This document shows, one piece after another, positions 1 to 64,000 of a stretch of DNA of 64,000 nt. The notes beneath the pieces were generated by a model, which saw only the letters and a list, made by a program, of their open reading frames with translations, was not told the DNA's origin and did no database searches. The position numbers were made by a program, and so were the translations under genes. Each line of letters starts with the position of its first letter. The first letter of the stretch is position 1. This DNA comes from an uncultured Oscillospiraceae bacterium (GTDB lineage Bacteria; Bacillota; Clostridia; Oscillospirales; Oscillospiraceae). The stretch is taken from NCBI GenBank assembly GCA_964430345.1, contig CAYSFK010000001.1, forward strand, positions 7 to 64,006, in the 5' to 3' direction.

Positions 1-423
1 GTCCGCGCCCGGCGCAGCGAGATGAACGTGCCCCCCTCCAAAAAGGCCCACCTGATAATCGCCACAGATAAGAAGGCGGAGTTCGAGGCGGGAGAGGGCT
101 ACATCTGCAAGCTGGCCTATTCCAGCGGCGTCACGGTGCAGGATGCGCCCCCCGAGGGCAGCGAGGGCATGGTGGCCGTGGTCACCGACAACGCAAGGCT
201 GTATATACCCATGAGCGAGCTGGTGGACATCGAGAAGGAGAAGGCCCGGATAAGCAAGGAGCTGGAAAACGCCGAAAAACAGCTGGCCGCCCAGAACGGC
301 AAGCTGGCCAATCAGAACTTCGTGTCAAGGGCCCCGGAGCAGGTGGTAAATCTGGAGCGGGAGAAGAAGGCAAAGCTGGAGGCACTGATAGAAAACCTCA
401 AGCTCAGTCTGGCCAGCCTCTGA
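1..423 (+). CDS. valS: Valyl-tRNA synthetase, C-terminal fragment (5' end lies outside the window)
   Basis: The frame is open from nt 1. The coiled-coil tail (SELVDIEKEKARISKELENAEKQL...NQNFVSRAPEQVV...KLEAL) is typical of the ValRS C-terminus. Confidence 0.8.
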   Translation, partial: VRARRSEMNVPPSKKAHLIIATDKKAEFEAGEGYICKLAYSSGVTVQDAPPEGSEGMVAVVTDNARLYIPMSELVDIEKEKARISKELENAEKQLAAQNGKLANQNFVSRAPEQVVNLEREKKAKLEALIENLKLSLASL

Positions 424-494
424 GCAGGAACCGGGAGATTTTAGCCCGGCCCGCCGGCTTCGACAGCATACGCAAACAGAATATCGTATGATAG

Positions 495-524
495 CGCCGC
501 ATAGTAATATGCGGCGTTATTTCT
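495..524 (+). terminator. Rho-independent terminator after valS
   Basis: Hairpin CGCCGCATA-gtaa-TATGCGGCG followed by TTATTTCT. Confidence 0.6.
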
Positions 525-542
525 ATATTCGGGAGAGTAGAT

Positions 543-857
543 ATGAATATTAGTACCAGCTTCAACTGCGGCAGGCTCACGGTCTTTATGGCCGGGGAGC
601 TTGACCACCATCAGTCCCGCACCGCCATAAGGAACATAGACGAGCTGCTGGACGAGTTTCTGCCCAGAGACTGCGTTCTGGATATGTCCGCCCTGAGCTT
701 CATGGACTCCTCCGGCATCGCCGTCATTATCCGGGTCAGCCGACGCATTAAATCCATGGGCGGACGGGTCTGGATAGAAAACCCCTCCAAGCAGGCCCAG
801 AGGGTCATAGACGCCTCGGGCATAGACCGGCTGGTGCCGGTGGCCATTAACCGATAG
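543..857 (+). CDS. spoIIAA: Anti-sigma-F factor antagonist (STAS domain)
   Basis: 104 aa with a STAS-like sequence (LDMSALSFMDSSGIAVI). It is the first gene of a three-gene set with an anti-sigma kinase and a sigma factor. RBS GGGAGAG lies upstream. Confidence 0.85.
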   Translation: MNISTSFNCGRLTVFMAGELDHHQSRTAIRNIDELLDEFLPRDCVLDMSALSFMDSSGIAVIIRVSRRIKSMGGRVWIENPSKQAQRVIDASGIDRLVPVAINR

Positions 858-869
858 GGGAGGATATTC

Positions 870-1310
870 GTGAAGGAACTGAACTACATAAAGCTGGAGT
901 TTATCAGCAGAAGCAGCAACGAGGCCTTTGCCCGCACGGCGGCGGCCGCTTTCGCCGCCCAGCTTGACCCCACTCTGGAGGAGCTGGGGGATATCAAGAC
1001 AGCGGTATCGGAGGCCGTGACCAACGCCATAGTCCACGCCTATCCTGACAGTATAGGCCGCATAACTATGCGCCTGCGCATACTGGAGGGAAAGCAGCTG
1101 GAGGTCACCGTCCGTGACTGGGGCCGGGGCATAGAGAACGTGGAGCAGGCTATGACGCCGCTATTCAGCACCGGCGGTGAGGACAGGAGCGGCATGGGCT
1201 TTACCATTATGGGCTCCTTTATGGACAGGCTCCGGGTGCGCTCGTCACCGGGGAAGGGCACCACCGTCACCATGCAGCGCTGCATCAGTCCGCGGCTGGG
1301 CGGCAAATGA
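870..1310 (+). CDS. spoIIAB: Anti-sigma-F factor (serine kinase, HATPase_c)
   Basis: 146 aa with the motifs AVSEAVTNAIVHAY and RDWGRGI...GMGFTIM. GTG start preceded by GGGGAGG. The 3' end overlaps the sigma gene (ATGA). Confidence 0.85.
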   Translation: MKELNYIKLEFISRSSNEAFARTAAAAFAAQLDPTLEELGDIKTAVSEAVTNAIVHAYPDSIGRITMRLRILEGKQLEVTVRDWGRGIENVEQAMTPLFSTGGEDRSGMGFTIMGSFMDRLRVRSSPGKGTTVTMQRCISPRLGGK

Positions 1311-2014
1311 GCGGAGAGCTTATCGAGGGCATACGTCTGGCACAGAGCGGCGACAGGGAGGCGGCCGGACGGCTGGTGGAGGAAAACTCCGGGCTTATCT
1401 GGAGCGTGGCAAGGCGCTTTTTCGGCAGAGGGGTGGACGCGGAGGACCTGTTCCAGCTGGGCTGCGTGGGCTTTCTCAAGGCCATAGACGGCTTTGACGA
1501 GAGCTTCGGCACCCGCTTTTCCACCTATGCCGTGCCTAAAATATCCGGGGAGATACGCCGCTTCCTCCGGGACGACGGCGCGGTGAAGGTCAGCCGCAGC
1601 ATCAAGGAGCAGGCGGCTCAGATACGCATGGCCAGGGTTTCTCTGGAGCAGCGGCTGGGCCGGGAGCCTACTCTGGCGGAGCTGTCCAAGGAAATGAGCC
1701 TCAGCCCCGAGGACATAGTATTCGCAGAGACAGCCACCGGCCCCGCCGAGAGCCTCCAGCGGGAGACCGGGGAGGACGGCTTTACTCTTGAGCTGGTGCT
1801 GGGGGACTTTACCGCCGAGGAGCGGCTGGTGGAGCACGTGGCCCTGCGCACGGCAATAGAAAGCCTGCCGCCCAGAGAGCGGCAGGTGGTAGCTTTGCGC
1901 TATTATCACGGTATGACCCAGCAGAGCTGCGCCAGAGTGATGCACGTGTCCCAGGTGCAGATATCCCGGCTTGAGCGCCGGGCCGTGGAGCTGCTGCGGG
2001 AAAAGCTGGAATAA
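1307..2014 (+). CDS. sigF: Sporulation sigma factor F (sigma-70 family, group 3)
   Basis: 235 aa with region 2 (DLFQLGCVGFLKAIDGFD, TYAVPKISGEIRRFLRD) and a region 4 HTH (MTQQSCARVMHVSQVQISRLERRA). It sits downstream of spoIIAA/AB. Confidence 0.85.
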   Translation: MSGELIEGIRLAQSGDREAAGRLVEENSGLIWSVARRFFGRGVDAEDLFQLGCVGFLKAIDGFDESFGTRFSTYAVPKISGEIRRFLRDDGAVKVSRSIKEQAAQIRMARVSLEQRLGREPTLAELSKEMSLSPEDIVFAETATGPAESLQRETGEDGFTLELVLGDFTAEERLVEHVALRTAIESLPPRERQVVALRYYHGMTQQSCARVMHVSQVQISRLERRAVELLREKLE

Positions 2015-2024
2015 CGGCGACACG

Positions 2025-2462
2025 CTACAGCTTCTCGATAACTCCCTTCATGGCGAAGAAGTTTATCGTCATTGTGACAGGCGTGACGATTATTTTGGAT
2101 ATAAGGGCGGCAAAGCGGACTATCAGAGCGACAGCGCAGCGCTGGACGATAAGGGCGTCTATCCACGCCAGCAGTCGGGAGATAAGAAAGATAAGCAGCA
2201 GCTGAAAGCAGATGTATATGAAATACTTCCAGCCCAGCGGTATCTTGTGATTGTCACGAAACACGAAGCGGGTGGAGAACATGAACACGAAGCTGGCGCC
2301 CACCAGAGAGCTGAGCGTATTGACCAGCGCAAGGTCGTCCATTCGCAGACTGAGGATCGTGTACACCGTGAGATCCAGCAGCCAGCCCACGCCGCTGAGG
2401 CCCACGAATTTAACCGCCTGCTTCAGCAGAGACGGCGCCTTCTCCCAGCCCGGGGCGCTCAT
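2025..2462 (-). CDS. GtrA-family membrane protein
   Basis: 145 aa, about 4 TM segments, FVGLSGVGWLLDLTVYTIL motif. Last gene of a five-gene overlapping operon. Confidence 0.7.
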   Translation of the reverse strand: MSAPGWEKAPSLLKQAVKFVGLSGVGWLLDLTVYTILSLRMDDLALVNTLSSLVGASFVFMFSTRFVFRDNHKIPLGWKYFIYICFQLLLIFLISRLLAWIDALIVQRCAVALIVRFAALISKIIVTPVTMTINFFAMKGVIEKL

Positions 2463-3046
2463 ACGCTTTCCTCACATCTGACCACAAAGGTCTGGCAGCC
2501 GCTGGAAAGCGCCGCCTGTACGCCGGGGGCTGAATCCTCGAAGATGACGCAGTTCTCCTTCGGTACGCCGAAGCGTTCAATAACATCGTTGTAGCAGCCG
2601 GGGTCCGGCTTGCTTTTTTTTACGTCCTCCTGGGTGGACACGGCGTCAAACAGGGTGTCCAGAGCAAAGTGACTGAGTATGCGTTGGACGTTGGCCTTGG
2701 AGGCGGTGGTCACCAGAGCGATGTAATAATCGGGCTTTATCGCCGTCAGGATATCCACCAGCCGCCGGTTCACCACGGCGGATTTAAGACACTCGGCGTA
2801 GAGCTCTATCTTGCGGCGGTGCAAGGCCTCTATGACCTCATCGTCGGCGCCGCCGGTCAGGGCGGGAAGGAAGTCCCGATAGGAGCGGCCATCGCAGTTT
2901 CGGGCAAAATAGTCCCGCTCCAGCTCAAAGCCGTACTCGTTCAGCGCGCCCTTGTAGGCCAGATAGTTGGCGTTCAGGGTAAAAACCAGAGTACCGTCCA
3001 GGTCCACCATCGCCAGCTTATTCTTTTTCAAACCAGTCATAGACAT
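2459..3046 (-). CDS. HAD-IA family hydrolase (beta-phosphoglucomutase/phosphatase-like)
   Basis: Motif I is MVDLDGTLV, with later SKPDP and EDSAPGV motifs. It overlaps both neighbours. The exact start is uncertain because internal ATGs exist. Confidence 0.75.
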   Translation of the reverse strand: MSMTGLKKNKLAMVDLDGTLVFTLNANYLAYKGALNEYGFELERDYFARNCDGRSYRDFLPALTGGADDEVIEALHRRKIELYAECLKSAVVNRRLVDILTAIKPDYYIALVTTASKANVQRILSHFALDTLFDAVSTQEDVKKSKPDPGCYNDVIERFGVPKENCVIFEDSAPGVQAALSSGCQTFVVRCEESV

Positions 3047-4940
3047 CGTTCGCCACCATTACCAGCCCCGCGTAAAACATGGGGGCCCGTTTGGGGTCCT
3101 TTCTCAGCTTGTAGGGCATAAGACGCAGCCAGTGTACCAGCTCATGAAAGAACACGCTCTTTACCTCCGCCGGTGAAAAGCTGTTGTTCAGATATTCCCT
3201 CAGCGCGGCAAAGAGCTCGTCATAGGCCGTGGAGCGGGTAAATATGAAATCCACCCTGTTGCCCGCCACCGACACGGCGCTGGTCTTGGTCATGAACTCA
3301 TAGCCGCCGTGGAGGGATTGGAGAAGCTTGGCATAGTCCAGAAATTCCGAGTCGTGGAGGTTGCCGGTATTGGGGTCGATAAGATAGAAGCCGGTGCCGT
3401 CTCCGCCGTCGGTGCAGATAATATTCTCAACGGTCAGATCGCCGTGGATATCGCAGCAGCAGTCCTGTGAAAACACCTCTCTGAGATGCTCCGGGCTGAG
3501 CATAGGCAGCAGCGCGGGCAGATTGCGGTACTCCCGGTGGTTTATCACAAGGGTATCGAAGCCCAAAAGCTCGTGCAGCTCTCTCGAGGCCCGGATAAGC
3601 TCCAGATTTGCGTCTACTTTCAGGGCTATGTATCTGTCGATAATGTCTACGTCCGCCGGTCTGCGGTTGACGGTGTACAGCCCGCCCCGCACAGCGGCCA
3701 GCACAGACAGCAGTACGTCCCGGCTGGCGCAGATGGGGTGGGAGTGGATGAACTGGAACATCCCCACAGCGTCGCTCCTGTAGCGCATATCATAGCAGCA
3801 GTAATCGCTGTTGTGCTCATCGCGGATTATCTCGCACAGGGGCAGAGCGCCGCTGTGGGCCTTGAGCCATATAAGCTGGTCGGCCAGCTTGTCCCCGTCC
3901 TCGCCGAAGGCGTACTTGCGGTAGAATACCTCGTCCCGGTCCATGCAGAGGATGGTGGAGGCATTGGAGCCGGAGGAGCAGTCGGCGATAATGCTGATAT
4001 CCCGATTTATGGATATGAAGCGCTTGATGTGCTCCGGACGCTTTGCGCTGAAATAGTCGTCAAGAAAGCTGAGCTGGTCCGCCTCCTCTATCTGCGGCAG
4101 CACACTCTGATACTGCCCGTCAGGCGCCGCTCCGGGCAGGGGAGCGCTGCGAAAGCGCTTTGACACGGTGAGCAAAAACAGCAGGGCGGGCGGCAGCAGC
4201 AGATACACCGCGATTATCACCTGCTCCCGCAGCACGGCGGAGCTGTACGCCGCCGCCTTAAGCGCGCTCAGGTCAAGGTTCGAGCGGGAGAAAAGGGTTA
4301 TTATTATCTCTACCAGGTCGTATTCGGAGCCGCCGCGGGTCATGAATAAGCCCAGCAGCGCGTAGGACCCGATGTACAGCGCCCACATAAGAACGGTCTC
4401 CAGAAGCACCATCCAGATATTGACCCGCCGGAGGTCCCGGAAGGTATTTATAAGCGACCAGAAAAACCGCTCGGATTTGAGCTTGAGCCTGTCGTTGAAT
4501 ACGGAGCAGGTGACCATGGTCAGCCGCTTTATCCCGGTGGAAAAGCTGCGCACCAGCACGAGCCCCGCCAGTATCACGGCGGTGGCGATGAAGTAGAATC
4601 TGGCGGAGTCCAGCACCAGCGCCCTGTCATCGTAGCTGAAATATATCACAGCGAACAGCACGGTCACCGCCAGTACGTCAAGAAACCTGTCCATAATGAC
4701 CGTAGCCAGAGAAAAGCCCACGCCGTTTTTCATTCTTTTGCCGGAGTAGTAGGCCCTGAAAAGGTCGCCCAGCTTGAAGGGAAGCACAAAATTCAGCGCG
4801 TAGCCCAGACTCATGGCCCGCAGCAGCGTGCCGGTCTGAGGGCATTCATAGAGCTTTATGAAGCGGCTCCAGCGGATAATCTTGATAAAGTGACCGCACA
4901 TGAGCAGAACTATGGAGCACAGCATAAGCGTAAGGTTCAA
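3018..4940 (-). CDS. Fusion protein: N-terminal flippase-like polytopic TM domain (LPG-synthase-TM/UPF0104 type) plus C-terminal APH/choline-kinase-like phosphotransferase
   Basis: 640 aa. The first ~300 aa are multi-TM (RWSRF...LGYALNFVLPFKLGDLFRAYY). The C-terminal part carries the Brenner-type kinase motif DIHGDLTVENII and YLIDPN. Confidence 0.65.
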   Translation of the reverse strand: MNLTLMLCSIVLLMCGHFIKIIRWSRFIKLYECPQTGTLLRAMSLGYALNFVLPFKLGDLFRAYYSGKRMKNGVGFSLATVIMDRFLDVLAVTVLFAVIYFSYDDRALVLDSARFYFIATAVILAGLVLVRSFSTGIKRLTMVTCSVFNDRLKLKSERFFWSLINTFRDLRRVNIWMVLLETVLMWALYIGSYALLGLFMTRGGSEYDLVEIIITLFSRSNLDLSALKAAAYSSAVLREQVIIAVYLLLPPALLFLLTVSKRFRSAPLPGAAPDGQYQSVLPQIEEADQLSFLDDYFSAKRPEHIKRFISINRDISIIADCSSGSNASTILCMDRDEVFYRKYAFGEDGDKLADQLIWLKAHSGALPLCEIIRDEHNSDYCCYDMRYRSDAVGMFQFIHSHPICASRDVLLSVLAAVRGGLYTVNRRPADVDIIDRYIALKVDANLELIRASRELHELLGFDTLVINHREYRNLPALLPMLSPEHLREVFSQDCCCDIHGDLTVENIICTDGGDGTGFYLIDPNTGNLHDSEFLDYAKLLQSLHGGYEFMTKTSAVSVAGNRVDFIFTRSTAYDELFAALREYLNNSFSPAEVKSVFFHELVHWLRLMPYKLRKDPKRAPMFYAGLVMVANDVYDWFEKE

Positions 4941-4941
4941 T

Positions 4942-5682
4942 CTACTCCACCTCTTTTAGCTCGGCGCTCCGGCTGGCCTCATAGTATTCCTCCGGCGTAC
5001 CGAAGGAGATATGCAAATCAGTGTCAAAGCAATGAAGCCGAAGCCCCCGCTCCGCCATTACGTTATATACGCCGCTTACAAAGAACTCCTCATAGCTGCA
5101 CCGGTGAAGATATTCCTCCGCACAGTCGAGAAAGAGGCCGGAGCTTTTGAAATAGTAGGCGCCGCAGATGGCACTGTGACTGACCACCTCCTTTTCCACC
5201 GTACCGCACACTTTCCCGGCTTCGTCAAAGCGGACGTAGCTGAAGCGGGGCTCGCCGGAGGCGAAGGTCAGCAGAGCGCCGTCCGGCCCATCGCAGCAGT
5301 CGCCGCCGCAGAAGTCATAAAAGCCGCGGCTGAGAAACATATGGTCGCAGTCGTTAAAGAGCACAGGGCCGTCGTCCTCAAGGCCTTTTACGCCTTCCAT
5401 ACAGGTCAGCACCGCGCCGGGCAGAACATCAGGAATGACTACTATCCGGGCCTGGGGGTAATACTCCCGGATGGCGGCGTCTATCCCGAAACGCTCCACG
5501 TGCTCCCGGAGCACCACAAAGCTTATATCGGCCAGCTCCACGTATTTCTCCACGGAACGGGCCGCCCAATAGAAGAAGGGCTTGCCCTGAAGGTCGATAA
5601 GGGGCTTGGGCGTTTCAAAGCCGTCATTGAAAAAGCGGCAGCCTCTGCCGCCCATGGGCATGACAAGATGAAGTCCGGGCAT
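4942..5682 (-). CDS. Sugar-/alcohol-phosphate nucleotidylyltransferase (LicC-like)
   Basis: N-terminal signature VMPMGGRGCRF...PKPLI. I chose the ATG at 5682 because GGAGG lies 8 nt upstream; the track ORF begins at a TTG at 5697. Confidence 0.65.
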   Translation of the reverse strand: MPGLHLVMPMGGRGCRFFNDGFETPKPLIDLQGKPFFYWAARSVEKYVELADISFVVLREHVERFGIDAAIREYYPQARIVVIPDVLPGAVLTCMEGVKGLEDDGPVLFNDCDHMFLSRGFYDFCGGDCCDGPDGALLTFASGEPRFSYVRFDEAGKVCGTVEKEVVSHSAICGAYYFKSSGLFLDCAEEYLHRCSYEEFFVSGVYNVMAERGLRLHCFDTDLHISFGTPEEYYEASRSAELKEVE

Positions 5683-5700
5683 ACGCCCCACCTCCAAATA

Positions 5701-6498
5701 TCAGTTTTGGCTGGAAAATATCTTTTGCGCCGTGTAGGCGTCAATTATCCTGTCCCTGTACTCATCGGTAAGCAGGCCCGGCTTATCAGCGATATACCGA
5801 CCCAGCAGCTTCAGCGTCCTGATGGCCTGATTGACCATCTTTACATTGCTTACCTGGTCGTCCTCCCGCCACATTATTGGGAAGAAGCGCAGCCGCTGCC
5901 CCAGCAGCGGGGCGGCAAGGAGCATATAGCAGTTGAACATCAGGTTATCCTTAAAGCGTATGTAATATCGACTCGCCAATGCGCTTACGCGGTACATATT
6001 CAGGCCGGAGCCCAGGTCGTACACCATACGCCCGGCACCCAGGGAAAACAGCAGGTTGTAGACAGTGTTGCCGAAGGTCCTGAACCGGGAGTAGCCCCGG
6101 AGGCTGGAGCCCTTCATAAAGCGCGCGCCCAAAAAACAGTCCCAGTCGGCGTATTGACGCGACCGGAGGTAGGGGAGAAGGTTCGAGATATCGCCCTGAT
6201 CGTCGCCGTGGAGGACCACAACATAGTCAAAGCCGTTATTCAGCGCGTATTCAAAGGCCACCTTATGGGAGCCGCCCAGACCGTAGTTCTCGTCGTTTCT
6301 CAATAGAGTTACCGGCACATCCAGCCTGTTTGCGCCCAGCCAGTCAATGACGGCCCGCTCACCGCCGTCTGTGCTGCGGTTATTGACGACTATGACCTGC
6401 GATATATAACTCGCAGCCTCTCCCTTCAGCTGTGCAAGCACTCTTACTATCTGCTTTTCACAGTTGTACATGGGGATAAACAGCAGTATCCTGTCCAT
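5701..6498 (-). CDS. Family-2 glycosyltransferase (polyprenyl-phosphate glycosyltransferase-like)
   Basis: 265 aa with IPMYNCEKQI...VVNNRSTDG and LHGDDQ (DxD-like). First gene of the operon. Confidence 0.8.
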   Translation of the reverse strand: MDRILLFIPMYNCEKQIVRVLAQLKGEAASYISQVIVVNNRSTDGGERAVIDWLGANRLDVPVTLLRNDENYGLGGSHKVAFEYALNNGFDYVVVLHGDDQGDISNLLPYLRSRQYADWDCFLGARFMKGSSLRGYSRFRTFGNTVYNLLFSLGAGRMVYDLGSGLNMYRVSALASRYYIRFKDNLMFNCYMLLAAPLLGQRLRFFPIMWREDDQVSNVKMVNQAIRTLKLLGRYIADKPGLLTDEYRDRIIDAYTAQKIFSSQN

Positions 6499-6585
6499 GC
6501 GGCACCTCCGAACAAAACTTATACTAAAATAACATATTATCCGCCTGTTTTCAATACAAAGCTGTGCTCCGGCGACCCCGGTGTA

Positions 6586-6614
6586 TTGACTTTGTTTTTC
6601 TCTCAGTGTATTAT
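6586..6614 (+). promoter_or_regulatory. Sigma-A-type promoter for the divergent membrane-protein gene
   Basis: TTGACT, 17 nt, TATTAT. This coincides with the TTG start of the track ORF and argues against that start. Confidence 0.5.
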
Positions 6615-6651
6615 TTTAGCGCTGAGAGAACTGAAACGGAGTAAGGTGTAT

Positions 6652-8130
6652 ATGAGGACTGGTATAATAAAAACAGCCGCCGAGCGGAAGAAAAAGCTTA
6701 TTCTCGCTTCAGCCGCGCTGCTGTATTGGCTGGCTTCCTTTTATCTGGAGCGCTTTGCCTTTACCCCCGGCGCCGCTGCCGGGCGGCTTTTCACCTATAT
6801 CTGCGTGAAGCTGGCGGCACTGGCTGTGATATACGCGCTGCTGCTGTTTTTTACAGACGCGCTCACCGGTTTGCGCGCCAAAACTCCTGCGGCAATGACA
6901 CTTATTTATACGCTGCCGGTGTTCCTGCTGGTGACAGGCTTCTGGTCCGTGACGGACTCCTACCCGCTGACCTACGGAGACCAGTTCAATATCCTCAACG
7001 CCGCGTATGAATACAGCAACATGGGCGGCTTCTTCAACTACATGACCACGGGCTTTTTCATGGTGGCCATGAACATCGTGCCCTCCGGCGCCTTTGCCGT
7101 TATCTTCAAGATATTCGCGGTGAGTCTTGCGGTGGGCTACTGCGTGTTCAGAATGCGCAGGCTTACCGGCTCTGTCTGGTGCTTGCTGCTATACTTGCCG
7201 TTCCTGCTGCCGCCGGGGCTGTACCTGAGCTATAATATCCACCGCTGTCCCATATACGCGCCCTTATACCTGGCCTTCTCCTGTCTGCTTATCTGTGATC
7301 ATATTGAAAAGCGGGAGCTGACACGGGGCAAATTCCTCCTGCTGTGCTTTGTTATCGCCGTTTTGACCCAATGGCGCTCCGAGGGGATATACCTGCTGGT
7401 GCTGGGGCCTATACTGCTTTACGCGGCGTACAGGCCCAAGCTCTCGGCAAGGCAGAAGGCCGCCGCCGCAGCTGTTATGCTGGGGGCGCAGCTCATAGTA
7501 TTCATACCCCAGCGCATGGAGACGGCGGCGTCCGACAGCAGCAAAGACCGCGCGCTGCCGCTGTACGAATACCTGATAACCAACATGGAGCGCAAGGGGC
7601 TGGACAAGGAGAAGAACGCAGCCGACCTTGCCATCATCGACAGATATGTTTCCGTTGACGCAATACACCTGCTGAACGAGGAAAACGGCGATTTTAACTA
7701 CGGGGAGAACCTGATAATATACGGCGGGCTCAGAGAGGGCTCCACGGAGCAGGATAAAGCAAATTTCACCGCGGCGGTGAGGCGGATAGTTCTGAAAAAC
7801 TTCGGCGTGTATCTCCGCACCCAGCTGGGCGCCTGGTCCTACATAACCACGGAGGAGTTCCATGACCGCCGCATGGATGAGATCTCAAACATATTCCAGA
7901 ACCTGTATGTGCCTACCGCGTGGCTGCTGGCGCTGTGGATATACACGCTGGTGAAAAAGAAGTGGTGCCTGTGGTTCATGACCAGCGCGCACCTGGGGCA
8001 TATGCTCATAACCACGGCGCTGCTGCCGGCCTCGTACTTCAAATACTACTACTCCGAGTATCTCTACGCTATATTTACAGCGCTGCTGTGTCTGTTGCTG
8101 TTTATCAAGGGCAGGAAAGAAAGAGCATAA
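6652..8130 (+). CDS. Large polytopic membrane protein, possibly a GT-C/GtrC-like glycan-modifying enzyme
   Basis: About 492 aa from the ATG at 6652 (RBS GGAGTAAGG). It has many TM segments plus one soluble loop. The function is inferred only from its divergent position next to the GT2/GtrA operon. Confidence 0.45.
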   Translation: MRTGIIKTAAERKKKLILASAALLYWLASFYLERFAFTPGAAAGRLFTYICVKLAALAVIYALLLFFTDALTGLRAKTPAAMTLIYTLPVFLLVTGFWSVTDSYPLTYGDQFNILNAAYEYSNMGGFFNYMTTGFFMVAMNIVPSGAFAVIFKIFAVSLAVGYCVFRMRRLTGSVWCLLLYLPFLLPPGLYLSYNIHRCPIYAPLYLAFSCLLICDHIEKRELTRGKFLLLCFVIAVLTQWRSEGIYLLVLGPILLYAAYRPKLSARQKAAAAAVMLGAQLIVFIPQRMETAASDSSKDRALPLYEYLITNMERKGLDKEKNAADLAIIDRYVSVDAIHLLNEENGDFNYGENLIIYGGLREGSTEQDKANFTAAVRRIVLKNFGVYLRTQLGAWSYITTEEFHDRRMDEISNIFQNLYVPTAWLLALWIYTLVKKKWCLWFMTSAHLGHMLITTALLPASYFKYYYSEYLYAIFTALLCLLLFIKGRKERA

Positions 8131-8136
8131 AAAACG

Positions 8137-8168
8137 CGGCGATGTGAGCCTTAAGGCCCCCATCGCCG
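8137..8168. terminator. Hairpin between convergent genes (bidirectional terminator candidate)
   Basis: CGGCGATG, 16-nt loop, CATCGCCG, with T-rich sequence after it. Confidence 0.45.
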
Positions 8169-8179
8169 TGTTATTATTC

Positions 8180-9892
8180 TCAGCCGAACATGGCGTTCAT
8201 GTCGCACACGCCGGTGATACCGTTTACTACGCCGCTGTCGGTAAACTGCCAGATATCGTAGCGCCCGTTGAAGTCCGGCACACGGTTGAAGCTGGTATAG
8301 CTGGCAAGCCAGATGTTGTACCGGGTCAGGAAGGAGTACTCCAGCTCGTCCCGGAAGAAGTTGCGGCCTGAGTATACGCCGGGCTTATAGCCGCTGTTTT
8401 CGATAGTTGCGCAAAAGGCGTTGATTATCTCCGTGCGCTGGGCCTTGCTGAGCTTGTCGGAGCGGCCGTTGGGGTAGTCACCGGAGGCCTCCATGTCTAT
8501 GTATACCGGCAGCTCCAGCGCGGCGCCGCCCAGCCTGTCCAGCACAAGGCTGGCCTCCTGCACGGCCTCCACCGCGTCCACGGCAGTGGTGTAGAAATAC
8601 ACGCCCACCCGCAGCCCTGCGGCCAGGGCATTGCTGAGGTTCTGCCGGAAGCAGGCGTCGTCATACAGCAGCCCGGTCTCCCAGCCACGGCCGCCAACCC
8701 GGATAATGGCGAAGTCTATACCCTGAGCCTTCACCGCCGGCCAGTTGACGCCCTCGTTGTAGAAGGACACGTCAACGCCAAGGGCCTGGGCCCTGACGCC
8801 GAATTCATTGAAATAATAAAGCCTGCCGTCTATGCTCTTAAGACCGGTCACCTTGTCGCCGTCGGCGTTGTAGTAGTAGGTGTTGCCGTCTATAGTCTGC
8901 CAGCCCACAAGTGTGCTCACCGTCTCGGTTATCGGCACGGCTGTCACGGCGAAGCGGGACACCGGGCTGTTGTCCGGGTTATAAAGCTCCACCGCGGTAT
9001 ACACCCCGCCCGCTCCGGACTGCAGGCCGTACTCCGGGGTGCCGTCGTTGTTCTCGTCCATGGGTATCACATCGCTCTCGGTGATGCCGTCACTGAGCAG
9101 AAGAAAACCGTTGGCTCCTACCTGGAAGGAATATGTATAGGTCTGGTTGCCGCTCTCGTCCAGCACCGGCGTCTCCTGTACCACCGTGCCGTCGCCGGCG
9201 TACACATCCTCCGGGGTGCTAAGATACTCCGGCGCTATCTCTTCATCAACGGAGCCGGTCTCCGCCTTTATCTCGCTCTGGGATATCTCGGTATTGTCCA
9301 CCACGTCCACTATTTCGTCAATGTCCTCTATCTGCACGTATTCCACTCTGTCCTTCACCGTACAGGTAATAGGCGAGGGGGTCAGATAAATGTCGTCCTC
9401 AGCCATAGTCACGGTGTAATCACCCGGCTCCAGCTGCACCAGATAACAGGTGCCGTCCGTCTCGGTCTGGAAGTTGTACTGCTCGCCGCCGGGGTAGGAG
9501 AAGCTGAGCGTCAGCCGCTGCCCGGTCAGGGCGTTGCCGGAGGCGTCGGTAAGCTTGACATAAAGGTCCCTCTCGGTGGAGCTGGCGCTCATATATACGG
9601 TCTTTCGTTCCGGGGCAGGACTGGGTGAAGGGGAGACAGTCGGCGACGGGGCGGCGGTGACCGTGACGGTCGAAGGAGCCGGGGAGGGACTGAGCGCGGC
9701 GGCGGCAGTCTGGGGCGCGGCTGTGACAGCCCCCGGCGCTGTTACGACGCTGTTTTTCATAAAGGACAAAAGCCCCGGCGCAACGATAAGCGCCGCGATA
9801 AAAACAGACAGGCAGGGCAGCAGGATGATAAGGGTCTTTTCCGCCTTGGGCTCGTTCATTTTTTTCCACAGACGTGTGAACGCGTTTTTCAT
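8180..9892 (-). CDS. Secreted GH25 muramidase (lysozyme) with cell-wall-binding repeats
   Basis: 570 aa. It has an N-terminal signal anchor, a Pro/Ser/Thr/Ala linker, choline-binding-type repeats (GWQTIDGNTYYYNADGDKVTGLKSIDGRLYYFNEFG), and a C-terminal GH25 domain (GVDVSFYNEGVNWPAVKAQGIDFAIIRVG...DIWQFT). Confidence 0.8.
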   Translation of the reverse strand: MKNAFTRLWKKMNEPKAEKTLIILLPCLSVFIAALIVAPGLLSFMKNSVVTAPGAVTAAPQTAAAALSPSPAPSTVTVTAAPSPTVSPSPSPAPERKTVYMSASSTERDLYVKLTDASGNALTGQRLTLSFSYPGGEQYNFQTETDGTCYLVQLEPGDYTVTMAEDDIYLTPSPITCTVKDRVEYVQIEDIDEIVDVVDNTEISQSEIKAETGSVDEEIAPEYLSTPEDVYAGDGTVVQETPVLDESGNQTYTYSFQVGANGFLLLSDGITESDVIPMDENNDGTPEYGLQSGAGGVYTAVELYNPDNSPVSRFAVTAVPITETVSTLVGWQTIDGNTYYYNADGDKVTGLKSIDGRLYYFNEFGVRAQALGVDVSFYNEGVNWPAVKAQGIDFAIIRVGGRGWETGLLYDDACFRQNLSNALAAGLRVGVYFYTTAVDAVEAVQEASLVLDRLGGAALELPVYIDMEASGDYPNGRSDKLSKAQRTEIINAFCATIENSGYKPGVYSGRNFFRDELEYSFLTRYNIWLASYTSFNRVPDFNGRYDIWQFTDSGVVNGITGVCDMNAMFG

Positions 9893-9931
9893 ACCGGAAT
9901 ACTCTCCCCGTCAAATATTACTGTTGTTGAC

Positions 9932-9960
9932 ATAATACAAGATGCCGCGGAAAAAGTCAA
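9932..9960 (-). promoter_or_regulatory. Sigma-A-type promoter for the GH25 gene
   Basis: On the minus strand: TTGACT, 17 nt, TATTAT. Confidence 0.5.
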
Positions 9961-10001
9961 ACTATATATAATAATATCGAGGCGAGCTTCACACATCGTG
10001 C

Positions 10002-10030
10002 TTGTTAATGGCAGGGTTTTGTGTTACAAT
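10002..10030 (+). promoter_or_regulatory. Sigma-A-type promoter with extended -10, upstream of pcrA
   Basis: TTGTTA, 17 nt, (TGt)TACAAT. The -10 hexamer ends 7 nt before the ATG at 10038. Confidence 0.5.
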
Positions 10031-10037
10031 CTTCGCC

Positions 10038-12401
10038 ATGGAAATTGAATTTGAAAAAGAATATCTTGAGGCGGTCAAAGCTGTTATCAGCGCCGACTTC
10101 TCACATCTGAACCCCGTGCAGCTGGAAGCCGTACTGGCTACCGAAGGGCCGCTGCTGATACTGGCAGGCGCGGGCAGCGGCAAAACCACCGTAATGGTCA
10201 ACCGCATAGCGAAGCTGCTGAAATACGGCCGCGGAGGCGACGGCAATGAGCTGCCTCCGGGTGCGGACGCCGAGAAGCTGCGGCTGCTTAAGCAGGGCGG
10301 CGCGGAGGCGGAGAAGCTGGCGGCTGTGGAGCCGGTAGAACCCTGGCGCATACTGGCCATAACCTTCACCAATAAGGCGGCGGAGGAGCTGAAGCTTCGG
10401 GTGGAGCGGCTGCTGGGCCCTGTGGCGGAGGATATGTGGGTCTGCACCTTCCATTCCGCCTGTGTGCGTATACTGCGGCGGGACGGGGAGCGGCTGGGCT
10501 ATACCGGCAGCTTCACTATATACGACACTGCCGACAGTCTCAGTCTCATAAAGCGCATCGTAAAGGATATGGACCTGGACGACAAGAGCTACCCGCCCAA
10601 GGCGCTGCTAGCTGAGATAAGCCGGGCCAAGGACGAGAGAGTGTCCGCCGAGGAGTATCTGGGCAGCGCACGGCAGAGCGGCGACATTCGGCGGGTGAAG
10701 TTCGGCCAGGTGTACAGTGAGTACGCCCGGCGCTGCTTTGCCGCCAACGCCATGGACTTTGACGACCTGCTTTACAACACCGTGAAGCTGCTGGAGGAGC
10801 AGCCGGAGGTGCTGGAGCACTGGCAGCGGCGCTTTAGCTACGTGCTTATAGACGAGTATCAGGACACCAACCGCTTGCAGTATCTGTTTTCGTCGTATAT
10901 GGCCGGGGGCCGGGGGAATATCTGCGTTGTGGGTGATGACGACCAGAGCATCTATAAGTTCCGGGGCGCCACCATCGAAAACATACTCAGCTTCGAGAGC
11001 CAGTATAAGCACTGCCGCGCAATCAGACTGGAGCAGAACTACCGCAGCACCGCCCATATTCTGGACGCGGCCAACGCCGTGATACGCAACAATGTGGGGC
11101 GCAAGGGGAAGGAGCTGTGGACAGACCAGGGCGAGGGCGAGAAGATAGAGCTGTACGTGGCGGACAATGAGAACGACGAGGCCCAGTTCGTGGCCTCCAA
11201 GGTGATGGCCGCCTACGGACAGGGGGGAAGCTGGCGTGATAACGCGGTGCTCTACAGGATGAACGCCCAGTCCAACCAGCTTGAGTACGCCTTCAAGCGC
11301 AACGGCGTACCCTACAGGATAATCGGCGGCACCCGCTTCTTTGACAGGGCCGAGGTAAAGGATGTGCTGGCTTATCTCAGCCTGATAGCTTCGCCCTCCG
11401 ATGATCTGAGGCTTTCAAGGATAATTAACGTGCCCGCCAGAGGCATAGGGGAGCGCAGCGTTGAGCTGGTGCGGCAGATAGCTCTGGATCAGGGACGCCC
11501 AATGTTCGATATACTGTGCGACGCCGACAGTCACGGGGAGCTGCAGCGCTCTGCCATAAAGCTGCGTCAGTTCGCGGCTATGATAAATGAGCTGCGGGAT
11601 TTCGCGGCGGAAAACGGCTCCGATGCGGTGTTTGATATGCTCATGGAGAAGTCCGGCTATCTGCGGGCTCTTGATGAAAAGAACACGCTGGAGGACAGTA
11701 CCCGGGCGGAAAACGTGCGGGAGCTGAAAACCAGTATTTTGGGTTATATCAAGGAATTCGGGGATACTAGCCTTGAGGGCTATCTGGCAAACGTGGCCCT
11801 GTACACCGATATGGACAATTACGACAAGGACGCCGACTGTGTTGTGATGATGACCATGCACTCGGCCAAGGGCCTTGAGTTCCCCACGGTATTCATCGTG
11901 GGTATGGAGGAGTGCATCTTCCCCGGTATGCGGGCCATAGGCGAGGCGGAGGAGATGGAGGAGGAACGGCGGCTGTGCTATGTGGCCATTACCCGTGCGA
12001 AGCGGCGGCTGTACATGATTTGCGCCCGCCAGCGTATGCTGTTTGGCCGCACCACCACCAACCGGGTCTCCCGCTTCGTGGACGAGATACCGGAGGAACA
12101 TATCAAGAAGCAGGTGCCAAAGGGCTACGGTTACACAGACAGGAGCCGGGAGACAGGCCATGCTCCGAAGGCCCCGACCCCCACGTCTCACGGCGTATCC
12201 GCGCCGGCCGCGCCAAAGCCCGCAGCCACGGCCCCGGACTTTGCTCTGGGGGACAGCGTGCGGCACACGGCCTTCGGCTCCGGCGTGATAACCAAGCTGA
12301 GCCCTATGGGCGGGGATTATCTGGTGGAAATAAACTTTGCCTCTGTGGGCACGAAAAAGCTGATGCTCCGGGCGGCTGCCCGATATATGACCAAGGAATG
12401 A
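10038..12401 (+). CDS. pcrA: ATP-dependent DNA helicase PcrA/UvrD family
   Basis: Motifs LNPVQLEAV, AGAGSGKT, VLIDEYQDTN, VGDDDQSIYKFRGA, QNYRS, MTMHSAKGLEF and VAITRAK. The start is either 10038 (ATG) or 10002 (TTG). Confidence 0.85.
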   Translation: MEIEFEKEYLEAVKAVISADFSHLNPVQLEAVLATEGPLLILAGAGSGKTTVMVNRIAKLLKYGRGGDGNELPPGADAEKLRLLKQGGAEAEKLAAVEPVEPWRILAITFTNKAAEELKLRVERLLGPVAEDMWVCTFHSACVRILRRDGERLGYTGSFTIYDTADSLSLIKRIVKDMDLDDKSYPPKALLAEISRAKDERVSAEEYLGSARQSGDIRRVKFGQVYSEYARRCFAANAMDFDDLLYNTVKLLEEQPEVLEHWQRRFSYVLIDEYQDTNRLQYLFSSYMAGGRGNICVVGDDDQSIYKFRGATIENILSFESQYKHCRAIRLEQNYRSTAHILDAANAVIRNNVGRKGKELWTDQGEGEKIELYVADNENDEAQFVASKVMAAYGQGGSWRDNAVLYRMNAQSNQLEYAFKRNGVPYRIIGGTRFFDRAEVKDVLAYLSLIASPSDDLRLSRIINVPARGIGERSVELVRQIALDQGRPMFDILCDADSHGELQRSAIKLRQFAAMINELRDFAAENGSDAVFDMLMEKSGYLRALDEKNTLEDSTRAENVRELKTSILGYIKEFGDTSLEGYLANVALYTDMDNYDKDADCVVMMTMHSAKGLEFPTVFIVGMEECIFPGMRAIGEAEEMEEERRLCYVAITRAKRRLYMICARQRMLFGRTTTNRVSRFVDEIPEEHIKKQVPKGYGYTDRSRETGHAPKAPTPTSHGVSAPAAPKPAATAPDFALGDSVRHTAFGSGVITKLSPMGGDYLVEINFASVGTKKLMLRAAARYMTKE

Positions 12402-12413
12402 TGATACCGATAT

Positions 12414-13298
12414 ATGAGCGATAGAAAACAAACTCTGGGCAAGCTTGCCCTGCTGGGCACGGCACTTATCTGGGGCACCTCCTTTGTGGTGCTGAAAAAC
12501 ACTCTGGATAGTATGGGGGCACTCTGGCTTTTGACCGTGCGCTTTTCCGTGTCGGCGGTGCTGCTGCTGGCCATAGCCGGGAAGAAAGTCCGCCGCGCCT
12601 CAAAACGCTGCGTCAAGGGCGGGGTCATTCTGGGGCTCTGCCTGGCGGTGGCCTACCTGTTCCAGACCTACGGACTTGTATATACCACTCCCGGCAAGAA
12701 CGCCTTTCTCACCGCCACCTACTGTGTGCTGACGCCTTTTCTGGCCTGGGTCATATACAGAAGGAAGCCCGGCGCCTCCAACCTTATCGCCGCCTTTCTG
12801 TGCATCGCCGGTATTTTCTTCGTGTCCCTCGGCTCGGGGCTGGGCGCAGTCAACAAGGGTGATATGCTGACTCTGGTCTGCGGCATATTCTACGCCTTTC
12901 AGATCATTGTTCTGGAGCAGTACCGCGGCAGCGGTGACGCCATGACCATATCCGCCATACAGTTCACGGCGGCGGCAGTGTTCTTCCTGATAGCGGCGGT
13001 GCTGTTTGAGCAGCCGCCGGAATTTCTGCCCGTCTCTGCCTGGTTCAGCGTGGCCTATCTCTCGATAATGTGTACTGCGGTCTGCTTCTTCCTGCAGGCC
13101 TGGGGCATGAAGTATACCTCCTCCTCCACCGCGGCCATGATAATGACGCTGGAGAGCGTGTTCGGAGCGCTTATATCCGTGCTGTTCTACGGCGAGCAGG
13201 TGACGCCCCGGATGCTGCTGGGCTTCACGCTTATCTTTATGGCGGTGCTGTGCTCGGAGCTGAGGCCAATAGACAGGAGAGCCAATGAGAATACTTGA
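12414..13298 (+). CDS. DMT-superfamily (EamA-like) transporter
   Basis: 294 aa, about 10 TM segments, two EamA-like halves (LLGTALIWGTSFVVLK). Confidence 0.75.
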   Translation: MSDRKQTLGKLALLGTALIWGTSFVVLKNTLDSMGALWLLTVRFSVSAVLLLAIAGKKVRRASKRCVKGGVILGLCLAVAYLFQTYGLVYTTPGKNAFLTATYCVLTPFLAWVIYRRKPGASNLIAAFLCIAGIFFVSLGSGLGAVNKGDMLTLVCGIFYAFQIIVLEQYRGSGDAMTISAIQFTAAAVFFLIAAVLFEQPPEFLPVSAWFSVAYLSIMCTAVCFFLQAWGMKYTSSSTAAMIMTLESVFGALISVLFYGEQVTPRMLLGFTLIFMAVLCSELRPIDRRANENT

Positions 13299-14124
13299 CG
13301 CCGCTTTAATAAGCGAGGCTGTGGCGCGCCTCTGTATCGAGGCCAACATGGGCCTGCCCGCGGATATCCGCCGCGCTCTGGAGAAGGCGAGGGAGACGGA
13401 GACCTGGCCGGAGGCTGAGCGTACTCTGGGGCTGCTTCAGGATAACCTCCGTCTGGCCGGGGAGCGTCGCCTGCCTATATGTCAGGACACCGGTATGGCC
13501 TGCGTTTTCGTGGAGCTGGGAGAGGACGTACATATAGACGGCTCCATTAGGGACGCTGTGAACGATGGCGTCCGCCGGGGCTACGGTGAAGGGTATCTGC
13601 GCAAAAGCGTGGTGAGCGATCCGCTGCGCCGCGTTAACACCGGTGACAACACTCCCGCGGCCCTGACAGTGGAGTTTACAGCCGGAGACAGGCTGCGCAT
13701 CTGCGTGGCCCCCAAGGGCTTCGGCAGCGAGAATATGAGCGCGTTGGCCATGCTCAAGCCCGCCGACGGAGCGGAGGGGGTAAAGCGCTTTATTCTGGAC
13801 ACGGTGAAAAAGGCCGGTTCCAATCCCTGCCCGCCGATAGTGCTGGGCGTGGGCATAGGCGGCAGCTTCGACAAGGCGGCGCTGCTGGCAAAGAAGGCGC
13901 TGCTGCGGCCCATAGACAGGCCGAATCCCGACGAATACTACGCAGAGCTGGAGCGGGAGCTTTTAATGAAGATAAACCAGCTTGGCATCGGCCCTCAGGG
14001 CTTCGGAGGCAGAACAACGGCTCTGGGCGTCAATATCGAATATATGGCTACCCACGTGGCGGGGCTGCCGGTGGCGGTGAACATGAGCTGCCACGCCACC
14101 CGACGGGCCTGGGCGGAGCTGTGA
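13285..14124 (+). CDS. Fe-S type hydro-lyase, alpha subunit (class I fumarate hydratase / tartrate dehydratase type)
   Basis: 279 aa with LPICQDTGMACVFVELG and GVGIGGSFD motifs. Followed by the beta subunit. Confidence 0.8.
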   Translation: MRILDAALISEAVARLCIEANMGLPADIRRALEKARETETWPEAERTLGLLQDNLRLAGERRLPICQDTGMACVFVELGEDVHIDGSIRDAVNDGVRRGYGEGYLRKSVVSDPLRRVNTGDNTPAALTVEFTAGDRLRICVAPKGFGSENMSALAMLKPADGAEGVKRFILDTVKKAGSNPCPPIVLGVGIGGSFDKAALLAKKALLRPIDRPNPDEYYAELERELLMKINQLGIGPQGFGGRTTALGVNIEYMATHVAGLPVAVNMSCHATRRAWAEL

Positions 14125-14131
14125 GGCGAAT

Positions 14132-14713
14132 ATGGAATACGAAATACACGCTCCCGTTACGGGAGACCAGCTTACCAAGCTGAGAGCGGGGGACATGGTG
14201 CTGCTCAGCGGCACGGTTTACACCGCCAGAGACGCCGCCCATAAGCGCCTGACGGAGCTGCTGGAGCGGGGAGAGGCGCTGCCCATAGACTTGGATGGGG
14301 CGGCTATATACTATGTGGGGCCTACGCCGGAGAGGCCGGGGGATATAATCGGCTCCGCCGGGCCCACCACCGCCGGGCGCATGGACTCATACACACCGGC
14401 GCTGCTGAAGCAGGGGCTGAAGATAATGATAGGCAAGGGCATGAGAAGCGAAGCCGTGCTCCGCGCAATGGCGGAAAGCGGAGCCGTGTATCTGGCGGCA
14501 ACAGGCGGAGCGGGGGCGCTGATGAGCAGCTCCGTGCTCTCCTGCGAGACGGTATGCTACGAGGATCTGGGCTGCGAGGCCATACGACGGCTGGAGGTCA
14601 GGAATATGCCGCTTACCGTGGCGGCGGACAGCGCAGGCGGTGACCTGTATAAGTCCGGCCCCGCCGCTTATCTGAAATGGGTTAAGGAGAATGAAGATGG
14701 ACATATCGGCTGA
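14132..14713 (+). CDS. Fe-S type hydro-lyase, beta subunit (fumarate hydratase C-terminal domain)
   Basis: 193 aa with LSGTVYTARDAAHKRL...GPTTAGRMD...IGKG. Confidence 0.8.
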   Translation: MEYEIHAPVTGDQLTKLRAGDMVLLSGTVYTARDAAHKRLTELLERGEALPIDLDGAAIYYVGPTPERPGDIIGSAGPTTAGRMDSYTPALLKQGLKIMIGKGMRSEAVLRAMAESGAVYLAATGGAGALMSSSVLSCETVCYEDLGCEAIRRLEVRNMPLTVAADSAGGDLYKSGPAAYLKWVKENEDGHIG

Positions 14714-15869
14714 AGCGCTGAAGCTGCACTACCAGCTTAAAGGCAAGCTGGAGACCGCGCCCCGGGCAAGAGTGGACAGCCGGGAGGCGTTGAGCCTGCT
14801 GTACACGCCGGGGGTTGCCCAGCCCTGTCTGGAGATACAGAAGGATGTAAACAAGAGCTATGAGCTGACCCGCCGCTGGAACACCGTGGCGGTGGTCACC
14901 GACGGCACGGCAGTGCTGGGGCTGGGGGACATAGGTCCCGAGGCCGGGATGCCGGTAATGGAGGGGAAATGCCTGCTGTTCAAGGAGCTGGGCGGAGTGG
15001 ACGCGGTGCCTTTGTGCATACGCTCTAAGGATGTGGACGATATCGTCAACACCGTGGCCTTGCTGGCGGGCTCCTTCGGCGGCGTGAATCTGGAGGACAT
15101 ATCCGCGCCCCGCTGCTTCGAGATAGAGCGGCGGCTCAAGGAGCGCTGCGATATCCCCATATTCCACGACGACCAGCACGGCACCGCTGTGACCATGCTG
15201 GCGGCCCTGACAAACGCGCTGAAGCTGACGGGCAAAAAGCTGGGCGATATAAAGCTGGTGACCTCCGGCGCAGGTGCGGCGGGCACCGCCATAGTGAAGC
15301 TGCTGTGCTCCGTGGGCGCCAGAAACGTCATTATGACCGACAGGAGCGGCGCTATATATGAGGGCCGTGAAGGGCTGAACCAGGCCAAGCGGGAAATAGC
15401 CGCCGCCACCAATCCCGGCAGGGAGCGGGGCAGCCTGGGAGAAGTCATAAAAGGCGCGGACGTATTCATCGGCGTTTCCGCGCCGGGACTCCTCAGCGGG
15501 GACATGGTGCGCTCCATGAACAAAAACGCCATTATCTTCGCCTGCGCAAACCCCACCCCGGAGATACTGCCGGAGGCCGCAAAAGCCGCCGGAGCCGCCG
15601 TGGTATGCACCGGGCGCAGCGATTATCCCAATCAGGTGAACAATATAATGGCATTCCCAGGTATTTTCCGGGGCGCGCTGGACGCCAGAGCCAGCGATAT
15701 AAACGACGCAATGAAGCTGGCCGCGGCAGAGGCTATCGCGGGGCTCGTCCCGGAGGGAGAGCTTCGACACGACAACATACTGCCCGCCGCTCTGGATCCC
15801 AGAGTCCGCCAGGCGGTGGCCAAGGCCGTGTATGATGCGGCAGTCAGTACAGGCGCAGCAAGAGTGTAA
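14691..15869 (+). CDS. NAD(P)-dependent malic enzyme
   Basis: 392 aa with LSLLYTPGVA, VVTDGTAVLGLGDIGPEAGMPVMEGK, FHDDQHGTA and GAGAAG. Confidence 0.85.
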   Translation: MKMDISAEALKLHYQLKGKLETAPRARVDSREALSLLYTPGVAQPCLEIQKDVNKSYELTRRWNTVAVVTDGTAVLGLGDIGPEAGMPVMEGKCLLFKELGGVDAVPLCIRSKDVDDIVNTVALLAGSFGGVNLEDISAPRCFEIERRLKERCDIPIFHDDQHGTAVTMLAALTNALKLTGKKLGDIKLVTSGAGAAGTAIVKLLCSVGARNVIMTDRSGAIYEGREGLNQAKREIAAATNPGRERGSLGEVIKGADVFIGVSAPGLLSGDMVRSMNKNAIIFACANPTPEILPEAAKAAGAAVVCTGRSDYPNQVNNIMAFPGIFRGALDARASDINDAMKLAAAEAIAGLVPEGELRHDNILPAALDPRVRQAVAKAVYDAAVSTGAARV

Positions 15870-15898
15870 AACATTATGTAAACCAGAGGAATAACAGT

Positions 15899-17491
15899 AT
15901 GCCAGATTTAATTACAGAGATATCCCGCCGCCGCACCTTCGCCATAATCTCACACCCGGACGCGGGCAAGACCACGCTTACGGAAAAGCTGCTGCTCTAC
16001 GGCGGAGCCATACAGCTGGCCGGTTCCGTAAAGGGCAAGGCCACCGCGCGTCACGCCGTGTCCGACTGGATGGAGCTGGAAAAGCAGCGGGGCATATCCA
16101 TCACCAGCTCCGTTATGCAGTTTGAGTACGAGGGCTACTGCATCAATATACTGGACACCCCCGGACATCAGGACTTCTCCGAGGACACCTACCGTACGCT
16201 TATGGCGGCGGACTCCGCTGTGATGGTAATAGACGCCGCCAAGGGCATAGAGCCCCAGACCCGGAAGCTCTTTAAGATTTGCGCCATGCGGCACATACCA
16301 ATTTTCACATTTATAAACAAGCTGGACCGGGAAGCCCGCAGCCCCTATGAGCTAATGGAGGAGCTGGAAAACGAGTTCGGCATAGGCACCTATCCTATGA
16401 ACTGGCCCATAGGCTGCGGCCAGGATTTTAAGGGCGTATACGACAGGCAGCGCCGGGAGATACTGGCATTCAGCGAATTTCACCGTGGCCAGAACAAGAT
16501 CCGGGCCATTGAATGCTCTCTGGAGGACACCGAGACTTTGGACGGGCTTATCGGCGGGAAGCTGAGACGGGTGCTGGCGGACGATATTGAACTGCTGGAC
16601 GGCGCCGGAGGCGACTTCGACATAGACAAGGTGCGCCGTGGCGAGCTGAGCCCGGTGTTCTTCGGCTCGGCCCTCAACAACTTCGGCGTGGAGCCCTTTC
16701 TTGAAAGCTTCCTGAGCATGACCATGCCGCCGCTGCCCAGGATATCCGGCGATGATATAGTAGACCCCACGGACGAGGGCTTCTCCGCCTTTGTATTCAA
16801 GATACAGGCCAACATGAACAAGGCCCACCGCGACCGTATCGCGTTCATGCGCATATGCTCAGGCCGCTTCCAGAGGGAGAAGGAGTACTACCATGTGCAG
16901 GGCGGCAAGGCGCTGCGTCTGGCCCAGCCTCAGCAGCTTATGGCCAGTGAGCGGGCTATTATCGACGAGGCCTACGCCGGGGATATAATCGGCGTATTCG
17001 ATCCCGGCATCTTCTCTATCGGTGACACTATATGCGAGAAAGGGATGAACGTCTGCTTCGAGGGCATACCAACCTTCGCCCCGGAGCACTTCGCCGCAGT
17101 CGAGCGCATCGACACCATGAAGCGCAAGCAGTTTGAAAAGGGCATAATGCAGATAGCCCAGGAGGGCGCCATACAGATATTCCACGAGCCCTTCACCGGC
17201 GTGGAGGAGGTCATTGTGGGCGTGGTGGGCGTACTGCAGTTCGAGGTGCTGGAATACCGGCTGCGCACGGAGTACGGCGTGGAGATACGCAGGCGTTCCA
17301 TGCCCTATGAGCTGCTGCGCTGGGTGGACAGCGACGACGCCGACATAGGCCGCCTGAATCTCACCAGCGACACCAAGTGGGTACAGGATTTCCGGGGGAA
17401 TAACCTGCTGCTGTTTACCTCCGGCTGGTGTATAAACTGGGCTCTGCAAAAGAATGAGGGCCTGATACTGAGAGAGTTCAACCGTGACTGA
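15899..17491 (+). CDS. prfC: Peptide chain release factor 3
   Basis: 530 aa with RRTFAIISHPDAGKTTLTEKLL, DTPGHQDF and NKLD. Confidence 0.9.
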   Translation: MPDLITEISRRRTFAIISHPDAGKTTLTEKLLLYGGAIQLAGSVKGKATARHAVSDWMELEKQRGISITSSVMQFEYEGYCINILDTPGHQDFSEDTYRTLMAADSAVMVIDAAKGIEPQTRKLFKICAMRHIPIFTFINKLDREARSPYELMEELENEFGIGTYPMNWPIGCGQDFKGVYDRQRREILAFSEFHRGQNKIRAIECSLEDTETLDGLIGGKLRRVLADDIELLDGAGGDFDIDKVRRGELSPVFFGSALNNFGVEPFLESFLSMTMPPLPRISGDDIVDPTDEGFSAFVFKIQANMNKAHRDRIAFMRICSGRFQREKEYYHVQGGKALRLAQPQQLMASERAIIDEAYAGDIIGVFDPGIFSIGDTICEKGMNVCFEGIPTFAPEHFAAVERIDTMKRKQFEKGIMQIAQEGAIQIFHEPFTGVEEVIVGVVGVLQFEVLEYRLRTEYGVEIRRRSMPYELLRWVDSDDADIGRLNLTSDTKWVQDFRGNNLLLFTSGWCINWALQKNEGLILREFNRD

Positions 17492-17512
17492 AACATCGAA
17501 AGGAGACTGACC

Positions 17513-18130
17513 ATGGCAGAGAAAATAATGATAAACGTGGACGTATTCAAGGATAAGAGCGCCGGGGACTTTACCCAGGCTCTGGCCGACCCCGAGGGGA
17601 AGCTGGAGACAGGCAGCGCCAGCGCGGTTTCCGCCGCCTTGGCGGCGGCGCTGCTGGAGCGGGTGGCCGCGATTTGCGTCAAGGAGCAGCCTGAGGAGGA
17701 GAGAACGGCCTATATCCACAAGAACGCAGGTATACTCAGAGGCTACATGGTACACCTGATGGACGAGGATGTGCGCAGCCGCGGCCCTCTGCACAAGGCT
17801 ATGCTGGACGGCAAGCGCCAGGAGATAGAGGCCGCCCGCCAGCCCGCCGTGGCTATCTGCGCGGAGATAATCAACATGATGGCTCAGTGCCTGGATTTCA
17901 TGGACGAGCTTAAGGACGTATGCCCCGGAGATGCTCTCCATTATCTGGGCGAGGGCGCCCGCTTCGCCATGGCCGCTATCGAAAGCGCCAGACTTTACGT
18001 GGTGGATATGGCCGACAAGAGCAGCGACGAGACTTATCGCTTCGTGGTGCGGCGTGAGAACGAGATAACGCTGGCGGCCTGTACCAAGACGGCGCAGAGG
18101 GTCTTTGACAAGGCGGAGCAGGCCGTATAA
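17513..18130 (+). CDS. Cyclodeaminase/cyclohydrolase-family protein (FTCD C-terminal-like)
   Basis: 205 aa, all-helical, with TGSASAVSAALAAALLERV. Confidence 0.6.
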   Translation: MAEKIMINVDVFKDKSAGDFTQALADPEGKLETGSASAVSAALAAALLERVAAICVKEQPEEERTAYIHKNAGILRGYMVHLMDEDVRSRGPLHKAMLDGKRQEIEAARQPAVAICAEIINMMAQCLDFMDELKDVCPGDALHYLGEGARFAMAAIESARLYVVDMADKSSDETYRFVVRRENEITLAACTKTAQRVFDKAEQAV

Positions 18131-18143
18131 GGCGTATTTATAA

Positions 18144-18172
18144 TTGCAAACATACGCCGCCCGTAGTATAAT
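18144..18172 (+). promoter_or_regulatory. Sigma-A-type promoter upstream of the sirtuin gene
   Basis: TTGCAA, 17 nt, TATAAT. Confidence 0.45.
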
Positions 18173-18208
18173 ATCATGATATGAATAATATGAGGGGCGG
18201 TGACCGAC

Positions 18209-18925
18209 ATGGTGGACAGCGTAAAAAAGTTCAGGGAGATAGTGGCCGGGAGCGATAACATCGTATTTTTCGGCGGCGCAGGCGTCAGCACCGAGAGCGG
18301 CATCCCAGACTTTCGCAGTGTGGACGGCCTGTATAACCAGAAGTGGCGCTATCCGCCGGAGACTATACTCAGCCACAGCTTTTTTGACCGCGACCCGGAG
18401 GAGTATTACCGCTTCCACCATGAGAAGCTGGTGATAGACGGCGTCAAGCCCAATGCCGCCCATCTGCGTCTGGCGGAGCTGGAGCGGGAGGGCAAGCTTA
18501 AGGCTGTGATAACCCAGAACATTGACGGGCTGCATCAGGCGGCCGGCAGCAAAAACGTACTGGAGCTCCACGGCAGCATACTAAGAGCGTATTGCTCCCG
18601 GTGCCATAAGCCCTTCCCGGCGGAGAAGATGAACCACTGCGACGGCGTACCCCGCTGCTCCTGCGGCGGAGTCATCAGGCCGGATATCGTGCTGTATGAG
18701 GAGCAGCTGGACCAGGACGTGCTTTCAAGCTCTGTTCGCTATATAAGCCAGGCGGATGTTCTTATTATCGGCGGCACCTCCTTGAACGTCTACCCCGCCG
18801 CAGGGCTTGTCAATTATTACCGGGGCAATAAGCTGGTGCTGGTGAACCTCAGCGAGACGCCGTACGACAGCTATGCCGACCTTATCATTCATGAGAAGAT
18901 AGGCCGGGTGTTCAGCCAAATCTGA
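18209..18925 (+). CDS. cobB: NAD-dependent protein deacylase (Sir2 family)
   Basis: GAGVSTESGIPDFRS, QNIDGLH, and a Zn site CSRC...CSCGG. I prefer the ATG at 18209 (GAGGGG upstream) over the GTG at 18200. Confidence 0.85.
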   Translation: MVDSVKKFREIVAGSDNIVFFGGAGVSTESGIPDFRSVDGLYNQKWRYPPETILSHSFFDRDPEEYYRFHHEKLVIDGVKPNAAHLRLAELEREGKLKAVITQNIDGLHQAAGSKNVLELHGSILRAYCSRCHKPFPAEKMNHCDGVPRCSCGGVIRPDIVLYEEQLDQDVLSSSVRYISQADVLIIGGTSLNVYPAAGLVNYYRGNKLVLVNLSETPYDSYADLIIHEKIGRVFSQI

Positions 18926-18943
18926 GATTAAGGATAAGCGAAA

Positions 18944-19615
18944 ATGAGCAAGGGCAAGCTGATAGTGCTGGAGGGCATTGACGGCAGCGGGAAATCCGCA
19001 CAGTACCGCCGACTCTGCGCCAGAATGGAAAAGGATAAAATAGACTATAATCATATCGAGTTCCCCAGATACCAGAAGGAAAGCAGCGCGCTGCTGCGGC
19101 TGTATCTCAACGGCGCCTTCGGCAGCCGCCCGGACGACGTGAACCCCTACGCCGCCTCCACCTTTTTCGCGGTGGACCGGTATGCCTCATACCGGGACGA
19201 CTGGGGCGGCATATACGAAAGCGGCGGCTTCATCCTCTCCGACAGGTACACCACCTCCAACGCCGTGCATCAGGGCTCCAAGCTCAGCGACAGCGAGCTG
19301 CCCGGCTTCTTTACCTGGCTGTACGACCTGGAGTATGACAAGATGGGCCTGCCGTCGCCGGACCTGGTGATATATCTGGACGTGGATATCCCCACGGCAC
19401 TGGCCCGAATGAAGCGCAGACAGGCCAGCAGCCATACCTCCGCCGACATCCACGAGAAGGACATTCGATATCTGGAGCGCTGCCTTCATACGGCGGAGAT
19501 GGCGGCCCGACACTACGGCTGGCACCGGGTGGAGTACATGAAGGACGGCGCCGAGCGGGACGTAGACGAGAAGAATCAGGAGATATACGGGATAATACTG
19601 GACGCGCTGAAATAG
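18944..19615 (+). CDS. tmk: Thymidylate kinase-like nucleoside monophosphate kinase
   Basis: P-loop LEGIDGSGKS and a DRY motif (FAVDRYAS). Confidence 0.75.
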   Translation: MSKGKLIVLEGIDGSGKSAQYRRLCARMEKDKIDYNHIEFPRYQKESSALLRLYLNGAFGSRPDDVNPYAASTFFAVDRYASYRDDWGGIYESGGFILSDRYTTSNAVHQGSKLSDSELPGFFTWLYDLEYDKMGLPSPDLVIYLDVDIPTALARMKRRQASSHTSADIHEKDIRYLERCLHTAEMAARHYGWHRVEYMKDGAERDVDEKNQEIYGIILDALK

Positions 19616-19639
19616 AAAAAGGGGCATCTAAGATGCCCC
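19611..19639 (-). terminator. Rho-independent terminator of the tiny Cys-rich gene
   Basis: GGGGCATC-TAA-GATGCCCC followed on the minus strand by TTTTTCTATTT. Confidence 0.6.
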
Positions 19640-19651
19640 CCCGATGATGCT

Positions 19652-19804
19652 TTAGCAGCCGCAGCCGTTGTTGCAGCCGCAGTTGTTGCCGCAGCCGCAG
19701 CCGTTATCGCAGCCGCAGCCACAGCCGTTGTTTCCCCAGCCGAAGAGGATGATTATCAGGATGATTATCCAGAGGCTGCCGTTGTTACAACCGTTGCAAA
19801 ACAT
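19652..19804 (-). CDS. 50-aa Cys/Gly/Asn-rich tiny single-TM protein
   Basis: MFCNGCNNGSLWIIILIIILFGWGNNGCGCGCDNGCGCGNNCGCNNGCGC. The ATG at 19804 is preceded by GGAGAAAGGG, and a terminator lies immediately downstream. It is the C-terminal part of a 144-aa track ORF whose N-terminal 94 aa do not look like coding sequence. Confidence 0.6.
   Translation of the reverse strand: MFCNGCNNGSLWIIILIIILFGWGNNGCGCGCDNGCGCGNNCGCNNGCGC
19655..19732. repeat. Codon-level GCAGCC/GTTGTT microrepeat tract (encodes the GC/NN repeats)
   Basis: Plus strand reads gcagccgcagccgttgttgcagccgcagttgttgccgcagccgcagccgtt... Confidence 0.7.
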
Positions 19805-20078
19805 AACAGTGTCCCTTTCTCCGCACCTTTGTTTTGATGCAGCGCTGCCCGGTGCGGCGTGACAGCTTTTCAGTGGCTTGTGTATTGGCTCTGAGGCCGA
19901 TCCCCCGAAATTGGAGCCTGCGGTGCCATCCGCATCGCTCGTGCCATAATATGCTGTTTTTCCGGGCCTTGCTACTCGCACGGCCGTTAAGGAGATAAGT
20001 TTGATACAAGTCCAGATTTCATTGGACTTAAGCGCGATTTTCGTGCCGCCGCGGCGGCAGCCGAAGATCATGCACATC

Positions 20079-20129
20079 ATGGCCATTCCCTTTCATGGTC
20101 ATTTTGTGCCTTGAGAAAGGAATGGCCAT
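20079..20129 (+). promoter_or_regulatory. Long stem-loop overlapping the mltG ribosome-binding region
   Basis: ATGGCCATTCCCTTTC, 20 nt, GAAAGGAATGGCCAT (15 bp with one bulge). The 3' arm contains the AAAGGA Shine-Dalgarno candidate. Confidence 0.4.
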
Positions 20130-20133
20130 AACC

Positions 20134-21477
20134 ATGCCCGATGACATCGAAAAAATAAATTCCATATTCGGCGAGAACAACGACGACCAGTCCGAAAGCG
20201 AAGCGGAGAGGCGGCTGTCCACGGCGGAGCTGAACAGCGCAAAGGAAAAAAGCTCACCCCTGAAGGCTGTGGACGAGCTGCTTATTGACAAGTCCGGCGG
20301 CCAGCACCACAACTACACCGGGGACGAGGTGTCCGAGCGGGATTACAGGCCCGTGCGCCAGAGCCATGAGTACCGCTCCGGCTGTCTGGGCGGCCTGATG
20401 TATTTTGTGTTCATCGCCTGCGTAAGCGTCATTCTGGCCTGTCTGGCCTGGATGGCGGCCAGCGATATGCTGGCGCTGAATCAGGACGAGTTCACCGCCA
20501 TAGTCACCCTGCCCAGCGAGATATTCACCTCCGAGACCGTGGACAGAGTGGATAAGGACGGCGTTAAGACCGGTACCAAGCGGGTCACCCACGCGGATAT
20601 CGAATACGTGGCCCAGGCCTTGAAGGACGCGGGGCTTATCGAGTACAAGTGGCTGTTTGAGCTGTTTTGCCGGGTATCCACAGCCGACGAGAAGGTCAGT
20701 CCAGGCGAATACGAGCTTAAGTCCTCCTTCGATTACCGCGCCCTTGTGCAGAATATGCGGGCCGGCTCTGCCTCCACTGTCACGGTGATGGTGACTATAC
20801 CAGAGGGCTTTAATATGCGCCAGGTATTCACCAGGCTTGAGGAGAATAATGTGTGCAGCTTCGACGCGCTGATGGAGGCCGCGGCTGAGTACAGCTTCAA
20901 CTACTCCTATCTGGACGGCTATCTGGAGGGCGACCCCTCTAGGCTGGAGGGCTTCATGTTCCCGGATACCTACGAGTTTTACGTGGGTATGCAGGCGTCC
21001 AGCGCAATTAACAAGCTGCTGGAGACCTTCCATAAGAAGATGACAGAGGATATGCTGCTTCAGGCTGAGAATATAGGCCTGACTATCCACGAGGTGATTA
21101 CCGTGGCCTCTCTTATCGAGAAGGAGGCCGCCAGCGACGCCGAGCGCCCGCTTATCGCCTCCGTCATATATAACCGGCTCAACTCCAATATGCCGCTGGG
21201 TCTGGACGCCGCCATACTCTACGCCTATCCCGACCACGAGGGCGCGCCAACAGCCTCCATGATAGAGACGGATACACCCTATAACACCAGACTTCACACA
21301 GACCTGCCGCCGACGCCCATATGCAACCCGGGCTTCGCCTCCATTAACGCGGCATTGTACCCTGAGACTACCAGCTATTTCTACTTCGCGCTGGACGTGG
21401 AGGCCAATGAGATGCGCTTCTTCACCAACGACACGGAATTCAACAACTTCGTGGCCACCCAGAACTATGACGAATAA
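20134..21477 (+). CDS. mltG: Endolytic murein transglycosylase MltG (YceG-like)
   Basis: An acidic N-terminal tail, one TM segment, then the YceG domain ending LGLDAAILYA...PYNTRLHTDLPPTPICNPG. Start 20134 is preferred; 20095 and 20122 are also possible. Confidence 0.8.
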   Translation: MPDDIEKINSIFGENNDDQSESEAERRLSTAELNSAKEKSSPLKAVDELLIDKSGGQHHNYTGDEVSERDYRPVRQSHEYRSGCLGGLMYFVFIACVSVILACLAWMAASDMLALNQDEFTAIVTLPSEIFTSETVDRVDKDGVKTGTKRVTHADIEYVAQALKDAGLIEYKWLFELFCRVSTADEKVSPGEYELKSSFDYRALVQNMRAGSASTVTVMVTIPEGFNMRQVFTRLEENNVCSFDALMEAAAEYSFNYSYLDGYLEGDPSRLEGFMFPDTYEFYVGMQASSAINKLLETFHKKMTEDMLLQAENIGLTIHEVITVASLIEKEAASDAERPLIASVIYNRLNSNMPLGLDAAILYAYPDHEGAPTASMIETDTPYNTRLHTDLPPTPICNPGFASINAALYPETTSYFYFALDVEANEMRFFTNDTEFNNFVATQNYDE

Positions 21478-22675
21478 GCCGGAGCTCCTCGCCCCTGCGG
21501 GGGATATGGAGCGGCTGGAGATGGTTCTGCGCTACGGGGCGGACGCGGTATATCTGGCGGGACAGCGCTTCGGTATGCGGGCTTCGGCGGGAAACTTCGA
21601 CGGCGAGGGGCTTGCGGAGGCGGCGCGGATGTGCAAGGCTCAGGGCGTCAGCGCCTATGTGACAGTGAACACCCTGCCGAGAGAGCATGAGCTTTCTGGT
21701 CTGCCGGAGTATCTTGTCAGTCTGGAGCAGGCCGGCTTTGACGGAATAATTGCCGCAGACCTTGGTGTCATGAGCATAGCGCATAGCGTGGCTCCGGGTC
21801 TTAAGCTCCACGTGAGCACCCAGTTCGGCGTCACCAACAGCGCCGCCGCAACGGCTCTGTATGAGCTGGGGGCGGACACCGTGGTGCTGGCCAGAGAGCT
21901 GAGCCTTCAGGAGATACGGGAGATACGCGGAAACACGCCGCCGGAGCTGAGGCTTGAGGCCTTTGTACACGGGGCCATGTGCGTATCCTTCTCCGGCAGA
22001 TGCCTGCTGTCAAACTACCTCACCGGCCGCGACGCCAACAACGGCGAATGCGCCCAGCCCTGCCGCTGGAAGTACCATCTGGTGGAGGAAAAGCGCCCCG
22101 GCGAATACTTCGAGATAAGCGAGGACGGGGGTACATACATCCTCAACTCCCGGGATATGCGGATGATAGAGCATTTGCCGGAGCTGTTGGAGGCGGGCAT
22201 ATCCAGCTTCAAGATAGAGGGGCGAATGAAATCGGCCTACTACGCCGCCGTTATCACCAACGCCTACCGTCACGCCCTGGACTCCGCCATACTCGGTCAG
22301 CCGCCGGATAAGCTGTGGGTAGAGGAGACGGAGAAGGTCAGCCACCGGCCGTACACCACCGGCTTTTACTTCGGCCAGCCGGGACAGCACTACGCCGAGG
22401 CCAGCTATTACGCCGACGCGGACGTTATGGCCGTGGTGGAGAGCTGCGGCGCAGACGGTATGGCCCGACTCACCCAGAGAAACAAGTTTCAGCGAGGCAA
22501 CCGGCTGGAGCTGCTGACCCCAGAGGGCCCGCCGGTAAGCTTCACGGCGGAGCGGATACTGGACGGAGAGGGCGGCGAGCTGGAGGACACCCGTCACCCC
22601 ATGATGGAGCTGTACATGAAGCTGCCTGTCTGCGCGCCCCGGCTCTCCATTGTGAGAAAGTGCCGGGAGCAGTGA
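21467..22675 (+). CDS. Peptidase U32-family protein
   Basis: MTNKPELLAPAGDMERLEMVLRYGADAVYLAG...C-rich CAQPCRWKY. The start overlaps the mltG stop. Confidence 0.8.
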   Translation: MTNKPELLAPAGDMERLEMVLRYGADAVYLAGQRFGMRASAGNFDGEGLAEAARMCKAQGVSAYVTVNTLPREHELSGLPEYLVSLEQAGFDGIIAADLGVMSIAHSVAPGLKLHVSTQFGVTNSAAATALYELGADTVVLARELSLQEIREIRGNTPPELRLEAFVHGAMCVSFSGRCLLSNYLTGRDANNGECAQPCRWKYHLVEEKRPGEYFEISEDGGTYILNSRDMRMIEHLPELLEAGISSFKIEGRMKSAYYAAVITNAYRHALDSAILGQPPDKLWVEETEKVSHRPYTTGFYFGQPGQHYAEASYYADADVMAVVESCGADGMARLTQRNKFQRGNRLELLTPEGPPVSFTAERILDGEGGELEDTRHPMMELYMKLPVCAPRLSIVRKCREQ

Positions 22676-22725
22676 TATTATAATTTACGCACCCTTCAAA
22701 AGCTGAAAGGACAGATAAGAAAAAG

Positions 22726-25362
22726 ATGGAAAAGTACGGACTGAACCAACTGCGCGAGATGTTTCTCAGCTTCTTTGAGACCAAGGGCCACCTGCGGCTG
22801 AAGAGCTTCTCGCTGATACCCCAGAATGACGCCAGCCTCCTGCTGATAAACTCCGGCATGGCGCCCATGAAGCCCTATTTTAAGGGCGAACAGGAGCCGC
22901 CCCGCCATAGGGTCTGCACCTGCCAGAAATGCATACGTACCGGCGATATAGAGAACATAGGCAAGACCGCCCGACACGGCACCTATTTCGAGATGCTGGG
23001 CAATTTCTCCTTCGGCGACTATTTCAAAAAGGAGGCTATAGCCTGGAGCTGGGAATTCCTAACCTCGCCTCAGTGGGTGGGTCTTGACCCGGACAGACTC
23101 TATCCCTCCATCTATCTGGACGACGAGGAAGCTTTTGAGATATGGAACAAGGACATCCATATCCCGGCGGAGCGTATCTTCCGCTTCGGCAAGGAGGACA
23201 ATTTCTGGGAGCACGGCGCCGGCCCCTGCGGCCCCTGCTCGGAGATATACTACGACAGAGGCGAGAAGTACGGCTGCGGCAAGCCCGACTGCACCGTGGG
23301 CTGTGACTGCGACAGGTACATGGAGATATGGAACAACGTATTCTCCCAGTTCGATAACGACGGCAACGGCAACTATACGGAGCTTGCGCAGAAGAACATA
23401 GACACCGGCATGGGGCTGGAGCGGCTGGCGGTGGCCTGCCAGGGCGTGGAGTCCCTGTTCGATGTGGACACCGTCATGAACATCACCCACCGGGTGAGCG
23501 AGTTGACTCACGCCTATTACGGCAAGAGCCATAAGATGGACGTGTCTCTGAGGGTCATAACCGACCATATCCGCAGCGCCGCCTTTATGATATGCGACGG
23601 CGTTCTGCCCTCCAACGAGGGGCGAGGCTACGTGCTGCGCCGACTGCTGAGGAGAGCCGCCCGCCACGGGAAGCTTCTGGGCGTGGACGAGCCCTTCCTC
23701 TACAGCGTCATTGACACGGTGGTGAGAGAGAACGAGTGCCAGTACCCGGAGCTTCGGGAGAAGCAGGACTATATCACACGGGTGGTAAAGACCGAGGAGG
23801 AGAACTTTGCCCGCACCATAGACTCCGGCATGAAGATTTTCGCGGAGCTGCTGGCGGAGCATAAGGCCAAGGGAGAGAACGTATTCTCCGGCGCCGACGC
23901 CTTTAAGCTCTACGACACCTACGGCTTCCCCCTTGACCTGACGGTGGAGATGTGCGCCGACGAGGCCATGAGCGTGGACGAGGCCGCCTTTAAGGCGCTT
24001 ATGGAGGAACAGCGCGTACGCGCCCGTAAGGCAAGAGAGGCGCTGGGCGATCTGGGCTGGGCCGGTATAGAATTCGGCAAGGGCGTACAAGACACGGAGT
24101 TTCTTGGCTACGACAGCAAGGAGACGAAGGCGCTTATTCTGGCGCTGGTCAGCGAGGGCGAGCGGCAGCAGGAGATAGGCGCGGGCGCGGAGGCCATAAT
24201 CGTGCTGGATAAGACCGTGCTCTACGCCGAGATGGGCGGACAGGTGGGGGACACCGGCGCTATCGTCTCCGGCAGCGGAGTCTTTCAGGTCACCAACGTC
24301 CAGAAGAACAAGGGCGGCAAGTATATGCACTACGGCGTGGTGAAAAGCGGCTCCTTCAAGCTGGGCGACAGTGTGACGGCTTCCTATAACGCCGAGCGCA
24401 GGCTTGCCGTGGGCAGGGCCCACAGCGCTACCCATCTGCTGCACAAGGCCCTCAAGGAAGTGCTGGGTGAGCACGTGAATCAGGCCGGTTCTCTGGTGGA
24501 GCCGGATCTGCTGCGCTTCGACTTTACCCATTTCTCCGCCGTTACTCCGGAGCAGCTTTCACTGGTGGAGGAAAAGGTCAACGCCGCCATTCTCAGCGGC
24601 TATGAGATAGAGACAAGGGAAATGCCCATTGCGGAGGCCCGCAGCATGGGAGCCACGGCGCTGTTCGGCGAGAAATACGGCGACATCGTGCGTGTGGTAG
24701 ATATGGGCCATTACAGCGTGGAGCTCTGCGGCGGCACACATCTGAACAATACCGCCAAGGCCGGAGCGTTCAGAATAGTATCCGAGGGCTCTGTGGCCTC
24801 CGGCGTGAGGCGCATCGAGGCCGTCACCGGGCTGAGGACCTTAGAGCTTATTCACCAACAGTACGGCCAGCTGGCGGCCATTGCGGCGCTGTTCAGGGCT
24901 AACCCTGCAGAGGCTCTGCAAAAGACGGAGCAGCAGGGGGCGGAGTTGAAGGAGGCCAAGCGGCTCATACAGCAGTATAAGGACAAGGAGTCCTCCGGCA
25001 GTGCCGACGATATAATCACAAGCGCAAAGCCTGTAGGCCCGCTGACAGTGGCCACGGCGAAGCTGCCTCCCTGCGACGCAAACGCGCTGAGACGTCTGGG
25101 CGACGCATTGAGAGACAAGGCCCCGTCGCTGGTGGCGGTGCTGTCCACAGTGAACGAGGACAAGATAAGCTTCCAATGCGTCTGCGGCAGGGATGCCGTG
25201 GCCAAGGGCGTCAAGGCCGGGGACATCATCCGCAGTATTACCGCCATTGTCGGCGGCAAGGGCGGCGGCAAGCCCGACTCTGCCATGGGCGGCGGCAGTG
25301 ATGTAAGTAAGCTGGATAATGCCTTGGCTGCAGTGGAGACGCTGGTAGCGGAAAAAGTATAA
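22726..25362 (+). CDS. alaS: Alanyl-tRNA synthetase
   Basis: 878 aa with FFETKGH, FEMLGNFSFGDYFK, the editing-domain HSATHLLH, and a C-terminal DHHA1-like GGKGGGKPD. Confidence 0.95.
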   Translation: MEKYGLNQLREMFLSFFETKGHLRLKSFSLIPQNDASLLLINSGMAPMKPYFKGEQEPPRHRVCTCQKCIRTGDIENIGKTARHGTYFEMLGNFSFGDYFKKEAIAWSWEFLTSPQWVGLDPDRLYPSIYLDDEEAFEIWNKDIHIPAERIFRFGKEDNFWEHGAGPCGPCSEIYYDRGEKYGCGKPDCTVGCDCDRYMEIWNNVFSQFDNDGNGNYTELAQKNIDTGMGLERLAVACQGVESLFDVDTVMNITHRVSELTHAYYGKSHKMDVSLRVITDHIRSAAFMICDGVLPSNEGRGYVLRRLLRRAARHGKLLGVDEPFLYSVIDTVVRENECQYPELREKQDYITRVVKTEEENFARTIDSGMKIFAELLAEHKAKGENVFSGADAFKLYDTYGFPLDLTVEMCADEAMSVDEAAFKALMEEQRVRARKAREALGDLGWAGIEFGKGVQDTEFLGYDSKETKALILALVSEGERQQEIGAGAEAIIVLDKTVLYAEMGGQVGDTGAIVSGSGVFQVTNVQKNKGGKYMHYGVVKSGSFKLGDSVTASYNAERRLAVGRAHSATHLLHKALKEVLGEHVNQAGSLVEPDLLRFDFTHFSAVTPEQLSLVEEKVNAAILSGYEIETREMPIAEARSMGATALFGEKYGDIVRVVDMGHYSVELCGGTHLNNTAKAGAFRIVSEGSVASGVRRIEAVTGLRTLELIHQQYGQLAAIAALFRANPAEALQKTEQQGAELKEAKRLIQQYKDKESSGSADDIITSAKPVGPLTVATAKLPPCDANALRRLGDALRDKAPSLVAVLSTVNEDKISFQCVCGRDAVAKGVKAGDIIRSITAIVGGKGGGKPDSAMGGGSDVSKLDNALAAVETLVAEKV

Positions 25363-25374
25363 GGAGGCTAGGTA

Positions 25375-25722
25375 ATGAAAGACAAGGACTGTCTGTTTTG
25401 CAGAATAATCGACGGTGAGATACCCAGCTCGAAGGTGTATGAGGATGAGTACGTTTATGCCTTCCGGGACATTGCCCCTCAGGCGCCGGTGCATATACTG
25501 GTGATACCCAAGGAGCACATTTGCTGCGTCAATGCCCTGAACGAGAGCAACAGCGTGTATGCAGCCAAGTGTTTCGAGGCCATCGCCAAGATAGCCAAAG
25601 CCGAAGGTCTCGACAAAGGCTACCGCGTGGTCAATAACTGCGGCGAGGACGGCGGTCAGACCGTTATGCATCTGCATTTTCATATACTGGGCGGTGTGAA
25701 GCTGAGCCCCAAAATGCTATAA
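25375..25722 (+). CDS. HIT-family nucleotide hydrolase/transferase
   Basis: 115 aa with CLFCRII and the histidine triad HLHFHILGG. Confidence 0.85.
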   Translation: MKDKDCLFCRIIDGEIPSSKVYEDEYVYAFRDIAPQAPVHILVIPKEHICCVNALNESNSVYAAKCFEAIAKIAKAEGLDKGYRVVNNCGEDGGQTVMHLHFHILGGVKLSPKML

Positions 25723-25727
25723 AAATA

Positions 25728-25762
25728 CGCCGCAAGGGCCTGCGCTCTTGCGGCGATTTTCG
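25728..25762 (+). terminator. Rho-independent terminator after the HIT gene
   Basis: CGCCGCAAG, 10-nt loop, CTTGCGGCG, then ATTTTCGG. Confidence 0.6.
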
Positions 25763-25773
25763 GGGATAGTGAG

Positions 25774-28050
25774 ATGAGGAAGCTGGCGACGGCTGCCCTG
25801 TCCTTCGCGGCGGCCATTTTTGCAGCCAACTATATACTGCCTGTGGGGTGGCTCATAGTGCCGGCCGTGCTGACGGCGGTGCTGGGAGCCGCCCTGGCGG
25901 CGTCTCGCCGCAGGTGGCTGCGGGGCGCGGTAATTGCGCTGCTGGCCTTCTCCCTGGGGCTGATGAACTACTATGTTCAGTACTGGTTGACCTACGGCGA
26001 GGCGGAAAAGCTTGCCGGTCAGACAAGGACGGTGGAGCTGAGGCTGCTGAGCTATCCCACGGCCTATGAGGACTACTGCCGGGCGGAGGCGCTGGCGGTG
26101 AGCCCGGATATGCCCAGACTTAAAGCCATAGTCTACGACAGCGAGGCCGTCATAGAGAGTTTGCGGCCGGGCGCCGTGGTTCGGGCAGAGTGTACTGTGA
26201 GAACGGCGGACACGTTGTACGGCGAAAATTACGATAATTATAACGCCAGAGATATCTATCTCAGACTCAGCTTTCAGGGCGAGGCCGAGGTTTTGAAGTC
26301 AGGCTTCGATATCCGCAGTCTGCCTGCCTATATAAGCCGTGGCCTCAGCGAGAGGATAGAGCGGGTATTCCCCGACGACACGGCGGCTTTCATGCGCTCA
26401 CTGATGCTTGGGGACAAGAGCGAGCTGTACGGCGATGAAGCACTGATATGCCATATGAGCGCTGCGGGCTTCATGCACATCGTTGCGGTGTCCGGGATGC
26501 ACGTGGCCTTCCTGGTGGGCTTTCTGCGGCTGCTGTTGGGCGCGTCAAGGCGGAGCTCCATTATATGCATAGCGCTGGTCTGGTGCTTTGCCCTGATAAC
26601 AGGCGCGGGGCCCTCGGCGGTGAGGGCGGCGCTGATGCAGTCCGTACTGCTGCTGGCGCCTATCGTATACAGGGAGAACGACCCGCTTACCTCACTGTCC
26701 GCCGCTTTGGCCCTTATCCTGCTGAAAAACCCCTTCGCCGCTGCCAGTGTCAGCTTGCAGCTCTCCTTTGGAGCTATGGCGGGCATCATACTATTCGCCG
26801 GGCGGATATATGGTTTTCTGAAGGAAAGGGTCTTTGGCGGCAGGGACAGCGGCGCTGTGCGCTATATTCTGTCCTCTGCCGCCAGCTCCCTGGCTGTAAT
26901 GGTGCTGACAGTACCCCTTACGGCGCTGCACTTCGGATATGTACCGCTGCTGTCGGCCATTACCAATCTGGCGGCGCTGTGGTCTGTGTCCCTGTGCTTC
27001 TGCGGCGGCTGGCTGTGCTGTCTGCTGTCGCTGCTGCCCTATGTGGGTGTGGGCGCTGCATGGCTTTGCTCCTGGCTTGCCAGATATGTTTTTCTGGTGT
27101 CGGGCCTGGTGGCGGACATCCCCTTTGCGGTGCTGTATACGCAGACACCCGGCGCCTGGCTATGGATAGTGCTGACCTATGCCGCTTTCGCAGCGGCAGT
27201 ATACCTGAAGTCACTCAAGCCGGTCCTGCGCTGCCTGCTGCCTGCGCTGCTGTCTGTATCTGTGCTGGCAGGTGTGTTCATCAGCGCGCACTATAGATAC
27301 CGCCGGGGCGAGGGCTGTGTCAGCGTTATAGATGTGGGTCAGGGACAGAGCGTGGCCGCAATGCTGGGGGACAGTACCGTGCTCATTGACTGCGGCAACA
27401 TCTTCAGCACGGATAACGCCGGGAAACTGGCCGGGGCTTATCTGAAAAGCTGCGGCAGGGACAGGCTTGACCTGTTGGTGCTCAGCCATCTCCATTCCGA
27501 CCACGCAAACGGCGTCACAACGCTGATGGAGCTGCTGTCGGTGGAGACGCTGCTTTTACCCGAGGATGCCGACGACCCGGAGGGACTGTTGGAGGGTATA
27601 CTCAGAACTGCCCAAAAGCAGGGGACAGAGATACATTATGTAAACTCAGACTGCAATGTGAGCACAGGTGATATAAGGCTGGAGGTCTACGTCCCCGATA
27701 TCGACGGGGATGCAAACGAGAGCTGTATGCCGGTGAAGCTGGACCTGGGGGAGCTGGACGCGCTCATAAGCTCCGACAGCTACGCCAGGCAGGAGCGGGA
27801 ACTTATATGCCGAACAGACCCGGAAAGCATCGAGCTGCTGGTGGTGGGGCATCACGGCTCAAAATACTCCAGCGACGAGGATTTCCTTCGGGCGCTGGGG
27901 GCAAGGTACGCGGTGATAAGTACCGGCTACAATACGTACGGGCATCCCACCCAGGAAGTGCTTGAACGGCTGGCAAACTGCGGCTATAATATATACAGGA
28001 CGGATATGGACGGCACTGTGGAGATACGGATGGGTAGAGACGATGGCTAA
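25774..28050 (+). CDS. comEC: DNA internalization competence protein ComEC/Rec2
   Basis: 758 aa. Polytopic competence domain (MHIVAVSGMHVAFLVG) plus a C-terminal metallo-beta-lactamase domain (LSHLHSDHANG). Confidence 0.85.
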   Translation: MRKLATAALSFAAAIFAANYILPVGWLIVPAVLTAVLGAALAASRRRWLRGAVIALLAFSLGLMNYYVQYWLTYGEAEKLAGQTRTVELRLLSYPTAYEDYCRAEALAVSPDMPRLKAIVYDSEAVIESLRPGAVVRAECTVRTADTLYGENYDNYNARDIYLRLSFQGEAEVLKSGFDIRSLPAYISRGLSERIERVFPDDTAAFMRSLMLGDKSELYGDEALICHMSAAGFMHIVAVSGMHVAFLVGFLRLLLGASRRSSIICIALVWCFALITGAGPSAVRAALMQSVLLLAPIVYRENDPLTSLSAALALILLKNPFAAASVSLQLSFGAMAGIILFAGRIYGFLKERVFGGRDSGAVRYILSSAASSLAVMVLTVPLTALHFGYVPLLSAITNLAALWSVSLCFCGGWLCCLLSLLPYVGVGAAWLCSWLARYVFLVSGLVADIPFAVLYTQTPGAWLWIVLTYAAFAAAVYLKSLKPVLRCLLPALLSVSVLAGVFISAHYRYRRGEGCVSVIDVGQGQSVAAMLGDSTVLIDCGNIFSTDNAGKLAGAYLKSCGRDRLDLLVLSHLHSDHANGVTTLMELLSVETLLLPEDADDPEGLLEGILRTAQKQGTEIHYVNSDCNVSTGDIRLEVYVPDIDGDANESCMPVKLDLGELDALISSDSYARQERELICRTDPESIELLVVGHHGSKYSSDEDFLRALGARYAVISTGYNTYGHPTQEVLERLANCGYNIYRTDMDGTVEIRMGRDDG

Positions 28051-29089
28051 GAAATACGGCAAGGAAGTACAGTTTAATTATAAGGCCGCTGTAGGCGAGC
28101 TTAAGCGGGAGGGCCCCGGCCGTCTGTATCTGCTGTGGGGACAGGAGGACTATCTGCGGGAGCAATACCTTTCGGAGCTTAAGCGCCTATGTCTGCCGGA
28201 GGGGGAGGACAGCTTCAGCTTCCGGCGTCTGGACGGCCCGGAGCTCAGCGCGGACGCCCTGCGGGAGGCGCTGGACGCTCCGCCCTTTATGACGGAGCGC
28301 AGCTTCGTGGAGCTGAGGGACGTGGATATCAACCGGTTCAAGGAGGCGGAGGCCTGCGTGAAGCTGCTGGCGGACATCCCGGAGTACTGCACGGCGGTCT
28401 TTGTACAGAGCGCTCAATTTGAGCCCGACGGCAGACTCAAGACCGTGAAGGCTTTGCGAGGTCTGGCCTGTGAGCTCAACTTTACCCGTCAGTCCCAGGG
28501 GCTGCTGACGGACTGGATAGTCAAGCGTTTTTCCGCCGCCGGGAAGAGCGTGGAGCTGGAGGCCGTGCAGCGGCTGCTGTTTATCAGCGGAAACCTTATG
28601 AACCGACTCATACCGGAGATCGAGAAGATCGCCGCCTACGCGAAAGGGGAGAGGGTCACCGCGGCGGACGTGGAAGCGGTAGCCAGCCATATCCCTGAGG
28701 CAGATATCTTCGAGATGACAGAATTCATAGCCCAGAAAAAAAACAACTCCGCTGTGTCTGTACTGGCGGAGCTGCTGTCGGATAAAAATAACGAGCCGGT
28801 ATATATCCTGGCCGCGCTGGGCAGTCAGATGCGCAAGCTCTACGCGGCGCGGCTGGCTCTGGATAGGGAGCTGGGGGCAAAGTATGTGATGGAGAGCTGT
28901 GATATTAAGTATGATTTCATAGCCACAAAGCTTCTCAACGCTGCCCGAGGCTATTCCCTGCCTCAGCTGAAAAGGGCTGTGGAGCTCTGCTGCGAGGCGG
29001 ACTACAGGATAAAAAGCAGCGGCCAGGACGACCGGGAGCTGCTGAAGGAGACAGTCATGCGCATTGCGGCGGGTGAGAGCTGTGCATAG
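28043..29089 (+). CDS. holA: DNA polymerase III delta subunit
   Basis: About 348 aa from the ATG at 28043 (overlaps the comEC stop). It is in the conserved position after comEC and reads LYLLWGQEDYL. Confidence 0.7.
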   Translation: MAKKYGKEVQFNYKAAVGELKREGPGRLYLLWGQEDYLREQYLSELKRLCLPEGEDSFSFRRLDGPELSADALREALDAPPFMTERSFVELRDVDINRFKEAEACVKLLADIPEYCTAVFVQSAQFEPDGRLKTVKALRGLACELNFTRQSQGLLTDWIVKRFSAAGKSVELEAVQRLLFISGNLMNRLIPEIEKIAAYAKGERVTAADVEAVASHIPEADIFEMTEFIAQKKNNSAVSVLAELLSDKNNEPVYILAALGSQMRKLYAARLALDRELGAKYVMESCDIKYDFIATKLLNAARGYSLPQLKRAVELCCEADYRIKSSGQDDRELLKETVMRIAAGESCA

Positions 29090-29663
29090 CGTCAGGGAGG
29101 TCATCGTTGTAGAGGGGCGCTATGATAAAAACGCCCTGAGCCAAGTGGTGGACGCGGTGATAATAGAGACCTCCGGCTTCGGAATCTTCAACGACGGACA
29201 GAAGCAGGCCCTGTTGCGAAAAATGGCGGAAGCACGGGGACTTATAGTGATGACGGACTCAGACGGCGCGGGCTTTATGATACGTAATTTTATAAAAGGC
29301 TGCGTTGACCCGGCGCTGGTGAAGCACGCCTATATCCCGGACGTCTGCGGCAAGGAGAAAAGAAAGCAGAGGCCCTCCGCCGAGGGGAAGCTGGGCGTGG
29401 AGGGCATGAGGCCCCAGGTGCTGCTGGAGTCACTTATACGTGCCGGAGCCCATATAGATGGGGACGCGGGAGAGCGGCGGGGCAGCTGCATAAGCAAGGC
29501 CGATATGTACAAAGTCGGGCTGTCCGGCAGACCGGACAGCGCCCAAAAGCGGGCCGCGCTTCTGAAAATGCTCGAGCTGCCGGAGCGGCTGACGGCGGAG
29601 GGGCTGCGGGATGTGCTGAACGCCACCATGACCAGGGAGGAATTCTTTGCCCTTCAGCCCTGA
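29064..29663 (+). CDS. rnmV: Ribonuclease M5-like Toprim protein
   Basis: EVIVVEGRYDKNAL...MTDSDGAGFMIR. The true start is probably the GTG at 29082. Confidence 0.7.
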   Translation: MRRVRAVHSVREVIVVEGRYDKNALSQVVDAVIIETSGFGIFNDGQKQALLRKMAEARGLIVMTDSDGAGFMIRNFIKGCVDPALVKHAYIPDVCGKEKRKQRPSAEGKLGVEGMRPQVLLESLIRAGAHIDGDAGERRGSCISKADMYKVGLSGRPDSAQKRAALLKMLELPERLTAEGLRDVLNATMTREEFFALQP

Positions 29664-29899
29664 GCGTCCTCTATGCACACAGAGGCCAGCACGGCGATCA
29701 GCAGCAGGGCCTGGCATATCTCGTTGAGGGATACCGCGGTCTTATACAGGGTATAATCCCCCGTAAGGCTGCCGCACTCCAGCAGCAGCACGAAGGAACA
29801 CAGCAGCAGTACACACACCAGCTGTATGCTGCGGATAAATATGTACCAGGCCTCCTCGGACATGGAGAGCATCCTGCGCAGTATGTTTTTGATAAGCAT
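29654..29899 (-). CDS. Small hypothetical membrane protein (81 aa)
   Basis: ATG at 29899 with GGAGG 8 nt upstream; two hydrophobic segments. No family recognised. Confidence 0.35.
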   Translation of the reverse strand: MLIKNILRRMLSMSEEAWYIFIRSIQLVCVLLLCSFVLLLECGSLTGDYTLYKTAVSLNEICQALLLIAVLASVCIEDAQG

Positions 29900-30138
29900 A
29901 ATAAACACCTCCGGTCAATTCTACAACCGGAGGCGTTCTTATTCAACGAGTAATTATTGCCATATGCGCACACCGGAAAATCATCCGACGAGGGAAAACT
30001 GTTAACGGCTTTGTTACAAAACCTCGGCCGATCTGTGGTATAATTCCTCATTGCTTTGATGGCTGATATCCGTTCTCGCAGCTATTCTCCCGCATCCTCA
30101 AGGCAGAGCCCAGCGAAGCGGGTCTGTCACGAAAAGGA

Positions 30139-30201
30139 GAAATGCCATTGAATCTTCGAGCGTTGCCGCTGGCGGCAATGTGAGCGATTCAATAGCATTT
30201 C
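30139..30201 (-). terminator. Compound hairpin immediately downstream of the tRNA (terminator/processing element candidate)
   Basis: 16-nt arms GAAATGCCATTGAATC / GATTCAATAGCATTTC (15 of 16 complementary) enclose an inner hairpin TTGCCG-CTGG-CGGCAA. On the minus strand it is followed by TCCTTTTCG. Confidence 0.45.
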
Positions 30202-30206
30202 GACGC

Positions 30207-30283
30207 TGGCACGCCTGAGGGGATTCGAACCTCCGACCTACCGCTTAGGAGGCGGTCGCTCTATCCTGCTGAGCTACAGGCGC
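30207..30283 (-). tRNA. tRNA-Arg (anticodon CCT)
   Basis: 77-nt cloverleaf GCGCCTGTAGCTCAGCAGGATAGAGCGACCGCCTCCTAAGCGGTAGGTCGGAGGTTCGAATCCCCTCAGGCGTGCCA. Anticodon loop is CTCCTAA, the T-loop is GGTTCGAATCC, and the CCA is encoded. Confidence 0.9.
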
Positions 30284-30302
30284 GTATCTTGACAGCTTTG
30301 CT

Positions 30303-30331
30303 ATTTTATCTCAAATTGACCGGCCTGTCAA
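30303..30331 (-). promoter_or_regulatory. Sigma-A promoter for the tRNA
   Basis: On the minus strand: TTGACA, 17 nt, TAAAAT, ending about 20 nt before the tRNA 5' end. Confidence 0.6.
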
Positions 30332-30377
30332 TAAATACTTGAGCCCCGGCTAAAATCTTGGTATAGAAGGTAATACG

Positions 30378-33296
30378 ATGTTAAAACTCAAGGGTATCAA
30401 AAAAGACTATATCGTAGGCGAATCCGCGGTACACGCCCTCAAGGGGATAGACGTGGAGTTCCGGGAGCACGAGTTTGTGGCAGTACTGGGTCATTCCGGC
30501 TGCGGCAAGACCACGCTGCTGAACATCATAGGCGGCCTTGACCAGTATTCCACCGGCGACCTTATCATCAACGGCAAGTCCACCAAGAACTTCACAGACG
30601 GCGACTGGGACTCCTATCGAAACCACTCCATCGGCTTCGTATTCCAGTCCTATAACCTTATACCTCACCAGAACACCCTTTCAAACGTTGAGCTGGCGCT
30701 GACCATATCCGGCGTAGGCGCAGCGGAGCGCAAGGCGCGCGCCACAGAAGCGCTGGAGAAGGTGGGCCTGGGCGACCAGCTCTATAAGAAGCCCAACCAG
30801 ATGTCAGGCGGCCAGATGCAGCGCGTGGCTATTGCCAGAGCGCTGGTCAACAACCCTGACATACTGCTGGCAGACGAACCAACCGGCGCGCTGGACTCCG
30901 ATACCTCCGTGCAGATAATGGAGATACTCAAGGAGATATCCAAGGAAAAGCTGGTGGTCATGGTCACGCATAACCCGGACCTGGCAGACGAATACGCCAG
31001 CAGGGTGATACGGCTTAAGGACGGGCTTATAATTGACGACAGCGACCCTTACAGCTCCGAGGGTCAGGACGCGGTGATACCGACAGGCCACCAGAAAACG
31101 TCCATGGGCTTCTTTACGGCGCTGTCGCTGTCCACCAACAACCTGATGACTAAAAAGGCCAGAACCGTGCTGACGGCCTTTGCCGGGAGCATCGGCATAA
31201 TCGGCATTGCCCTTATAATGTCTCTCTCCAACGGCATACAGAACTATATCGACAAGGTGCAGGAGGACACCCTCTCCAGCTACCCCATAACCATACAGGC
31301 GGAGACTGTGGACATGACCAGCCTTATGACCTCACTCATGGGCGCTCAGGCCGAGACTGAGGAAAAGAAGCACGATAAGGACGCAGTATATTCCAGCACC
31401 GTGCTCTACGAAATGATGAACACCATGATCTCCGCCGACAAGCAGACCAATAACCTCAAGCCGTTTAAGGAGTATCTGGAGGACGACAACAGCGAGATAG
31501 CGCCCCATGTCAGTTCTATTCAGTACTCCTACGACCTGGACATGAACATTTACTCCAGAGACATTGACGACAATCTGGTGAAAACAGACGTAACTGAGCT
31601 GATGCAGAACGCGATGAGCTCCACCTTCGGCGGCGACTACAGCTCATATTTCTCAAATTTCGGCCAGTATTACTCCATGATGGACGCCTGGCAGGAGATG
31701 CTGCCCGGTGAGGACGGAGAAATAGTCAACCCACTGCTGAAAAAGCAGTATAACCTGCTGTACGGCAAGTGGCCGGAGAAGTACGACGAGGTCGTGCTGG
31801 TGGTGGATACCAACAACGAGGTCTCGGACCTGGTGCTATACGCTCTGGGCCTCAAGTCCAACAGCACTCTATCCGAGGATATGGAGGCCTTCATGGCTCA
31901 GGAGGACCTGCGCACAGAGCTGGAAAGCTGGAGCTACGAGGATATCTGCGACATGAGCTTCCGCTTTATTTACCCCGCCGACGAGTACAAGTACGATGAA
32001 GAAGCGGAGGAGTACGTGAATATGTCGGAGGAGGAGCTGGGGCTTCGCACTCTGTACAACAACGGTCTCAATATCAAAATAGTGGGCATAATCCGGCAGG
32101 ACGACGAGGCCCTGTCCGGCATGATGACCGGCGCCATCGGCTATACCCACGACCTGGTCGTCCATGTTATCCAGGAGGCTGCCACCAAGGAGCTGGTATT
32201 AAAGCAGCTGGCCGATACGGAGCATGACGTGTTCAACGGCCTGCCCTTCCTGGACGAGGAGGACGAGGCCATGACCACCGAACGCAAGACCCAGGCCGCC
32301 AAGGATTATATTGCCGCCGCTGACAACGAGCAGCTGGCCGAGGTATACGTCAAGTATATGAGCGTTCCGGAGGATGACTACGTGCAGGAGCTCATAGACG
32401 AGCAGATGGAGGGCACCACCAGAGCCGACATTGAGGAGATGGTGCTGGACTACTATCCGGGCTACGCCTCCATGCTGGAGCAGATGGACGACGATATGCT
32501 CTTTGACTATGTAGGGCAGATGATAGGTGAGCAGGTGAAGGAGCAGTACGGGCTTCAGATGAAGAATATGTACAGCTATCTCTCCGACGCAACTTTGGCC
32601 CACGACTTCAATATGCTGTCTCTGGAGGACGACGATTACCTCTGGATATACGAAAACGCCATGCCTCCGGTATACTCAGAAAGCAACCTGAAAGACTGCC
32701 TGAAAAAGCTGGGCTACGTTGAGTTGGACAATCCCAGCACCATTAATATCTACGCCTCCACCTTCGAGGACAAGGACGCCATAGCCGACGCTATCGTCCA
32801 TTACAACGAGGCGGTCAGCTCCGATGACCAGATAGAGTATACTGACCTGGTGGCCATACTGATGACCTCCATAACCTCCATCATTAACGTCATAAGCTAC
32901 GTGCTTATAGCCTTCGTGGCCATATCTCTGGTGGTTTCCTCCATTATGATAGGTATTATAACCTATATAAGCGTATTGGAGCGCACCAAGGAGATAGGCA
33001 TTCTCCGCGCCATCGGCGCATCAAAGAGGGACGTGTCCCGAGTCTTTAACGCCGAGACCTTTATCATAGGCCTTGCCGCCGGGCTCATAGGCATAGGCAT
33101 GACAATGCTGCTGAATATTCCCATTAATATCATCGTACACGACCTGACGGATATCTACGCCCTGAACTCGGAGCTGCCCGCAGTGGGCGGCGCGGGGCTG
33201 GTGGTCATAAGCGTGGTGCTGACCTATATCGCCGGACTCATACCCTCCGGCCTTGCCGCCAAGAAGGACCCGGTGGAGGCCCTTAGAACAGAATAA
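30378..33296 (+). CDS. Fused ABC transporter: ATPase plus MacB/FtsX-type permease with a very large extracytoplasmic domain
   Basis: 972 aa with Walker A GHSGCGKTT, signature MSGGQMQRVAIARAL and Walker B ILLADEPTGALD. One TM segment follows, then a ~560-aa acidic loop, then the C-terminal FtsX TM bundle. Confidence 0.85.
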   Translation: MLKLKGIKKDYIVGESAVHALKGIDVEFREHEFVAVLGHSGCGKTTLLNIIGGLDQYSTGDLIINGKSTKNFTDGDWDSYRNHSIGFVFQSYNLIPHQNTLSNVELALTISGVGAAERKARATEALEKVGLGDQLYKKPNQMSGGQMQRVAIARALVNNPDILLADEPTGALDSDTSVQIMEILKEISKEKLVVMVTHNPDLADEYASRVIRLKDGLIIDDSDPYSSEGQDAVIPTGHQKTSMGFFTALSLSTNNLMTKKARTVLTAFAGSIGIIGIALIMSLSNGIQNYIDKVQEDTLSSYPITIQAETVDMTSLMTSLMGAQAETEEKKHDKDAVYSSTVLYEMMNTMISADKQTNNLKPFKEYLEDDNSEIAPHVSSIQYSYDLDMNIYSRDIDDNLVKTDVTELMQNAMSSTFGGDYSSYFSNFGQYYSMMDAWQEMLPGEDGEIVNPLLKKQYNLLYGKWPEKYDEVVLVVDTNNEVSDLVLYALGLKSNSTLSEDMEAFMAQEDLRTELESWSYEDICDMSFRFIYPADEYKYDEEAEEYVNMSEEELGLRTLYNNGLNIKIVGIIRQDDEALSGMMTGAIGYTHDLVVHVIQEAATKELVLKQLADTEHDVFNGLPFLDEEDEAMTTERKTQAAKDYIAAADNEQLAEVYVKYMSVPEDDYVQELIDEQMEGTTRADIEEMVLDYYPGYASMLEQMDDDMLFDYVGQMIGEQVKEQYGLQMKNMYSYLSDATLAHDFNMLSLEDDDYLWIYENAMPPVYSESNLKDCLKKLGYVELDNPSTINIYASTFEDKDAIADAIVHYNEAVSSDDQIEYTDLVAILMTSITSIINVISYVLIAFVAISLVVSSIMIGIITYISVLERTKEIGILRAIGASKRDVSRVFNAETFIIGLAAGLIGIGMTMLLNIPINIIVHDLTDIYALNSELPAVGGAGLVVISVVLTYIAGLIPSGLAAKKDPVEALRTE

Positions 33297-33319
33297 GCCA
33301 AGATTTCCGCCCAGAGTAA

Positions 33320-33362
33320 AATCCGGCCCATCCGCTCCGAATAGGAGGGGATGGGCCGGATT
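33320..33362. terminator. Bidirectional rho-independent terminator between convergent genes
   Basis: AATCCGGCCCATCC, 15-nt loop, GGATGGGCCGGATT (14-bp stem). Confidence 0.65.
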
Positions 33363-33369
33363 GTTTATG

Positions 33370-33714
33370 CTACATTGCTTCTATCTCTTTGATGTTGAAC
33401 TCATTTCCTGTGACAAGGAAGGTGTTGACACTGTGGCATTTGGGGCATTCCTTGGCGAACTCCACCGTGGGGTAGGTGTTCCGGCAGTCCTGACAGAAGG
33501 TGACGGCTTTCAGCTCCTCTATCTTCAGCTCCGTATCCTTCAAAAGCGCTGAGTCCTTGCGGGCGTAAAGCCAGAAATCCGTCAGGTAGTCCGGCACAAT
33601 GCCGCTGACCTCGCCTACCTCAAGGGTGATGGAGCCCACCGCCGTAAGCTCCTGCTCCTTTGCCAGCTTCTCTATAGTGTCAATAACGTATACTATCGTT
33701 CCCAGCTCGTGCAT
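33370..33714 (-). CDS. HypA/HybF-like metallochaperone-fold protein (copy 1)
   Basis: 114 aa with N-terminal MHELG, Zn-ribbon CQDC-x13-CPKC and C-terminal NEFNIKEIE. The start overlaps the upstream stop (TAATG). Confidence 0.75.
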   Translation of the reverse strand: MHELGTIVYVIDTIEKLAKEQELTAVGSITLEVGEVSGIVPDYLTDFWLYARKDSALLKDTELKIEELKAVTFCQDCRNTYPTVEFAKECPKCHSVNTFLVTGNEFNIKEIEAM

Positions 33715-36428
33715 TATTTGCCCTTGCTGCGCAGTATCTTTATCTCGCGCTTCATCGTGTAGGGGAGTATAGCCTTCAGTTTATCCTCGGCCTTGTACAT
33801 CACCGAAGCCTCCGGCAGATCGCGGCTGAGATGGATGGCGTCAAACTCGCAGCGGGTGGTGCACAGACCGCAGCCGATGCACTGGTTCTCGTCCACCTCT
33901 GTGGCGCCGCAGCCCAGGCAGCGGGAAGCCTCCTTTTTGACCTGTTCCTCGGTAAAGGGGAGACGGTCGTTGGCAAAGCTCTTGGCCTTGCTCTCGTCGT
34001 GGCCGACAGTCTGGCGCTTGGCATTGTCGAAGCCCAGAGGTATCACCGCGCTGCTCTTGTCAAGCTCGGTGAACTGACGGAGATTCCGCGCCAGAGTGAG
34101 GCTCTGCCCGTCATGGACAAAGCGGTGCAGGGACTCGGCGCCCTCGCGTCCGGCGGCAATGGCGTCTATGGCGAACTTGGGGCCTGAGGCGAAGTCGCCA
34201 CCGGCAAAGATATCGCTTCGCGCGGTCTGAGCGGTGACCGGGTCAACGATAACCGTACCGTTGGGATTGAAGGTCATCCCTGCGTCGGCAAGGCCGCCCA
34301 GCTCCACCTTCTGGCCCACGGCGCCGATAACGCTGTCAAGCTCGATAGTCTCGAATTTGCCTGTGCCTACGGGCTTGCGGCGGCCCTTGGCGTCGGCCTC
34401 GCCCAGCTCCATAAGCTCCACCTTTATTGCGGCCACCTTGCCGTCCTTGCCGATTATCTCCACGGGAGCGCAGAGGAACTTGAACTGAACGCCTTCGGCC
34501 ATGGCCTCTGCCAGCTCGTCCTTATCGGCGGGCATCTCGGCCTCGCTGCGGCGGTAAATTATATAGGTCTCCTTGGCACCCAGTCTCACAGCGGTGCGGC
34601 ACACGTCCATGGCCACATTGCCGCCGCCTATAACGGCGCACTTCTCGCCCAGCTCCGGCTTCTCGCCCAGATTCACACTGCGCAGGAAGTCAACACCGCC
34701 GTAAACGCCGGAGAGCTCCTCACCCGGAACGCCGATGGGCGCGGACTTCTGGGCGCCGATGGCCATATAGAAGCCCTTGTAGCCCTGAGCGCGCAGCTCG
34801 TCCAGAGTGACGTCCTTGCCCACCTCAACACCGCACTTGAATTCTACGCCCATTTGCTTGAGCACGTCTATCTCAGCATTGATGACGTCCCGCTCAAGAC
34901 GGAAGCTGGGGATGCCCATGGTGAGCATACCGCCGGGGGCGGGGTTACGGTCGAACACGGTGACCTTATAGAGCATATGCGCCAGGAAGTAGGCACAGCT
35001 CATGCCGGCGGGGCCGGCACCTATGACGGCTATCTTCTCCTCGTAGGGAGTGAGCGACATCTTTCTGGGCCTGGGGTCGGGAACATAGCGGCACTCGCTC
35101 TTGAGCTCCTGCTCAGCCACAAAGCGCTTTATCTCGTCTATAGCCACGGCCTTATCCACGCTGGCTCTGGTGCAGGCCTCCTCACAGCGGCGGTTGCAGA
35201 TGCTGCCGCAGACGGCGGGGAAGGGGTTATCCTGCTTTATGAGCTTAAGAGCATCAAGATAGCGGCCGTTGGCGGCCATGTTGATATAGCCCTGAACGGC
35301 AATATGGGCGGGGCAGGCCGTCTTGCAGGGAGAGGTGCCCGTATCGTAGCAGTTTATCATGTTGCTGTTGCGGTAATCCTCGTCCCACTTCTCCGGGCCC
35401 CACTTGGTGTCGTCCGGCAGCTCGTGCTTGGGATACTTGACGGGGCCGTTTACCGTACACAGCTTCTGGCCCAGCTTGGCGGCACCGGCGGGGCAGACCT
35501 CAACGCACTTGCCGCAGGCCACACACTTCTCCTTATCCACATGAGCCCTGTAGGCGCTGCGGGAGAGGTTGGGCGTATTGAACAGCTGGGAGGTACGCAG
35601 AGCGTAGCACACGCCGGGGGCGCAGTTGCAGATGGCGAAAATCTTATCCTCGCCGTCGATATTGGTTATCTGATGGACATAGCCCTCCTCCTCGGCGCGG
35701 CGAAGAATGTCCATGACCTCCTCATATGTACAGACGTGGCCGTCCTTGCCGGTCTCGACGCAGTACCTGGCACAGTCGCCCACAGCGATGCACCAAAGGT
35801 CCTCCACGTCGCCGGAGCCTTCGCCGCGTACGGATTGAGAGCGGCGGCAGGAGCAGGGGCCGACGCAGAAGTAATCATACTTCTTCAGCCAATGGGACAG
35901 ATGCTCAACGCTTACCGACTTGGACCCGGTGGGGATGGCATTCTCCACGGGGATAACGTGCATACCAATACCGGCGCCTCCGGGAGGCACCATGGGAGTG
36001 ACCACCTCCAGAGGAAGCCTGGCCATGGCGTTAAAGAAGTCACAGACCTCGGGGTGGGCCTTGACGAAATCGCCCCGCATATTCAAAAACTCGGCGGCAC
36101 CGGGCACGAACAGCGGCAGCAGATACTGCTTATGGTGGTCCTCGTTCTCCCAGTTGTATTCCAGCATACCCATGCAGCTCAGCTCAAAAAGCATTTTCTC
36201 CAGCTTTTCAAGATCGCTCCAGCCGGAGAGCTTGGATATCTCCTCCAGACTTACAGGCTTGCGCTGCGGCATACTGAGCAAAAGACTCACCATCTCGTCG
36301 TCCAGTATATTAGCCAGACCCCAGTATTCGGGGCAGTCCTCGTTGAGCTTTTGCAGCCCCAGCTTGTATGGGATGCGGTCAGTCATTTTTTTGCCCAACT
36401 TAAACAGATTTTCTTTGTTTGTTACCAT
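33714..36428 (-). CDS. Multi-domain FeS flavoprotein (copy 1): N-terminal Cys-rich module, 4Fe-4S motif, GltD-like NAD(P)H/FAD oxidoreductase, C-terminal ferredoxin
   Basis: About 904 aa from the ATG at 36428 (GGAGAGG upstream). Motifs: VGPCSCRRS...ICNCAPGVC; CVACGKCVEVCP; PCKTACPAHIAVQGYI...NPFPAVCGSICNRRCEEACTR; IAVIGAGPAGMSCAY; AVIGGGNVAMD; CLGCG...CIGCGLCTTRC. Confidence 0.75.
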   Translation of the reverse strand: MVTNKENLFKLGKKMTDRIPYKLGLQKLNEDCPEYWGLANILDDEMVSLLLSMPQRKPVSLEEISKLSGWSDLEKLEKMLFELSCMGMLEYNWENEDHHKQYLLPLFVPGAAEFLNMRGDFVKAHPEVCDFFNAMARLPLEVVTPMVPPGGAGIGMHVIPVENAIPTGSKSVSVEHLSHWLKKYDYFCVGPCSCRRSQSVRGEGSGDVEDLWCIAVGDCARYCVETGKDGHVCTYEEVMDILRRAEEEGYVHQITNIDGEDKIFAICNCAPGVCYALRTSQLFNTPNLSRSAYRAHVDKEKCVACGKCVEVCPAGAAKLGQKLCTVNGPVKYPKHELPDDTKWGPEKWDEDYRNSNMINCYDTGTSPCKTACPAHIAVQGYINMAANGRYLDALKLIKQDNPFPAVCGSICNRRCEEACTRASVDKAVAIDEIKRFVAEQELKSECRYVPDPRPRKMSLTPYEEKIAVIGAGPAGMSCAYFLAHMLYKVTVFDRNPAPGGMLTMGIPSFRLERDVINAEIDVLKQMGVEFKCGVEVGKDVTLDELRAQGYKGFYMAIGAQKSAPIGVPGEELSGVYGGVDFLRSVNLGEKPELGEKCAVIGGGNVAMDVCRTAVRLGAKETYIIYRRSEAEMPADKDELAEAMAEGVQFKFLCAPVEIIGKDGKVAAIKVELMELGEADAKGRRKPVGTGKFETIELDSVIGAVGQKVELGGLADAGMTFNPNGTVIVDPVTAQTARSDIFAGGDFASGPKFAIDAIAAGREGAESLHRFVHDGQSLTLARNLRQFTELDKSSAVIPLGFDNAKRQTVGHDESKAKSFANDRLPFTEEQVKKEASRCLGCGATEVDENQCIGCGLCTTRCEFDAIHLSRDLPEASVMYKAEDKLKAILPYTMKREIKILRSKGK

Positions 36429-36480
36429 TAATGCCTCTCCCTTCAAAATGTGTATAAAACCGAGTAGACCATGCGCTGTA

Positions 36481-36509
36481 ATAATATCACATATGCACAA
36501 TATTGTCAC
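36481..36509 (-). promoter_or_regulatory. Candidate sigma-A promoter for flavoprotein/HypA-like pair 1
   Basis: On the minus strand: GTGACA, 17 nt, TATTAT, about 52 nt upstream of the ATG. Confidence 0.45.
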
Positions 36510-36565
36510 GGTTTTTTATGCGCTGTTCGCGGGATTTACATCAAAAGGGAAAAGGCCGTCGGCTG

Positions 36566-36594
36566 TTGATTTTTGAAGGATTCTGTGGTATGCT
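36566..36594 (+). promoter_or_regulatory. Candidate promoter (extended -10) for the prepilin gene
   Basis: TTGATT, 17 nt, (TGg)TATGCT. Confidence 0.5.
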
Positions 36595-36645
36595 GTGAGC
36601 CAAAATAAAGGACAGACTGAGCGGTTGCTTTGAGAGGGTAATCAA

Positions 36646-37455
36646 ATGAGGATCAGACAGAGACAAGGGAACAGGGCGGGCTTTACTCTGGCGGAGCTGT
36701 TGGTAGTTGTGGCCATTATTGCAGTGCTTGTGGCCATCAGCATCCCGGTTTTCGGCAGCGCGCTGGAGCGGTCAAAGGCGGCAGCCTGTATGGCCAACCG
36801 ACGCTCGCTTTTATCAGAGCTTACGGTGGAGTATATGACGGAAGGGGAGGGCTTTGACCACCCAAATATTGAGCAGTATAAATGCCCGTCGGGAGGCGTG
36901 ATCACTTATTCGCGTAGGGACGGGAAATTTACTGTGCTTTGCTCGGTGCACACCGGCTGGAATAAGGATACCCTGCCCAACGCTTTCAAGGAGGTCTTTA
37001 ACGACTTCAGCGGTAAGAACATCGATTCCAACGCGATCCAGGGTGATGGGGACAACAAGGAGCTCTGGCTCAAGCAGGCAATGGATAAGCTTGAAAAGGC
37101 CGGGATAGACCTTTCGGCAGTGGGCGCGGAGACCTGGTCACTGAGAACGGATAACGAAAACAACCTGTATTTCAACTGGTCTACCGTGGATATCACAGGG
37201 CTCAATGACGGCGATATTGTACCGGTGATACGGTACAGGGATGATGGGAAGTACGCGGGACAGTACAGCGTCTGGGAGTATAAGGTGACTACCATCACCA
37301 GCAACGGCGCGACCTACAAGGTGCTGGGCAACCCGCTGAATAAGGAAGTAAGCGAAAAGCTCAGCATTGAGCAGAAGAAGGATATCAATGTGATCATTGA
37401 CACCTATAATAAATACGCGGAAGGCAAGGAAAACGTCCCGCTGCTGAAAAAATAA
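36646..37455 (+). CDS. Prepilin-type N-terminal cleavage/methylation domain protein (type IV pilin-like)
   Basis: 269 aa with the class III signal QGNRAG/FTLAELLVVVAIIAVLVAISIP (Glu at +5). RBS GAGAGGG. Confidence 0.7.
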   Translation: MRIRQRQGNRAGFTLAELLVVVAIIAVLVAISIPVFGSALERSKAAACMANRRSLLSELTVEYMTEGEGFDHPNIEQYKCPSGGVITYSRRDGKFTVLCSVHTGWNKDTLPNAFKEVFNDFSGKNIDSNAIQGDGDNKELWLKQAMDKLEKAGIDLSAVGAETWSLRTDNENNLYFNWSTVDITGLNDGDIVPVIRYRDDGKYAGQYSVWEYKVTTITSNGATYKVLGNPLNKEVSEKLSIEQKKDINVIIDTYNKYAEGKENVPLLKK

Positions 37456-37459
37456 AGAA

Positions 37460-37503
37460 ATACCGCGCCCAAACGCTGAAGCTTCGGGCGCGGTATCTTT
37501 TTG
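37460..37503 (+). terminator. Rho-independent terminator after the prepilin gene
   Basis: ATACCGCGCCC, 16-nt loop, GGGCGCGGTAT, then CTTTTTG. Confidence 0.65.
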
Positions 37504-37516
37504 CCGGTACAGCCTG

Positions 37517-38293
37517 TCATCCGGCGCACTGGCGTCCGGTGTTATCAATAAAAGTGGTGCCGGTAAGCAGTATCTGGGAGATGGGGATAATCTTATATCC
37601 GTCGGCCAGCAGTGATTCGATAATTCCCGGCAGAGCCTCCGGGGTGTTCTCCGCGGCGTTGTGGAACAGCACTATGCTGCCCGGCTCTACCTTCTCCAGC
37701 ACCCGGCGCTTTATGTCCAGAGCGGACAGCCCCTTCCAGTCCAGACTGTCCACGTCCCACTGGACGGCGGTCATGCCCATGCCGCTGACAGTGCTGATAA
37801 CATGGTCGTCATACTCGCCGTAGGGGCAGCGGAACAGCGTGGGCGTGACCCCGGTGACGGCAGCTATTTTTTCGTTGCAGGCGGTCACGTCCGCGATTAT
37901 CTCATCCTCGCTGAGCTTGGAGAAATGGGCGTGGTTCAGGGAGTGGTTCATTATCTCGCTGCCGCTGTCGGCCAGAGCCCTGACTGATTCCGGGTATTTA
38001 TCCACCCAGTCGCCCACCACGAAGAAGGTGGCATTTATCTTGTATTTGCCCAGTATGTCTATCAGTGCCTGAGTGTCCTCGTTGCCCCAGGCCGCGTCAA
38101 AGCTCAGGGAAACCACCTTGTCATCCCGCTCCACACAGTAGACTGGCAACTGCCGATCGGAGGCGGAGACGCCCACGATGGCGGGGCTGTTCACTGTCCA
38201 GAATATCAGCACCAGCGCCGCCGTCAGCGCGATGGCGGATACGGCGCCCTTATACCTGCCCATGGTCTTTTTGAAATCAGTCAAGCTCATCAC
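37517..38293 (-). CDS. Polysaccharide deacetylase (NodB homology domain)
   Basis: Signal anchor, then LSFDAAWGNEDT...ATFFVVGDW...NHSLNHAHF...LFHN. The exact start is uncertain (GTG/ATG/TTG cluster). Confidence 0.8.
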   Translation of the reverse strand: MMSLTDFKKTMGRYKGAVSAIALTAALVLIFWTVNSPAIVGVSASDRQLPVYCVERDDKVVSLSFDAAWGNEDTQALIDILGKYKINATFFVVGDWVDKYPESVRALADSGSEIMNHSLNHAHFSKLSEDEIIADVTACNEKIAAVTGVTPTLFRCPYGEYDDHVISTVSGMGMTAVQWDVDSLDWKGLSALDIKRRVLEKVEPGSIVLFHNAAENTPEALPGIIESLLADGYKIIPISQILLTGTTFIDNTGRQCAG

Positions 38294-38333
38294 TCCTTTT
38301 GGTTCATACTATGAGAAGCGACGGGCGAATATA

Positions 38334-38366
38334 ACGAAAACACAGGCGGCAGAGATGCCGCCTGTG
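38334..38366 (-). terminator. Rho-independent terminator ending the four-gene redox operon
   Basis: On the minus strand: CACAGGCGGCA-TCTC-TGCCGCCTGTG followed by TTTTCGTTAT. Confidence 0.6.
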
Positions 38367-38376
38367 CCTCATAATT

Positions 38377-38727
38377 CTACTGTTCCTCCGGGACGTGGAT
38401 CTCCTTAATGTTGAAGTCCTTGCCGGAAAGAACATCCTTGTCGAAGCTGCCGCAGTTGGGGCAGTAGCCCTTGTGCTCAACCACGTTGAATATCTCGTCG
38501 CAGTCGTTGCACTCGGCAAGGCCCGGGATTATCTCAATGATAAGCTTTGTGTCCTTCAGCTCCGTATCCATGACCACCGCCGGGTACACATCCTCTACAT
38601 ACTCCGGTATGACCAGAGACAGCTCGCCTATCTCGCAGACTATCTCGCTTATCCTCTGGACATTGTTCTCTCTGGCGTAGTCCAGAACGGTCTTGCACAT
38701 ACTTCTGACGATGCCAATTTCATGCAT
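38377..38727 (-). CDS. HypA/HybF-like metallochaperone-fold protein (copy 2)
   Basis: 116 aa with MHEIG, Zn-ribbon CNDC-x12-CPNC and C-terminal KDFNIKEIHV. It starts 6 nt after the stop of the upstream gene. Confidence 0.75.
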   Translation of the reverse strand: MHEIGIVRSMCKTVLDYARENNVQRISEIVCEIGELSLVIPEYVEDVYPAVVMDTELKDTKLIIEIIPGLAECNDCDEIFNVVEHKGYCPNCGSFDKDVLSGKDFNIKEIHVPEEQ

Positions 38728-38733
38728 AAGCGT

Positions 38734-41418
38734 TTATTTTCCGAACTTTATCTTCTTGGCGGCCAGCTTGCCCACGGCGGCGGGCGCGTTGCCGAAGATG
38801 TTCAGCAGAGCCTTGTAATAGCTGGGGCCCTTGTACTCGCTGACCTTCTCCAGATGTATGGCGTCGAACTTGCACTTAGTGGTGCATATGCCACAGCCGA
38901 TGCACATATACTCGTCCACCTGAACCGCGCCGCAGCCCAGGCAGCGCTCGGCCTCCTTCTTCATCTGCTCCTCGGTGAATACACCGCGAAGATCCTCAAA
39001 GGTCTTTTTGGCCTCGCTTGCCGAACCGGAGGCGGCCTTCTGCCGGGGAGCTGTGTCAAAGCAGTCAAGGGCGATGGCCACGTTCTCCGTATCCAGCGCC
39101 TTGTAGTCCCGCCTGTCGCGGCCAAAGTCCAGAGTCTGCCCGTCGTGCACAAAGCGGTGGATGGAGACAGCGCCCTCCTTGCCGGCCGCAATGGCGTCAA
39201 TGGCAAACTTGGGTCCCGTCACCGCGTCGCCGCCGGCGAACACGTCCTTTTCGCCGGTCTGCCAGGTGAAGGCGTCGGCTATGACCGTGCCCTTGTCGCT
39301 GAGCTTTACGCCGCCCAGGTCCAGGCTGCCCATGTCAACCTTCTGACCGATGGCGGATATGACCGATGTGAATTCCACCGTGTCAAATTCGCCGGTGCCT
39401 ACTGGCTTGCGGCGGCCCTTGGCGTCCGCCTCGCCCAGCTCCATGCGCTCCAGCTTAAGAGACTGCACCTTGCCCTCGCCCAGTATCTCCACGGGCGCGG
39501 CCAGATACATGAACTTGACGCCCTCTTCCTCGGCCTCGAGTATCTCATCGTCCGCAGCGGGCATTTCCTCTCTGGCGCGGCGGTACACGATGGTGACCTC
39601 CTTGGCCCCCAGTCTCACGGCTGTGCGGGCCACGTCTATGGCCACGTTGCCGCCGCCGATGACCGCCACCTTATCGCCCAGCTCTACCTGCTGGCCCAGA
39701 TTGACCTTGCGCAGGAACTCTATGCCGGTGAACACGCCGGGCAGCTCATCGCCCTTGCAGCCAACGGTGCCGCCCTTGGAGGCGCCGATGCCAAGATAGA
39801 AAGCCTTGTAGCCGTCGGCGCGCAGCTGGGCCAGAGTGACGTCTTTGCCCACCTCTACGCCGGTCCTGAACTCTACGCCCAGACCCTTGAGTATGTCTAT
39901 CTCGGCGTTTATGACCTCACGGCCAAGACGGAAGCTGGGTATGCCCATGGTGAGCATACCGCCCAGAAGCTGTTCCTTCTCAAACACGGTCACGGGATAG
40001 CCCTTAACCGCCAGATAGTAGGCACAGCTAAGCCCCGCGGGGCCGGCGCCGATGACCGCTATCTTTTCCTCGTAGGGCTTGCCCAACTGGTTGAGCATCT
40101 TGGGTACAAAGCGGGTCTCCGCATCAAGGTCCTTCTCGGCGATGAACTTCTTGATATCGTCGATGGCGATGGGGGAGTCTATGCGGCCGCGGGTGCAGGC
40201 GTCCTCGCAGGCCTTGTTGCATATGCGCCCGCAGACGGCGGGGAAGGGGTTCTCTTTCTTGATGAGCTCCAGAGCCTCGGCGTATCTGCCCTCGGAGGCC
40301 AGCTTAATGTAGCCCTGTACGGGGATATGGGCGGGGCAGGCGCTCTTGCAGGGGGAGGTGCCGGTCTCCACCACGTTCTTGCGGGACACCCGGTAATCGG
40401 GGTTATAGGAGTCGGCGCTCCACATACTGCTTTTGGCCTTTTCGTTCTCGTCGGTCAGCTCAACCGGCTTCACTTCGCAGAGCTTCTGGCCCAGGCGAAG
40501 GGCGTTGGTCTGGCAGTTTTCCACGCACTGTCCGCAGGCAACGCACTTTTCCTTTTCTACAACGGCCTTGAAGTTGGAGCGCATACCGTCGGGCTTCTTA
40601 AAGTACTCGGCGATACGCAGGGAGAAGCAGGAGCAGCCGCAGCAGTTGCAGATGGCAGTGGCCTCCTCGAAGCCGGGGGCCTGATTTATCTCATGGACAA
40701 GGCCGTTGTCCTCAGCCCGCTTGAGTATCTCATAGGCCTCCTCCTTGGAGACCAGATGGTGCTCGCCGTACTTGGAGTAGTTGATGGCATTGTCGTTGAG
40801 ATACATACACATATCGTCTTCCAGATGCCCGCAGCCTTCGCCCATTATCCGGCGGGAACGGCGGCAGGAGCAGGGGCCGACGGAGATGGCCTTGGCATTC
40901 TCGATAAGTGTGCTTATCTCGTCATAGGAGGCTGTGCGGGAGTTGTTCTCGATGGCGCTCATGACGGGCATGACCCGCATAAAGGACATACCGCGGCCCA
41001 TCATGGGTGCCAGCACGGATATGCGCTTTCTGGTGTACTCCTCAAAGCACTGGGCCAGAATGGGGTACTTCTCGCACTGGGCCTTGTTGCTCAGCACACC
41101 TTCCATGACGCCGGGAACCCAGATGGGGTAGTAGTATCCGGTGCCCTTCTCAGTCTTGCGGACACGGGCAACGCCGCAGTCTATGAGCTTCTGGATCTGT
41201 CCGGCTATGTAGTCCGGGGCCTTTTTGCAGCGGGCTGCCAGCTCCTCCACCGTGCGGGGTGTCTCCAGCTTCATGTGCATCATCACATCGCACATTTCGT
41301 CGTCAATGATGGGCTCCAGTATTTTGTACTCGCTGTCGTTGTAGGTCACGCCGGTATAGGTCATGCCCTCCAGACTGATCTTGCTCGCAAGCGCGAGAAT
41401 ATTTGGTCTGTTTGCCAT
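38734..41418 (-). CDS. Multi-domain FeS flavoprotein (copy 2), paralog of 33714..36428
   Basis: 894 aa with VGPCSCRRS...ICNCCGCSC; CVACGQCVENC; PCKSACPAHIPVQGYI...NPFPAVCGRICNKACEDACTR; IAVIGAGPAGLSCAY; AVIGGGNVAID; CLGCG...CIGCGICTTKC. RBS GAGGTGAAATT. Confidence 0.75.
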   Translation of the reverse strand: MANRPNILALASKISLEGMTYTGVTYNDSEYKILEPIIDDEMCDVMMHMKLETPRTVEELAARCKKAPDYIAGQIQKLIDCGVARVRKTEKGTGYYYPIWVPGVMEGVLSNKAQCEKYPILAQCFEEYTRKRISVLAPMMGRGMSFMRVMPVMSAIENNSRTASYDEISTLIENAKAISVGPCSCRRSRRIMGEGCGHLEDDMCMYLNDNAINYSKYGEHHLVSKEEAYEILKRAEDNGLVHEINQAPGFEEATAICNCCGCSCFSLRIAEYFKKPDGMRSNFKAVVEKEKCVACGQCVENCQTNALRLGQKLCEVKPVELTDENEKAKSSMWSADSYNPDYRVSRKNVVETGTSPCKSACPAHIPVQGYIKLASEGRYAEALELIKKENPFPAVCGRICNKACEDACTRGRIDSPIAIDDIKKFIAEKDLDAETRFVPKMLNQLGKPYEEKIAVIGAGPAGLSCAYYLAVKGYPVTVFEKEQLLGGMLTMGIPSFRLGREVINAEIDILKGLGVEFRTGVEVGKDVTLAQLRADGYKAFYLGIGASKGGTVGCKGDELPGVFTGIEFLRKVNLGQQVELGDKVAVIGGGNVAIDVARTAVRLGAKEVTIVYRRAREEMPAADDEILEAEEEGVKFMYLAAPVEILGEGKVQSLKLERMELGEADAKGRRKPVGTGEFDTVEFTSVISAIGQKVDMGSLDLGGVKLSDKGTVIADAFTWQTGEKDVFAGGDAVTGPKFAIDAIAAGKEGAVSIHRFVHDGQTLDFGRDRRDYKALDTENVAIALDCFDTAPRQKAASGSASEAKKTFEDLRGVFTEEQMKKEAERCLGCGAVQVDEYMCIGCGICTTKCKFDAIHLEKVSEYKGPSYYKALLNIFGNAPAAVGKLAAKKIKFGK

Positions 41419-41471
41419 AATTTCACCTCATTGTTATTTATCGGGGAGCCGGGAGGCATCCCCGACCCGCC

Positions 41472-42689
41472 CTATTTTACAGGGTATACGCAAAGCTCGA
41501 TGTCGCTGAGGGGATAGGAACAGCAGGGGTGTACCCAGCCGAATTTCTTATCCGCCAGCCTGCGCCCGTCCGCGTCCGGCGGGCAATAGTACTCGCCCAT
41601 AACAAGCTTCGAGTGGCACCAGCCGCACTCGCCGCTGCGGCAGTGGGAGGGGGCCGCTATACCGGCGCGCTCCATTGCCCAGAGCAGCGTTTCGCCGGCC
41701 TCGCAGGGTACGGTCTGCTTCTTGCCGCGGATGTCCACGGTAAGCTTGAATTCGCCGCTTTTCTTGTCCGCGGGGTAGTCGGCGTTGTTGACGGCGCCCA
41801 TGTAGTCGCCGGACATCTCCGCCCGGTAACGGCGCTTGGGAAGGCCAAGCTTCTGGCACTCCGGGATGCAGAAGTCGTACATGGCCTTGGGGCCGCACAT
41901 GAACACCGAGAAGTCGCCTTCGGGAGCGTACTTTTTGATAAGCTCCCCGTTGATGAAGCCGTGCTCATAGCCCGCCTTCTCCTCGTGGGACAGCACGTGT
42001 ACCACCTTCACACGGCCGTTGGACTCCGCTGCCAGCGCTTCTATCTCATCCTTGAGCAGGATGCCGTCAGAGCTGCGGCTGCCGTAGAGGATGGTCATGT
42101 CGAAGTCCTCTATGCCGGAGACTATGGCGGCGGCCATAGAGTAGAAGGGAGTGATGCCGCTGCCGCCGGCGACGGCAACGATGTGCTTCGCGTCACGCAG
42201 CGCCTGATAGTAAAAGTCCCCCAGAGGGCCGCTGAGCTCTACGCTGTCGCCTTCCTTCCAGGTGTCCAGAATGAACCGGGAGGCATAGGCCGGGTCTGTG
42301 AGCTTGACGGTGAGTATGTAGCTGCTGCCCTCGCCCAAAGCGTCCTTGGGGTTTGAGCGGATGGTGTAGGGCTTATTCACCAGAGCACCGCTGATGTTCA
42401 GCGCAACGCTCACATACTGGCTGGCGCGGAAATAAGCCAGCTTCTCCGTGCCTTTGGACTTGTCCGCTGTCAGGGTAAAGCTCTTGGCTCCGCCGTGGTC
42501 CTCCACCTTAGCTATCTTAGTATATTGTACCCCAGGATGCAGTGTCTTGGCAAGGACATTTTCATTATATACAGAAACAGGCAAATCCGTAGGTGCCGCC
42601 TCTATCATCTTGGTACGAAGCTTGGTTTCGCCCAGGAACGCGCCTACGCCCAGACCCTTGAGGGCGCTCTTATCGTAGTTGTATTTCAT
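41472..42689 (-). CDS. FNR-family flavin reductase with C-terminal plant-type 2Fe-2S ferredoxin domain (Hcr / phthalate-dioxygenase-reductase-like)
   Basis: 405 aa with the FAD-binding motif RASQYVS-type (RxYS/T), the NAD-binding GGSGITP, and C-terminal HCRSGECGWCHSKL...HPCCSYP. Confidence 0.75.
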   Translation of the reverse strand: MKYNYDKSALKGLGVGAFLGETKLRTKMIEAAPTDLPVSVYNENVLAKTLHPGVQYTKIAKVEDHGGAKSFTLTADKSKGTEKLAYFRASQYVSVALNISGALVNKPYTIRSNPKDALGEGSSYILTVKLTDPAYASRFILDTWKEGDSVELSGPLGDFYYQALRDAKHIVAVAGGSGITPFYSMAAAIVSGIEDFDMTILYGSRSSDGILLKDEIEALAAESNGRVKVVHVLSHEEKAGYEHGFINGELIKKYAPEGDFSVFMCGPKAMYDFCIPECQKLGLPKRRYRAEMSGDYMGAVNNADYPADKKSGEFKLTVDIRGKKQTVPCEAGETLLWAMERAGIAAPSHCRSGECGWCHSKLVMGEYYCPPDADGRRLADKKFGWVHPCCSYPLSDIELCVYPVK

Positions 42690-44225
42690 TTATTTGCCCT
42701 CCTTCATGTCAAGAAGCATATGCCGGGCCTGCTCCGCGCCGCTGAGATAGGCCTGACTGTAGCCGTCCATCTGGGTGCCGTGGCCGCCGCAGAAGCGCAG
42801 ACCCTTGACGGTGTAGTCCAGGTGTATGGACTGGACTCTGGGGAACATACCGTCCCAGGTGCGGGGCTCGTAGCCATATACATCGCCGTAGGGCGTACCC
42901 AGATATCTGGCCCAGGTAACGGGGGAGGCCACTACCAGCTCCTCGATATGGCTGCGTATATCAAGGCCGGAGACCCGCTCGTAGTCCATAACCGCGTCCA
43001 TGGCTATTTTATCCTTGAGCTTAAAGTACTCCTCCTCGCTGACGCCCTCAAATATGCTGGTTGTATAGAACTTGCTGAACTGGAGATAGCAGCTGCCGGG
43101 ACGGGAGGCGTCGGGTATGACGTTGTTGAGCACGGTGACGCAGTAATCGTTGTGGGTGTCGATTGAGGCTGCGTTGTCATACTGCTTGAGCGTGTCGCCG
43201 GTGGTGCGCACAAAGGTGTCGTAACCCTTTAGGCCTATTTCCTCGGCGGAGGCGTCCAGACCCAGATAGACCGTGAAGGCGGACTGGGCCAGCTTTCTGG
43301 CGTTCATGGCCTTAAGATCACGCTCCGGTATCTCGCTGTGGTCCACCATCCTGTCAAAGACCACCGTGGGCATCAGGTTTGAGATGACCCGCTCACAGGG
43401 CAGGTACTCGCCGCTGCAGAGCTCTACGCCGCGCACGGCGTTGTTCTTTACGTCGATGCGCTTTACCTCGCAGTTGTACCAGATGTCGCCGCCCAGCTCC
43501 CGGATACGCTGGTCATAGGCAAGGCTTATCTCATGGCTGCGGTTTTTTGCTATCCAGGGCTTCTTGGTGAGATATACATAGACCATGAAGCAGTAGACCG
43601 CGAAGCTTATCTTCGTGGAATCCACGCTTACGTAGTCCCAATAGGACTCGTATATCTCGCGGGCCTTGTCGGGTACGCCTATTTTCCTGAGCATCTCGTC
43701 ACAGGTGACTGGGACCACCTTCATCAAATCGTGGTACTTCAGCAGCATCTCCACCTTGGCAAGGGGGCCGGGCTCATTATTGTGCTCTGCCAGCCAGGCC
43801 ACGCCGTCCTTCAGCATCCGGCCAAGCTCCATCACCGTGGTCATGGACTCTCTGGAGCCGGGGACCTCCTTCTCCATGGCGTCGATAAACTCCTGAACAC
43901 CGTCGGGCATGAAAACATTGAAGCCGGTCTCCGGGTCGGTGTTAATGGACGAAAAGGCCTCGTTCACCGGCACCCAGTCCACGTCCAGCCCGTATCCGTC
44001 CAGCAGCGCCCGCACCGCGGCGGGGTCCTCCGCCGTGCCCATCTGGCACAGCTCATGCAGCGTGGCCTCAAACTCGAAATCGCCCCGCTTAAAGCTGGTG
44101 GCGCAGCCGCCGGGGAGATTGTGCTTTTCCAGCACCAGTACCTTCTTGCCGGCCTTGCACAGATAGGCGGCCGCCGAAAGGCCGCCGTTGCCGGCTCCTA
44201 CAACAATTACGTCGTACTTGGGCAT
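42690..44225 (-). CDS. Phytoene-desaturase-family (CrtI-like) FAD-dependent oxidoreductase
   Basis: 511 aa with N-terminal [38 protein letters not shown] and a C-terminal GGHGTQMDG-type FAD motif. Its stop directly abuts the next gene's ATG (TAAATG). Confidence 0.75.
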
Positions 44226-44269
44226 ATGCTTTTTCCTCCGTTCTTAGCTTAAGTTTCCATAGTACATTC

Positions 44270-44284
44270 TGTGGCTATACCACA
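44270..44284. promoter_or_regulatory. Inverted repeat TGTGG-N5-CCACA (candidate GntR-type operator)
   Basis: It lies directly next to the -10 hexamer of the operon promoter candidate and covers the predicted transcription start. Confidence 0.35.
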
Positions 44285-44313
44285 ATAATACAACTTTGCA
44301 AAATTTTTAGCAA
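44285..44313 (-). promoter_or_regulatory. Candidate sigma-A promoter of the CrtI-like operon
   Basis: On the minus strand: TTGCTA, 17 nt, TATTAT. Confidence 0.45.
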
Positions 44314-44332
44314 TATTCTTTCGACCAATCGG

Positions 44333-44360
44333 GCACAAATCGTAGGCTGCTGATTTGTGC
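44333..44360. promoter_or_regulatory. Perfect 9-bp inverted repeat GCACAAATC-N10-GATTTGTGC in the divergent control region
   Basis: Read directly from the sequence. It lies between the two divergent promoter candidates. Confidence 0.3.
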
Positions 44361-44407
44361 AGATATGTCAAAAAAATCGGGCTGTGGCCGGGAACGGAAA
44401 GCCATAC

Positions 44408-44436
44408 TTGATTTTGGATGCCTGCAGGGCTATAAT
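44408..44436 (+). promoter_or_regulatory. Sigma-A promoter for the GntR regulator
   Basis: TTGATT, 17 nt, TATAAT. It lies inside the 5' part of the track ORF, so the GTG at 44357 is unlikely to be the start. Confidence 0.55.
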
Positions 44437-44470
44437 AACGGTGAAGTATCATAGAAACGGAATCGATGCA

Positions 44471-45190
44471 ATGCGTGAAAACTGCGGTCAGGGGCTGAAG
44501 GATAAATTTATCAACATCATGCAGGCGAGGATACTGTCCGGGGAGCTGAAGCCCGGAGACCCCTTGCCCCCTGAGCGGGAGCTGGCGGCCCAGCTGGGCA
44601 TCAGCCGGGGCTCCGTGAATCAGGGCATACTGGATATGGAGCGCATGGGCTTTCTGAGGATAGTTCCCAGAAAGGGCAGCTTTGTGGCGGATTATATTAA
44701 AAATGCCACGCCGGTGACGCTGAGCGCCATAATGAGCTATGATTCCCAACTGGTGGACGGGAATCTTTTTAAAGACCTTATGGAGCTGCGTATACTCGTC
44801 GAACGGGAATGCGTCCGGCTGGCCTGCGGAAAGGTGAGCAATACCGCAAGGGAGAAGCTGGCCCGACTCAACGAGCAGATACACGATTTCAAGGGCGAGG
44901 CTCCGGTGGAAGCGCTGTACGACTACCACCGATGCATCACCAAGATATCCGGCAACGCCGCCTATTCCATGGTGTTCCAGAGCTTTGAGAAGATGCTGAA
45001 GAACCTGATGCAGGTCCACTACAGCAATGAAAGCGAGCTTAAAAAGAGCCTGCCCCTGTACGACGCTTTGACGGCTGCTCTGAGCCGGGGCGATGGGGCG
45101 GAGGCGGACGAGCTTATCCTTAAGCTGCTGGGATCTGCCTCTGTGTACCTGAACAAACGGCTCAGCGGAAAGACGGCGGCCGATGAGTAA
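44471..45190 (+). CDS. GntR-family transcriptional regulator, FadR subfamily (FCD ligand domain)
   Basis: wHTH LPPERELAAQLGISRGSVNQGILDMERMGFLRIVPRKGSFV, then a helical FCD-like C-terminal domain. Confidence 0.8.
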   Translation: MRENCGQGLKDKFINIMQARILSGELKPGDPLPPERELAAQLGISRGSVNQGILDMERMGFLRIVPRKGSFVADYIKNATPVTLSAIMSYDSQLVDGNLFKDLMELRILVERECVRLACGKVSNTAREKLARLNEQIHDFKGEAPVEALYDYHRCITKISGNAAYSMVFQSFEKMLKNLMQVHYSNESELKKSLPLYDALTAALSRGDGAEADELILKLLGSASVYLNKRLSGKTAADE

Positions 45191-45692
45191 GGGCGGATTG
45201 GAGATAGAGCGAAAGTACCTTATCCGTTACCCTGACCTGAAAGTGCTGGAGGAGAGGGCTCAGGCGTCGGATATAGTGCAGACCTATCTGACCGGCGGGC
45301 CTGTAAAGGGCAGTGAAAGAGTCAGAAAACGCCGCTACGGCGACAGAGTGGAATATACCCACACCCTAAAGCAGCATATAACCGATGTGACCCGTACGGA
45401 GGACGAGCGTGAGCTGTCAAGGGCCGAGTACGAAAGCCTGCTTAAAAGGGCCGACCCGGAGCGAATGCCCATACAGAAGAAAAGATACTGTCTCAGCTAT
45501 GAGGGACGGCTGTTTGAGATAGATGTCTACCCCTTTTGGGATGACAGGGCGGTGCTGGAGACGGAGCTTGAGGACGAGGCCCAACAGTTCAGCTTCCCGC
45601 CGGAGCTGCGGATAATCCGGGAGCTCAGCCACGACAGGCGCTACACCAATGCAGCCATGGCCCGGAGCATACCCAGAGAGGATATAGACTGA
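45183..45692 (+). CDS. CYTH-domain protein (triphosphate tunnel metalloenzyme)
   Basis: 169 aa with the N-terminal EIERKYL motif and alternating acidic/basic beta-strand pattern. It overlaps the gntR stop by 8 nt. Confidence 0.7.
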   Translation: MSKGGLEIERKYLIRYPDLKVLEERAQASDIVQTYLTGGPVKGSERVRKRRYGDRVEYTHTLKQHITDVTRTEDERELSRAEYESLLKRADPERMPIQKKRYCLSYEGRLFEIDVYPFWDDRAVLETELEDEAQQFSFPPELRIIRELSHDRRYTNAAMARSIPREDID

Positions 45693-45756
45693 CGGAACAA
45701 TAACCTGAGCAGACCGTCATAACACTTAGCCTGACACACGAAAGGATGGAACCGAT

Positions 45757-47046
45757 TTGAAAAAGAATATAAGTATACTGCTGGCAGTGGCTCTGATATT
45801 TACCCTCTGCGCCTGTGAGGGCGTGGGCAATGTGGAGCTGCCGCCGCTGCCCACACCCACCGAGGAGGCGACACAGCCTTCCGCGGCACCGGAGACTGAA
45901 ACCCCTGCCCCCACTGAGGAGCCGGCCGAAGCGCGGCCGCAGACCATAGTGGCAATAAAACGCACAGAGCTGGAGGCTTTTGACCCTCAGTACGGCACCA
46001 CGCTGATACTGAGCTTCGACTACGATACGCCTACGGTGTTTATCCAGGACAACAGCGCCGCTGCCGAGGCCATCAACGAGTATACCGCCCTTATGGACGA
46101 GACCTACTATACCGGTGAGGATTACGGCGACGGCATGGGCACCGGCTATCAAAATATGCTCACCATGGCGGAGGACAACTATAATTATCTGTCCACACTG
46201 GAGACTGCGGATGTTATCTATGAGATGGCCTCCTCCCAGACCGTCACTGTGGAGCGTAATGACGCGCAGGTGCTGACGCTGCTGTACAATAATTACAGCT
46301 TTACCGGCGGCGCCCACGGCTTCTACGGCGAGCGGGGCTACTGCTTCGACGCCGGAACGGGCGAGCTGCTGACGCTGGACAGCATATCCGACGACGCCGA
46401 AGCACTCAAGAGCTTTCTGGCGGAGAAGATGGTAGCTATACTGGAAAATGACACCGAGCTTCTGGAGCGCATCGACCAGACCCTTATCCCGGAGGAGGGT
46501 CTGTCCGCCATGTGCACGGTTCTGCTGAGAGACGGCTCCTGGTATTTCTCCCGGGATGGGCTGGTTATTTTCTCCGATCTGTATGAGTACAGCAGCTACG
46601 CCGCCGGCCCAATTGAATTCAGTATTCCCTACGCGGAGCTCAGCGGCCATGTCAAAGCCGGGTATTTGCCGGAGCAGTCAAAGGCTGAGTGCAGCCTGGG
46701 CGTGATGGAGGCTGCCAAAATGACCGACGGCAGCATGGAGATACTGGACAAGGTCACCGTCAGCGCCGAGGGACAGGAGCTGTATTTCACGGTAGAGGGC
46801 AGGATAGAGGATGTGAAGCTGGCTTCGGTGGAGTACTCCGACAAGTTCTACGAGACAGCCCAGCTCTGGAGCTGCAGCTATATGCAGGACTGCGCCCTCC
46901 AGATAAAGACCCTGATCCCCGAGGGTATGCCGGACCTGATGATAAGCTACACCGACAAGGACGGACGGCATAATATACTGCTCACCGAGAGCGGCGAGGA
47001 CGGCAGTCTTATACTCATGGACGACAGCATCGAGGCCGTGGGCTGA
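45757..47046 (+). CDS. Lipoprotein with DUF3298/RsiV-like domain
   Basis: Lipobox LIFTLCAC, a Pro/Glu/Thr linker, and YNNYSFTGGAHGFYG typical of DUF3298. TTG start with AAAGGA upstream. Confidence 0.6.
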   Translation: MKKNISILLAVALIFTLCACEGVGNVELPPLPTPTEEATQPSAAPETETPAPTEEPAEARPQTIVAIKRTELEAFDPQYGTTLILSFDYDTPTVFIQDNSAAAEAINEYTALMDETYYTGEDYGDGMGTGYQNMLTMAEDNYNYLSTLETADVIYEMASSQTVTVERNDAQVLTLLYNNYSFTGGAHGFYGERGYCFDAGTGELLTLDSISDDAEALKSFLAEKMVAILENDTELLERIDQTLIPEEGLSAMCTVLLRDGSWYFSRDGLVIFSDLYEYSSYAAGPIEFSIPYAELSGHVKAGYLPEQSKAECSLGVMEAAKMTDGSMEILDKVTVSAEGQELYFTVEGRIEDVKLASVEYSDKFYETAQLWSCSYMQDCALQIKTLIPEGMPDLMISYTDKDGRHNILLTESGEDGSLILMDDSIEAVG

Positions 47047-47080
47047 TAGGCAAAAAGCTGAAAATTGCGCTGAATTATTG

Positions 47081-47109
47081 TTGACATTGTACGAAAAACG
47101 TGATATTCT
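47081..47109 (+). promoter_or_regulatory. Sigma-A promoter for rplU-rpmA
   Basis: TTGACA, 17 nt, TATTCT. Confidence 0.55.
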
Positions 47110-47192
47110 ACTAAAGCCGCGTTGAAGGGGTATATAAGCCGAGGTGCGTCCTCCACCCCCAGAGCGAGTCCTGTAAAGAGGGAGGAAATGAT
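47110..47192 (+). ncRNA. Structured 5' leader of rplU (possible L21-type ribosomal-protein leader)
   Basis: Nested hairpin GGGGT...GAGG-TGCGT-CCTC...ACCCC at 47127..47159. Assignment to the known L21 leader family was not verified. Confidence 0.3.
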
Positions 47193-47507
47193 ATGAAGCA
47201 CGCAATAATCGTCACCGGCGGTAAGCAGTACAGAGTCGCCGAGGGTGATGTGGTATTCATCGAGAAGCTGGACGTGGCCGCAGGCGAGTCCGTGAAGTTC
47301 GACAGAGTTCTGGCCGTTATGGACGGCGAGACAGCAGTCTTTGGAGCGCCGGACATCGAGGGCGCCAGCGTCACAGCTAACGTGGTCAAGAGCGGCAAGA
47401 GCGCCAAGATCCGCGTCTACAAGATGAAGCCCAAAAAGGGCTACCGCAAGACCCAGGGCCACAGACAGCCCTATACCAAGGTCCAGATAGAGACTATCAA
47501 CGCGTAA
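47193..47507 (+). CDS. rplU: 50S ribosomal protein L21
   Basis: [26 protein letters not shown]... Confidence 0.95.
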
Positions 47508-47542
47508 GTCACAGCTGATTATGACAATGGAGGTGTAACCTA

Positions 47543-47806
47543 ATGGCACATAAAAAAGGTATGGGTTCTACCAAGAACGGCCGCGACAGTGAGTCAAAGC
47601 GTCTTGGCGCCAAAAGAGCCGATGGTCAGTTTGTGCTTGCCGGCAATATTCTTGTGCGGCAGCGCGGAACCAAGATCCACCCGGGCACCAATGTGGGCAA
47701 GGGCAAGGATGACACCCTGTTCGCTCTGACAGACGGCAAGGTCAAGTTCGAGCGCATGGGCAAGGACCGCAAGCAGGTTTCCGTATACGGGGACTTGGCA
47801 CAGTAA
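47543..47806 (+). CDS. rpmA: 50S ribosomal protein L27
   Basis: [29 protein letters not shown]... Confidence 0.95.
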
Positions 47807-47816
47807 GATGACCACC

Positions 47817-47853
47817 AAGGCCGGACGCCAGTCCGGCCTTTTTATTATTATTT
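47817..47853 (+). terminator. Rho-independent terminator after rpmA
   Basis: AAGGCCGGAC-GCCA-GTCCGGCCTT followed by TTTATTATTATTT. Confidence 0.7.
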
Positions 47854-47866
47854 CAAAGGAGTATCT

Positions 47867-49150
47867 ATGGCTTCTGCATTTGTGGATAAGGCCCGAATAA
47901 GCGTTCACGCCGGCAAGGGCGGGGACGGTGCGGTGGCGTTCCACCGGGAAAAATACGTGGCGGCAGGCGGCCCCGACGGCGGGGACGGCGGCCGTGGCGG
48001 CAGCGTTGTCTTTGTCGCCGACGACAATATGTCCACCCTGATGGACTTTCGGTATAAAAGAAAGTACGCCGCCGGAAACGGCGCCAACGGCCAGGGGAAG
48101 CGCTGCTACGGCAAGGACGGCGAGTCCCTTTATATAAAAGTACCTCGGGGCACCCTTATCCGCGACACCGAGACCGGGGCCATTATGCACGATATGTCCT
48201 CCGGCGAGGACTGGGTCGCCGCCAAAGGCGGCCGTGGCGGCTGGGGCAATATGCACTTTGCCACACCTACACGGCAGGTGCCCCGCTTCGCAAAGCCCGG
48301 TCTGCCGGGAGAGAGCCACGATATTACGCTGGAGCTTAAGCTGCTGGCGGATGTGGGTCTGGTGGGCTTCCCCAATGTGGGCAAGTCCACGCTGCTGTCC
48401 GTGGTCAGCAAGGCTCACCCCAAGATAGCAAACTACCACTTTACCACGCTGTTTCCCAATCTGGGCGTGGTGTACGTGGACGAGGGCCGCTCCTTCGTTA
48501 TGGCGGATATCCCCGGCATCATAGAGGGCGCCTCTGAGGGGGCCGGACTGGGCCACGATTTCCTCCGGCATATCGACCGCTGCCGCCTGCTGGTGCATCT
48601 GGTGGATGTGTCCGGCAGCGAGGGCCGCGACCCGGTAGAGGATATGAAGTCCATAAACGCAGAGCTTAAGGAGTACGACGAGGAGCTGGCCGCCCGTCCC
48701 CAGATAGTTGTCGCCAACAAGTGCGACCTGCTGTCCGAGGACAGCGACAATATGCAGCGGCTGGAGGCTTACGCCGAAAGTCAGGGCTACAATGTTTTCC
48801 GCCTCAGCGCCGCCACCCATGAGGGAGTGCCTCAGCTTATCGCCGAGTGCTCCCGCAGGCTGTCGCAGCTTCCGCCTATACTTTACTATGAGGCGGACTA
48901 CGTGGCACCCGAGCCCGTGCCCGACACCTCCGGGGAGCTTGTTATAGAACAGTTTGACGATATGTGGACGGTGGAGGGACCCTGGCTCCAGCGACTTGTG
49001 GCCACGGTGAACTTTTCCGACAACGAGAGCAGGATGTATTTTGACCGGGTGCTGAGAGAGGCCGGTGTGTTCCAGCGGATGGAGGATATGGGCGTCAAAA
49101 GCGGAGACACGGTGTGTATGTACGACCTGATGTTTGAATATAAAGAGTAA
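47867..49150 (+). CDS. obg: GTPase Obg/CgtA
   Basis: Gly-rich Obg fold (GGDGGRGGSVVF), G domain (GFPNVGKST, DIPGIIEGA, NKCD) and a C-terminal OCT domain. Confidence 0.92.
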   Translation: MASAFVDKARISVHAGKGGDGAVAFHREKYVAAGGPDGGDGGRGGSVVFVADDNMSTLMDFRYKRKYAAGNGANGQGKRCYGKDGESLYIKVPRGTLIRDTETGAIMHDMSSGEDWVAAKGGRGGWGNMHFATPTRQVPRFAKPGLPGESHDITLELKLLADVGLVGFPNVGKSTLLSVVSKAHPKIANYHFTTLFPNLGVVYVDEGRSFVMADIPGIIEGASEGAGLGHDFLRHIDRCRLLVHLVDVSGSEGRDPVEDMKSINAELKEYDEELAARPQIVVANKCDLLSEDSDNMQRLEAYAESQGYNVFRLSAATHEGVPQLIAECSRRLSQLPPILYYEADYVAPEPVPDTSGELVIEQFDDMWTVEGPWLQRLVATVNFSDNESRMYFDRVLREAGVFQRMEDMGVKSGDTVCMYDLMFEYKE

Positions 49151-49614
49151 TGGCAAAGCAGCAGAAAACTTACAGCTTCATACTGACAGCGCTGATGCTG
49201 GCGACTATGGCATTTATCTGGTATAACTCTCTCCAGAACAGAGATCAATCCTCCCAGAAAAGTCAGGCGCTGCTGGAGATAATCGTGCCCGTTCTGGATA
49301 AGATGTCCATAGAACTGAAGGACCCCACAGACGACCTGTGGCTGCGCAAGGCGGCACATTTGTTCGAGTTCGCGCTGCTGGGCGGGGAGATGGCGCTGTT
49401 TCTCCGCACTAGGCGCAGGGTCGTGGCTCAGGGTATATGCAACGGCCTGTTCGCGGGACTGTTGGCGGCGGTGTCGGACGAGACGGTGCAGATTTTCTCC
49501 GGGCGATACTCCTGCGTATCCGACGTGCTGCTGGACTACTCCGGCTTCATAATCGGATTGCTGCTGGTGCTGATGTTCAGCGCCGGAGCGGTGCGAAAAA
49601 GGCGGCGGGGCTGA
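49150..49614 (+). CDS. VanZ-family membrane protein
   Basis: 154 aa, 4 TM segments, with KAAHLFEFALLG and DETVQIFSGRYSCVSDVLLD. Confidence 0.65.
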   Translation: MAKQQKTYSFILTALMLATMAFIWYNSLQNRDQSSQKSQALLEIIVPVLDKMSIELKDPTDDLWLRKAAHLFEFALLGGEMALFLRTRRRVVAQGICNGLFAGLLAAVSDETVQIFSGRYSCVSDVLLDYSGFIIGLLLVLMFSAGAVRKRRRG

Positions 49615-49629
49615 AACTGAATACCAAAA

Positions 49630-49660
49630 AAGGATGAGGCAGCCCCTCATCCTTTTATAT
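49630..49660 (+). terminator. Rho-independent terminator after the vanZ-like gene
   Basis: AAGGATGAGG-CAGC-CCTCATCCTT followed by TTATAT. Confidence 0.65.
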
Positions 49661-49691
49661 GTAAAAAAGCGAGAGAAGCGTAAATTTCTAT

Positions 49692-49719
49692 TTGAACAAC
49701 GGCTCCGATATGCTATAAT
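49692..49719 (+). promoter_or_regulatory. Sigma-A promoter for the MBOAT operon
   Basis: TTGAAC, 16 nt, TATAAT. The -10 abuts the GTG of the track ORF, so the true start must lie downstream. Confidence 0.5.
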
Positions 49720-49755
49720 GTGACAAGCAAAAATCAGACTGTTGAGGACGCAAAA

Positions 49756-51177
49756 TTGGTATTCAGCTCAGCTATATTCATCTTCGGCTTTTTGCCGCTG
49801 GTCTTTATCATATACCGACTGCTGCCCGGAGGGAGAGCGCGCAACTGCTTTCTCGCTCTGGCCAGCGTGGTTTTCTATGCCTTTGGGCTGCCCAGATACG
49901 TGCCGCTGTTTCTGGTATCGGTACTTATCAACTATCTGGCAGGTCTTGCGCTGGGCTCAATAACGCAGGCACGGGCCAGAAGAGCTGTGCTGACGGCGGC
50001 GCTGATTTTGAACCTGGGTATGCTGGCGGTGTACAAATACGCCGACTTCGCGGTGGAAAACCTGAATCTGCTTTTAGGCAGCCAGCTTGCGCCGCCCGGC
50101 ATCCTCCTGCCTATAGGCATCTCCTTTTTTACCTTTCAGGGGATGAGCTATGTGATAGACGTGTACAGAGAGCCGGACAGCGGCACCCGGAGCTTCATGA
50201 AGCTGCTGCTGTATATCGCCTTCTTCCCTCAGCTTATAGCCGGGCCCATAGTGAAGTATCACGATATTTCCGCCCAGATAGACAATAGGCTCTGCACTCC
50301 GTCGGAGACTGCTTTGGGCATTCGCCGCTTTATTCTAGGCCTGTCAAAGAAGCTGCTGCTGGCCAATACCGCGGGCTCCATAGCCGACGCGGTCTTTGCG
50401 CAGGCAGCGCCGCTGGACTGGCGGCTGGCATGGCTGGGCGGCATATGCTACAGCCTCCAGATATACTACGATTTCAGCGGCTACAGCGACATGGCCATCG
50501 GGCTGGGGCATATGTTCGGCTTCACCATTAAGGAGAACTTCCGCTTTCCCTACGGCGCATCCTCTCTGACAGAATTCTGGCAGCGCTGGCATATATCCCT
50601 GACCTCCTGGTTCCGGGAATACCTGTATATTCCGCTGGGCGGCAACCGCAAGGGCAGAGGGCGGATGATACTGAACCGCTTTATCGTATTTTTCTGCACC
50701 GGTATGTGGCATGGCGCAAACTGGACCTTTTTGGTGTGGGGACTGTGCCACGGAGGGCTCACCAGCCTTGAGCGCCTTGGCGTTTTACCTGCCGACAGAC
50801 TGCAAAAAAGCGCTGTGGGACGTGTCATAGGCCGCGTATACACGCAGTTGGCGGTGATGCTGCTGTTCGTGGTGTTTCGGGCCGATAGTCTCGGTCAGGC
50901 ATGGACGGTCATATCCGCCATGTTCAGCTTCGACGTCACGGCGGAGGGTACATATATGCTGGCAAAGCTCCTGAGCCCCGCGGCTCTGGTGACTGTAGTT
51001 ATCGCGCTTATCCTGTCCGGGAACCTTATGCCCCGCGTCAGGGAGAAACTGGCGGCGGGCGTACCCGGTACGTCCGGAGCGCTGCTGTCCTCTGCGGCCA
51101 GTCTGGCGCTGCTGGCGCTGTGCCTGCTGTGCCTGTCCGGTGGCGGATTCAACCCCTTCATATACTTTCAGTTTTAG
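49756..51177 (+). CDS. MBOAT-family membrane O-acyltransferase (AlgI/DltB-like)
   Basis: I chose the TTG start at 49756 (GAGGA 7 nt upstream), which gives MVFSSAIFIFGFLP as in AlgI-type proteins. It also has FTFQGMSYVIDVYR and WHISLTSWFREYLYIPLGGNRKG. Confidence 0.8.
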   Translation: MVFSSAIFIFGFLPLVFIIYRLLPGGRARNCFLALASVVFYAFGLPRYVPLFLVSVLINYLAGLALGSITQARARRAVLTAALILNLGMLAVYKYADFAVENLNLLLGSQLAPPGILLPIGISFFTFQGMSYVIDVYREPDSGTRSFMKLLLYIAFFPQLIAGPIVKYHDISAQIDNRLCTPSETALGIRRFILGLSKKLLLANTAGSIADAVFAQAAPLDWRLAWLGGICYSLQIYYDFSGYSDMAIGLGHMFGFTIKENFRFPYGASSLTEFWQRWHISLTSWFREYLYIPLGGNRKGRGRMILNRFIVFFCTGMWHGANWTFLVWGLCHGGLTSLERLGVLPADRLQKSAVGRVIGRVYTQLAVMLLFVVFRADSLGQAWTVISAMFSFDVTAEGTYMLAKLLSPAALVTVVIALILSGNLMPRVREKLAAGVPGTSGALLSSAASLALLALCLLCLSGGGFNPFIYFQF

Positions 51178-51190
51178 GGAGGGGGAGAGC

Positions 51191-52534
51191 ATGAAGAATA
51201 AGATTATATACAATGTATTTATTACGCTTTTCCTCTGCGTCTGCCTCCTGCCGTTGGCGGCCATGACCATTGTGGGGGAGTCGGAGCCTGCTGCAAACGA
51301 GCTGCCTATTTCAAGGCCGGAGCTGATAGAGCCCGGCGGCGGGCTGAATACGGAGTACACAAGCCAGCTCACCGAATATATCGCCAACCGCTTTGCGTTC
51401 AGGCGGGAGCTGGTGACGGCCTGGTCAAAGGTGAACGCGCTATTCGGCAGCTCCGCACAGGAGCAGGTGATACTGGGCCGGGATGGCTGGCTGTTTTTCA
51501 GCGAGACCCTGGAGGACTATATGGGACTGGGCCTGTCCGAAGGCCTGCTTCAAAACGCCGCAAACAATCTGGCGCTTATGCAGGAGTACGCGGAGAGCAG
51601 GGGCCAGAGCTTCGTATTTACAATAGCGCCCAATAAGAACAGTCTGTATCCTCAGTATATGCCCGGGCGCTGTGCCCAAAGCCGGGAGAGCTCCAATGCC
51701 GCGAGGCTGGCCGCGCTGCTTGGAGAGCGGGGGGTCAACTATGTCGATCTGTTTTCGGCCTTTGCGGGCAAGGAGGTTCTGTACTACAGCGGCGACTCCC
51801 ACTGGAATTCCAAGGGCGCGGCGCTGGCGGCGGACTCCATACTTGCGCGGGCCGGCAGGGAGAGCGACTATTTTAGTCAGGACTTCAGCCCCGGAGCGGA
51901 GCATCTGGGCGACCTTTACGAGATGCTGTACCCGGCTCTGCCCCCGGCGGAGCGAGATATAGCGGGTGAGCTGCCTTTCAGCTATCAGTGCCTGGACGAC
52001 CCGGCCAACGGCAGCGCCATGAATATACGCACCGAGAACCCCGGCAAGACGGGCTCACTGCTGTGCTACAGGGACTCCTTCGGCATTGCTCTTTACCCCT
52101 ATCTGGCCGAGAGCTTCGGAAGCGCCCACTTCTCCCGAGCTGCGGCCTATGACCTCACTGCCGGTGATAGTGACTGCATAATAATCGAGCTGGTGGAGCG
52201 AAACATTGACTACCTTGTGGAGTATGCCCCCCGCTTTCCGGCTCCGAAGCGGCAGCTTTCGGGCGCGGTGGCTTCGGATGCTTCCGTGACAGTGAGCATT
52301 GCGGCAGGCGGCGACGGACTGAGCCAGTTCAGCGGCAGCATTCCGCAGGATATGTGCGACGCCGGCAGCAGGGTATACGTCTCCTGCGGCGGCGCGGTGT
52401 ACGAGGCCTGCGTTCTGCGCGGCGAAGGACAGGAGTCGTGCTTTTCAGCCTGGATGTATACGGACGCGCAGCCGGGCGCGGTGCTGTGCTGCAATAACGG
52501 TGTTCTGACCGCCTACAGGGCGGTATTGAATTGA
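51191..52534 (+). CDS. AlgJ/AlgX-like SGNH (DHHW-family) protein, partner of the MBOAT
   Basis: Signal anchor, then YYSGDSHWNSKGA and later YRDSFG motifs. ATG at 51191 preceded by GGGGGAG. Confidence 0.6.
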   Translation: MKNKIIYNVFITLFLCVCLLPLAAMTIVGESEPAANELPISRPELIEPGGGLNTEYTSQLTEYIANRFAFRRELVTAWSKVNALFGSSAQEQVILGRDGWLFFSETLEDYMGLGLSEGLLQNAANNLALMQEYAESRGQSFVFTIAPNKNSLYPQYMPGRCAQSRESSNAARLAALLGERGVNYVDLFSAFAGKEVLYYSGDSHWNSKGAALAADSILARAGRESDYFSQDFSPGAEHLGDLYEMLYPALPPAERDIAGELPFSYQCLDDPANGSAMNIRTENPGKTGSLLCYRDSFGIALYPYLAESFGSAHFSRAAAYDLTAGDSDCIIIELVERNIDYLVEYAPRFPAPKRQLSGAVASDASVTVSIAAGGDGLSQFSGSIPQDMCDAGSRVYVSCGGAVYEACVLRGEGQESCFSAWMYTDAQPGAVLCCNNGVLTAYRAVLN

Positions 52535-52559
52535 GCCTTACAGAGAAAGGAAAGAAACC

Positions 52560-52931
52560 ATGAAAAGAAATGTATGCTTTATAATTATTGCTTTGATGCT
52601 TTGCCAACTCTGCGCCTGCGGAAAGACCACGGAGCCCCAGCAGGGGACCGACGCGCCGCCCATGCTAACAGCGGCTCCGGCGGCCAATGCAGGACAGAGC
52701 GCCGCGCCTGCCGAAGCTGAGGCTGAGCAGGAGAGCCCGCTGAAGGCTCAGGCGGAGTCGTTCATCGGCAAGGATATCGCCCAGCTCATCGAGGCGTTGG
52801 GCCAGCCGCTGTCCTCCAGCTACGCGCCCAGCTGTCTGGGCTCCGGTGAGGACGGCGAATACATATACGACGGGGTCAAGGTCTACACCTATAAAGAAGG
52901 GGAGACGGAGACTGTCAGGAGCGTGGAATGA
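52560..52931 (+). CDS. Small lipoprotein, function unknown
   Basis: Lipobox LCQLCAC and an Ala/Pro/Glu-rich linker. Confidence 0.5.
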   Translation: MKRNVCFIIIALMLCQLCACGKTTEPQQGTDAPPMLTAAPAANAGQSAAPAEAEAEQESPLKAQAESFIGKDIAQLIEALGQPLSSSYAPSCLGSGEDGEYIYDGVKVYTYKEGETETVRSVE

Positions 52932-54439
52932 CAAGGGCGGCTTTTCCGCGCAAGAGACGACGCAAAATGAGCACCTCCCGGAAGATAGCGTGGGGCATCT
53001 GCGCCCTTTCAGTTGCGGCAGCAGCGGCGCTGTTTATCATATTCGGGATGGTGAAGCTCAGCTTCCAGCTGCCGAATGCCGACGCTGTGGATGATTACGC
53101 GCTGGCAGGCCGCAGCGTCACGGCGCCTGCGGCGCCGGTATACGAGGGCTATGTGTTTCTGGGCTGGCAGTCTGAGGAGGGCGAGCTCTCCGCCGGGGAC
53201 AGTGTTTCCGCATACAGGGACACGGTGTTTTCCCCCGTTTACACGGTGGCCCTCAAGGAAACGGAGCACCCGCAGTATATTTTTCCGGATGACACAGGCT
53301 TTTTCCGTCCCTATGAGGAGATGACCCGGGGCGACGCTGCCCGGATGCTGTACGCGCTGCTTTCAGTGGATGTGGAGCCAACCGGAAACTACGCGGATGT
53401 GGACGCCTCCGCGCCCTATGCCGAGGCCACGGCGGCGCTGTATCATTTGCAGGTGACGGACGACCTGTGCTTTTACCCACAGGAGCCCCTGCGGCTGGGC
53501 GAGCTGCTCACAATGCTGGCCAAGTTTTATCCCGGGACCCAGGCCCGCTATGACATAGCCGATGTATCTAAGCAGAATTCCGCATATCAGGCCTACTGTC
53601 TGGCCATAGAAAAGGGCTGGGCGGAGCTGGATTCTGAGGGCAGAATGGAGCCCGGCAGAACGCTGAGCCGCATACAGGTGTGTGTGCTGATGAATAAGGT
53701 GCTGGGCCGCAGTGCCGACCAGGAGGCTCTGCCGAAGCTGCGCGGGATTATCCCGGATATGTCACCCAAGGCGGAGGGCTACGCCGATGTGGCGGAAGCC
53801 GCGTTCGGCCATGAGTATGCAATGGACGGCGGGGCGGAGCACTATACCTCGCAGCTTCGCGTCAAAAAGCTGTCCCAGGGCTTCTATCAGGTGGGCGCCG
53901 ACTTGTACTACATCGGCAAGGACGGACTGGCACTGACCGAATCCAGCGTTGGAAGTCTGTATTTCGGGGCGGACGGAAAATACACCAGCGGTATTAAGGA
54001 ACTGGACGTCGAGATAAACAAGGTGCTGGATAAGGTGCTTAAAAGCTCCATGGAGCCGCTTGAGAGGCTCCGGGCAGTGTACGACTATACGGTGTCCGGC
54101 TTTGAGTACCAGCGGCAGGACGCTATGCGCAGCGGCGCCACCGGCTGGGAGAAGCAGCAGGCTCTGGATATGTTTACCACCGGCCGAGGCAACTGCTACT
54201 CTTACGCCGCCGCCTTCTGTATGCTGGCCAGAGCAGTGGGCTATGACGCTCAGGCAAAGGCCGGAACGGTAGACGCCATCAACAGCGCCCACGGCTGGGT
54301 GGAGATAGAGATAGACGGTGTGCTATATATGTTTGACCCTGAGCTGGAGATGACCTGCCTGTATAACAACGGCGAGAAGCTGGACCGCTTCATGTTCCCC
54401 ACTGACGACACCGGCGCATGGACGTACTCAACCGATTAA
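52928..54439 (+). CDS. Cell-surface protein with transglutaminase-like Cys-protease core
   Basis: Signal anchor, GYVFLGWQSEEGE (B-repeat-like), an SLH-like segment (MTRGDAARMLYALL), cell-wall-binding-type repeats, and a C-terminal GRGNCYSYAAAF...HGWVEIEIDGVLYMFDPE catalytic triad pattern. Confidence 0.6.
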   Translation: MTRAAFPRKRRRKMSTSRKIAWGICALSVAAAAALFIIFGMVKLSFQLPNADAVDDYALAGRSVTAPAAPVYEGYVFLGWQSEEGELSAGDSVSAYRDTVFSPVYTVALKETEHPQYIFPDDTGFFRPYEEMTRGDAARMLYALLSVDVEPTGNYADVDASAPYAEATAALYHLQVTDDLCFYPQEPLRLGELLTMLAKFYPGTQARYDIADVSKQNSAYQAYCLAIEKGWAELDSEGRMEPGRTLSRIQVCVLMNKVLGRSADQEALPKLRGIIPDMSPKAEGYADVAEAAFGHEYAMDGGAEHYTSQLRVKKLSQGFYQVGADLYYIGKDGLALTESSVGSLYFGADGKYTSGIKELDVEINKVLDKVLKSSMEPLERLRAVYDYTVSGFEYQRQDAMRSGATGWEKQQALDMFTTGRGNCYSYAAAFCMLARAVGYDAQAKAGTVDAINSAHGWVEIEIDGVLYMFDPELEMTCLYNNGEKLDRFMFPTDDTGAWTYSTD

Positions 54440-54538
54440 AAAGAAAAAATTGCATCTCTTTTTACCGAATATCTGAATTGCTTTCGCAAATGATAAGCAC
54501 GGGTAAAGAACCCAAAATGACGAAAAGGAGATGTATCT

Positions 54539-54739
54539 ATGTCTACCAACAACAGTAATCATCTTGTGAACCCTGCTGCCCGTGAAGCCATGGACAAGTT
54601 CAAGATGGAGGCCGCCGGCGAGGTCGGCGTCAATCTGAAGAACGGTTACAACGGCGAGCTTACCGCGCGTCAGGCGGGCTCCGTCGGCGGCCAGATGGTC
54701 AAAAAGATGATCGAGGCCTACGAGAACGGAATGAAGTAA
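54539..54739 (+). CDS. Alpha/beta-type small acid-soluble spore protein
   Basis: 66 aa with REAMDKFKMEAAGEVGV...LTARQAGSVGGQMVKKMIE. RBS AAAGGAG. Confidence 0.85.
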   Translation: MSTNNSNHLVNPAAREAMDKFKMEAAGEVGVNLKNGYNGELTARQAGSVGGQMVKKMIEAYENGMK

Positions 54740-54754
54740 GCATACGCTTAAGAT

Positions 54755-54788
54755 CGCGGGGAAGTGAAAGCTTCCCCGTGATTTTTTG
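54755..54788 (+). terminator. Rho-independent terminator after the SASP gene
   Basis: CGGGGAAG-TGAAAG-CTTCCCCG followed by TGATTTTTTG. Confidence 0.65.
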
Positions 54789-54800
54789 AGAAATAAAGAC

Positions 54801-54848
54801 TTGACAACAGATGCACCATGACGCATACTTTACATATGAGCAGATATG
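54801..54848 (+). promoter_or_regulatory. Promoter plus imperfect palindrome (ArsR/SmtB operator candidate)
   Basis: TTGACA, 17 nt, CATACT, followed by CATATGAGCAGATATG (CATAT-N6-ATATG). Confidence 0.4.
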
Positions 54849-54907
54849 CATTTGACGCCGAGGCACCGTGCGCTGTGCTGATGCGGATATCGGAGGGGTG
54901 AACGGAT

Positions 54908-55222
54908 TTGAGCGGGGAGACAGAACGGGATAAAACGACGCCGGACGGGGAAAAGCTGTTTGAGCTGTCGGAGTTTTTCAGAGTCTTTGGAGACGCATCC
55001 AGATTACGAATACTCTTTGCACTTTTGGAAAGTGAAAAATGCGTGATAGACATCGCTCAGGAGCTGGGCCTGTCCCAGTCTGCGGTGTCCCATCAGCTTC
55101 AGACCCTGAGGGGCAGGCGTTTGGTCAAGTACCGCCGTGACGGCAAGACCGTCTTTTATTCTCTGGCGGATGACCATATTTTTTCCATAATCAATCAGGG
55201 CATGGAGCACGTTGAGGAGTGA
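54908..55222 (+). CDS. ArsR/SmtB-family metalloregulator
   Basis: 104 aa with LRILFALLESEKCVIDIAQELGLSQSAVSHQLQTLR...DGKTVFYSL. TTG start after GGAGGGG. Confidence 0.8.
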   Translation: MSGETERDKTTPDGEKLFELSEFFRVFGDASRLRILFALLESEKCVIDIAQELGLSQSAVSHQLQTLRGRRLVKYRRDGKTVFYSLADDHIFSIINQGMEHVEE

Positions 55223-55226
55223 GCCG

Positions 55227-57293
55227 ATGATAGATGACGAGGACGTAAAGATATGGAAGGGCGCCGACGGTGACGGGGACGTCAAGATATGGCGCGGCCA
55301 GCCTCAGTCAGAGGAGCGGACGGCGGATATTGACGCGGATGAGCCGAGGCCCGGCCAGAGAAGCCGGGCCGTGGATTATGATACCGAGCGCAGCTCTGTG
55401 CCCCGGAAAAGGGCGGAGCGCCGCAGGAGCGGCGGCAGGCGTCACGAGAACGAGCTGTCCGTCAGGAGCGTCATTGCGGTAATAGTCTCCGCCTTGCTGC
55501 TGGCTGCGGCCATGTTCCTGCCGGAGGAGGGCTGGTACAGGATAGTCTGCTTCGCGGCGGCTGCGGCTGTGGTGGGTATAGGCCTGGTGTTTGACGCGGT
55601 GGCCTGTGCCATGGAAGGAGACTTTACCAGCGGCAGTCTTATCATGACGGCGGCGGCTGTAGCCTCTTTCTGTATAGGCTTGTACCCGGAGGCAGTGCTG
55701 ATACTGGTGTTATACCGGGCGGGTGAGCTGTTTTCGGCATTTGCTTCGGAGAGAAGCGCCAGAAGCCTTGAAACGCTGAGAGCGATCCTGACTGACAAAG
55801 CCAACGTGGAGACGCCTGAGGGTATACTTACGGTGGGCCCGGAATACGTGAACGTGGGGGATGTGCTGGTGGTAGCCCCCGGCGAGACAGTAGCCCTGGA
55901 CGGCACGGTGATAGAGGGCATCACCTCGCTGAACACCGCCGCCATTACCGGAGATACCGAGGCCAGAAATGTGTCAGTGGGCAGCCCGGTATACTCCGGG
56001 ACGGTGAACCTGACGGGCCTTATACGTGTCCGGGTCAGCCGGGACGTGAAGCATTCCACGGCGTATATGCTGTCCCGCATGGCTCAGGCTTCCACGGAGC
56101 GGAGGTCCGGACGGGAGCGCTTTGTGGAAAGCTTCGGACGGATATATACTCCCGCAGTGCTTGCGGCGGGGCTGCTGCTGGCTGTACTGCCGCCGCTGTT
56201 TGACGGCCTTTGGGGCCAGTGGATAGGCAGGGGAGTTATACTGCTGGCTGTGTCCGGCTCCGGGGCACTGTCGCTGTCCGTGCCCATCGCCTTTGCCGGC
56301 GGCTTGGGCAGGGCCGCCGCGAGGGGCATATTCCCGAAGGGCACCGATGTTTTGGAGAAGCTGGCTGCGGTGAACACGGTGGTATTTGACAAGACGGGCA
56401 CTATTACCGACGGCAGGTATTCCGTGACGGATGTGGCGCCCGCCGGTATGAGCGAGCAGAGGCTGCTGGCCATGGCGGCCACAGTGGAGAGTTGCTCTGA
56501 GCACCCCATAGCCCGCTGCCTGAGAGAAGCCAGCGCACCGCTGAATATCGACGCCGCCCTTATGCAAACAGAGGAGATACCCGGCAGAGGCGTCAGCGCA
56601 AATATCGGCGGCAGGCATATCCTGGCCGGAAACGCCGCGCTGCTAGAGGCAGAAGGGGTGGACTATGAGATACCCGCCAGAGGCGGCGCCGCTGTACATC
56701 TGGCGCTGGACGGCAGATACTGCGGCTATATCATGCTGGCGGACAAGCTACGGGAGGGCGCCTTTGACGCACTGGAGTCCCTGCGGGTGCAGGGCATTCA
56801 AAAGCTTGTGATGCTTACGGGCGATGTGCTCTCCGTGGCAAGACCCCTGGCAAGTAAGCTGAATTTTGATATGCTCAGGGCGGAGCTCAGACCGGAGGAG
56901 AAGCGTTCGGCGCTGGAGTATTTAATAGAAAACAGGGGAGACAGCGCCTCAGTAGCTTTCGTAGGCGACGGAATCAACGACTGCTCCTGCTTAGAGCTGG
57001 CCGACGTGGGCATTGCCCTGGGCGCTTTGGGTCGCGATGAGGCCATAGCCGCTGCTGACCTGCTGCTGATGGATGATGATATTCGCGCGCTTCCCCAGGC
57101 TGTGCGGACAGCAAAGCTGAGCAAGACTGTGGCCTTGGAAAACATTTTCGCGGCGGTTGCGGTGAAGCTGACAGTTATCATTCTCAGCGCGGCGGGGCTT
57201 ATCCCACTGGCCGCGGCCGTGAGCTGCGACACAGTGGTGATGATAGGGGCATTACTTAATTCTATGAGGACGCATTTTATAAGGCGGCATTGA
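55227..57293 (+). CDS. P1B-like P-type ATPase with degenerate transmembrane metal-binding motif
   Basis: DKTGTITDG, SEHPIA, MLTGD and GDGINDC are present. TM6 reads VSGSGALSLSVP where CPC is expected, and there is no HMA domain. ATG at 55227 after GAGGAG. Confidence 0.75.
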   Translation: MIDDEDVKIWKGADGDGDVKIWRGQPQSEERTADIDADEPRPGQRSRAVDYDTERSSVPRKRAERRRSGGRRHENELSVRSVIAVIVSALLLAAAMFLPEEGWYRIVCFAAAAAVVGIGLVFDAVACAMEGDFTSGSLIMTAAAVASFCIGLYPEAVLILVLYRAGELFSAFASERSARSLETLRAILTDKANVETPEGILTVGPEYVNVGDVLVVAPGETVALDGTVIEGITSLNTAAITGDTEARNVSVGSPVYSGTVNLTGLIRVRVSRDVKHSTAYMLSRMAQASTERRSGRERFVESFGRIYTPAVLAAGLLLAVLPPLFDGLWGQWIGRGVILLAVSGSGALSLSVPIAFAGGLGRAAARGIFPKGTDVLEKLAAVNTVVFDKTGTITDGRYSVTDVAPAGMSEQRLLAMAATVESCSEHPIARCLREASAPLNIDAALMQTEEIPGRGVSANIGGRHILAGNAALLEAEGVDYEIPARGGAAVHLALDGRYCGYIMLADKLREGAFDALESLRVQGIQKLVMLTGDVLSVARPLASKLNFDMLRAELRPEEKRSALEYLIENRGDSASVAFVGDGINDCSCLELADVGIALGALGRDEAIAAADLLLMDDDIRALPQAVRTAKLSKTVALENIFAAVAVKLTVIILSAAGLIPLAAAVSCDTVVMIGALLNSMRTHFIRRH

Positions 57294-57316
57294 AAGCGGA
57301 AAGGAATGGTAAGAAA

Positions 57317-57835
57317 ATGAACGAAGCATTGGAGAACCTTTATAGGCGCAGAAGCATCCGCAAATATAAAGACCAGCAGATAAGTGACGAAGAACTTAAG
57401 CAGGTGCTTAAGGCGGGGGTCTGCGCGCCTACGGGGCGGAATATGCAGTCGCCCATAATCGTGGCCGTTCAGAACAGGGAACTCATAGCGAAGCTCTCGA
57501 AAATGAACGCTGAGGTTTGGGGCACTGCTATAGACCCGTTTTACGGCGCGCCTACGGTCCTGATAGTGCTGGCGGAGGCCAACAGCCCCTTCGCCGTACA
57601 GGACGGCAGCCTGGTCATGGGCAACCTTATGAACGCCGCCGAGGCTCTGGGTCTTGGCTCCTGCTGGATCAACCGGGCCAGGGAGGTATTTGATTCCCCG
57701 GAGGGTAAGGCCATGCTGAAGGAGTGGGGCATAGACGGCGACTATGTGGGCGTTGGCAACTGCATACTGGGCTATAAGGCCGAGCAGCCGGAGATGAAGC
57801 CGAGAAAAGCAAACTACGTGTATTATGTGCGATGA
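57317..57835 (+). CDS. Nitroreductase-family flavoprotein
   Basis: LYRRRSIRKYKDQ...APTGRNMQS...GLGSCWI. Confidence 0.8.
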   Translation: MNEALENLYRRRSIRKYKDQQISDEELKQVLKAGVCAPTGRNMQSPIIVAVQNRELIAKLSKMNAEVWGTAIDPFYGAPTVLIVLAEANSPFAVQDGSLVMGNLMNAAEALGLGSCWINRAREVFDSPEGKAMLKEWGIDGDYVGVGNCILGYKAEQPEMKPRKANYVYYVR

Positions 57836-57841
57836 GTCCTG

Positions 57842-58402
57842 ATGAACACCTACGATTTTGATAAGACCGTCTTTTGGCCGGACAGCTCGTATACTTTCGT
57901 GATGTTCTGCCTGAGACGCTTCCCAAAGACCCGCCGCACTCTGCCGGGGACTGGGCTGCTGGCGCTGCGGTATCGGAGAGGGAGGCTGCGCAGCAAGGAG
58001 CTGAAGGAGCAGATATTCTCCTTTCTGCCGCTTATTGAGGATATAGACGCCGTTGTAGATGAGTTCTGGCGGCTGAACAGATGGCGGCTGCAGGGCTGGT
58101 ATCTGGCGCAAAAGCGGGAGGACGATGTTATAATCTCTGCCTCGCCGGAATTTTTGCTGCGTCCCATCTGCCAAAGCCTTGGCGTGAGGCTTATCGGCAC
58201 CCGGATGGACAAGCATACCGGGCGGATAGACGGGGAGAACTGCCATGACAGGGAGAAGGTTCGCCGCTTTTACGAGGCCCTTCCCGGAGCACACACCGAG
58301 TGCTTTTACTCCGACTCCCTGTCGGACAGCCCCATGGCGGAGATAGCCCACAAGGCCGTCATGGTCAAAAAGGGAAAGCTGTATCCCTGGCCGAAAAAAT
58401 AA
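57842..58402 (+). CDS. HAD-IB-like hydrolase
   Basis: Motif I is YDFDKTV, with later ISASPEFL and a YSDSLSDSPM-type motif. Confidence 0.55.
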   Translation: MNTYDFDKTVFWPDSSYTFVMFCLRRFPKTRRTLPGTGLLALRYRRGRLRSKELKEQIFSFLPLIEDIDAVVDEFWRLNRWRLQGWYLAQKREDDVIISASPEFLLRPICQSLGVRLIGTRMDKHTGRIDGENCHDREKVRRFYEALPGAHTECFYSDSLSDSPMAEIAHKAVMVKKGKLYPWPKK

Positions 58403-58406
58403 GTGC

Positions 58407-58451
58407 TTGACAAGTGAACGCTCGTTTACTATAATGTAAACAGAGCGTTCA
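58407..58451 (+). promoter_or_regulatory. Consensus sigma-A promoter embedded in a 15-16 bp inverted repeat (TetR operator candidate)
   Basis: TTGACA, 17 nt, TATAAT. The arms TGAACGCTCGTTTAC (58415..58429) and GTAAACAGAGCGTTCA (58436..58451) flank the -10 hexamer. Confidence 0.6.
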
Positions 58452-58475
58452 TTTGCTGCGTATAGGGGGCGGAAT

Positions 58476-59810
58476 ATGGATACAAAGGAAAAGATATTAA
58501 GGGTGTCGCTGGAGCTTTTTGCCAGAGACGGCTATGAGGCAGTGTCGGTCAGCGATATCGCGGGGGCTCTGGGGCTTACAAAGGGCGCGCTGTACAAGCA
58601 TTATTTAAATAAACGGGATATCTTTGACAGCCTTGTTGAGCGGATGAAGGAGCGGGATTATGAGAATGCCCGCAGCTTCAGTATGCCGGAGGATATCTTC
58701 GACAGTATGCCGGAGGCCTACAGGAATACGGGGCTTGAGCAGGTATGCGCTTATACGCTGGCGCAATTCGTGTATTGGACAGCGGATGATTTCGCCTCCG
58801 CCTTCCGAAAAATGCTGAGTCTGGAGCGGTACAGGAACGGTGAGATGGAGGCGCTGTATCAGCAGTATATCGGGCTGGGGCCTCTTGGCTATATGTCCGA
58901 CATTTTGAAGGAAGCGGTGGGTGAGCAGGCGGCCCGTCAGCTGGCGCTGGAGTTTTACGCGCCGGTATATATGCTCATCTCGCTTTACGACGCCGCCGAG
59001 GATAAGCCACTGCTGGCAGCACAGCTCAAGGAGCATATGGAGACATTTATTCGCCGCATGGCGAAGGAACAGGGAAAGGAAGAAATAGTACCGATGAAAT
59101 ACCCCAGAAGTGAAAAATACCAGACGCCTGAGTTGATGGCGATGATAATGGGACCCAACCCCATAAAGCTTGAGGAGGAACTGCTGGAAAATAACCTGAT
59201 CAAGCCCGACGCTGTAGTCTGCGACCTGGGCAGCGGCAACGGACTGACCTCCGTTTTCCTGCAAAAGGAGTACGGCTTTACAGTGTATGCCGCGGACCTG
59301 TGGAGCGATCCGGAGGAGAACCGCCGGTTTTTTGACTCCATGGGCCTCAGCCGGGATAGGATAATCCCAGTAAAGGCCGACGCCAACGCTCTGCCCTTTG
59401 AGGCTGAGTTCTTTGACGCGGTGGTAAGCGTGGATTCCTACAATTATTTTGGCCGTGACCCCCTGTATCTGGGAGAAAAGCTGCTGCCCTTCGTCAAAAG
59501 CGGCGGATATATATACATCGCCATCCCCGGTATGGTCAAGGACTGCCACGATGATCTGCCCGGCGAGCTGCTGCTGTCCTGGACGCCGGAGCAGATGGAA
59601 TTTATGCATGACGTTTGTTATTGGAGATGTCTGATGGAGCAGACCACCGGTATAGACATACTGTCCGTAAGACAGATGGAGAGCAATACGGAGGTCTGGG
59701 CGGACTGGCTGCGGCAGGAAAACAAATACGCCGTAGGCGACAGAAAATCCATGGAGGCCGGGGCCGGGAAGTACCTGAATTTCATAGAAATAGTGCTGAG
59801 AAAGAGATAA
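58476..59810 (+). CDS. TetR/AcrR HTH regulator fused in frame to a class I SAM-dependent methyltransferase
   Basis: N-terminal ILRVSLELFARDGYEAVSVSDIAGALGLTKGALYKHY. From about aa 206: VCDLGSGNGLTSVFL...ADANALPFEAEFFDAVVSVDS. There is no stop codon between the two halves. Confidence 0.7.
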   Translation: MDTKEKILRVSLELFARDGYEAVSVSDIAGALGLTKGALYKHYLNKRDIFDSLVERMKERDYENARSFSMPEDIFDSMPEAYRNTGLEQVCAYTLAQFVYWTADDFASAFRKMLSLERYRNGEMEALYQQYIGLGPLGYMSDILKEAVGEQAARQLALEFYAPVYMLISLYDAAEDKPLLAAQLKEHMETFIRRMAKEQGKEEIVPMKYPRSEKYQTPELMAMIMGPNPIKLEEELLENNLIKPDAVVCDLGSGNGLTSVFLQKEYGFTVYAADLWSDPEENRRFFDSMGLSRDRIIPVKADANALPFEAEFFDAVVSVDSYNYFGRDPLYLGEKLLPFVKSGGYIYIAIPGMVKDCHDDLPGELLLSWTPEQMEFMHDVCYWRCLMEQTTGIDILSVRQMESNTEVWADWLRQENKYAVGDRKSMEAGAGKYLNFIEIVLRKR

Positions 59811-59824
59811 TAGCCTGATAAAAG

Positions 59825-59850
59825 GGACGCGCTCCGGCGCGTCTCTTTCT
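59825..59850 (+). terminator. Rho-independent terminator after the TetR-methyltransferase gene
   Basis: GGACGCGC-TCCG-GCGCGTCT followed by CTTTCT. Confidence 0.5.
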
Positions 59851-59931
59851 ATGTTTGCACAGGCGGAGAAACTGTTGTGATTTTAAACAAAGATGTAGAA
59901 TGAAAAATGTCCTGACAAATGACAAGTTTTA

Positions 59932-59960
59932 TTGACAGCATACATATTATTTGGTATATT
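59932..59960 (+). promoter_or_regulatory. Sigma-A promoter (extended -10) of the pentose-phosphate-type operon
   Basis: TTGACA, 17 nt, (TGg)TATATT. Confidence 0.55.
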
Positions 59961-60001
59961 GTAATCGTCCGGCAGAGATATTTGTACGGAGGATATATGA
60001 T

Positions 60002-60643
60002 ATGTATGAAAATGATAAGTGGGAGCTTATTGAAGCGGCATGGGAATTAAACCGCATAGGCCTGGTGCGGCTTAATGACGGCTGCGTCAGCGTTCGCAAG
60101 GAGAGCTGCATCCTGGTTACGCCCGGGAATATTTGCTTTGACCAGATGGAAGCGGAGGATGTGCTTGTTCTTGACGTCGGAGGACAGGTTGTTGAAGGCG
60201 CAGGGAGTATTTATAAGGACTGGGACGCGCTGCGGTATATCTATAGCAATATGCCGGAGGTGGGGGCGGTCATACATACCCACCAACCCTGCGCCACCGC
60301 AGTCGGACTCACTGGGGACAGTTTTCCCGCCTGCTGCACTACCCTGTGCAACGTGTGTCTGGGCTCAGTAAAAGTGGCGCCCAACAACGGAGAGGACATG
60401 GGTGCTCTGGCGCTGAAATACCTAGGTGACCGCCGGGCCGTCATTCTGCGAGAGCACGGGGTCATCACAGTGGGGCCGGGGCTCCACGAGGCGCTGGCAG
60501 CCAGCGTATATATGGAGGACGCCGCCAAGTGCTATCTGGCTGCCAGGGGCGCTGCCCACGGAAGCGAGGTGGCGCTGATGACGCCGGAACAGGAGGCTGA
60601 AGCCGTGGAGACCTTTCGGGATTACGGCCAGAAACGTGGATGA
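60002..60643 (+). CDS. Class II aldolase/adducin-family protein (L-ribulose-5-P 4-epimerase / L-fuculose-P aldolase-like)
   Basis: About 213 aa from the ATG at 60002 (GGAGG 9 nt upstream), with VIHTHQPCATAV and REHGVITVG. Confidence 0.7.
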   Translation: MYENDKWELIEAAWELNRIGLVRLNDGCVSVRKESCILVTPGNICFDQMEAEDVLVLDVGGQVVEGAGSIYKDWDALRYIYSNMPEVGAVIHTHQPCATAVGLTGDSFPACCTTLCNVCLGSVKVAPNNGEDMGALALKYLGDRRAVILREHGVITVGPGLHEALAASVYMEDAAKCYLAARGAAHGSEVALMTPEQEAEAVETFRDYGQKRG

Positions 60644-61500
60644 AAAAACTTTGCGAGCTGCCTCTGGGCATTTACGAAAAGGCCATATGCAATAGCCTGA
60701 GCTGGGAAGAAAAGCTGCTGCTGGCCAGAGACTCCGGCTTTGATTTTATCGAGCTGAGCATTGACGGCACACCTGAGAGACTGGAGCGTCTGTACGACGG
60801 CGGTTTTGCCGTCAAAGTCAGAGCCGCCGCAGCGGCGGTTGGACTGCCAGTGTATACCATGGCGCTGACGGCGAACCGGGCCTTTCCTCTAGGCAGCGAG
60901 GACAAAACCGTCCGCAGCCGAGGACTGGAGCTGGTGCGGCGGGCTCTGGCGCTGGCGGAGGAGACGGGTATTGAGCTTGTGCATCTGGCGGGCTATGACC
61001 AGCTGGGCGACAAGCGAAACGATAACACCAAGAAGCTCTTCTACGACGCTGTGGAACATATTGCTTTACTGGCGGAGGGCTCCCCGGTAAAGTTGGCGGT
61101 GGAGACCATGGACGCGGACTTTATGGGCAGCTGCACGGACATCGTGAAGCTATGCCGGGAGCAGGGTCGGGACAAACTGCGCTGCTACGCCGATGTGGGC
61201 AATCTCAGCGCCAATGGCTTGGATATGCCGGCGGAGCTTCTGGCGGGAGGAGCATATATAGCCGGCCTGCATCTGAAGGACGCCAGACCCGGAGTATGCA
61301 GAGATATACCCTTTGGAGAGGGAATGGTGGATTTTAAAGCCGCTTTCGGTGCTCTTGAGGCTATAGGCTATCAGGGATTCATGACAGCCGAGGCATGGAG
61401 CTACGATAAAGAGAGCTATCACCCATATCTGAAAAGAATAAGCAGCTTCCTGCGCGGGGAACTGGCAGAGTACGAAAAACGGAAGGGAGAAAGCCGATGA
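60640..61500 (+). CDS. Xylose-isomerase-like TIM-barrel protein, L-xylulose/L-ribulose-5-P 3-epimerase-like (UlaE/SgbU type)
   Basis: LGIYEKAICNSLSWEEKLLLARDSGFDFIELSIDG. ATGA overlap with the upstream gene. Confidence 0.7.
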   Translation: MKKLCELPLGIYEKAICNSLSWEEKLLLARDSGFDFIELSIDGTPERLERLYDGGFAVKVRAAAAAVGLPVYTMALTANRAFPLGSEDKTVRSRGLELVRRALALAEETGIELVHLAGYDQLGDKRNDNTKKLFYDAVEHIALLAEGSPVKLAVETMDADFMGSCTDIVKLCREQGRDKLRCYADVGNLSANGLDMPAELLAGGAYIAGLHLKDARPGVCRDIPFGEGMVDFKAAFGALEAIGYQGFMTAEAWSYDKESYHPYLKRISSFLRGELAEYEKRKGESR

Positions 61501-63008
61501 AGTATTTAATGGGTATAGACGTAGGCGGCAGCGTTGCCAAGGCCGCCGTATATGACAGTGTCGGTAGAGAAATATGCTCCTGCGGCGAGAGAATGGACAC
61601 CCTGGCGCCCCGTCCGGGCTTTTTCGAGCGGGACACTTTGCAGATTAAAGACTGCGTATATAAGGCTGTAGCTGAGGCTGTAAGCAAGTCCGGAGTGGAC
61701 AGCGGGGATATCGCCGCCATCGGCGTCACAGGTCAGGCCAACGGTCTGTATATGTTCGACAGAGAAGGCAGGCCTACTTATCCAGCGATACTCTCCAGCG
61801 ACTCCAGAGCCAAGGAGTACATCAAGCGTTGGAATGCTGACGGCACTCTGGACCGTATCATCCCCAAAACCAGAGAGATACTGTGGGCCGGGCAGACCTC
61901 TGCCATAATAGCCTGGTTTGCGGACAATGACCCGGAGACTCTGGAGCGGACGGAGGTCTTTCTCACAGCTAAGGACTATGCCCGGTATCTTCTGACAGGT
62001 GAGTTCGCGCTGGAGGCCACGGAGCTGTCCTCCACCAGTGTCATGGACCTTGGCGAGCACAAGCTAAGCGCTGAGATAGCCGCGGAGCTGGGCATAGAGA
62101 AGTACATACACAAATACCCCCAGCGGCTGCTGGAGAGCACGGAGATAGGCGGCTATGTGACCGAGGAATGCGCAGCGCTGACGGGACTTAAGGCGGGCAC
62201 TCCGGTGGTGGGCGGAACTATCGACACCGACGCCTGCGTGGTGTCCCAGGGCATAGTCAGTGAGGAGCAGTTGGGCATCATTCTGGGCACCTGGGGGATA
62301 AACGCCTTTATCACCAGGGAGCCCATATACTCCAAGGAGATATTCAGCGCCTTTTACTACTGCCTGCCGGAATACTATGAGCTTATGGAGGGCAGCGCCA
62401 CCTCCGCCACCAATCAGGAATGGTTTATTGACCGGTTTCTCAGGCAGGAGGGCATGGAGTTTCAGGGCTACGGCGAGATAAACCGACTTATTCAGGAGAG
62501 CGCCGTCCAAAACAGTATACTGTTCCTGCCATTTTTATACGGCAGCAACGTGAACATTGACGCCAGAGCTGCCTTCGTTGGGCTCACCGGTCACCACGAT
62601 ATAGGCGATATGCTCCGGGCCATATACGAGGGCGTGGTGTTCTGCCATATGTACCATATAGACAGACTTTTGAAGCTGAAGGGGACGGAGCGGCCAAAGC
62701 TGGCGCGCATTGCCGGAGGCGGTGCCAGGAGCCGGGTATGGATGCAGATGTTTGCCGACGCCATGGATGCCACAGTGGAGGTCTCCGAGGCGGAGGAGCT
62801 GGGCGCTCTGGGCGCCGCTATGGTAGCTGGCGCCGGCGTGGGCGTATTTAAGGATATGTTCGACGCTGCCGCCAAGTGCACCAGAATAAGCCGCTCCTAC
62901 GCGCCGAATCCCGAGACGGCGGAGTATTACCGCAAAAAGTATCAACTGTACAGACGGCTTATCGACGCTCTTGACCCGCTGTGGACAGAGCTGTCGGAGC
63001 TGGGCTGA
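61497..63008 (+). CDS. FGGY-family carbohydrate kinase (xylulokinase/L-xylulokinase-like)
   Basis: YLMGIDVGGSVAKAAVYD...GVTGQANGLY...ARIAGGGARSRVWMQMFADA. Confidence 0.8.
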   Translation: MKYLMGIDVGGSVAKAAVYDSVGREICSCGERMDTLAPRPGFFERDTLQIKDCVYKAVAEAVSKSGVDSGDIAAIGVTGQANGLYMFDREGRPTYPAILSSDSRAKEYIKRWNADGTLDRIIPKTREILWAGQTSAIIAWFADNDPETLERTEVFLTAKDYARYLLTGEFALEATELSSTSVMDLGEHKLSAEIAAELGIEKYIHKYPQRLLESTEIGGYVTEECAALTGLKAGTPVVGGTIDTDACVVSQGIVSEEQLGIILGTWGINAFITREPIYSKEIFSAFYYCLPEYYELMEGSATSATNQEWFIDRFLRQEGMEFQGYGEINRLIQESAVQNSILFLPFLYGSNVNIDARAAFVGLTGHHDIGDMLRAIYEGVVFCHMYHIDRLLKLKGTERPKLARIAGGGARSRVWMQMFADAMDATVEVSEAEELGALGAAMVAGAGVGVFKDMFDAAAKCTRISRSYAPNPETAEYYRKKYQLYRRLIDALDPLWTELSELG

Positions 63009-63029
63009 GGAAAGGACGGAACAGAAAGC

Positions 63030-64000
63030 ATGAGAGATTATGATGTAGCCATAGTTGGCGCGGGTACCGGCGGCTATGAAGCGGCCATACGCTGCGCCCA
63101 GCTGGGGCTGAGAACGGTCATAATAGAAAAGAATAAGCTGGGCGGCACCTGCCTTAATATTGGCTGTATACCAACCAAGTACTTTGTCAACGGCGCGGAG
63201 CTGGCAAAGCACATGAGAACAGCCCGAAAGCAGGGAATAGACGCCGGAGAGCCCGTCATAGATATGAAGAAGCTGGTGCGAAACAAGGACAAGACCGTAA
63301 ACCAGCTCGTAAGCGGCGTGGCCTATCTCATGGAGAAGAACGGGGTAAAGGTCATCCGGGGCGAAGCCAAGTTCCTTGGCGAGCATGAGCTTTCGGTAAA
63401 CGGTGAGAGCGTCAGCTTCGATAATCTGATAATCGCTGTGGGCTCCTCGCCTAACCTGCCGCCGGTGCCGGGTGCGCAGCTGGAGGATATAATGGGCTCC
63501 ACGGAGCTGTTATCCATAGACCATGTACCGGAAAGTCTGGCCATCGTGGGCGGGGGAGTGATAGGCTGCGAGCTGGCCTGTGTGTTTAACCAGTTCGGGT
63601 CAAAGGTCACTGTTATAGGCAGGCGGGACCACCTGATACCCGGCATCGACAGAGATGTGGCCGATACCCTGGCGGTCAGTATGAGGAGCCAAGGCATAGA
63701 TATCATTACCGGAGCCGCGGTGACAGGTATAGCCAAAAAAGACGGCGTCTTTACCGTCACAGCCGATACCGCCGCAGGTCAGATAGAGCATGAGGCTGCG
63801 GAGGTGATGATATCCGCCGGACGTCGGGGGAACATAGAGGGACTGGAGCCGCTGGGCCTTGAGCTGAATAGGAGCTATATTACCGTGGACGGGCATATGC
63901 GCACTAGCAAGCCCCATATCTATGCCATAGGTGACGTGACCGGCAAGATACAGCTGGCCCATGTGGCCTCCGCTCAGGGTATAGCGGCGGCGGAGAATAT
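63030..64000 (+). CDS. lpdA: Dihydrolipoyl dehydrogenase, N-terminal part (3' end outside the window)
   Basis: My own translation from the ATG at 63030 gives MRDYDVAIVGAGTGGYEAAIRCAQLGLRTVIIEKNKLGGTCLNIGCIPTK (redox-active CLNIGC). The frame stays open to nt 64000. It is absent from the ORF track because no stop codon falls in the window. Confidence 0.85.
   Translation, partial: MRDYDVAIVGAGTGGYEAAIRCAQLGLRTVIIEKNKLGGTCLNIGCIPTKYFVNGAELAKHMRTARKQGIDAGEPVIDMKKLVRNKDKTVNQLVSGVAYLMEKNGVKVIRGEAKFLGEHELSVNGESVSFDNLIIAVGSSPNLPPVPGAQLEDIMGSTELLSIDHVPESLAIVGGGVIGCELACVFNQFGSKVTVIGRRDHLIPGIDRDVADTLAVSMRSQGIDIITGAAVTGIAKKDGVFTVTADTAAGQIEHEAAEVMISAGRRGNIEGLEPLGLELNRSYITVDGHMRTSKPHIYAIGDVTGKIQLAHVASAQGIAAAEN

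What the first reader, a model, noticed from the sequence alone, without database searches (positions are those of the whole stretch)
19652..19804. 50-aa tiny membrane protein that is 22% cysteine, built from G-C-G-C / N-N repeats
The peptide MFCNGCNNGSLWIIILIIILFGWGNNGCGCGCDNGCGCGNNCGCNNGCGC has a good RBS (GGAGAAAGGG) and its own terminator. It consists of a short Cys-containing N-terminus, a 13-residue Ile/Leu core, and a tail with nine Cys in alternating GC dipeptides.

In format it recalls the tiny single-TM YjcZ-type sporulation proteins of Bacilli, but I have not aligned them. The dense CGC repeats could also suggest a membrane-anchored metallothionein-like metal or redox buffer, or a disulfide-crosslinked spore-layer component.

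The organism carries sporulation genes (spoIIA operon, SASP) in this same window. No RiPP-modifying enzymes flank the gene (neighbours are tmk and mltG), so a RiPP precursor seems unlikely.
Basis: partly seen in the sequence, partly recalled or inferred. Interest (0 to 1): 0.6.

Follow-up and report, generated by a model that had tools for sequence, protein, structure and literature searches.

The report
Cysteine-rich tiny sporulation-type membrane protein
The 50-codon, 22%-cysteine ORF is a real gene from a widespread, unnamed family in spore-forming gut Clostridia, and its conserved promoter is of the type used late in spore formation in the mother cell, so it is most likely a small membrane-anchored part of the spore envelope.

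Summary
Window 19652..19804 (-) encodes MFCNGCNNGSLWIIILIIILFGWGNNGCGCGCDNGCGCGNNCGCNNGCGC, with a Shine-Dalgarno site, its own terminator and GC3 of 0.84. The 144-aa extension is not the product.

The gene belongs to a conserved family. The family profile matched 83 of 201 genomes of the same GTDB family, 35 of 301 in the order and 46 of 400 in the class Clostridia. About 100 loci were read. Named hosts include Flintibacter muris, Marasmitruncus massiliensis, Colidextribacter and Pseudoflavonifractor isolates. Every source calls the protein hypothetical or gives no name.

Seventy-eight of 99 loci carry AC-N16/17-CATAnnAT upstream, about 350 times background. This is the sigmaK (late mother-cell) promoter type. 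In the same genomes spoIVA carries the sigmaE-type ATA box instead.

Most members sit between tmk and mltG. pN/pS is about 0.35.

There is no match to Pfam, NCBIfam, PADLOC, PHROGs or PDB. The YjcZ models fail, and a profile-profile comparison with YjcZ gives 10% probability. The protein therefore works like YjcZ but is not a member.

What the Cys/Gly/Asn tail does is inferred, not shown: disulfide cross-linking of the spore envelope or metal/thiol buffering.

This scan has already noted similar cysteine-rich sporulation-type microproteins on other DNA. The tool that finds sequencing runs was closed, so expression could not be tested.

The parts
19971..19975 (-). -35-like element GTAGC. Relatives have GTCAC, GTAAC or GGAAC here; the C is the base that separates the sigmaK type from the sigmaE type.
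   Evidence: It lies 17 nt upstream of the -10 box. In relatives the hexamers are GTCACC x38 and GTAAC x17. PMC3789822 gives the -35 as AC for sigmaK and ATA for sigmaE.
19946..19953 (-). -10 element CATATTAT, the box of the mother-cell sigma factors.
   Evidence: An exact CATAnnAT occurs upstream in 29 of the first 31 loci and in 89 of 99 in all, against 0.03 per 200 nt in the background. PMC3789822 calls CATATTAT a canonical -10 box for mother-cell sigma factors.
19919..19934 (-). Small hairpin TGCGG-ATGGCA-CCGCA at the predicted 5' end of the roughly 135-nt leader.
   Evidence: Read from the sequence. Relatives have a hairpin, often with a GAAA-type loop, at the same place in their leaders. 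This was judged by eye, not by statistics.
19821..19857 (-). Leader helix. The 5' arm is CCGCACC (19851-19857). The 3' arm is GGTGCGG (19821-19827) and abuts or overlaps the first GG of the SD.
   Evidence: RNAalifold on 13 long-leader relatives gives an 8-pair consensus helix. Three of its pairs show compensatory changes, for example G-C in 8 sequences and A-U in 4.
19813..19822 (-). Shine-Dalgarno region GGAGAAAGGG.
   Evidence: An SD-like site lies within 20 nt of the start codon in 96 of 99 family loci.
19652..19804 (-). Coding sequence of the 50-aa Cys/Gly/Asn-rich protein with one hydrophobic helix (stop codon included).
   Evidence: AlphaFold2 gives a helix at residues 9-21 (block pLDDT about 79) and pLDDT below 50 for the tail.
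19618..19642 (-). Intrinsic terminator hairpin followed by a T-run, oriented for the peptide gene.
   Evidence: A terminator-like hairpin with a T-run lies within 70 nt downstream in 61 of 99 family loci.

Best explanation
This is a single-gene transcription unit: promoter, structured leader of about 135 nt, 50-codon ORF and terminator. It encodes a tiny protein made late in sporulation in the mother cell, from a sigmaK-type promoter.

The 11-14-residue Ile/Leu helix anchors the protein in a membrane or a hydrophobic layer. That is most plausibly the outer forespore membrane or the base of the coat. The charge-free Cys/Gly/Asn tail (CGC repeats, usually ending in CGC) is exposed. There it most likely serves as a thiol-rich structural element that becomes disulfide cross-linked into the spore envelope.

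Shown here:
- It is a real gene under purifying selection.
- The family is conserved across Clostridia.
- The sigmaK-type promoter motif is conserved.
- The position between tmk and mltG is conserved.
- There is no detectable relation to any curated family.

Inferred:
- Expression actually depends on sigmaK (my estimate about 0.8).
- The product sits in a membrane or the spore envelope (about 0.6).
- The tail works by disulfide cross-linking (about 0.35-0.4).
For: 1. Real gene. Homologues of 39-88 aa share the core M(F)C..N..(L)W-IIILIIILF-G-(C/G/N)n-CGC.

2. Promoter. AC-N16/17-CATAnnAT occurs in 78 of 99 upstream 200-nt windows, against 0.0022 per 200 nt elsewhere in the same loci. The motif is also present in AT-rich members from other families of the class. 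PMC3789822 states that sigmaE and sigmaK share the -10 box and differ at -35, ATA against AC.

3. Calibration in the same genomes. spoIVA and spoIIIAA of this genome have GTCAT/AGAAT-N17-CATA. In 20 relatives that carry the peptide, 9 of the 12 detectable spoIVA promoters have AT at that position and none has AC. The cotJA-cotJB coat gene of this genome has the AC type.

4. Sigma factors. The genome has a sigmaE gene and a sigmaK-like gene, and also SpoIVA, SpoIIID, SpoIIIAA, SpoIID and a DpaA-like gene.

5. Co-occurrence with sporulation. Seventy-eight of 83 peptide-positive genomes have SpoIVA. Four of the five exceptions are 85% complete or less. In three genera (g11, g74, g109) the member without SpoIVA also lacks the peptide, while its sister genome has both (tabulated by hand).

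6. Analogy. B. subtilis yjcZ, a tiny protein with one hydrophobic segment, belongs to the sigmaK regulon (PMC517825). Cysteine-rich CdeC and CdeM build the C. difficile exosporium (PMC6101409).
Against:
- The window's own -35 element reads GTAGC, not xxAAC or xxCAC.
- No clean sigmaK calibrator was found in this genome. dpaA has no recognisable motif and yabG was not found; the genome is 81.6% complete.
- cotJ is sigmaE-dependent in B. subtilis (my own knowledge).
- Sporulation genes are nearly universal in this order (272 of 301 genomes have SpoIVA), so co-occurrence has little power. More than half of the SpoIVA-positive genomes have no detectable member.
- The hydrophobic run is short for spanning a bilayer.
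- Nothing bears directly on disulfide formation as opposed to metal binding.
Confidence: 0.6

Rival explanations
1. Membrane-anchored metallothionein-like metal or thiol buffer. The CGC-repeat tail binds Zn, Cu, Cd or Fe, or acts as a sacrificial reductant. In this way it protects the spore membranes of a strict anaerobe from metals or oxygen, and is not a structural cross-linker.
For: Nine Cys in 23 tail residues form Cys-X-Cys motifs. Across the family the composition is C 20%, G 24% and N 18%, with almost no charged residues. The tail length varies by in-frame repeat units, which suggests selection on composition more than on fold. This reading is compatible with the sigmaK-type promoter.
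Against: No member matches any Pfam or NCBIfam metallothionein model. No metal-responsive regulator or transporter is linked; the neighbours are tmk and mltG or rex. Metal binding cannot be tested here.
Confidence: 0.17
2. Membrane-active lysis or toxin peptide. It is either a holin-like factor that helps lyse the mother cell at the end of sporulation, or a type I toxin whose long leader sequesters the ribosome-binding site.
For: It is a small hydrophobic peptide. The long structured leader has a conserved helix that ends at the SD. Late mother-cell timing would suit a role in mother-cell lysis.
Against: - It is a single-copy gene, inherited vertically at a housekeeping locus across many genera.
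- No antisense promoter overlaps the ORF. The only sigma70-like hits are on the + strand and point towards mltG.
- It lacks the charged tail typical of holins and type I toxins.
- A second class of members has short leaders of 32-60 nt.
- It has no PADLOC or PHROGs match.
Confidence: 0.07
3. Precursor of a ribosomally made, post-translationally modified peptide. The product would be thiazole-containing or thioether-containing (ranthipeptide or SCIFF-like), and the modifying enzyme would be encoded elsewhere in the genome.
For: Repeated Cys next to Gly, Asn or Asp resembles the cores of heterocycle-containing and ranthipeptide RiPPs (my own knowledge; this is a lead only).
Against: No maturase is adjacent in any of the syntenic loci. 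This genome has no YcaO (81.6% complete). The supposed leader would be a very hydrophobic helix without a recognition motif. The promoter is of the sporulation type.
Confidence: 0.04
4. Lipoprotein-type signal peptide. The helix would be cleaved at an L-F-G-C lipobox, releasing a lipidated Cys-rich peptide of about 25 residues.
For: Thirty-four of 98 members have a lipobox-like [LVI]x[GAS]C at the end of the helix.
Against: The window's peptide has LFGWG there, and two thirds of the members have no such box. The N-region has no Lys or Arg.
Confidence: 0.03
5. Not a gene: either a chance ORF in a GC-rich repeat, or the 144-aa ORF 19652..20086 is the real product.
For: The DNA is repetitive (GGCTGC units), and an open frame does extend 94 codons upstream.
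Against: The extension is not conserved, contains the conserved promoter, and has a GC3 of 0.59 against 0.84 for the short ORF.
Confidence: 0.02

Closest known systems
YjcZ family sporulation proteins of Bacillaceae (Pfam PF09680 YjcZ_2; NCBIfam TIGR01732 tiny_TM_bacill)
   Same: Both are tiny (about 30-60 aa). Both have a small-residue-rich N-terminus, one very hydrophobic Ile/Leu/Val segment ending in G (FALIVVLFILLIIVG against LWIIILIIILFG) and a short tail of low complexity. B. subtilis yjcZ is in the sigmaK regulon (PMC517825), and this family carries a sigmaK-type promoter. Both often occur as several paralogues.
   Different: No sequence relationship is detectable. The HMMs give no hit at E<=10. 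hhalign gives 10% probability over one aligned column. The YjcZ tails are Gly/Tyr-rich with few or no Cys; here the tail is about 40% Cys with CGC repeats and Asn. YjcZ proteins were found in Bacilli; this family is in Clostridia.
Cysteine-rich spore-surface morphogenetic proteins (C. difficile CdeC and CdeM; Bacillus CotY, CotZ and ExsY)
   Same: They are cysteine-rich proteins made late in the mother cell that build the outer spore layers (PMC6101409 and PMC7677010). That CotY, CotZ and ExsY form disulfide-linked arrays is my own knowledge.
   Different: Those proteins are much larger (CdeC about 400 aa by my own knowledge), soluble and self-assembling, with no hydrophobic anchor. No sequence similarity was found.
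Metallothioneins, and eukaryotic CYSTM (cysteine-rich transmembrane module) peptides
   Same: They show a high density of Cys-X-Cys motifs in a very small protein. CYSTM peptides combine a Cys-rich segment with a membrane anchor and act in stress tolerance (PMC11866895, abstract seen).
   Different: No model matches. CYSTM peptides are eukaryotic and tail-anchored, with the cysteines inside the helix. Here the cysteines lie outside the helix and the gene has a sporulation-type promoter.
Similar cysteine-rich microproteins noted earlier by this scan in other Clostridia (e1-1497471, e1-2019526, e1-4117830, e1-2218663, e1-4002795)
   Same: These are unchecked AI notes. They describe 44-76-aa Cys/Gly-rich hydrophobic ORFs with late-sporulation-type promoters in gut Clostridia. 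That is the same kind of object and the same reading.
   Different: They lie on other genomes, and their sequences were not similar enough to be found by a sequence look-up. Whether they form one superfamily with this MFCNGCNN-type subfamily was not tested.

Membership tests
YjcZ family (PF09680 / TIGR01732) | Match to the family HMM at or above its curated cut-off | tested here: not met
   There is no hit at E<=10 for the peptide. Six-frame searches of the whole genome with PF09680 and TIGR01732 give no hit, while the B. subtilis control scores above the cut-off. None of the 37 family members hits either model.
YjcZ family (PF09680 / TIGR01732) | Remote homology detectable by profile-profile comparison | tested here: not met
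   hhalign of A1 (37 members) against A4 (33 proteins that NCBI or UniRef name YjcZ family) gives 10.2% probability over one aligned column.
YjcZ family (PF09680 / TIGR01732) | Tiny protein with one hydrophobic segment flanked by small-residue-rich sequence | tested here: met
   (helix at residues 9-21).
YjcZ family (PF09680 / TIGR01732) | SigmaK-dependent expression during sporulation | tested here: inconclusive
   The promoter motif is of the sigmaK type, but no expression data were obtainable.
SigmaK-dependent promoter (AC, 16-17 nt, CATA---TA) | -10 box of CATAnnnT(A) type | tested here: met
   The window has CATATTATG at 19945-19953 (-). The box is present in 89 of 99 family loci.
SigmaK-dependent promoter (AC, 16-17 nt, CATA---TA) | -35 element AC (not the ATA of sigmaE), 16-17 nt upstream | tested here: inconclusive
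   The window has GTAGC: the C and the 17-nt spacing are kept, but the A is replaced by G. Relatives have AC in 78 of 99 loci. spoIVA controls in the same genomes have AT in 9 of 12 and AC in none.
Metallothionein | Match to a metallothionein family model; metal-thiolate cluster | tested here: not met
   There are no Pfam or NCBIfam hits. Metal binding itself cannot be tested with these tools.
RiPP precursor (TOMM, ranthipeptide or SCIFF type) | A maturase gene (YcaO cyclodehydratase or radical SAM/SPASM enzyme) next to the precursor gene | tested here: not met
   The neighbours are tmk and mltG in 22 of 31 loci. In the second class the upstream neighbour appears, by eye, to be rex. The genome has no YcaO. 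Radical SAM enzymes encoded elsewhere in the genome were not searched.
Bacterial lipoprotein | Lipobox [LVI][ASTVI][GAS]C preceded by a positively charged N-region | tested here: not met
   The window's peptide has LFGWG and no Lys or Arg. Only 34 of 98 members have a lipobox-like string.
Type I toxin-antitoxin toxin | Overlapping antisense RNA gene; charged tail; patchy or mobile distribution | tested here: not met
   No minus-strand-overlapping promoter was found. The tail is uncharged. The chromosomal position is stable across genera. The existence of an antisense RNA cannot be excluded without transcript data.

The most novel reading that the evidence does not exclude
The family is a previously unrecognised spore-envelope device of strictly anaerobic Clostridia. 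It would be a membrane-anchored, charge-free poly-thiol tail that stays reduced inside the mother cell. On release into air it would either cross-link and so harden the envelope, or act as a sacrificial thiol and metal buffer. Either way it would help oxygen-sensitive gut bacteria survive transmission between hosts.
Probability: 0.25. Interest if true: 0.7.

Novelty: new variant of a known kind. Interest (0 to 1): 0.5.

Why it matters
Spores are how many oxygen-sensitive gut commensals pass between hosts. Yet almost everything known about spore envelopes comes from Bacillus and C. difficile.

This family is common in Oscillospiraceae-like and other Clostridia, but it is effectively invisible for three reasons:
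- Gene callers miss it or extend it. The exact 50-aa product is not in a collection of 15 billion proteins.
- Curated libraries have no model for it.
- With almost no Lys or Arg it gives no tryptic peptides, so standard spore proteomics would not see it.

A family model would improve annotation of many gut genomes. It would also give a compact, testable candidate for how anaerobe spores use thiol chemistry. Cultured carriers exist for experiments.

Tried and rejected
- **Curated libraries.** Pfam, NCBIfam, PADLOC, PHROGs and PDB sequence searches gave nothing meaningful. Sub-threshold TatA and ODV-E18 hits are hydrophobic-segment noise.
- **YjcZ.** Membership is rejected.
- **The search for related loci in genome contigs.** It confirmed only 1 of 207 pattern matches. 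I suspect tblastn filtering of low-complexity sequence, but did not check. A degenerate DNA pattern search and profile searches of whole genomes worked instead.
- **Co-occurrence with SpoIVA at order level.** This was uninformative, because 272 of 301 genomes have SpoIVA.
- **SigmaK calibrator in this genome.** None was found. dpaA and the sigK-like gene show no recognisable motif, and yabG was not found.
- **AlphaFold2.** It gave only the helix; the tail has pLDDT below 50. No fold search was run.
- **Literature.** Searches found no paper on this family. A search for SscA/yhzE led nowhere.
- **Other readings.** The lipoprotein, RiPP, type I toxin and 144-aa-ORF readings were considered and rejected, as set out under the rival explanations.

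Full report
**1. The observation**

The minus strand of the window carries an ORF from ATG at 19804 to TAA at 19652-19654. It translates to MFCNGCNNGSLWIIILIIILFGWGNNGCGCGCDNGCGCGNNCGCNNGCGC.
- It has 11 Cys in 50 residues (22%), nine of them in the tail, and a 13-residue hydrophobic core.
- GGAGAAAGGG lies at 19813-19822.
- A hairpin of 11 pairs followed by a T-run lies at 19618-19642, oriented for this gene.

**2. Is it a gene, and which ORF?**

A word-indexed search of 5.8 billion protein clusters returned 73 proteins of 42-88 aa. All share the core M(F)C-N-rich / (L)W-IIILIIILF-G / (C,G,N)n-CGC. The residues that precede the MFC start in the longer gene calls are unrelated to one another.

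A profile search of 1.84 billion cluster representatives gave 110 representatives at E<=0.001.

In each of the first 31 related loci the same kind of ORF (39-55 aa) is present.

Across the 13 codons that start at the conserved Trp:
- The second codon position is almost invariant: entropy 0.21, against 0.88 and 0.90 at positions 1 and 3.
- Position 1 switches only among the Ile, Leu and Val codons.

This is the signature of a hydrophobic coding constraint.

Further evidence:
- Thirty same-length pairs give pN/pS of about 0.35. The pairs are not independent.
- Length differences between relatives are in-frame repeat units.
- GC3 is 0.84 in the short ORF. The median for long ORFs of the genome is about 0.75. 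GC3 is 0.59 in the 94-codon upstream extension.
- The conserved promoter lies inside that extension.

The 50-aa form is therefore the product. The exact 50-aa sequence is absent from the 15-billion-protein collection, so it is missed or mis-called by gene finders.

**3. Distribution**

The family profile gave the following results.

| Group searched | Genomes matched | E-value limit |
|---|---|---|
| Window's GTDB family | 83 of 201 (68 of 134 genera) | 0.01 |
| Window's order | 35 of 301 | 0.001 |
| Class Clostridia | 46 of 400 | 0.001 |

- In the order sample the hits concentrate in some families (8/18, 5/18, 4/5) and are not found in others.
- In the class sample the matches include families outside the window's order (10/14, 5/7, 5/13).
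- A degenerate DNA pattern for WIIILIIILFG found 56 further loci in named records, and all of them are this peptide.
- Named carriers include Colidextribacter sp. OB.20, Marasmitruncus massiliensis Marseille-P3646, Flintibacter muris DSM 110149, Pseudoflavonifractor sp. 60, several cultured 'Oscillospiraceae bacterium' isolates, and MAGs of Lawsonibacter, Anaerotruncus and Candidatus Limivicinus.
- Some genomes have two paralogues.
- Where a source names the protein, the name is 'hypothetical protein'.

**4. Genomic context**

In 22 of the first 31 loci the gene sits exactly as it does here: convergent with tmk and divergent from mltG. Tmk identity falls as low as about 37-50%. The position has therefore been inherited vertically over long distances.

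A second class lies elsewhere. These members have a short leader, the SD CAGGAGGT, and N-termini such as MSCNSGFCAFGNSWWW or MCNQGNSC. By eye, they lie downstream of a gene whose C-terminus looks like that of Rex.

No modification enzyme, transporter or mobile-element gene is linked in either class.

**5. Promoter**

Aligning the upstream regions on the start codon exposed a conserved CATAnnAT(A/G) with AC located 16-17 nt upstream.

Over all loci:
- 78 of 99 have the full motif within 200 nt upstream, against 0.0022 per 200 nt in the rest of the same loci.
- 89 of 99 have the -10 box, against 0.03 per 200 nt in the background.
- The -35 hexamers are GTCACC (38), GTAAC(N) (17) and GGAACC (4), among others.
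- AT-rich members from other families of the class have the same GTAAC-N17-CATAnTATG.

Saujet et al. (PMC3789822) report that the sigmaE and sigmaK promoters of C. difficile, like those of B. subtilis, share the -10 box. They call CATATTAT 'canonical' for the mother-cell sigma factors. The two differ at -35, with ATA for sigmaE and AC for sigmaK.

I calibrated this in the organisms themselves:
- In this genome spoIVA has GTCAT-N17-CATAAACT and spoIIIAA has AGAAT-N17-CATAGGAT.
- In 20 relatives that carry the peptide, 12 have a recognisable spoIVA promoter. Nine of these read AT at the discriminating position and none reads AC.
- The AC-type motif precedes a fused cotJA-cotJB coat gene in this genome.
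- 22 of its 37 genome-wide matches lie outside ORFs, although only about 15% of the genome is non-coding.
- The genome encodes sigmaE (360 bits) and a second sigma factor that scores better as sigmaK (252 bits against 195).

In the window the elements are GTAGC (19971-19975), a 17-nt spacer and CATATTAT (19946-19953). The -10 box and the spacing are perfect. The -35 element keeps the C but has G in place of A.

The predicted transcript starts near 19939. It has a leader of about 135 nt and ends at the terminator, for a total of roughly 330 nt.

**6. Leader**

The long-leader class shares two features:
- a 5'-terminal hairpin (19919-19934 here);
- an 8-pair helix whose 3' arm abuts the SD (arms at 19851-19857 and 19821-19827).

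Three pairs of the helix show compensatory changes. I take these as mRNA-stabilising or translation-tuning elements. This is inference only.

**7. Link to sporulation beyond the promoter**

SpoIVA is present in 173 of 201 genomes of the family sample and in 272 of 301 of the order sample. Co-occurrence therefore has little power.

By hand tabulation:
- 78 of 83 peptide-positive genomes have SpoIVA.
- The five exceptions are 63, 70, 73, 85 and 93% complete.
- 95 of 118 peptide-negative genomes have SpoIVA.
- In three genera (g11, g74, g109) the genome without SpoIVA also lacks the peptide, while its congener has both.
- One counter-example exists: G150, 93% complete, has the peptide but no SpoIVA.

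This is compatible with a sporulation role but is weak evidence for it.

**8. The protein**

Ninety-eight unique members were analysed.
- Composition is G 24%, C 20%, N 18%, I 11% and L 6%.
- Only eight contain Lys or Arg.
- Seventy-three contain Asp.
- The median is 11 Cys and four CGC triplets.
- The C-terminus is CGC in 62 members and GCC in 17.

AlphaFold2 with the family alignment gives a helix at residues 9-21, with a mean pLDDT of about 79 for that block. The rest has pLDDT below 50.

The hydrophobic run of 11-14 residues is short for a bilayer span. The protein may therefore be a thin-membrane or interfacial anchor.

The near absence of Lys and Arg means there are no tryptic peptides.

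**9. Comparison with known families**

Pfam, NCBIfam, PADLOC, PHROGs and PDB sequences give no meaningful match for the peptide or for any of 37 members.

For YjcZ:
- The YjcZ models find nothing in this genome but do ring in the B. subtilis control.
- I retrieved 33 proteins that NCBI or UniRef name 'YjcZ family sporulation protein'. Their consensus is ..GYGxGFALIVVLFILLIIVGASW...
- hhalign against this family gives 10% probability over one aligned column.

The protein therefore works like YjcZ: tiny, with one hydrophobic segment, and probably sigmaK-controlled. B. subtilis yjcZ is in the sigmaK regulon (PMC517825). It is not a member of that family.

The Cys-rich tail is reminiscent of metallothioneins. 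It also recalls the disulfide-linked, Cys-rich outer-layer proteins of spores, such as CdeC and CdeM (PMC6101409). No homology to these was found.

No paper in the searchable library describes the family.

**10. Earlier notes of this scan**

After I had reached the reading above, a word search showed that this scan had already flagged similar objects on other genomes. The notes are e1-1497471, e1-2019526, e1-4117830, e1-2218663 and e1-4002795. Follow-up agents read them as cysteine-rich sporulation-type microproteins.
- These are unchecked AI notes and I do not count them as evidence.
- They do mean the present locus is a further subfamily of something this scan has seen before. I would describe it as the Oscillospiraceae 'MFCNGCNN' type.

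**11. Verdict**

| Claim | My estimate |
|---|---|
| The gene is real and conserved | about 0.97 |
| It belongs to the late mother-cell (sigmaK-type) class | about 0.8 |
| It is a membrane-anchored spore-envelope component | about 0.6 |
| Its tail works by disulfide cross-linking | about 0.35-0.4 |
| Its tail works by metal or thiol buffering | about 0.17 |

The lysis or toxin, RiPP, lipoprotein and artefact readings are each unlikely.

Noticed in passing
window 19923-19950 (+): A sigma70-like promoter hit lies on the + strand, pointing towards mltG: GTGCCA-16-CATAAT with an upstream TG. Its -10 box overlaps, back to back, the minus-strand CATATTAT box of the peptide gene, because CATAATATG is nearly palindromic. 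It could be the mltG promoter or a mirror-image artefact of the scan.
   Followed up: no
window 19821-19857 and 19919-19934 (-): The leader of the peptide gene is structured. It has a 5' hairpin and a conserved 8-pair helix that ends at the SD, with compensatory changes in relatives. It may modulate translation or mRNA stability.
   Followed up: partly
L005, L006, L008, L010, L012, L023, L027, L028, L030: A second paralogous class of the peptide has a short leader, the SD CAGGAGGT and N-termini such as MSCNSGFCAFGNSWWW or MCNQGNSC. It lies at a different conserved position, in several loci downstream of a gene whose C-terminus looks like that of Rex. Some genomes carry both classes.
   Followed up: partly
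L044 (82-aa ORF), L038 (76+ aa), P0066 (83 aa): Some members are tandem double modules, with two hydrophobic segments each flanked by Cys/Gly/Asn repeats. This suggests internal duplication of the whole unit.
   Followed up: no
G000:C13:5646-6138 (+), outside the window: A single 142-aa ORF fuses the CotJA and CotJB domains (Pfam PF11007 and PF12652). It is preceded by the same AC-N17-CATATAAT motif.
   Followed up: partly
G000:C100:7315-7533 (+), C147:1428-1780 (-), C162:1977-2900 (+), C3:31720-33030 (+), outside the window: Other intergenic matches to AC-N16/17-CATAnnAT[AG] in this genome precede four genes: a 53-aa highly basic ORF with no Pfam match, an 80-aa Se/S-carrier-like protein, a DUF11 repeat protein and a MurA-like enzyme. 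These are possible further members of the late mother-cell regulon.
   Followed up: partly
window 19655-19804 (-) and family-wide: The peptides contain almost no Lys or Arg, so they yield no tryptic peptides. Together with their small size, this would hide them from standard spore proteomics.
   Followed up: no

Follow-up and report, generated by a model that had tools for sequence, protein, structure and literature searches.

Each of two gene pairs in the window (the whole stretch of 64 kb that was analysed) probably encodes an oxidoreductase of the IsrA family together with its own dedicated nickel metallochaperone of the HypA type, and the presence of two pairs is probably due to a duplication that took in both genes at once. 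The pairing is real but not new, and the window adds two members to a published family of putative function. IsrA, from Acetobacterium wieringae ISORED-2, is a putative isoprene reductase of 901 aa; in that strain isoprene induces IsrA, HypA and HypB together (Kronen et al. 2023, PMC10134865). Among 988 IsrA ‘clade 9’ homologs the neighbouring genes were hypA (73%), hypB (56%) and DUF5692 (40%), and HypA and HypB were proposed to load nickel into the oxidoreductase (PMC10134865).

The original prediction had read the pairs as pointing either to an undescribed client for HypA or to a HypA fold recruited as a small subunit. That the client is something other than hydrogenase or urease is supported by the 74% adjacency of hypA, the presence of hypB at 52% of related loci and the invariant metal-site residues described below. 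“Undescribed” was wrong, because Kronen et al. 2023 (PMC10134865) reported the same ~900-aa family, the hypA/hypB/DUF5692 neighbourhood and the nickel-client proposal; the family thus does have a published functional description. Literature searches for an account of the pairing specific to the gut turned up only that paper and two 2026 preprints.

Organization of the two gene pairs

The two pairs and the features that flank them are as follows.

33714-36428, minus strand: large 1, isrA-like oxidoreductase 1, 904 aa from the ATG (ORF, Pfam)
33370-33714, minus strand: small 1, hypA-like gene 1, 114 aa (ORF, Pfam HypA)
38734-41418, minus strand: large 2, isrA-like oxidoreductase 2, 894 aa (ORF, Pfam)
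38377-38727, minus strand: small 2, hypA-like gene 2, 116 aa (ORF, Pfam HypA)
36481..36509, minus strand: promoter-like site GTGACA-17-TATTAT with TG, upstream of pair 1 (consensus scan, 10/12 matches)
38337..38370, minus strand: terminator-like hairpin, 15-bp stem and T-rich tail, right after hypA-like gene 2 (consensus scan)
41472-42689, minus strand: FNR-like FAD/NAD and 2Fe-2S reductase, upstream of pair 2 (Pfam, NCBIfam)
42690-44225, minus strand: FAD protein of the CrtI/phytoene-desaturase family, upstream of pair 2 (Pfam, NCBIfam)
44357..45190, plus strand: divergent regulator of the GntR/FCD family (Pfam GntR and FCD)

All four ORFs of the two predicted minus-strand pairs were found, and the tight coupling claimed for them was seen again on re-reading the sequence. 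In pair 1 the start of small 1 overlaps the stop of large 1 as TAATG, and in pair 2 a gap of 6 nt separates the stop of large 2 from small 2. About 2 kb lie between the two units. The RBS GGGAGAGG precedes the large 1 ATG at 36428, and large 2 is preceded by a 53-nt gap that also carries an RBS; the promoter-like site ahead of pair 1 is no more than a pattern match. The CrtI-like and FNR-like genes, the latter encoding a plant-type Fer2 domain (Pfam), may share a transcript with pair 2, although their membership of the unit is uncertain. As conserved partners they were rejected, since they were found at one other locus only (L034). The divergent GntR/FCD gene is a candidate regulator of the block, and GntR homologs occurred near the large gene at 8 other loci.

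Domain architecture of the large proteins

Over their whole length the large proteins share 49% identity. The GltD-like part (residues 350-770) is more alike, at 65%, within the 60-70% originally estimated for it by eye, and the other regions are at 24-43%. The Pfam search that had been suggested for these proteins matched Fer4_20 (PF14691), Pyr_redox_2 (PF07992) and Fer4 (PF00037) in both, while no Pfam family scored above its cut-off in residues 1-285. Both have the same layout: a winged-helix-like N-terminus, a Cys6 domain, split ferredoxin motifs for 2x[4Fe-4S], and a GltD/NfnB-like part made up of Fer4_20 and an FAD/NAD(P) domain.

Residues ~350-770 aligned to solved members of the NfnB/GltD/DPD domain II family of NAD(P)H-dependent Fe-S flavoproteins, at E 1e-84 to 1e-126 for the six highest-ranking matches (9bov_A through 5vj7_A); the best were 9bov_A, 8oh5_C, 9n5u_A and 5jca_L. 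Two [4Fe-4S] sites and the FAD and NAD(P) Rossmann folds are shared with these families, whereas the N-terminal 350-aa module of winged helix, Cys6 and Fer4 and the linkage to hyp genes are not. Both proteins fell below the cut-offs of the gltA/NfnB-type NCBIfam models TIGR01316 (331 and 329 bits vs 471.75) and TIGR01318 (307 and 314 bits vs 482.95), and no gene for an NfnA/PyrK-like or GltB partner was adjacent to either large gene. YgfK, a putative selenate reductase subunit (TIGR03315), is likewise a long Fe-S flavoprotein, built on a GltD-like core and ending in a ferredoxin, but the match was partial (351-367 bits, far under the cut-off of 835), and its N-terminal region and gene context differ.

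Relatives of large 1 at 62-77% identity were found in Oscillospiraceae and Lachnospiraceae loci. Large 2 has many homologs of ~895 aa at 72-83% identity, named ‘FAD-dependent oxidoreductase’, and the N-terminal domain alone defines some 1,000 clusters when sequences are grouped at 50% identity (E<=1e-10). The family, with its private HypA, is abundant in gut and rumen Clostridia.

Resemblance to IsrA

The likeness to IsrA (VUZ27132.1 / WP_228882120.1) rests on its published description, that is, on length, motif positions, domains and neighbours. The lengths are 901 aa for IsrA and 904 and 894 aa here, and the CxC motifs of IsrA, at 180/182 and 254/256, correspond to 183/185 and 257/259 in protein 2. 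IsrA and the window proteins have in common an N-terminal stretch of ~270 aa with no domain call, a Fer4 motif near residue 290 with another at the C-terminus, and the Fer4_20 (DPD domain II) and FAD/NAD(P) domains. The dominant neighbours also match (hypA 74% and hypB 52% at our 65 loci, vs 73% and 56% for the 988 IsrA homologs). Unlike the IsrA cluster, the window unit consists of the large gene and hypA, with no hypB, second hypA or 350-aa ferredoxin, and it is doubled in this gut-type Oscillospiraceae genome. Homolog and cluster searches with the window proteins gave no match named Acetobacterium or Pelotomaculum. Other Acetobacterium species whose homologs are 47-49% identical do not reduce isoprene (PMC10134865), so the substrate here is probably not that of IsrA.

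A conserved six-cysteine site in the N-terminal region

An alignment of homologs revealed six N-terminal cysteines that were invariant in 71/71 sequences. Their positions in the two proteins were taken from the alignment.

35607..35855, minus strand: Cys6 site of protein 1 (C192, C194, C213, C267, C269, C274)
40627..40872, minus strand: Cys6 site of protein 2 (C183, C185, C204, C257, C259, C264)

Residues R186, H242 and N258 of protein 2 were likewise invariant in 71/71, as were the ferredoxin-motif cysteines at 292/295/298/302 and 839/842/845/849. We propose Cys6 as the site of a catalytic or nickel-binding cluster. Kronen et al. 2023 (PMC10134865) proposed that in IsrA the site holds Fe/S cluster V and perhaps Ni, and noted its likeness to P-cluster and double-cubane sites.

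An AlphaFold2 model of residues 1-350 of protein 2 (mean pLDDT 75.7) predicted a winged-helix fold at about residues 1-140. Model quality was low in the ferredoxin part, since the C-terminal half that completes it had been omitted. Foldseek found no match to this model in the PDB at E<=0.001 and none for the Cys6 region; the sole matches were winged helices of the ArsR/MarR/SmtB type, all at E>0.001. Sequence searches of the PDB with the N-terminal 350 aa, as a single sequence and as a 30-sequence profile, returned only generic ferredoxin-motif proteins (FwdF, TYKY and polyferredoxins, 9sfi_T among them) and the winged-helix regulator 2d1h, and these were set aside.

The small proteins belong to the HypA family

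Both small proteins matched Pfam HypA (PF01155) end to end, at 101.0 bits for small 1 and 103.7 bits for small 2 against a gathering cut-off of 28.9; the matches cover positions 1-111 and 1-112 of the 112 in the profile. Their assignment to HypA, first made from motifs, therefore holds. The two are 35% identical to each other, and small 2 gave full-length matches to HypA proteins of known structure from T. kodakarensis and H. pylori (3a43, 6g81, 2kdx). The MHE terminus and the four zinc cysteines (CxxC, CPxC) were invariant in 61/61 HypA sequences, both window proteins included. His2-Glu3 and the zinc site are hallmarks of nickel-handling HypA.

With the HypA/HybF of [NiFe]-hydrogenase maturation the window proteins share the full-length Pfam domain, the MHE nickel site, the CxxC...CPxC zinc ribbon and a length of ~115 aa. 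Unlike those proteins, they are tied genetically to a flavoprotein and no NCBIfam HypA equivalog model reached its curated cut-off with either (on TIGR00100, 72.2 bits for small 1 and 77.1 bits for small 2 vs 88.1). HypA is not confined to hydrogenase, and that of H. pylori serves urease too.

The pairing is conserved across related loci

To the claim that a HypA-like gene adjoins the large gene in other genomes as well, a sample of 65 related loci from other species, covering many Clostridia and other taxa, gave clear support. hypA was directly downstream of the large gene at 48/65 loci (74%) and within 3 kb (<=3 kb) at 53/65 (82%), with none within 3 kb at 12/65. At 34/65 loci (52%) hypB lay <=7 kb from the large gene, and the neighbouring HypB proteins were well above the TIGR00073 cut-off of 121 bits, with scores of 230-255. 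DUF5692 neighbours were present at 9 loci, and at 9/65 loci neither hypA nor hypB was nearby, yet the Cys6 site was kept. The frequencies of downstream hypA (74%) and nearby hypB (52%), taken with the invariance of the MHE terminus and zinc cysteines (61/61) and of Cys6 (71/71), argue that the pairing is not due to chance.

Within the window and at locus L002 (contig CAKTMF010000003.1), the HypA of the small 1 type goes with the large 1 type of oxidoreductase and that of the small 2 type with the large 2 type. Distance matrices of the large proteins and HypA correlated at r=0.88, a value as high being reached in 0/2000 permutations; this correlation is not proof of physical interaction, as adjacent genes are co-inherited anyway.

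The HypA-like protein could instead be a permanent small subunit, a zinc-ribbon and metal-binding module with a structural or catalytic role, and not a transient chaperone. Both pairs are tightly coupled, each enzyme paralog retained one private HypA after duplication, hypB is missing in the window and its nearest relatives, and the small proteins diverge from the HypA equivalog models. However, one or two HypB GTPases are encoded at about half of the related loci, and HypB is known to act in nickel hand-over together with HypA. Gene order is also loose at some loci: at L039 and L041 hypB genes separate the large gene from hypA, L080 has its hypA on the other strand, and 12/65 loci have no hypA <=3 kb away. 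As the nickel-binding MHE terminus is moreover strictly conserved, we regard a permanent subunit as unlikely and favour a dedicated nickel chaperone.

Absence of hydrogenase partners in the window

Among 36 proteins of the 64-kb window scanned against Pfam, none was the product of a hydrogenase, urease, CODH or hypB-F gene, and HypB was absent from a six-frame translation even at E<=10, which upholds the original statement that none of hydrogenase, hypB, urease and CODH is present. The ‘FAD-dependent oxidoreductase’ and ‘HypA’ genes of the window should be annotated as belonging together, and not as evidence of a hydrogenase. At the closest Oscillospiraceae loci hypB was missing as well, so HypA would have to deliver nickel either by itself or with the help of a hypB located elsewhere.

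The two hypA genes could instead have been displaced and serve the maturation of a [NiFe]-hydrogenase, urease or CODH encoded elsewhere, their location being incidental. Our view is limited to 64 kb of the genome, and Pelotomaculum has both IsrA homologs and [NiFe]-hydrogenases. The adjacency at 48/65 loci (74%) from many families and the joint duplication of both genes nevertheless speak against this, as does the window itself, with no hypB-F, hydrogenase, urease or CODH genes. In addition, the cluster occurs in A. wieringae ISORED-2, a strain that lacks both [NiFe]-hydrogenase and hypCDEF and whose remaining nickel enzymes have maturases of their own (PMC10134865). Displacement is, in our estimation, very improbable.

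Nickel as the probable metal delivered

The nickel-dependent ureohydrolases GdmH (guanidine hydrolase) and MefH (metformin hydrolase) require adjoining hypA/hypB genes, and HypA and HypB are proven activators of metformin hydrolase (PMC11399263). They are a precedent for hypA/hypB serving a nickel enzyme other than hydrogenase or urease (PMC11399263). The ureohydrolase client is dinuclear with measured nickel and hypB is present; in the window the client would be an Fe-S flavoprotein whose nickel is putative, and there is no local hypB.

In February 2026 nickel in the IsrA family was still a hypothesis, and the HypA-like protein might instead handle zinc, iron or cobalt, or aid assembly of an all-iron Cys6 cluster, so that no nickel enzyme would be involved. 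CxC-rich sites can hold unusual Fe-S clusters, and the likeness of Cys6 to P-cluster and double-cubane sites (PMC10134865) is consistent with this. A nickel transporter was not found among the recurrent neighbours either; ABC and Ecf ATPases were considered as nickel transporters and, from their gene context, judged to be housekeeping synteny or unrelated ABC systems. Against another metal, the nickel-handling hallmarks His2-Glu3 and the zinc site are invariant, the partner HypBs exceed the cut-off of the nickel-chaperone equivalog, and all characterised HypA/HypB clients use nickel, namely hydrogenase and urease (family descriptions), GdmH and metformin hydrolase (PMC11399263). We therefore consider a different metal improbable, and nickel delivery by HypA the better reading.

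Proposed mechanism

What we observed is the architecture, residue conservation and gene linkage; from these we infer an electron path, nickel and its place of insertion, and a type of substrate. The FAD of the GltD/NfnB-like domain would be reduced by NAD(P)H. A chain of [4Fe-4S] clusters would then carry electrons from the Fer4_20 domain to the ferredoxin fold formed by two CxxCxxCxxxC motifs, one near residue 292 and one near residue 839, and the electrons would end at the N-terminal catalytic site with its six invariant cysteines, including two CxC motifs. HypA would bind Ni(II) at Met1-His2-Glu3, dock transiently on the apo-enzyme and hand nickel to, or beside, the Cys6 site, and in many relatives HypB GTPases would assist delivery. 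The mature enzyme may reduce a poorly activated substrate, most plausibly the C=C of an unsaturated hydrocarbon-like compound. The two-gene unit would have been duplicated whole, with each HypA staying with its own enzyme.

If the published hypothesis is right, the family would be a new kind of nickel enzyme among the few known, a flavin/Fe-S reductase that hydrogenates unactivated double bonds at a nickel-containing Cys6 site. Since two genes can make up the whole unit, it is conveniently small for expression, for metal analysis and for screening of substrates. A more tentative possibility, to which we give less weight, is that both paralogs in gut Oscillospiraceae are nickel-iron-sulfur enzymes, each matured by its HypA without HypB and each hydrogenating a different unactivated C=C from diet or host. 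This would imply HypB-independent nickel insertion and a new catalytic nickel cluster, widespread in the gut microbiome. Candidate diet or host substrates for such enzymes are terpenoids, polyenes and conjugated lipids.

HypA-flavoprotein gene pairs in the window

Both minus-strand pairs of the original prediction, each a large Fe-S flavoprotein gene followed by a small HypA-like gene, were found as open reading frames at exactly the coordinates it had given:

33714-36428, minus strand: large gene 1, 904 aa
33370-33714, minus strand: small gene 1, 114 aa, overlapping large gene 1 as TAATG
38734-41418, minus strand: large gene 2, 894 aa
38377-38727, minus strand: small gene 2, 116 aa, 6-nt gap after large gene 2

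A GGGAGAGG ribosome-binding site and a promoter-like GTGACA-17-TATTAT site lie 5' of the ATG at 36428, and a strong terminator-like hairpin lies directly 3' of small gene 2. Overall identity is 49% between the large proteins, reaching 65% across the GltD-like part against 24-43% in the remainder; between the small proteins it is 35%.

Pfam HypA covered small 1 and small 2 end to end at 101 and 104 bits (cut-off 28.9), which bears out their assignment to the HypA family, and both sequences also matched the solved HypA of Thermococcus and Helicobacter. On the NCBIfam HypA equivalog models they scored 72 and 77 bits against 88.1, below every curated cut-off. Because they passed Pfam and missed the equivalog cut-offs, we regard them as divergent family members rather than typical hydrogenase HypA. 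The Met-His-Glu N-terminus and the CxxC...CPxC zinc site were kept in 61 of 61 HypA-like proteins.

In both large proteins, Pfam placed Fer4_20 and Pyr_redox_2 at residues about 350-770, with ferredoxin motifs around residue 290 and at the C-terminus. Solved relatives (NfnB, GltD, DPD and related chains) covered only residues 350-835. A sequence search for solved relatives of the first 350 residues returned none, and an AlphaFold2 model of the N-terminal region had structural neighbours only for a predicted winged-helix fold, at about residues 1-140. Six N-terminal cysteines, here called the Cys6 site (C183, C185, C204, C257, C259 and C264 in protein 2), were invariant in 71/71 large proteins, as were R186, H242 and N258 in the same numbering. 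A subclade with an N-terminal extension (MINENDYWQDPNY...; loci L043, L048, L050, L051, L060 and L063, from Butyrivibrio and other Lachnospiraceae) has neither hypA nor hypB nearby, yet retains all six cysteines. At locus L082 (10712-13231), two Fer4 proteins, each about 416 aa long, come after a distant relative of 889 aa, P0294, which has no hypA.

Conservation of the pairing

A survey with the N-terminal region specific to this family as query, in which each species was represented by a single genome, gave 80 loci. Most came from MAGs assigned to Oscillospiraceae, Lachnospiraceae, Clostridiales or Clostridia, and a minority bore the labels Erysipelotrichia, Solobacterium, Eggerthellaceae or Anaerovoracaceae. 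Linkage was counted for the 65 full-length large genes with sufficient downstream sequence. A HypA gene lay immediately 3' on the same strand in 48 (74%), so the adjacency noticed in the window is conserved in other genomes; a HypA gene lay within 3 kb in 53/65, hypB within 7 kb of the large gene in 34/65 (52%), and neither was near it in nine. One uncultured Oscillospiraceae MAG (L002) carries both pairs, about 1 kb apart (about 2 kb in the window), with each enzyme type again accompanied by its own type of HypA, so the duplication took in the two-gene unit as one.

On TIGR00073 (cut-off 121) the neighbouring hypB genes score 230-255 bits, which marks them as genuine; they often form two tandem copies or overlap the large-gene start. 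Tandem, often overlapping pairs lie beside the oxidoreductase at L029, L034-L037, L039-L041, L045, L046, L061, L065, L066, L070, L072 and L079. Such pairs suggest a heterodimeric HypB, and differ from the published isr operon, which has one hypB and two hypA. A DUF5692 membrane protein recurred in 9 loci.

Relation to IsrA and a proposed nickel-chaperone role

The original prediction proposed an "undescribed" client for HypA, but the pairing and its interpretation were already in print in 2023 (PMC10134865). An isoprene-induced operon of Acetobacterium wieringae ISORED-2 encodes the 901-aa FAD-dependent oxidoreductase IsrA, a putative isoprene reductase, with two HypA, one HypB and a 350-aa ferredoxin, in a genome from which [NiFe]-hydrogenase and hypCDEF are absent (PMC10134865). 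IsrA has an N-terminal ~270 aa without a domain call, a Cys6 site that includes the CxC motifs Cys180/182 and Cys254/256, Fer4 motifs (residues 289-300 and 848-877), and a DPD-II plus FAD/NAD(P) core (PMC10134865). Compared through this published description, all of these features, like the neighbour frequencies given below, agree with our independent measurements. The N-terminal winged-helix, Cys-rich and Fer4 module also occurs in many stand-alone proteins of about 355-370 aa, which resemble the isr operon's "ferredoxin".

Among 988 "clade 9" homologs, co-occurrence was 0.73 for HypA, 0.56 for HypB, 0.4 for DUF5692 and 0.21 for TetR, and Kronen et al. proposed IsrA as a nickel client of HypA/HypB, with the Cys6 site as the probable point of insertion; they also proposed that its homologs hydrogenate other unsaturated hydrocarbons (PMC10134865). 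Nickel dependence of IsrA was still a hypothesis in a February 2026 preprint, and our literature search found no paper on gut-bacterial family members. The HypA-flavoprotein linkage is real and conserved, and is not a new discovery; what is new here is two added members from a gut-type Oscillospiraceae genome, in which the unit is minimal, has no HypB and is duplicated.

Each pair most likely encodes an IsrA-family reductase and its dedicated nickel chaperone. NAD(P)H would donate electrons, FAD and then four [4Fe-4S] clusters would relay them, and the Cys6 site, loaded with nickel by HypA, would receive them. The original prediction also offered a structural role, with HypA as a small subunit; the frequent co-occurrence of HypB, the loose gene order in some loci and the strict retention of the nickel-binding terminus favour a chaperone instead. 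Nickel-dependent ureohydrolases activated by HypA/HypB encoded beside them provide a precedent (PMC11399263). Against the nickel-chaperone model count the failure to find hypB in the window or the closest Oscillospiraceae loci, the related loci that lack both hyp genes, and the homologs of other Acetobacterium species, 47-49% identical, which do not reduce isoprene (PMC10134865).

Surroundings of the pairs

A Pfam scan of 36 window proteins found no hydrogenase, urease, CODH or hypB-F, and a HypB profile matched nothing in any of the six translated frames, even with the threshold relaxed to E<=10; the absence of hydrogenase, hypB, urease and CODH, as first read, is true for the 64 kb. The genes that the scan did show are housekeeping or miscellaneous (UvrD, fumarase, malic enzyme, ComEC, ABC/FtsX, MBOAT, P-type ATPase, sugar kinases). 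Neighbours referred to here are:

36646-37455, plus strand: prepilin-type N-methylation-motif protein, between the pairs
37517-38293, minus strand: polysaccharide deacetylase, between the pairs
41472-44225, minus strand: CrtI/phytoene-desaturase-family FAD protein (511 aa) abutting an FNR-like FAD/NAD plus plant-type 2Fe-2S reductase (405 aa)
44357-45190, plus strand: GntR/FCD-family regulator
54908-57293, plus strand: ArsR-like regulator overlapping the start of a 693-aa P-type ATPase

In the P-type ATPase, DKTGT lies at residue 393; a search of it for a CPC, CPH or SPC motif found none. An interval of 53 nt separates the CrtI-like and FNR-like unit from large gene 2, which follows it on the same strand; the unit might act on related unsaturated substrates. 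A similar unit (35-37% identity) occurs at L034 (1393-4124), with a hypB-hypB-isrA-hypA cluster some 4 kb away; since the arrangement recurs in just this one other locus, it hints no more than weakly at substrate class. Beyond these genes lies the divergent GntR/FCD regulator, a family also found close to the large gene at eight further loci (L003, L009, L012, L022, L030, L057, L073 and L078). TetR was the frequent regulator reported in 2023 (PMC10134865). The polysaccharide deacetylase occupies the same inter-pair position in L002 as in the window.

Follow-up and report, generated by a model that had tools for sequence, protein, structure and literature searches.

A cluster of four redox-type genes, divergent from the gene of a FadR-type GntR regulator, raises the question of whether the encoded proteins form one electron-transfer chain, as proposed in the initial annotation, or separate systems brought under one promoter. 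The cluster lies in a stretch of 64,000 nucleotides (hereafter, the window; positions 7 to 64,006 of contig CAYSFK010000001.1, assembly GCA_964430345.1) from an uncultured Oscillospiraceae bacterium, and comprises (i) module A, i.e., a CrtI-like flavoenzyme and an FNR/2Fe-2S reductase, and (ii) module B, i.e., an FeS flavoprotein resembling the putative isoprene reductase IsrA and a HypA-like protein.

Organisation and transcription of the locus

44471 to 45190, plus strand: GntR-family regulator with an FCD/FadR_C ligand domain, 239 aa from the probable start ATG 44471
42690 to 44225, minus strand: CrtI-like flavoenzyme, predicted catalytic subunit of module A, ORF of 511 aa
41472 to 42689, minus strand: FNR/2Fe-2S reductase of module A, ORF of 405 aa
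41419 to 41471, minus strand: A/B junction of 53 nt, with a GC-rich hairpin without U-tract and a ribosome-binding site
38734 to 41418, minus strand: IsrA-like FeS flavoprotein of module B, ORF of 894 aa
38377 to 38727, minus strand: HypA-like protein, predicted accessory of module B, ORF of 116 aa
38337 to 38370, minus strand: intrinsic terminator at the operon end, 15-bp stem with 8 GC pairs, then a T-run

The five ORFs and domain calls of the initial annotation all hold, each with Pfam backing, and direct reading of the sequence returned the same junctions, namely a TAA directly abutting the ATG between the CrtI-like and FNR genes (TAAATG), 53 nt that include a GAGGTG ribosome-binding site between the FNR and FeS flavoprotein genes, and a 6-nt gap before the HypA-like gene. 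The terminator first given as 38334-38366 was found at 38370-38337 on the minus strand, which is essentially equal. In the 53-nt spacer, the hairpin (folding z = -1.5) lacks a U-tract and is therefore not a terminator. Since no terminator was found within this spacer and no sigma-70-like promoter immediately 5' of the FeS flavoprotein gene in the window, and since a promoter segment of relatives is missing here (see below), a single transcript very probably covers all four genes in this genome, as had been proposed. Likewise, the combination of the four genes corresponds to no described pathway.

Module A, a CrtI-like flavoenzyme with its own reductase

The CrtI-like protein matches NAD_binding_8 and Amino_oxidase in Pfam, but its Pfam/NCBIfam scores stay well under every curated family cut-off; the best NCBIfam matches are carotenoid enzymes/crtI_fam (65 bits vs a family cut-off of 238 bits), and the fold matches 4rep and 4dgk at 14-15% identity with a TM of about 0.57-0.75. 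On this profile and fold evidence, it is placed in the CrtI/CRTISO superfamily, in a clade without a characterised member, and so outside the functionally assigned clades, as initially supposed. Homologues number more than 2,550, with 571 clusters (50% identity) at E <= 1e-30. With CrtI, CrtD, CRTISO and retinol saturase (TIGR02734, TIGR02730, 4dgk, 4rep) it shares the N-terminal FAD Rossmann motif and the fold, but unlike these enzymes it has an obligatory FNR/2Fe-2S partner. CRTISO and retinol saturase require reduced flavin, which would account for a dedicated reductase. No carotenoid or retinoid pathway genes were found in the window or in the 80 CrtI-FNR loci surveyed.

The reductase shows FAD_binding_6, NAD_binding_1 and a C-terminal Fer2 in Pfam, as do the Hcr/PaaE/GbcB-type reductases, presumed NAD(P)H-driven donors to a separate catalytic protein. 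Unlike these, however, it scores well under every equivalog cut-off (the top NCBIfam matches are Hcr and PaaE, with Hcr at 121 vs 383 bits), and its partner is a CrtI-like protein in strict anaerobes rather than a Rieske/di-iron oxygenase or hybrid-cluster protein.

Adjacency in the survey was counted only at loci with room (70 or 69). The CrtI-like and FNR genes are adjacent in 70/70 such reference-genome loci, from five phyla, always with gaps of <=13 nt; CrtI-like paralogues are likewise paired with an FNR/Fer2 gene, and six fusion proteins of distant relatives (882-918 aa) unite the CrtI-like domain with FNR/Fer2, in both orders. One of these, from Syntrophales, neighbours genes for an acyl-CoA ligase, acyl-CoA dehydrogenase, enoyl-CoA hydratase and CoA-transferase, while another adjoins menaquinone biosynthesis genes. 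Such gene organisation points to module A as one functional unit, i.e., a self-sufficient two-component flavoenzyme, in which electrons would pass from NAD(P)H to the FAD of the FNR-type protein, then to the [2Fe-2S] cluster and the flavin of the CrtI/CRTISO-like subunit, where a non-activated C=C of a lipophilic substrate would be saturated or isomerised.

Module B, an IsrA-like FeS flavoprotein with a HypA-like protein

The FeS flavoprotein matches Fer4, Fer4_20, Pyr_redox_2 and a C-terminal Fer4 in Pfam, arranged as an N-terminal winged-helix region with a Cys6 domain, Fer4, a GltD/NfnB-like core (FAD/NAD(P)H and two [4Fe-4S] clusters) and the C-terminal Fer4; Cys183, 185, 204, 257, 259 and 264 are invariant. 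While the Fer4_20 and Pyr_redox_2 core, with its FAD and two [4Fe-4S], is homologous to NfnB/GltD, the 894-aa protein differs from NfnAB/GltD by an additional Cys6 domain at the N-terminus and by two domains of ferredoxin type. It lacks an NfnA-type partner; the FNR gene accompanies the CrtI-like gene rather than that of the FeS flavoprotein. The HypA-like protein (Pfam HypA, E = 7.5e-30; TIGR00100 score 77 vs a cut-off of 88) carries an MHE motif at its N-terminus and a pair of CxxC motifs. A second such pair lies in the window, both pairs falling in one 8-kb stretch:

33714 to 36431, minus strand: second, stand-alone IsrA-like FeS flavoprotein, 49% identical to the first, full length
33370 to 33714, minus strand: second HypA-like gene, 114 aa, Pfam HypA 5e-29

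In this pair, spanning 33370-36431, the HypA-like start overlaps the FeS flavoprotein stop by 1 nt.

In Acetobacterium wieringae (ISORED-2 and strain Y), one operon encodes IsrA and HypA(B) (Kronen 2023, PMC10134865; Jin 2022, PMC9765523); IsrA is a putative, possibly nickel-dependent, isoprene (conjugated-diene) reductase, with HypA as proposed maturation factor (PMC10134865); the assignment is based on proteomics and RT-PCR only, and the IsrA-carrying organism reduced only conjugated dienes (PMC9765523). Compared by published description, both proteins are of about 900 aa and begin with about 270 unannotated residues, followed by Fer4, Fer4_20, Pyr_redox_2 and another Fer4 at the C-terminus. 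In both, six Cys are conserved, including two CxC pairs around residues 180 and 255 (180-182 and 254-256 in the Cys6 site of IsrA; PMC10134865). In both cases, a HypA gene lies directly 3', [NiFe]-hydrogenase genes are absent nearby, and the host is a strict anaerobe of the Bacillota. By length, domain order and Cys6 site, module B thus fits the IsrA family as published. It differs in having neither a second HypA nor an IsrA-like 4Fe-4S ferredoxin gene beside it, in that HypB is absent from the window (HypA adjoins 73% of IsrA homologues, PMC10134865, and HypB 56%), in that two paralogous pairs are present, one of them joined 3' of a GntR-controlled cassette of CrtI-like and FNR genes, and in its source, a gut-type Oscillospiraceae MAG and not an acetogen.

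The initial annotation regarded the FeS flavoprotein as a mere electron-entry module, yet it fits IsrA, itself a proposed terminal reductase (PMC10134865), and a Cys6 domain served by a metallochaperone of its own suggests a site of catalysis, not a wire. Electrons would run from NAD(P)H via FAD and four [4Fe-4S] clusters to the N-terminal Cys6 site, into which the HypA-like protein would put nickel, and a conjugated diene would be reduced.

Two separable modules

If the four proteins made up one chain, with the FNR/2Fe-2S reductase and the FeS flavoprotein both feeding a CrtI-like terminal enzyme and HypA as accessory, the genes would be expected together. They are co-transcribed in the window, the modules adjoin each other repeatedly elsewhere, only short gaps apart, and the catalytic role of IsrA being putative, its family could in principle donate electrons. 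The CrtI-FNR pair, however, stands without the FeS flavoprotein in 63/80 loci, which goes against the self-contained chain originally put forward, in which two modules would take in NAD(P)H electrons; the FeS flavoprotein is present in 17/80, with the HypA-like gene 3' of it in 16 of these 17 and in all stand-alone pairs examined. A need for the FeS flavoprotein as donor is contradicted by a CrtI-like enzyme that always comes with its own reductase, at times in a self-sufficient fusion, and the FeS flavoprotein itself carries an NAD(P)H/FAD site and a conserved Cys6 domain with a metallochaperone. Synteny in relatives also fails for the four-gene unit, with the FeS flavoprotein/HypA pair standing alone in close relatives and again as the second pair of the window. 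A single chain is accordingly judged quite improbable.

The relatives further indicate how the two modules came together. On one Obg-L27-L21-DUF3298 backbone, module B stands alone in L085-87 and L090-91, whereas L088 and L089 also carry the GntR-CrtI-FNR cassette; the difference is one of cassette presence or absence, by gain or loss. Since backbone and module B are kept in close relatives that have no GntR-CrtI-FNR, the window represents a three-gene cassette upstream of module B, and the cassette would sit in the divergent intergenic spacer 5' of the resident module B. A promoter, TTGCA-N17/18-TGnTATAGT, lies upstream of the FeS flavoprotein gene in L088, L085, L090 and L087, and the alignment (A3) shows that the window lacks this native segment. 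Module B having lost its own promoter, all four genes would therefore be read from the GntR-controlled promoter. The four-gene operon is a lineage-specific joining of two separately conserved two-gene modules.

The GntR regulator and its putative operator

The divergent FadR-type regulator of the initial annotation is present, with Pfam matches to GntR (2.1e-14), FCD (2.5e-15) and FadR_C (1.6e-8). Its ORF, transcribed divergently from the CrtI-like gene, is open from GTG 44357 (44357-45190, plus strand), ATG 44471 being the probable real start (the GntR proteins of relatives have 241 aa), and its stop overlaps the start codon of the next gene (169 aa). A similar gene lies directly 5' of the CrtI-like gene in 21 of the 69 loci with room. 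Three sites were recognised in the intergenic region:

44408 to 44436, plus strand: promoter-like site for GntR and the genes 3' of it, TTGATT-17-TATAAT
44285 to 44313, minus strand: promoter-like site of the CrtI-like operon, TTGCTA-17-TATTAT
44270 to 44284, no strand: putative GntR operator, palindrome TGTGGCTATACCACA, TGTGG-N5-CCACA

The motif CTTGATTT-N17-TAnAAT recurs in many cassette intergenic regions and also in relatives without the cassette. The putative operator sits directly downstream of the -10 element of the CrtI operon, and its pattern has one match in the whole window vs 0.08 expected. GTGG-N5-CCAC recurs in 19/23 divergent GntR/CrtI intergenic regions, and the distance from the putative operator down to the CrtI-like start is 48-74 nt in about 36 loci. 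Such a conserved palindrome at the promoter fits repression by GntR, and agrees with the control first proposed: the regulator would bind TGTGGCTATACCACA at the -10 region and repress module A, and the substrate or its CoA ester would release it.

It might also be that modules A and B are unrelated and only incidental neighbours, a mobile cassette having landed in, or been lost from, a permissive intergenic region. Its patchiness on one and the same backbone suits this explanation, as do its presence in unrelated housekeeping contexts (and, in L001, beside a type IV secretion coupling protein), the internal module B promoter retained by the cassette carrier L088 and the lack of the operator at stand-alone module B loci. 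Against it stand at least five independent A-B arrangements with differing flanks, 11 loci of the B-A clade with only 16-27 nt between modules, and L017 with two operator copies, one before each operon; in L043 the modules are 18 nt apart. Moreover, for a genome of about 2.5 Mb, the probability that one random placement falls within 8 kb of either B copy is roughly estimated at about 1%. Chance neighbourhood is thus considered unlikely. Because A pairs and B pairs are mostly found away from each other, cooperation between the modules is at best facultative and, given the at least five arrangements, facultative cooperation is likely.

Reductive or oxidative chemistry

The closest analogue in kind of module A is the limonene dehydrogenase of Castellaniella defragrans, CtmAB, together with its ferredoxin, CtmE, and its reductase, CtmF (PMC4109377). 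At family level, a COG1233 phytoene-dehydrogenase-family flavoenzyme is in both cases genetically coupled to [2Fe-2S] and NAD(P)H-dependent reductase components, but in the Ctm system ferredoxin and reductase are separate, whereas the window has one FNR-type protein with a fused plant-type Fer2. CtmAB and the delta-24 steroid desaturase (PMC11061730) act without oxygen beside an unactivated isoprenoid C=C, and the His at their flavinylated-His position is conserved here (His57, in the motif F-E-x-S/T-L-H). Both are heterodimers of paralogous subunits, against one subunit in the window, and carry out oxidative reactions in denitrifiers. These characterised CrtI-family enzymes with ferredoxin partners, working oxidatively, speak against the reductive proposal.

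Module A might accordingly catalyse allylic hydroxylation or desaturation, with electrons passing via [2Fe-2S] and FAD to NAD(P)+, or to module B with net double-bond migration. Besides the conserved His, it can be argued that CtmAB is encoded with CtmE and CtmF, that growth on limonene needs ctmE (PMC4109377), and that the steroid desaturase makes a conjugated diene (PMC11061730), the proposed substrate type of IsrA. The motif match is, however, partial (F, S/N, L and H agree, flanking residues differ), the single CrtI-like subunit makes no heterodimer, module B is usually absent beside module A, and electron transfer from an allylic C-H (E0' about 0 mV or higher) to NAD+ (-320 mV) would by our own estimate be strongly endergonic in a fermentative anaerobe. 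An oxidative module A is therefore held to be very improbable, and reduction or isomerisation more plausible because the host is a fermentative anaerobe.

As for the substrate, a hydrophilic organic acid is unlikely, because no transporter gene recurs across the 80 loci. This lack, the neighbours of the fusion proteins, the FadR_C domain and the CtmAB/CtmEF precedent back a lipophilic or acyl substrate, our best guess being an unactivated alkene of the terpenoid, polyene or unsaturated fatty acyl type. As a whole, the explanation we favour, with moderate confidence, is that two independent reductase modules for alkene-type chemistry were joined, module B coming under the GntR-controlled promoter. 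These modules probably hydrogenate or isomerise unactivated C=C bonds of lipid-like compounds in gut and rumen anaerobes.

Anatomy of the four-gene operon

The structural part of the initial annotation is reproduced by ORF, Pfam and sequence reading, namely four open reading frames with the domains, junctions and terminator ascribed to them, and a GntR gene transcribed divergently.

Genes of the operon and its divergent regulator (window coordinates, Pfam domains)
42690-44225, minus strand: CrtI-like protein, 511 aa, FAD Rossmann motif and Amino_oxidase
41472-42689, minus strand: FNR/2Fe-2S reductase, 405 aa, FAD_binding_6, NAD_binding_1 and C-terminal Fer2
38734-41418, minus strand: FeS flavoprotein, 894 aa, Fer4, Fer4_20, Pyr_redox_2 and C-terminal Fer4
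38377-38727, minus strand: HypA-like protein, 116 aa, HypA along its full length
44357-45190, plus strand: GntR ORF, GntR and FCD/FadR_C, with the ATG at 44471 as probable start

The TAA of the CrtI-like gene directly abuts the ATG of the reductase gene, which is separated from the FeS flavoprotein gene by a 53-nt gap carrying a GAGGTG ribosome-binding site; a 6-nt gap precedes the HypA-like gene, and a terminator with a 15-bp stem (38370-38337) lies downstream of the four genes. As the hairpin in the 53-nt spacer lacks a U-tract (z = -1.5), it is not a terminator, in agreement with the original description of this gap as having its own ribosome-binding site and no convincing terminator. The remaining window is ordinary core chromosome, including AlaRS, ComEC, HolA, RF3, PcrA, Obg and L21/L27, and it lacks genes for a hydrogenase, a urease or a nickel transporter as well as any further hyp genes. 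An Rfam scan of the window revealed no riboswitch or leader in the operon, the sole match being a tRNA gene (30210-30283, minus strand).

Two modules in the operon

The genomic context of the operon was surveyed in 80 loci, one per species, which were picked from reference genomes via an alignment of CrtI-like homologues and drawn from Oscillospiraceae, Mobilibacterium, Lachnospiraceae, Coriobacteriia, Sphaerochaetaceae, Alloprevotella and Hallerella, neighbours being counted by tblastn with the operon proteins. The four genes are two modules and not one conserved unit, i.e., on the one hand, module A, comprising the CrtI-like flavoenzyme and the FNR/2Fe-2S reductase, and on the other hand, module B, comprising the FeS flavoprotein and the HypA-like protein. 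The reductase gene lies directly 3' of the CrtI-like gene in 70 of the 70 loci with room for it (gaps of at most 13 nt), and 21 of 69 loci have a similar GntR gene immediately before the CrtI-like gene. Only 17 of the 80 loci contain the FeS flavoprotein gene (8 of 34 where both sides have room), with HypA beside it in 16 of the 17. The synteny of all four genes in relatives, which the initial annotation required, is not borne out, and its reading of the operon as one self-contained four-component chain has to be given up, all the more as module B stands alone in relatives.

In the window, a second FeS flavoprotein gene (33714-36431, minus strand), full length and 49% identical to the first, overlaps a second HypA-like gene (33370-33714, minus strand) by 1 nt, and no CrtI-like gene lies near this pair. 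Two paralogous putative Ni/FeS reductase pairs are hence encoded within one 8-kb stretch; between them lie genes for a protein with a prepilin-type N-terminal methylation motif (36646-37455, plus strand) and a polysaccharide deacetylase (37517-38293, minus strand), the latter syntenic in relatives with varying orientation respective to the second pair.

Origin of the arrangement in the window

Homologues of the FeS flavoprotein were also looked up independently of the CrtI-like gene. Several relatives share with the window a common backbone composed of Obg, L27, L21, a DUF3298 protein, a ~170-aa gene, the FeS flavoprotein and HypA. On this backbone, the GntR-CrtI-FNR cassette is absent from the loci L085/086 (77% identity), L087 (72%) and L090/091 (80%), and present in L088 and L089 at exactly the same position as in the window. 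At the DNA level, window segments 49146-45499 and 41431-38387 are collinear with L085, which has nothing corresponding to ~3.8 kb of the window (roughly 41432-45190). A promoter-like TTGCA-N17/18-TGnTATAGT precedes the FeS flavoprotein gene in L085, L090, L087 and the cassette-bearing L088. This segment is missing in the window, where 53 nt are left upstream of the gene and no sigma-70-like site was found directly upstream of it, which indicates that module B has been captured by the module A promoter in this genome. The arrangement in the window is a genuine but lineage-specific operon fusion; with no terminator in the spacer and the module B promoter segment gone, co-transcription of the four genes in this genome, as originally claimed, is very probable.

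The cassette may have been gained on this backbone or lost from it, and both alternatives are compatible with the distribution of the GntR-side promoter element CTTGATTT-N17-TAnAAT, which occurs in cassettes elsewhere and also in cassette-less relatives. Another conserved segment, GTTAAGCAnGTGTCAnATTGCA, lies upstream of and overlaps the -35 of the native FeS flavoprotein promoter (alignment A3) in L085 (7880-8000), L090, L087 and L088 (9100-9197) and is missing from the window; it could be the binding site of a regulator of stand-alone module B. On the GntR side, a 169-aa ORF (45183-45692, plus strand) with no Pfam match begins with an ATG that overlaps the stop codon of GntR, and both genes probably share one transcript in the window. 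Relatives have this ORF at the same place on the backbone (53-58% identity), whether or not they carry the cassette.

Module A, a CrtI-family flavoenzyme with a dedicated reductase

Module A is represented by over 2,550 close homologues and by paralogue clusters in the hundreds, from gut, rumen and sediment anaerobes of several phyla; a profile search against 1.84 billion representatives returned 571 clusters with E <= 1e-30. In six matches of 882-918 aa (cluster representatives P0270, P0325, P0361, P0389, P0391 and P0392, from Syntrophales, Myxococcales and Pseudomonadota MAGs), the CrtI-like domain is fused to FAD_binding_6, NAD_binding_1 and Fer2, in both orders. Such Rosetta-stone evidence implies that both proteins act together, and on these sequence grounds the CrtI-like protein and the FNR/2Fe-2S reductase form a functional unit. 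An FNR/Fer2 gene is likewise the partner of the paralogues in Spirochaetia and other taxa, the regulators of which are of the TetR or GntR type, and second CrtI-like copies, where present, come with their own FNR gene.

Regarding gene context (loci L092 and L093/L094), the Syntrophales fusion is surrounded by genes for acyl-CoA ligase, acyl-CoA dehydrogenase, enoyl-CoA hydratase, CoA-transferase and TRAP/MFS transporters, and one Pseudomonadota fusion adjoins menaquinone biosynthesis genes and PlsY. In the 80-locus census, no transporter, carotenoid or pathway gene was recurrent near module A (Pfam of flanks, five phyla); unrelated housekeeping genes flank it in distant phyla, and its vicinity in Mobilibacterium includes a gene for a type IV secretion coupling protein. 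The module A pair behaves as an autonomous, horizontally mobile cassette. A plasmid search recovered only 24-26% identical relatives of the CrtI-like protein, and the source names of the window proteins and paralogue representatives are all generic. In the cultured Mobilibacterium timonense (L001), two tandem CrtI-like/FNR pairs adjoin genes for the type IV secretion coupling protein and nitrogenase-like oxidoreductases.

The CrtI-like protein carries the N-terminal FAD Rossmann motif GAGNGG and is modelled with a CrtI-type fold (AlphaFold2, pLDDT 79), the best Foldseek matches being 4rep (E = 3e-24, TM 0.72/0.75) and 4dgk, at TM ~0.6-0.75 and an identity of only 14-15%. A PDB profile search matches CrtI and CrtD only (E ~1e-13). 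Against crtI_fam (TIGR02734), the protein scores 65.4 bits and does not reach the cut-off of 238.1; its best equivalog is carotenoid isomerase (79 vs 587 bits), and the CrtI, CrtD, CrtO and CRTISO equivalogs all give at most 79 bits against cut-offs of at least 550. As the initial hypothesis required, the protein therefore falls outside the functionally assigned clades. Neither crtB, crtE, crtY nor other carotenoid genes were present in the window or among the recurrent neighbours of the 80 loci; without context genes and with scores far under the cut-offs, a carotenoid or retinoid pathway was rejected. A literature search for CrtI-like enzymes in gut or rumen biohydrogenation returned nothing relevant.

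Likened by description, the system closest in kind to module A is CtmAB, the limonene dehydrogenase of Castellaniella defragrans, a flavoenzyme of the phytoene dehydrogenase family (COG1233) acting on an unactivated terpene without oxygen and encoded together with the [2Fe-2S] ferredoxin CtmE and the NADH:ferredoxin oxidoreductase CtmF (PMC4109377). Module A is likewise coupled to a [2Fe-2S]/NAD(P)H reductase, as seen from the invariably adjacent FNR/Fer2 gene and the fusions, but in contrast to the CtmAB heterodimer of paralogous subunits, it comprises a single CrtI-like gene. In CtmAB and in a second characterised member of this class, the delta-24 steroid desaturase (PMC11061730), a His near the N terminus is flavinylated within G-F-[L/R]-x-[N/S]-[T/L]-H-A. 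The CrtI-like protein of the window exhibits F-E-F-E-A-T-L-H57-E at residues 50-58 (family consensus F-E-x-S-L-H-E), with His57 conserved in 95 of 122 representatives. The overlap with the flavinylation consensus is partial, F, S/N, L and H agreeing and G, L/R and A not; given this resemblance to the attachment core, the flavin of the CrtI-like protein may be covalently bound. Within the CrtI-family flavoenzymes, module A represents a widespread and hitherto undescribed variant for which the FNR/2Fe-2S partner is obligatory, and the initial view that the four-gene combination corresponds to no described pathway is borne out.

A FadR-type regulator and its putative operator

The GntR protein exhibits the features of the FadR subfamily, i.e., a winged-helix GntR domain, an all-helical FCD/FadR_C domain and, at the target promoter, a conserved palindromic putative operator with a GT...AC core (TGTGG-N5-CCACA). 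The putative operator TGTGGCTATACCACA (44270-44284) occurs once in the window against 0.08 expected and abuts the predicted -10 element of the operon promoter. Of 23 divergent GntR/CrtI intergenic regions, 19 carry its GTGG-N5-CCAC core; in ~36 loci the palindrome precedes the CrtI-like start codon by 48-74 nt, and it is also found upstream of paralogous CrtI/FNR pairs. This rarity, position and conservation support repression of module A by the FadR-type GntR via TGTGGCTATACCACA, and with it the GntR control originally put forward, the binding itself being a prediction. In the locus L017, two copies of GTGG-N5-CCAC lie in one divergent intergenic region (5151-5275), one preceding an IsrA-like gene (48% identical) by 26 nt and the other the CrtI-like gene by 55 nt, which suggests that both modules may belong to one regulon in that MAG.

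Module B, an IsrA-like flavoprotein and its HypA partner

IsrA of Acetobacterium wieringae (VUZ27132.1 / WP_228882120.1) is an isoprene-induced clade-9 oxidoreductase of 901 aa, the first ~270 residues of which have no annotated domain, followed by ferredoxin-type motifs at 289-300 and 848-877 together with Fer4_20 and Pyr_redox_2 (PMC10134865). Six clustered Cys, including CxC at 180-182 and 254-256, were proposed as a possibly nickel-bearing active site, and among 988 homologues, 73% neighbour HypA and 56% HypB, in genomes without [NiFe]-hydrogenase (PMC10134865). The function of IsrA is based on proteomics and RT-PCR only (PMC10134865), to which two 2026 preprints add transcriptomics.

The FeS flavoprotein, initially regarded as an electron-entry module, instead has the features of this putative terminal reductase. 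Its length and domain order are IsrA-like, with Fer4 at 286-308, Fer4_20 at 354-431, Pyr_redox_2 at 452-746 and Fer4 at 832-865, and so are its six Cys with two CxC (C183, C185, C204, C257, C259 and C264); exactly these six N-terminal Cys are shared without exception by 16 sequences, the 49%-identical paralogue among them. HypA is also the neighbour in both window pairs and in all stand-alone pairs, whereas, unlike for 56% of the IsrA homologues, no HypB/CobW-type match was found among the window ORFs scanned with Pfam. The N-terminal Cys6 domain is modelled at pLDDT 61, with weak structural matches for its winged-helix part only.

The first HypA-like protein starts with MHEIG, carries the CxxC motifs CNDC and CPNC, and scores 103.7 bits against Pfam HypA (PF01155, cut-off 28.9) and 77.1 bits against TIGR00100, under the equivalog cut-off of 88.1; the second starts with MHELG and carries CQDC and CPKC. 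A role in hydrogenase maturation was rejected, as hydrogenase and hyp genes are lacking in the vicinity and HypA consistently accompanies the FeS flavoprotein. Electron bifurcation of the Nfn type would require an NfnA/PyrK-type partner for the FeS flavoprotein, which is lacking; the sole FNR-type gene encodes an Hcr/PaaE-type reductase bearing a plant-type Fer2 and travels with the CrtI-like gene, so that this possibility was also rejected. So was purine metabolism of the YgfK/AegA type, at 367 bits against a cut-off of 835 and with a different architecture. Considering length, domains, Cys6 and HypA, all compared with IsrA by description, the most fitting reading of the FeS flavoprotein is a putative terminal reductase of conjugated dienes, for which HypA would be the maturation factor, and module B is, by analogy, a new member of the recently proposed, still putative IsrA family.

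In the cultured Subdoligranulum variabile (L099, OY725877.1, 189239-201767), HypA and a divergently transcribed GntR gene accompany an IsrA-like gene that shares 58% identity with the second copy of the window. Two genes of the HGD-D family (~398 and 512-521 aa), i.e., 2-hydroxyacyl-CoA dehydratase or benzoyl-CoA reductase-like, recur close to module A or B in L082-L084 and L090-L091, together with a 52-53-aa ORF and often another GntR gene; no activator ATPase gene was seen beside them at these loci, and these genes are absent from the window.

Probable cooperation of the two modules

Modules A and B are separable, yet their association is non-random. In the tree of CrtI-like proteins, the order B-A corresponds to one clade of 14 rumen-type loci, and at least four scattered lineages, differing in their flanks, show the order A-B (the window and L081, L088/089, L022, L027 and L043). 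The modules are divergent in L017, with an operator copy before each, and ~8 kb apart in L082-084. Gaps from HypA to the CrtI-like gene are 16-27 nt in 11 loci, that from FNR to the FeS flavoprotein is ~18 nt in L043, and several rumen loci comprise seven co-directional genes, namely GntR, CrtI', FNR', FeS flavoprotein, HypA, CrtI and FNR. These recurrent orders and short gaps favour a facultative cooperation of both modules in one process.

Most plausibly, the shared process would hydrogenate or isomerise double bonds that are not activated and belong to lipophilic substrates, the catalytic direction of module A, the substrate and the role of nickel being inferences. Such chemistry is precedented or proposed for both enzyme families; lipophilic substrates would fit with an uptake system not being needed, and with the oleate hydratase gene that adjoins some Acetobacterium IsrA homologues (PMC10134865). 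A more specific proposal, which we consider improbable as it stands, is that, in gut and rumen Oscillospiraceae, both modules together constitute a regulated system for the biohydrogenation of dietary lipids or terpenoids at their non-activated double bonds. In a first step, the CrtI-like enzyme, activated by its reductase, would move double bonds or saturate them, e.g., converting a methylene-interrupted diene into a conjugated diene, which module B, as a new nickel/iron-sulfur flavoenzyme, would reduce in a second step.

Significance

The reduction or rearrangement of unactivated C=C bonds without O2 is chemically hard, and to our knowledge only few enzyme types achieve it; as far as we know, most reductases of the microbial hydrogenation of dietary terpenoids, carotenoids and unsaturated fatty acids are likewise not yet identified. 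This hydrogenation shapes the lipid exposure of the host and the fat composition of ruminants. In this respect, module A is a very widespread enzyme pair with no assigned function in the sources searched, and module B extends the still-unproven IsrA idea, i.e., a possible new class of nickel enzymes, to abundant gut Oscillospiraceae with two copies per genome. The repeated tight link between both modules provides a testable hypothesis for the microbial hydrogenation of dietary terpenoids, carotenoids or unsaturated fatty acids, and their recurrent fusion a lead towards anaerobic alkene biohydrogenation in gut and rumen bacteria. The conserved operator and the cultured carriers, namely Mobilibacterium timonense for module A and Subdoligranulum variabile for module B, make experiments feasible. 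If the proposal is true, module A would represent a new class of self-sufficient NAD(P)H-dependent CrtI-family enzymes, and the genes of both modules would be candidates for those long sought in the biohydrogenation of polyunsaturated fatty acids or terpenes.
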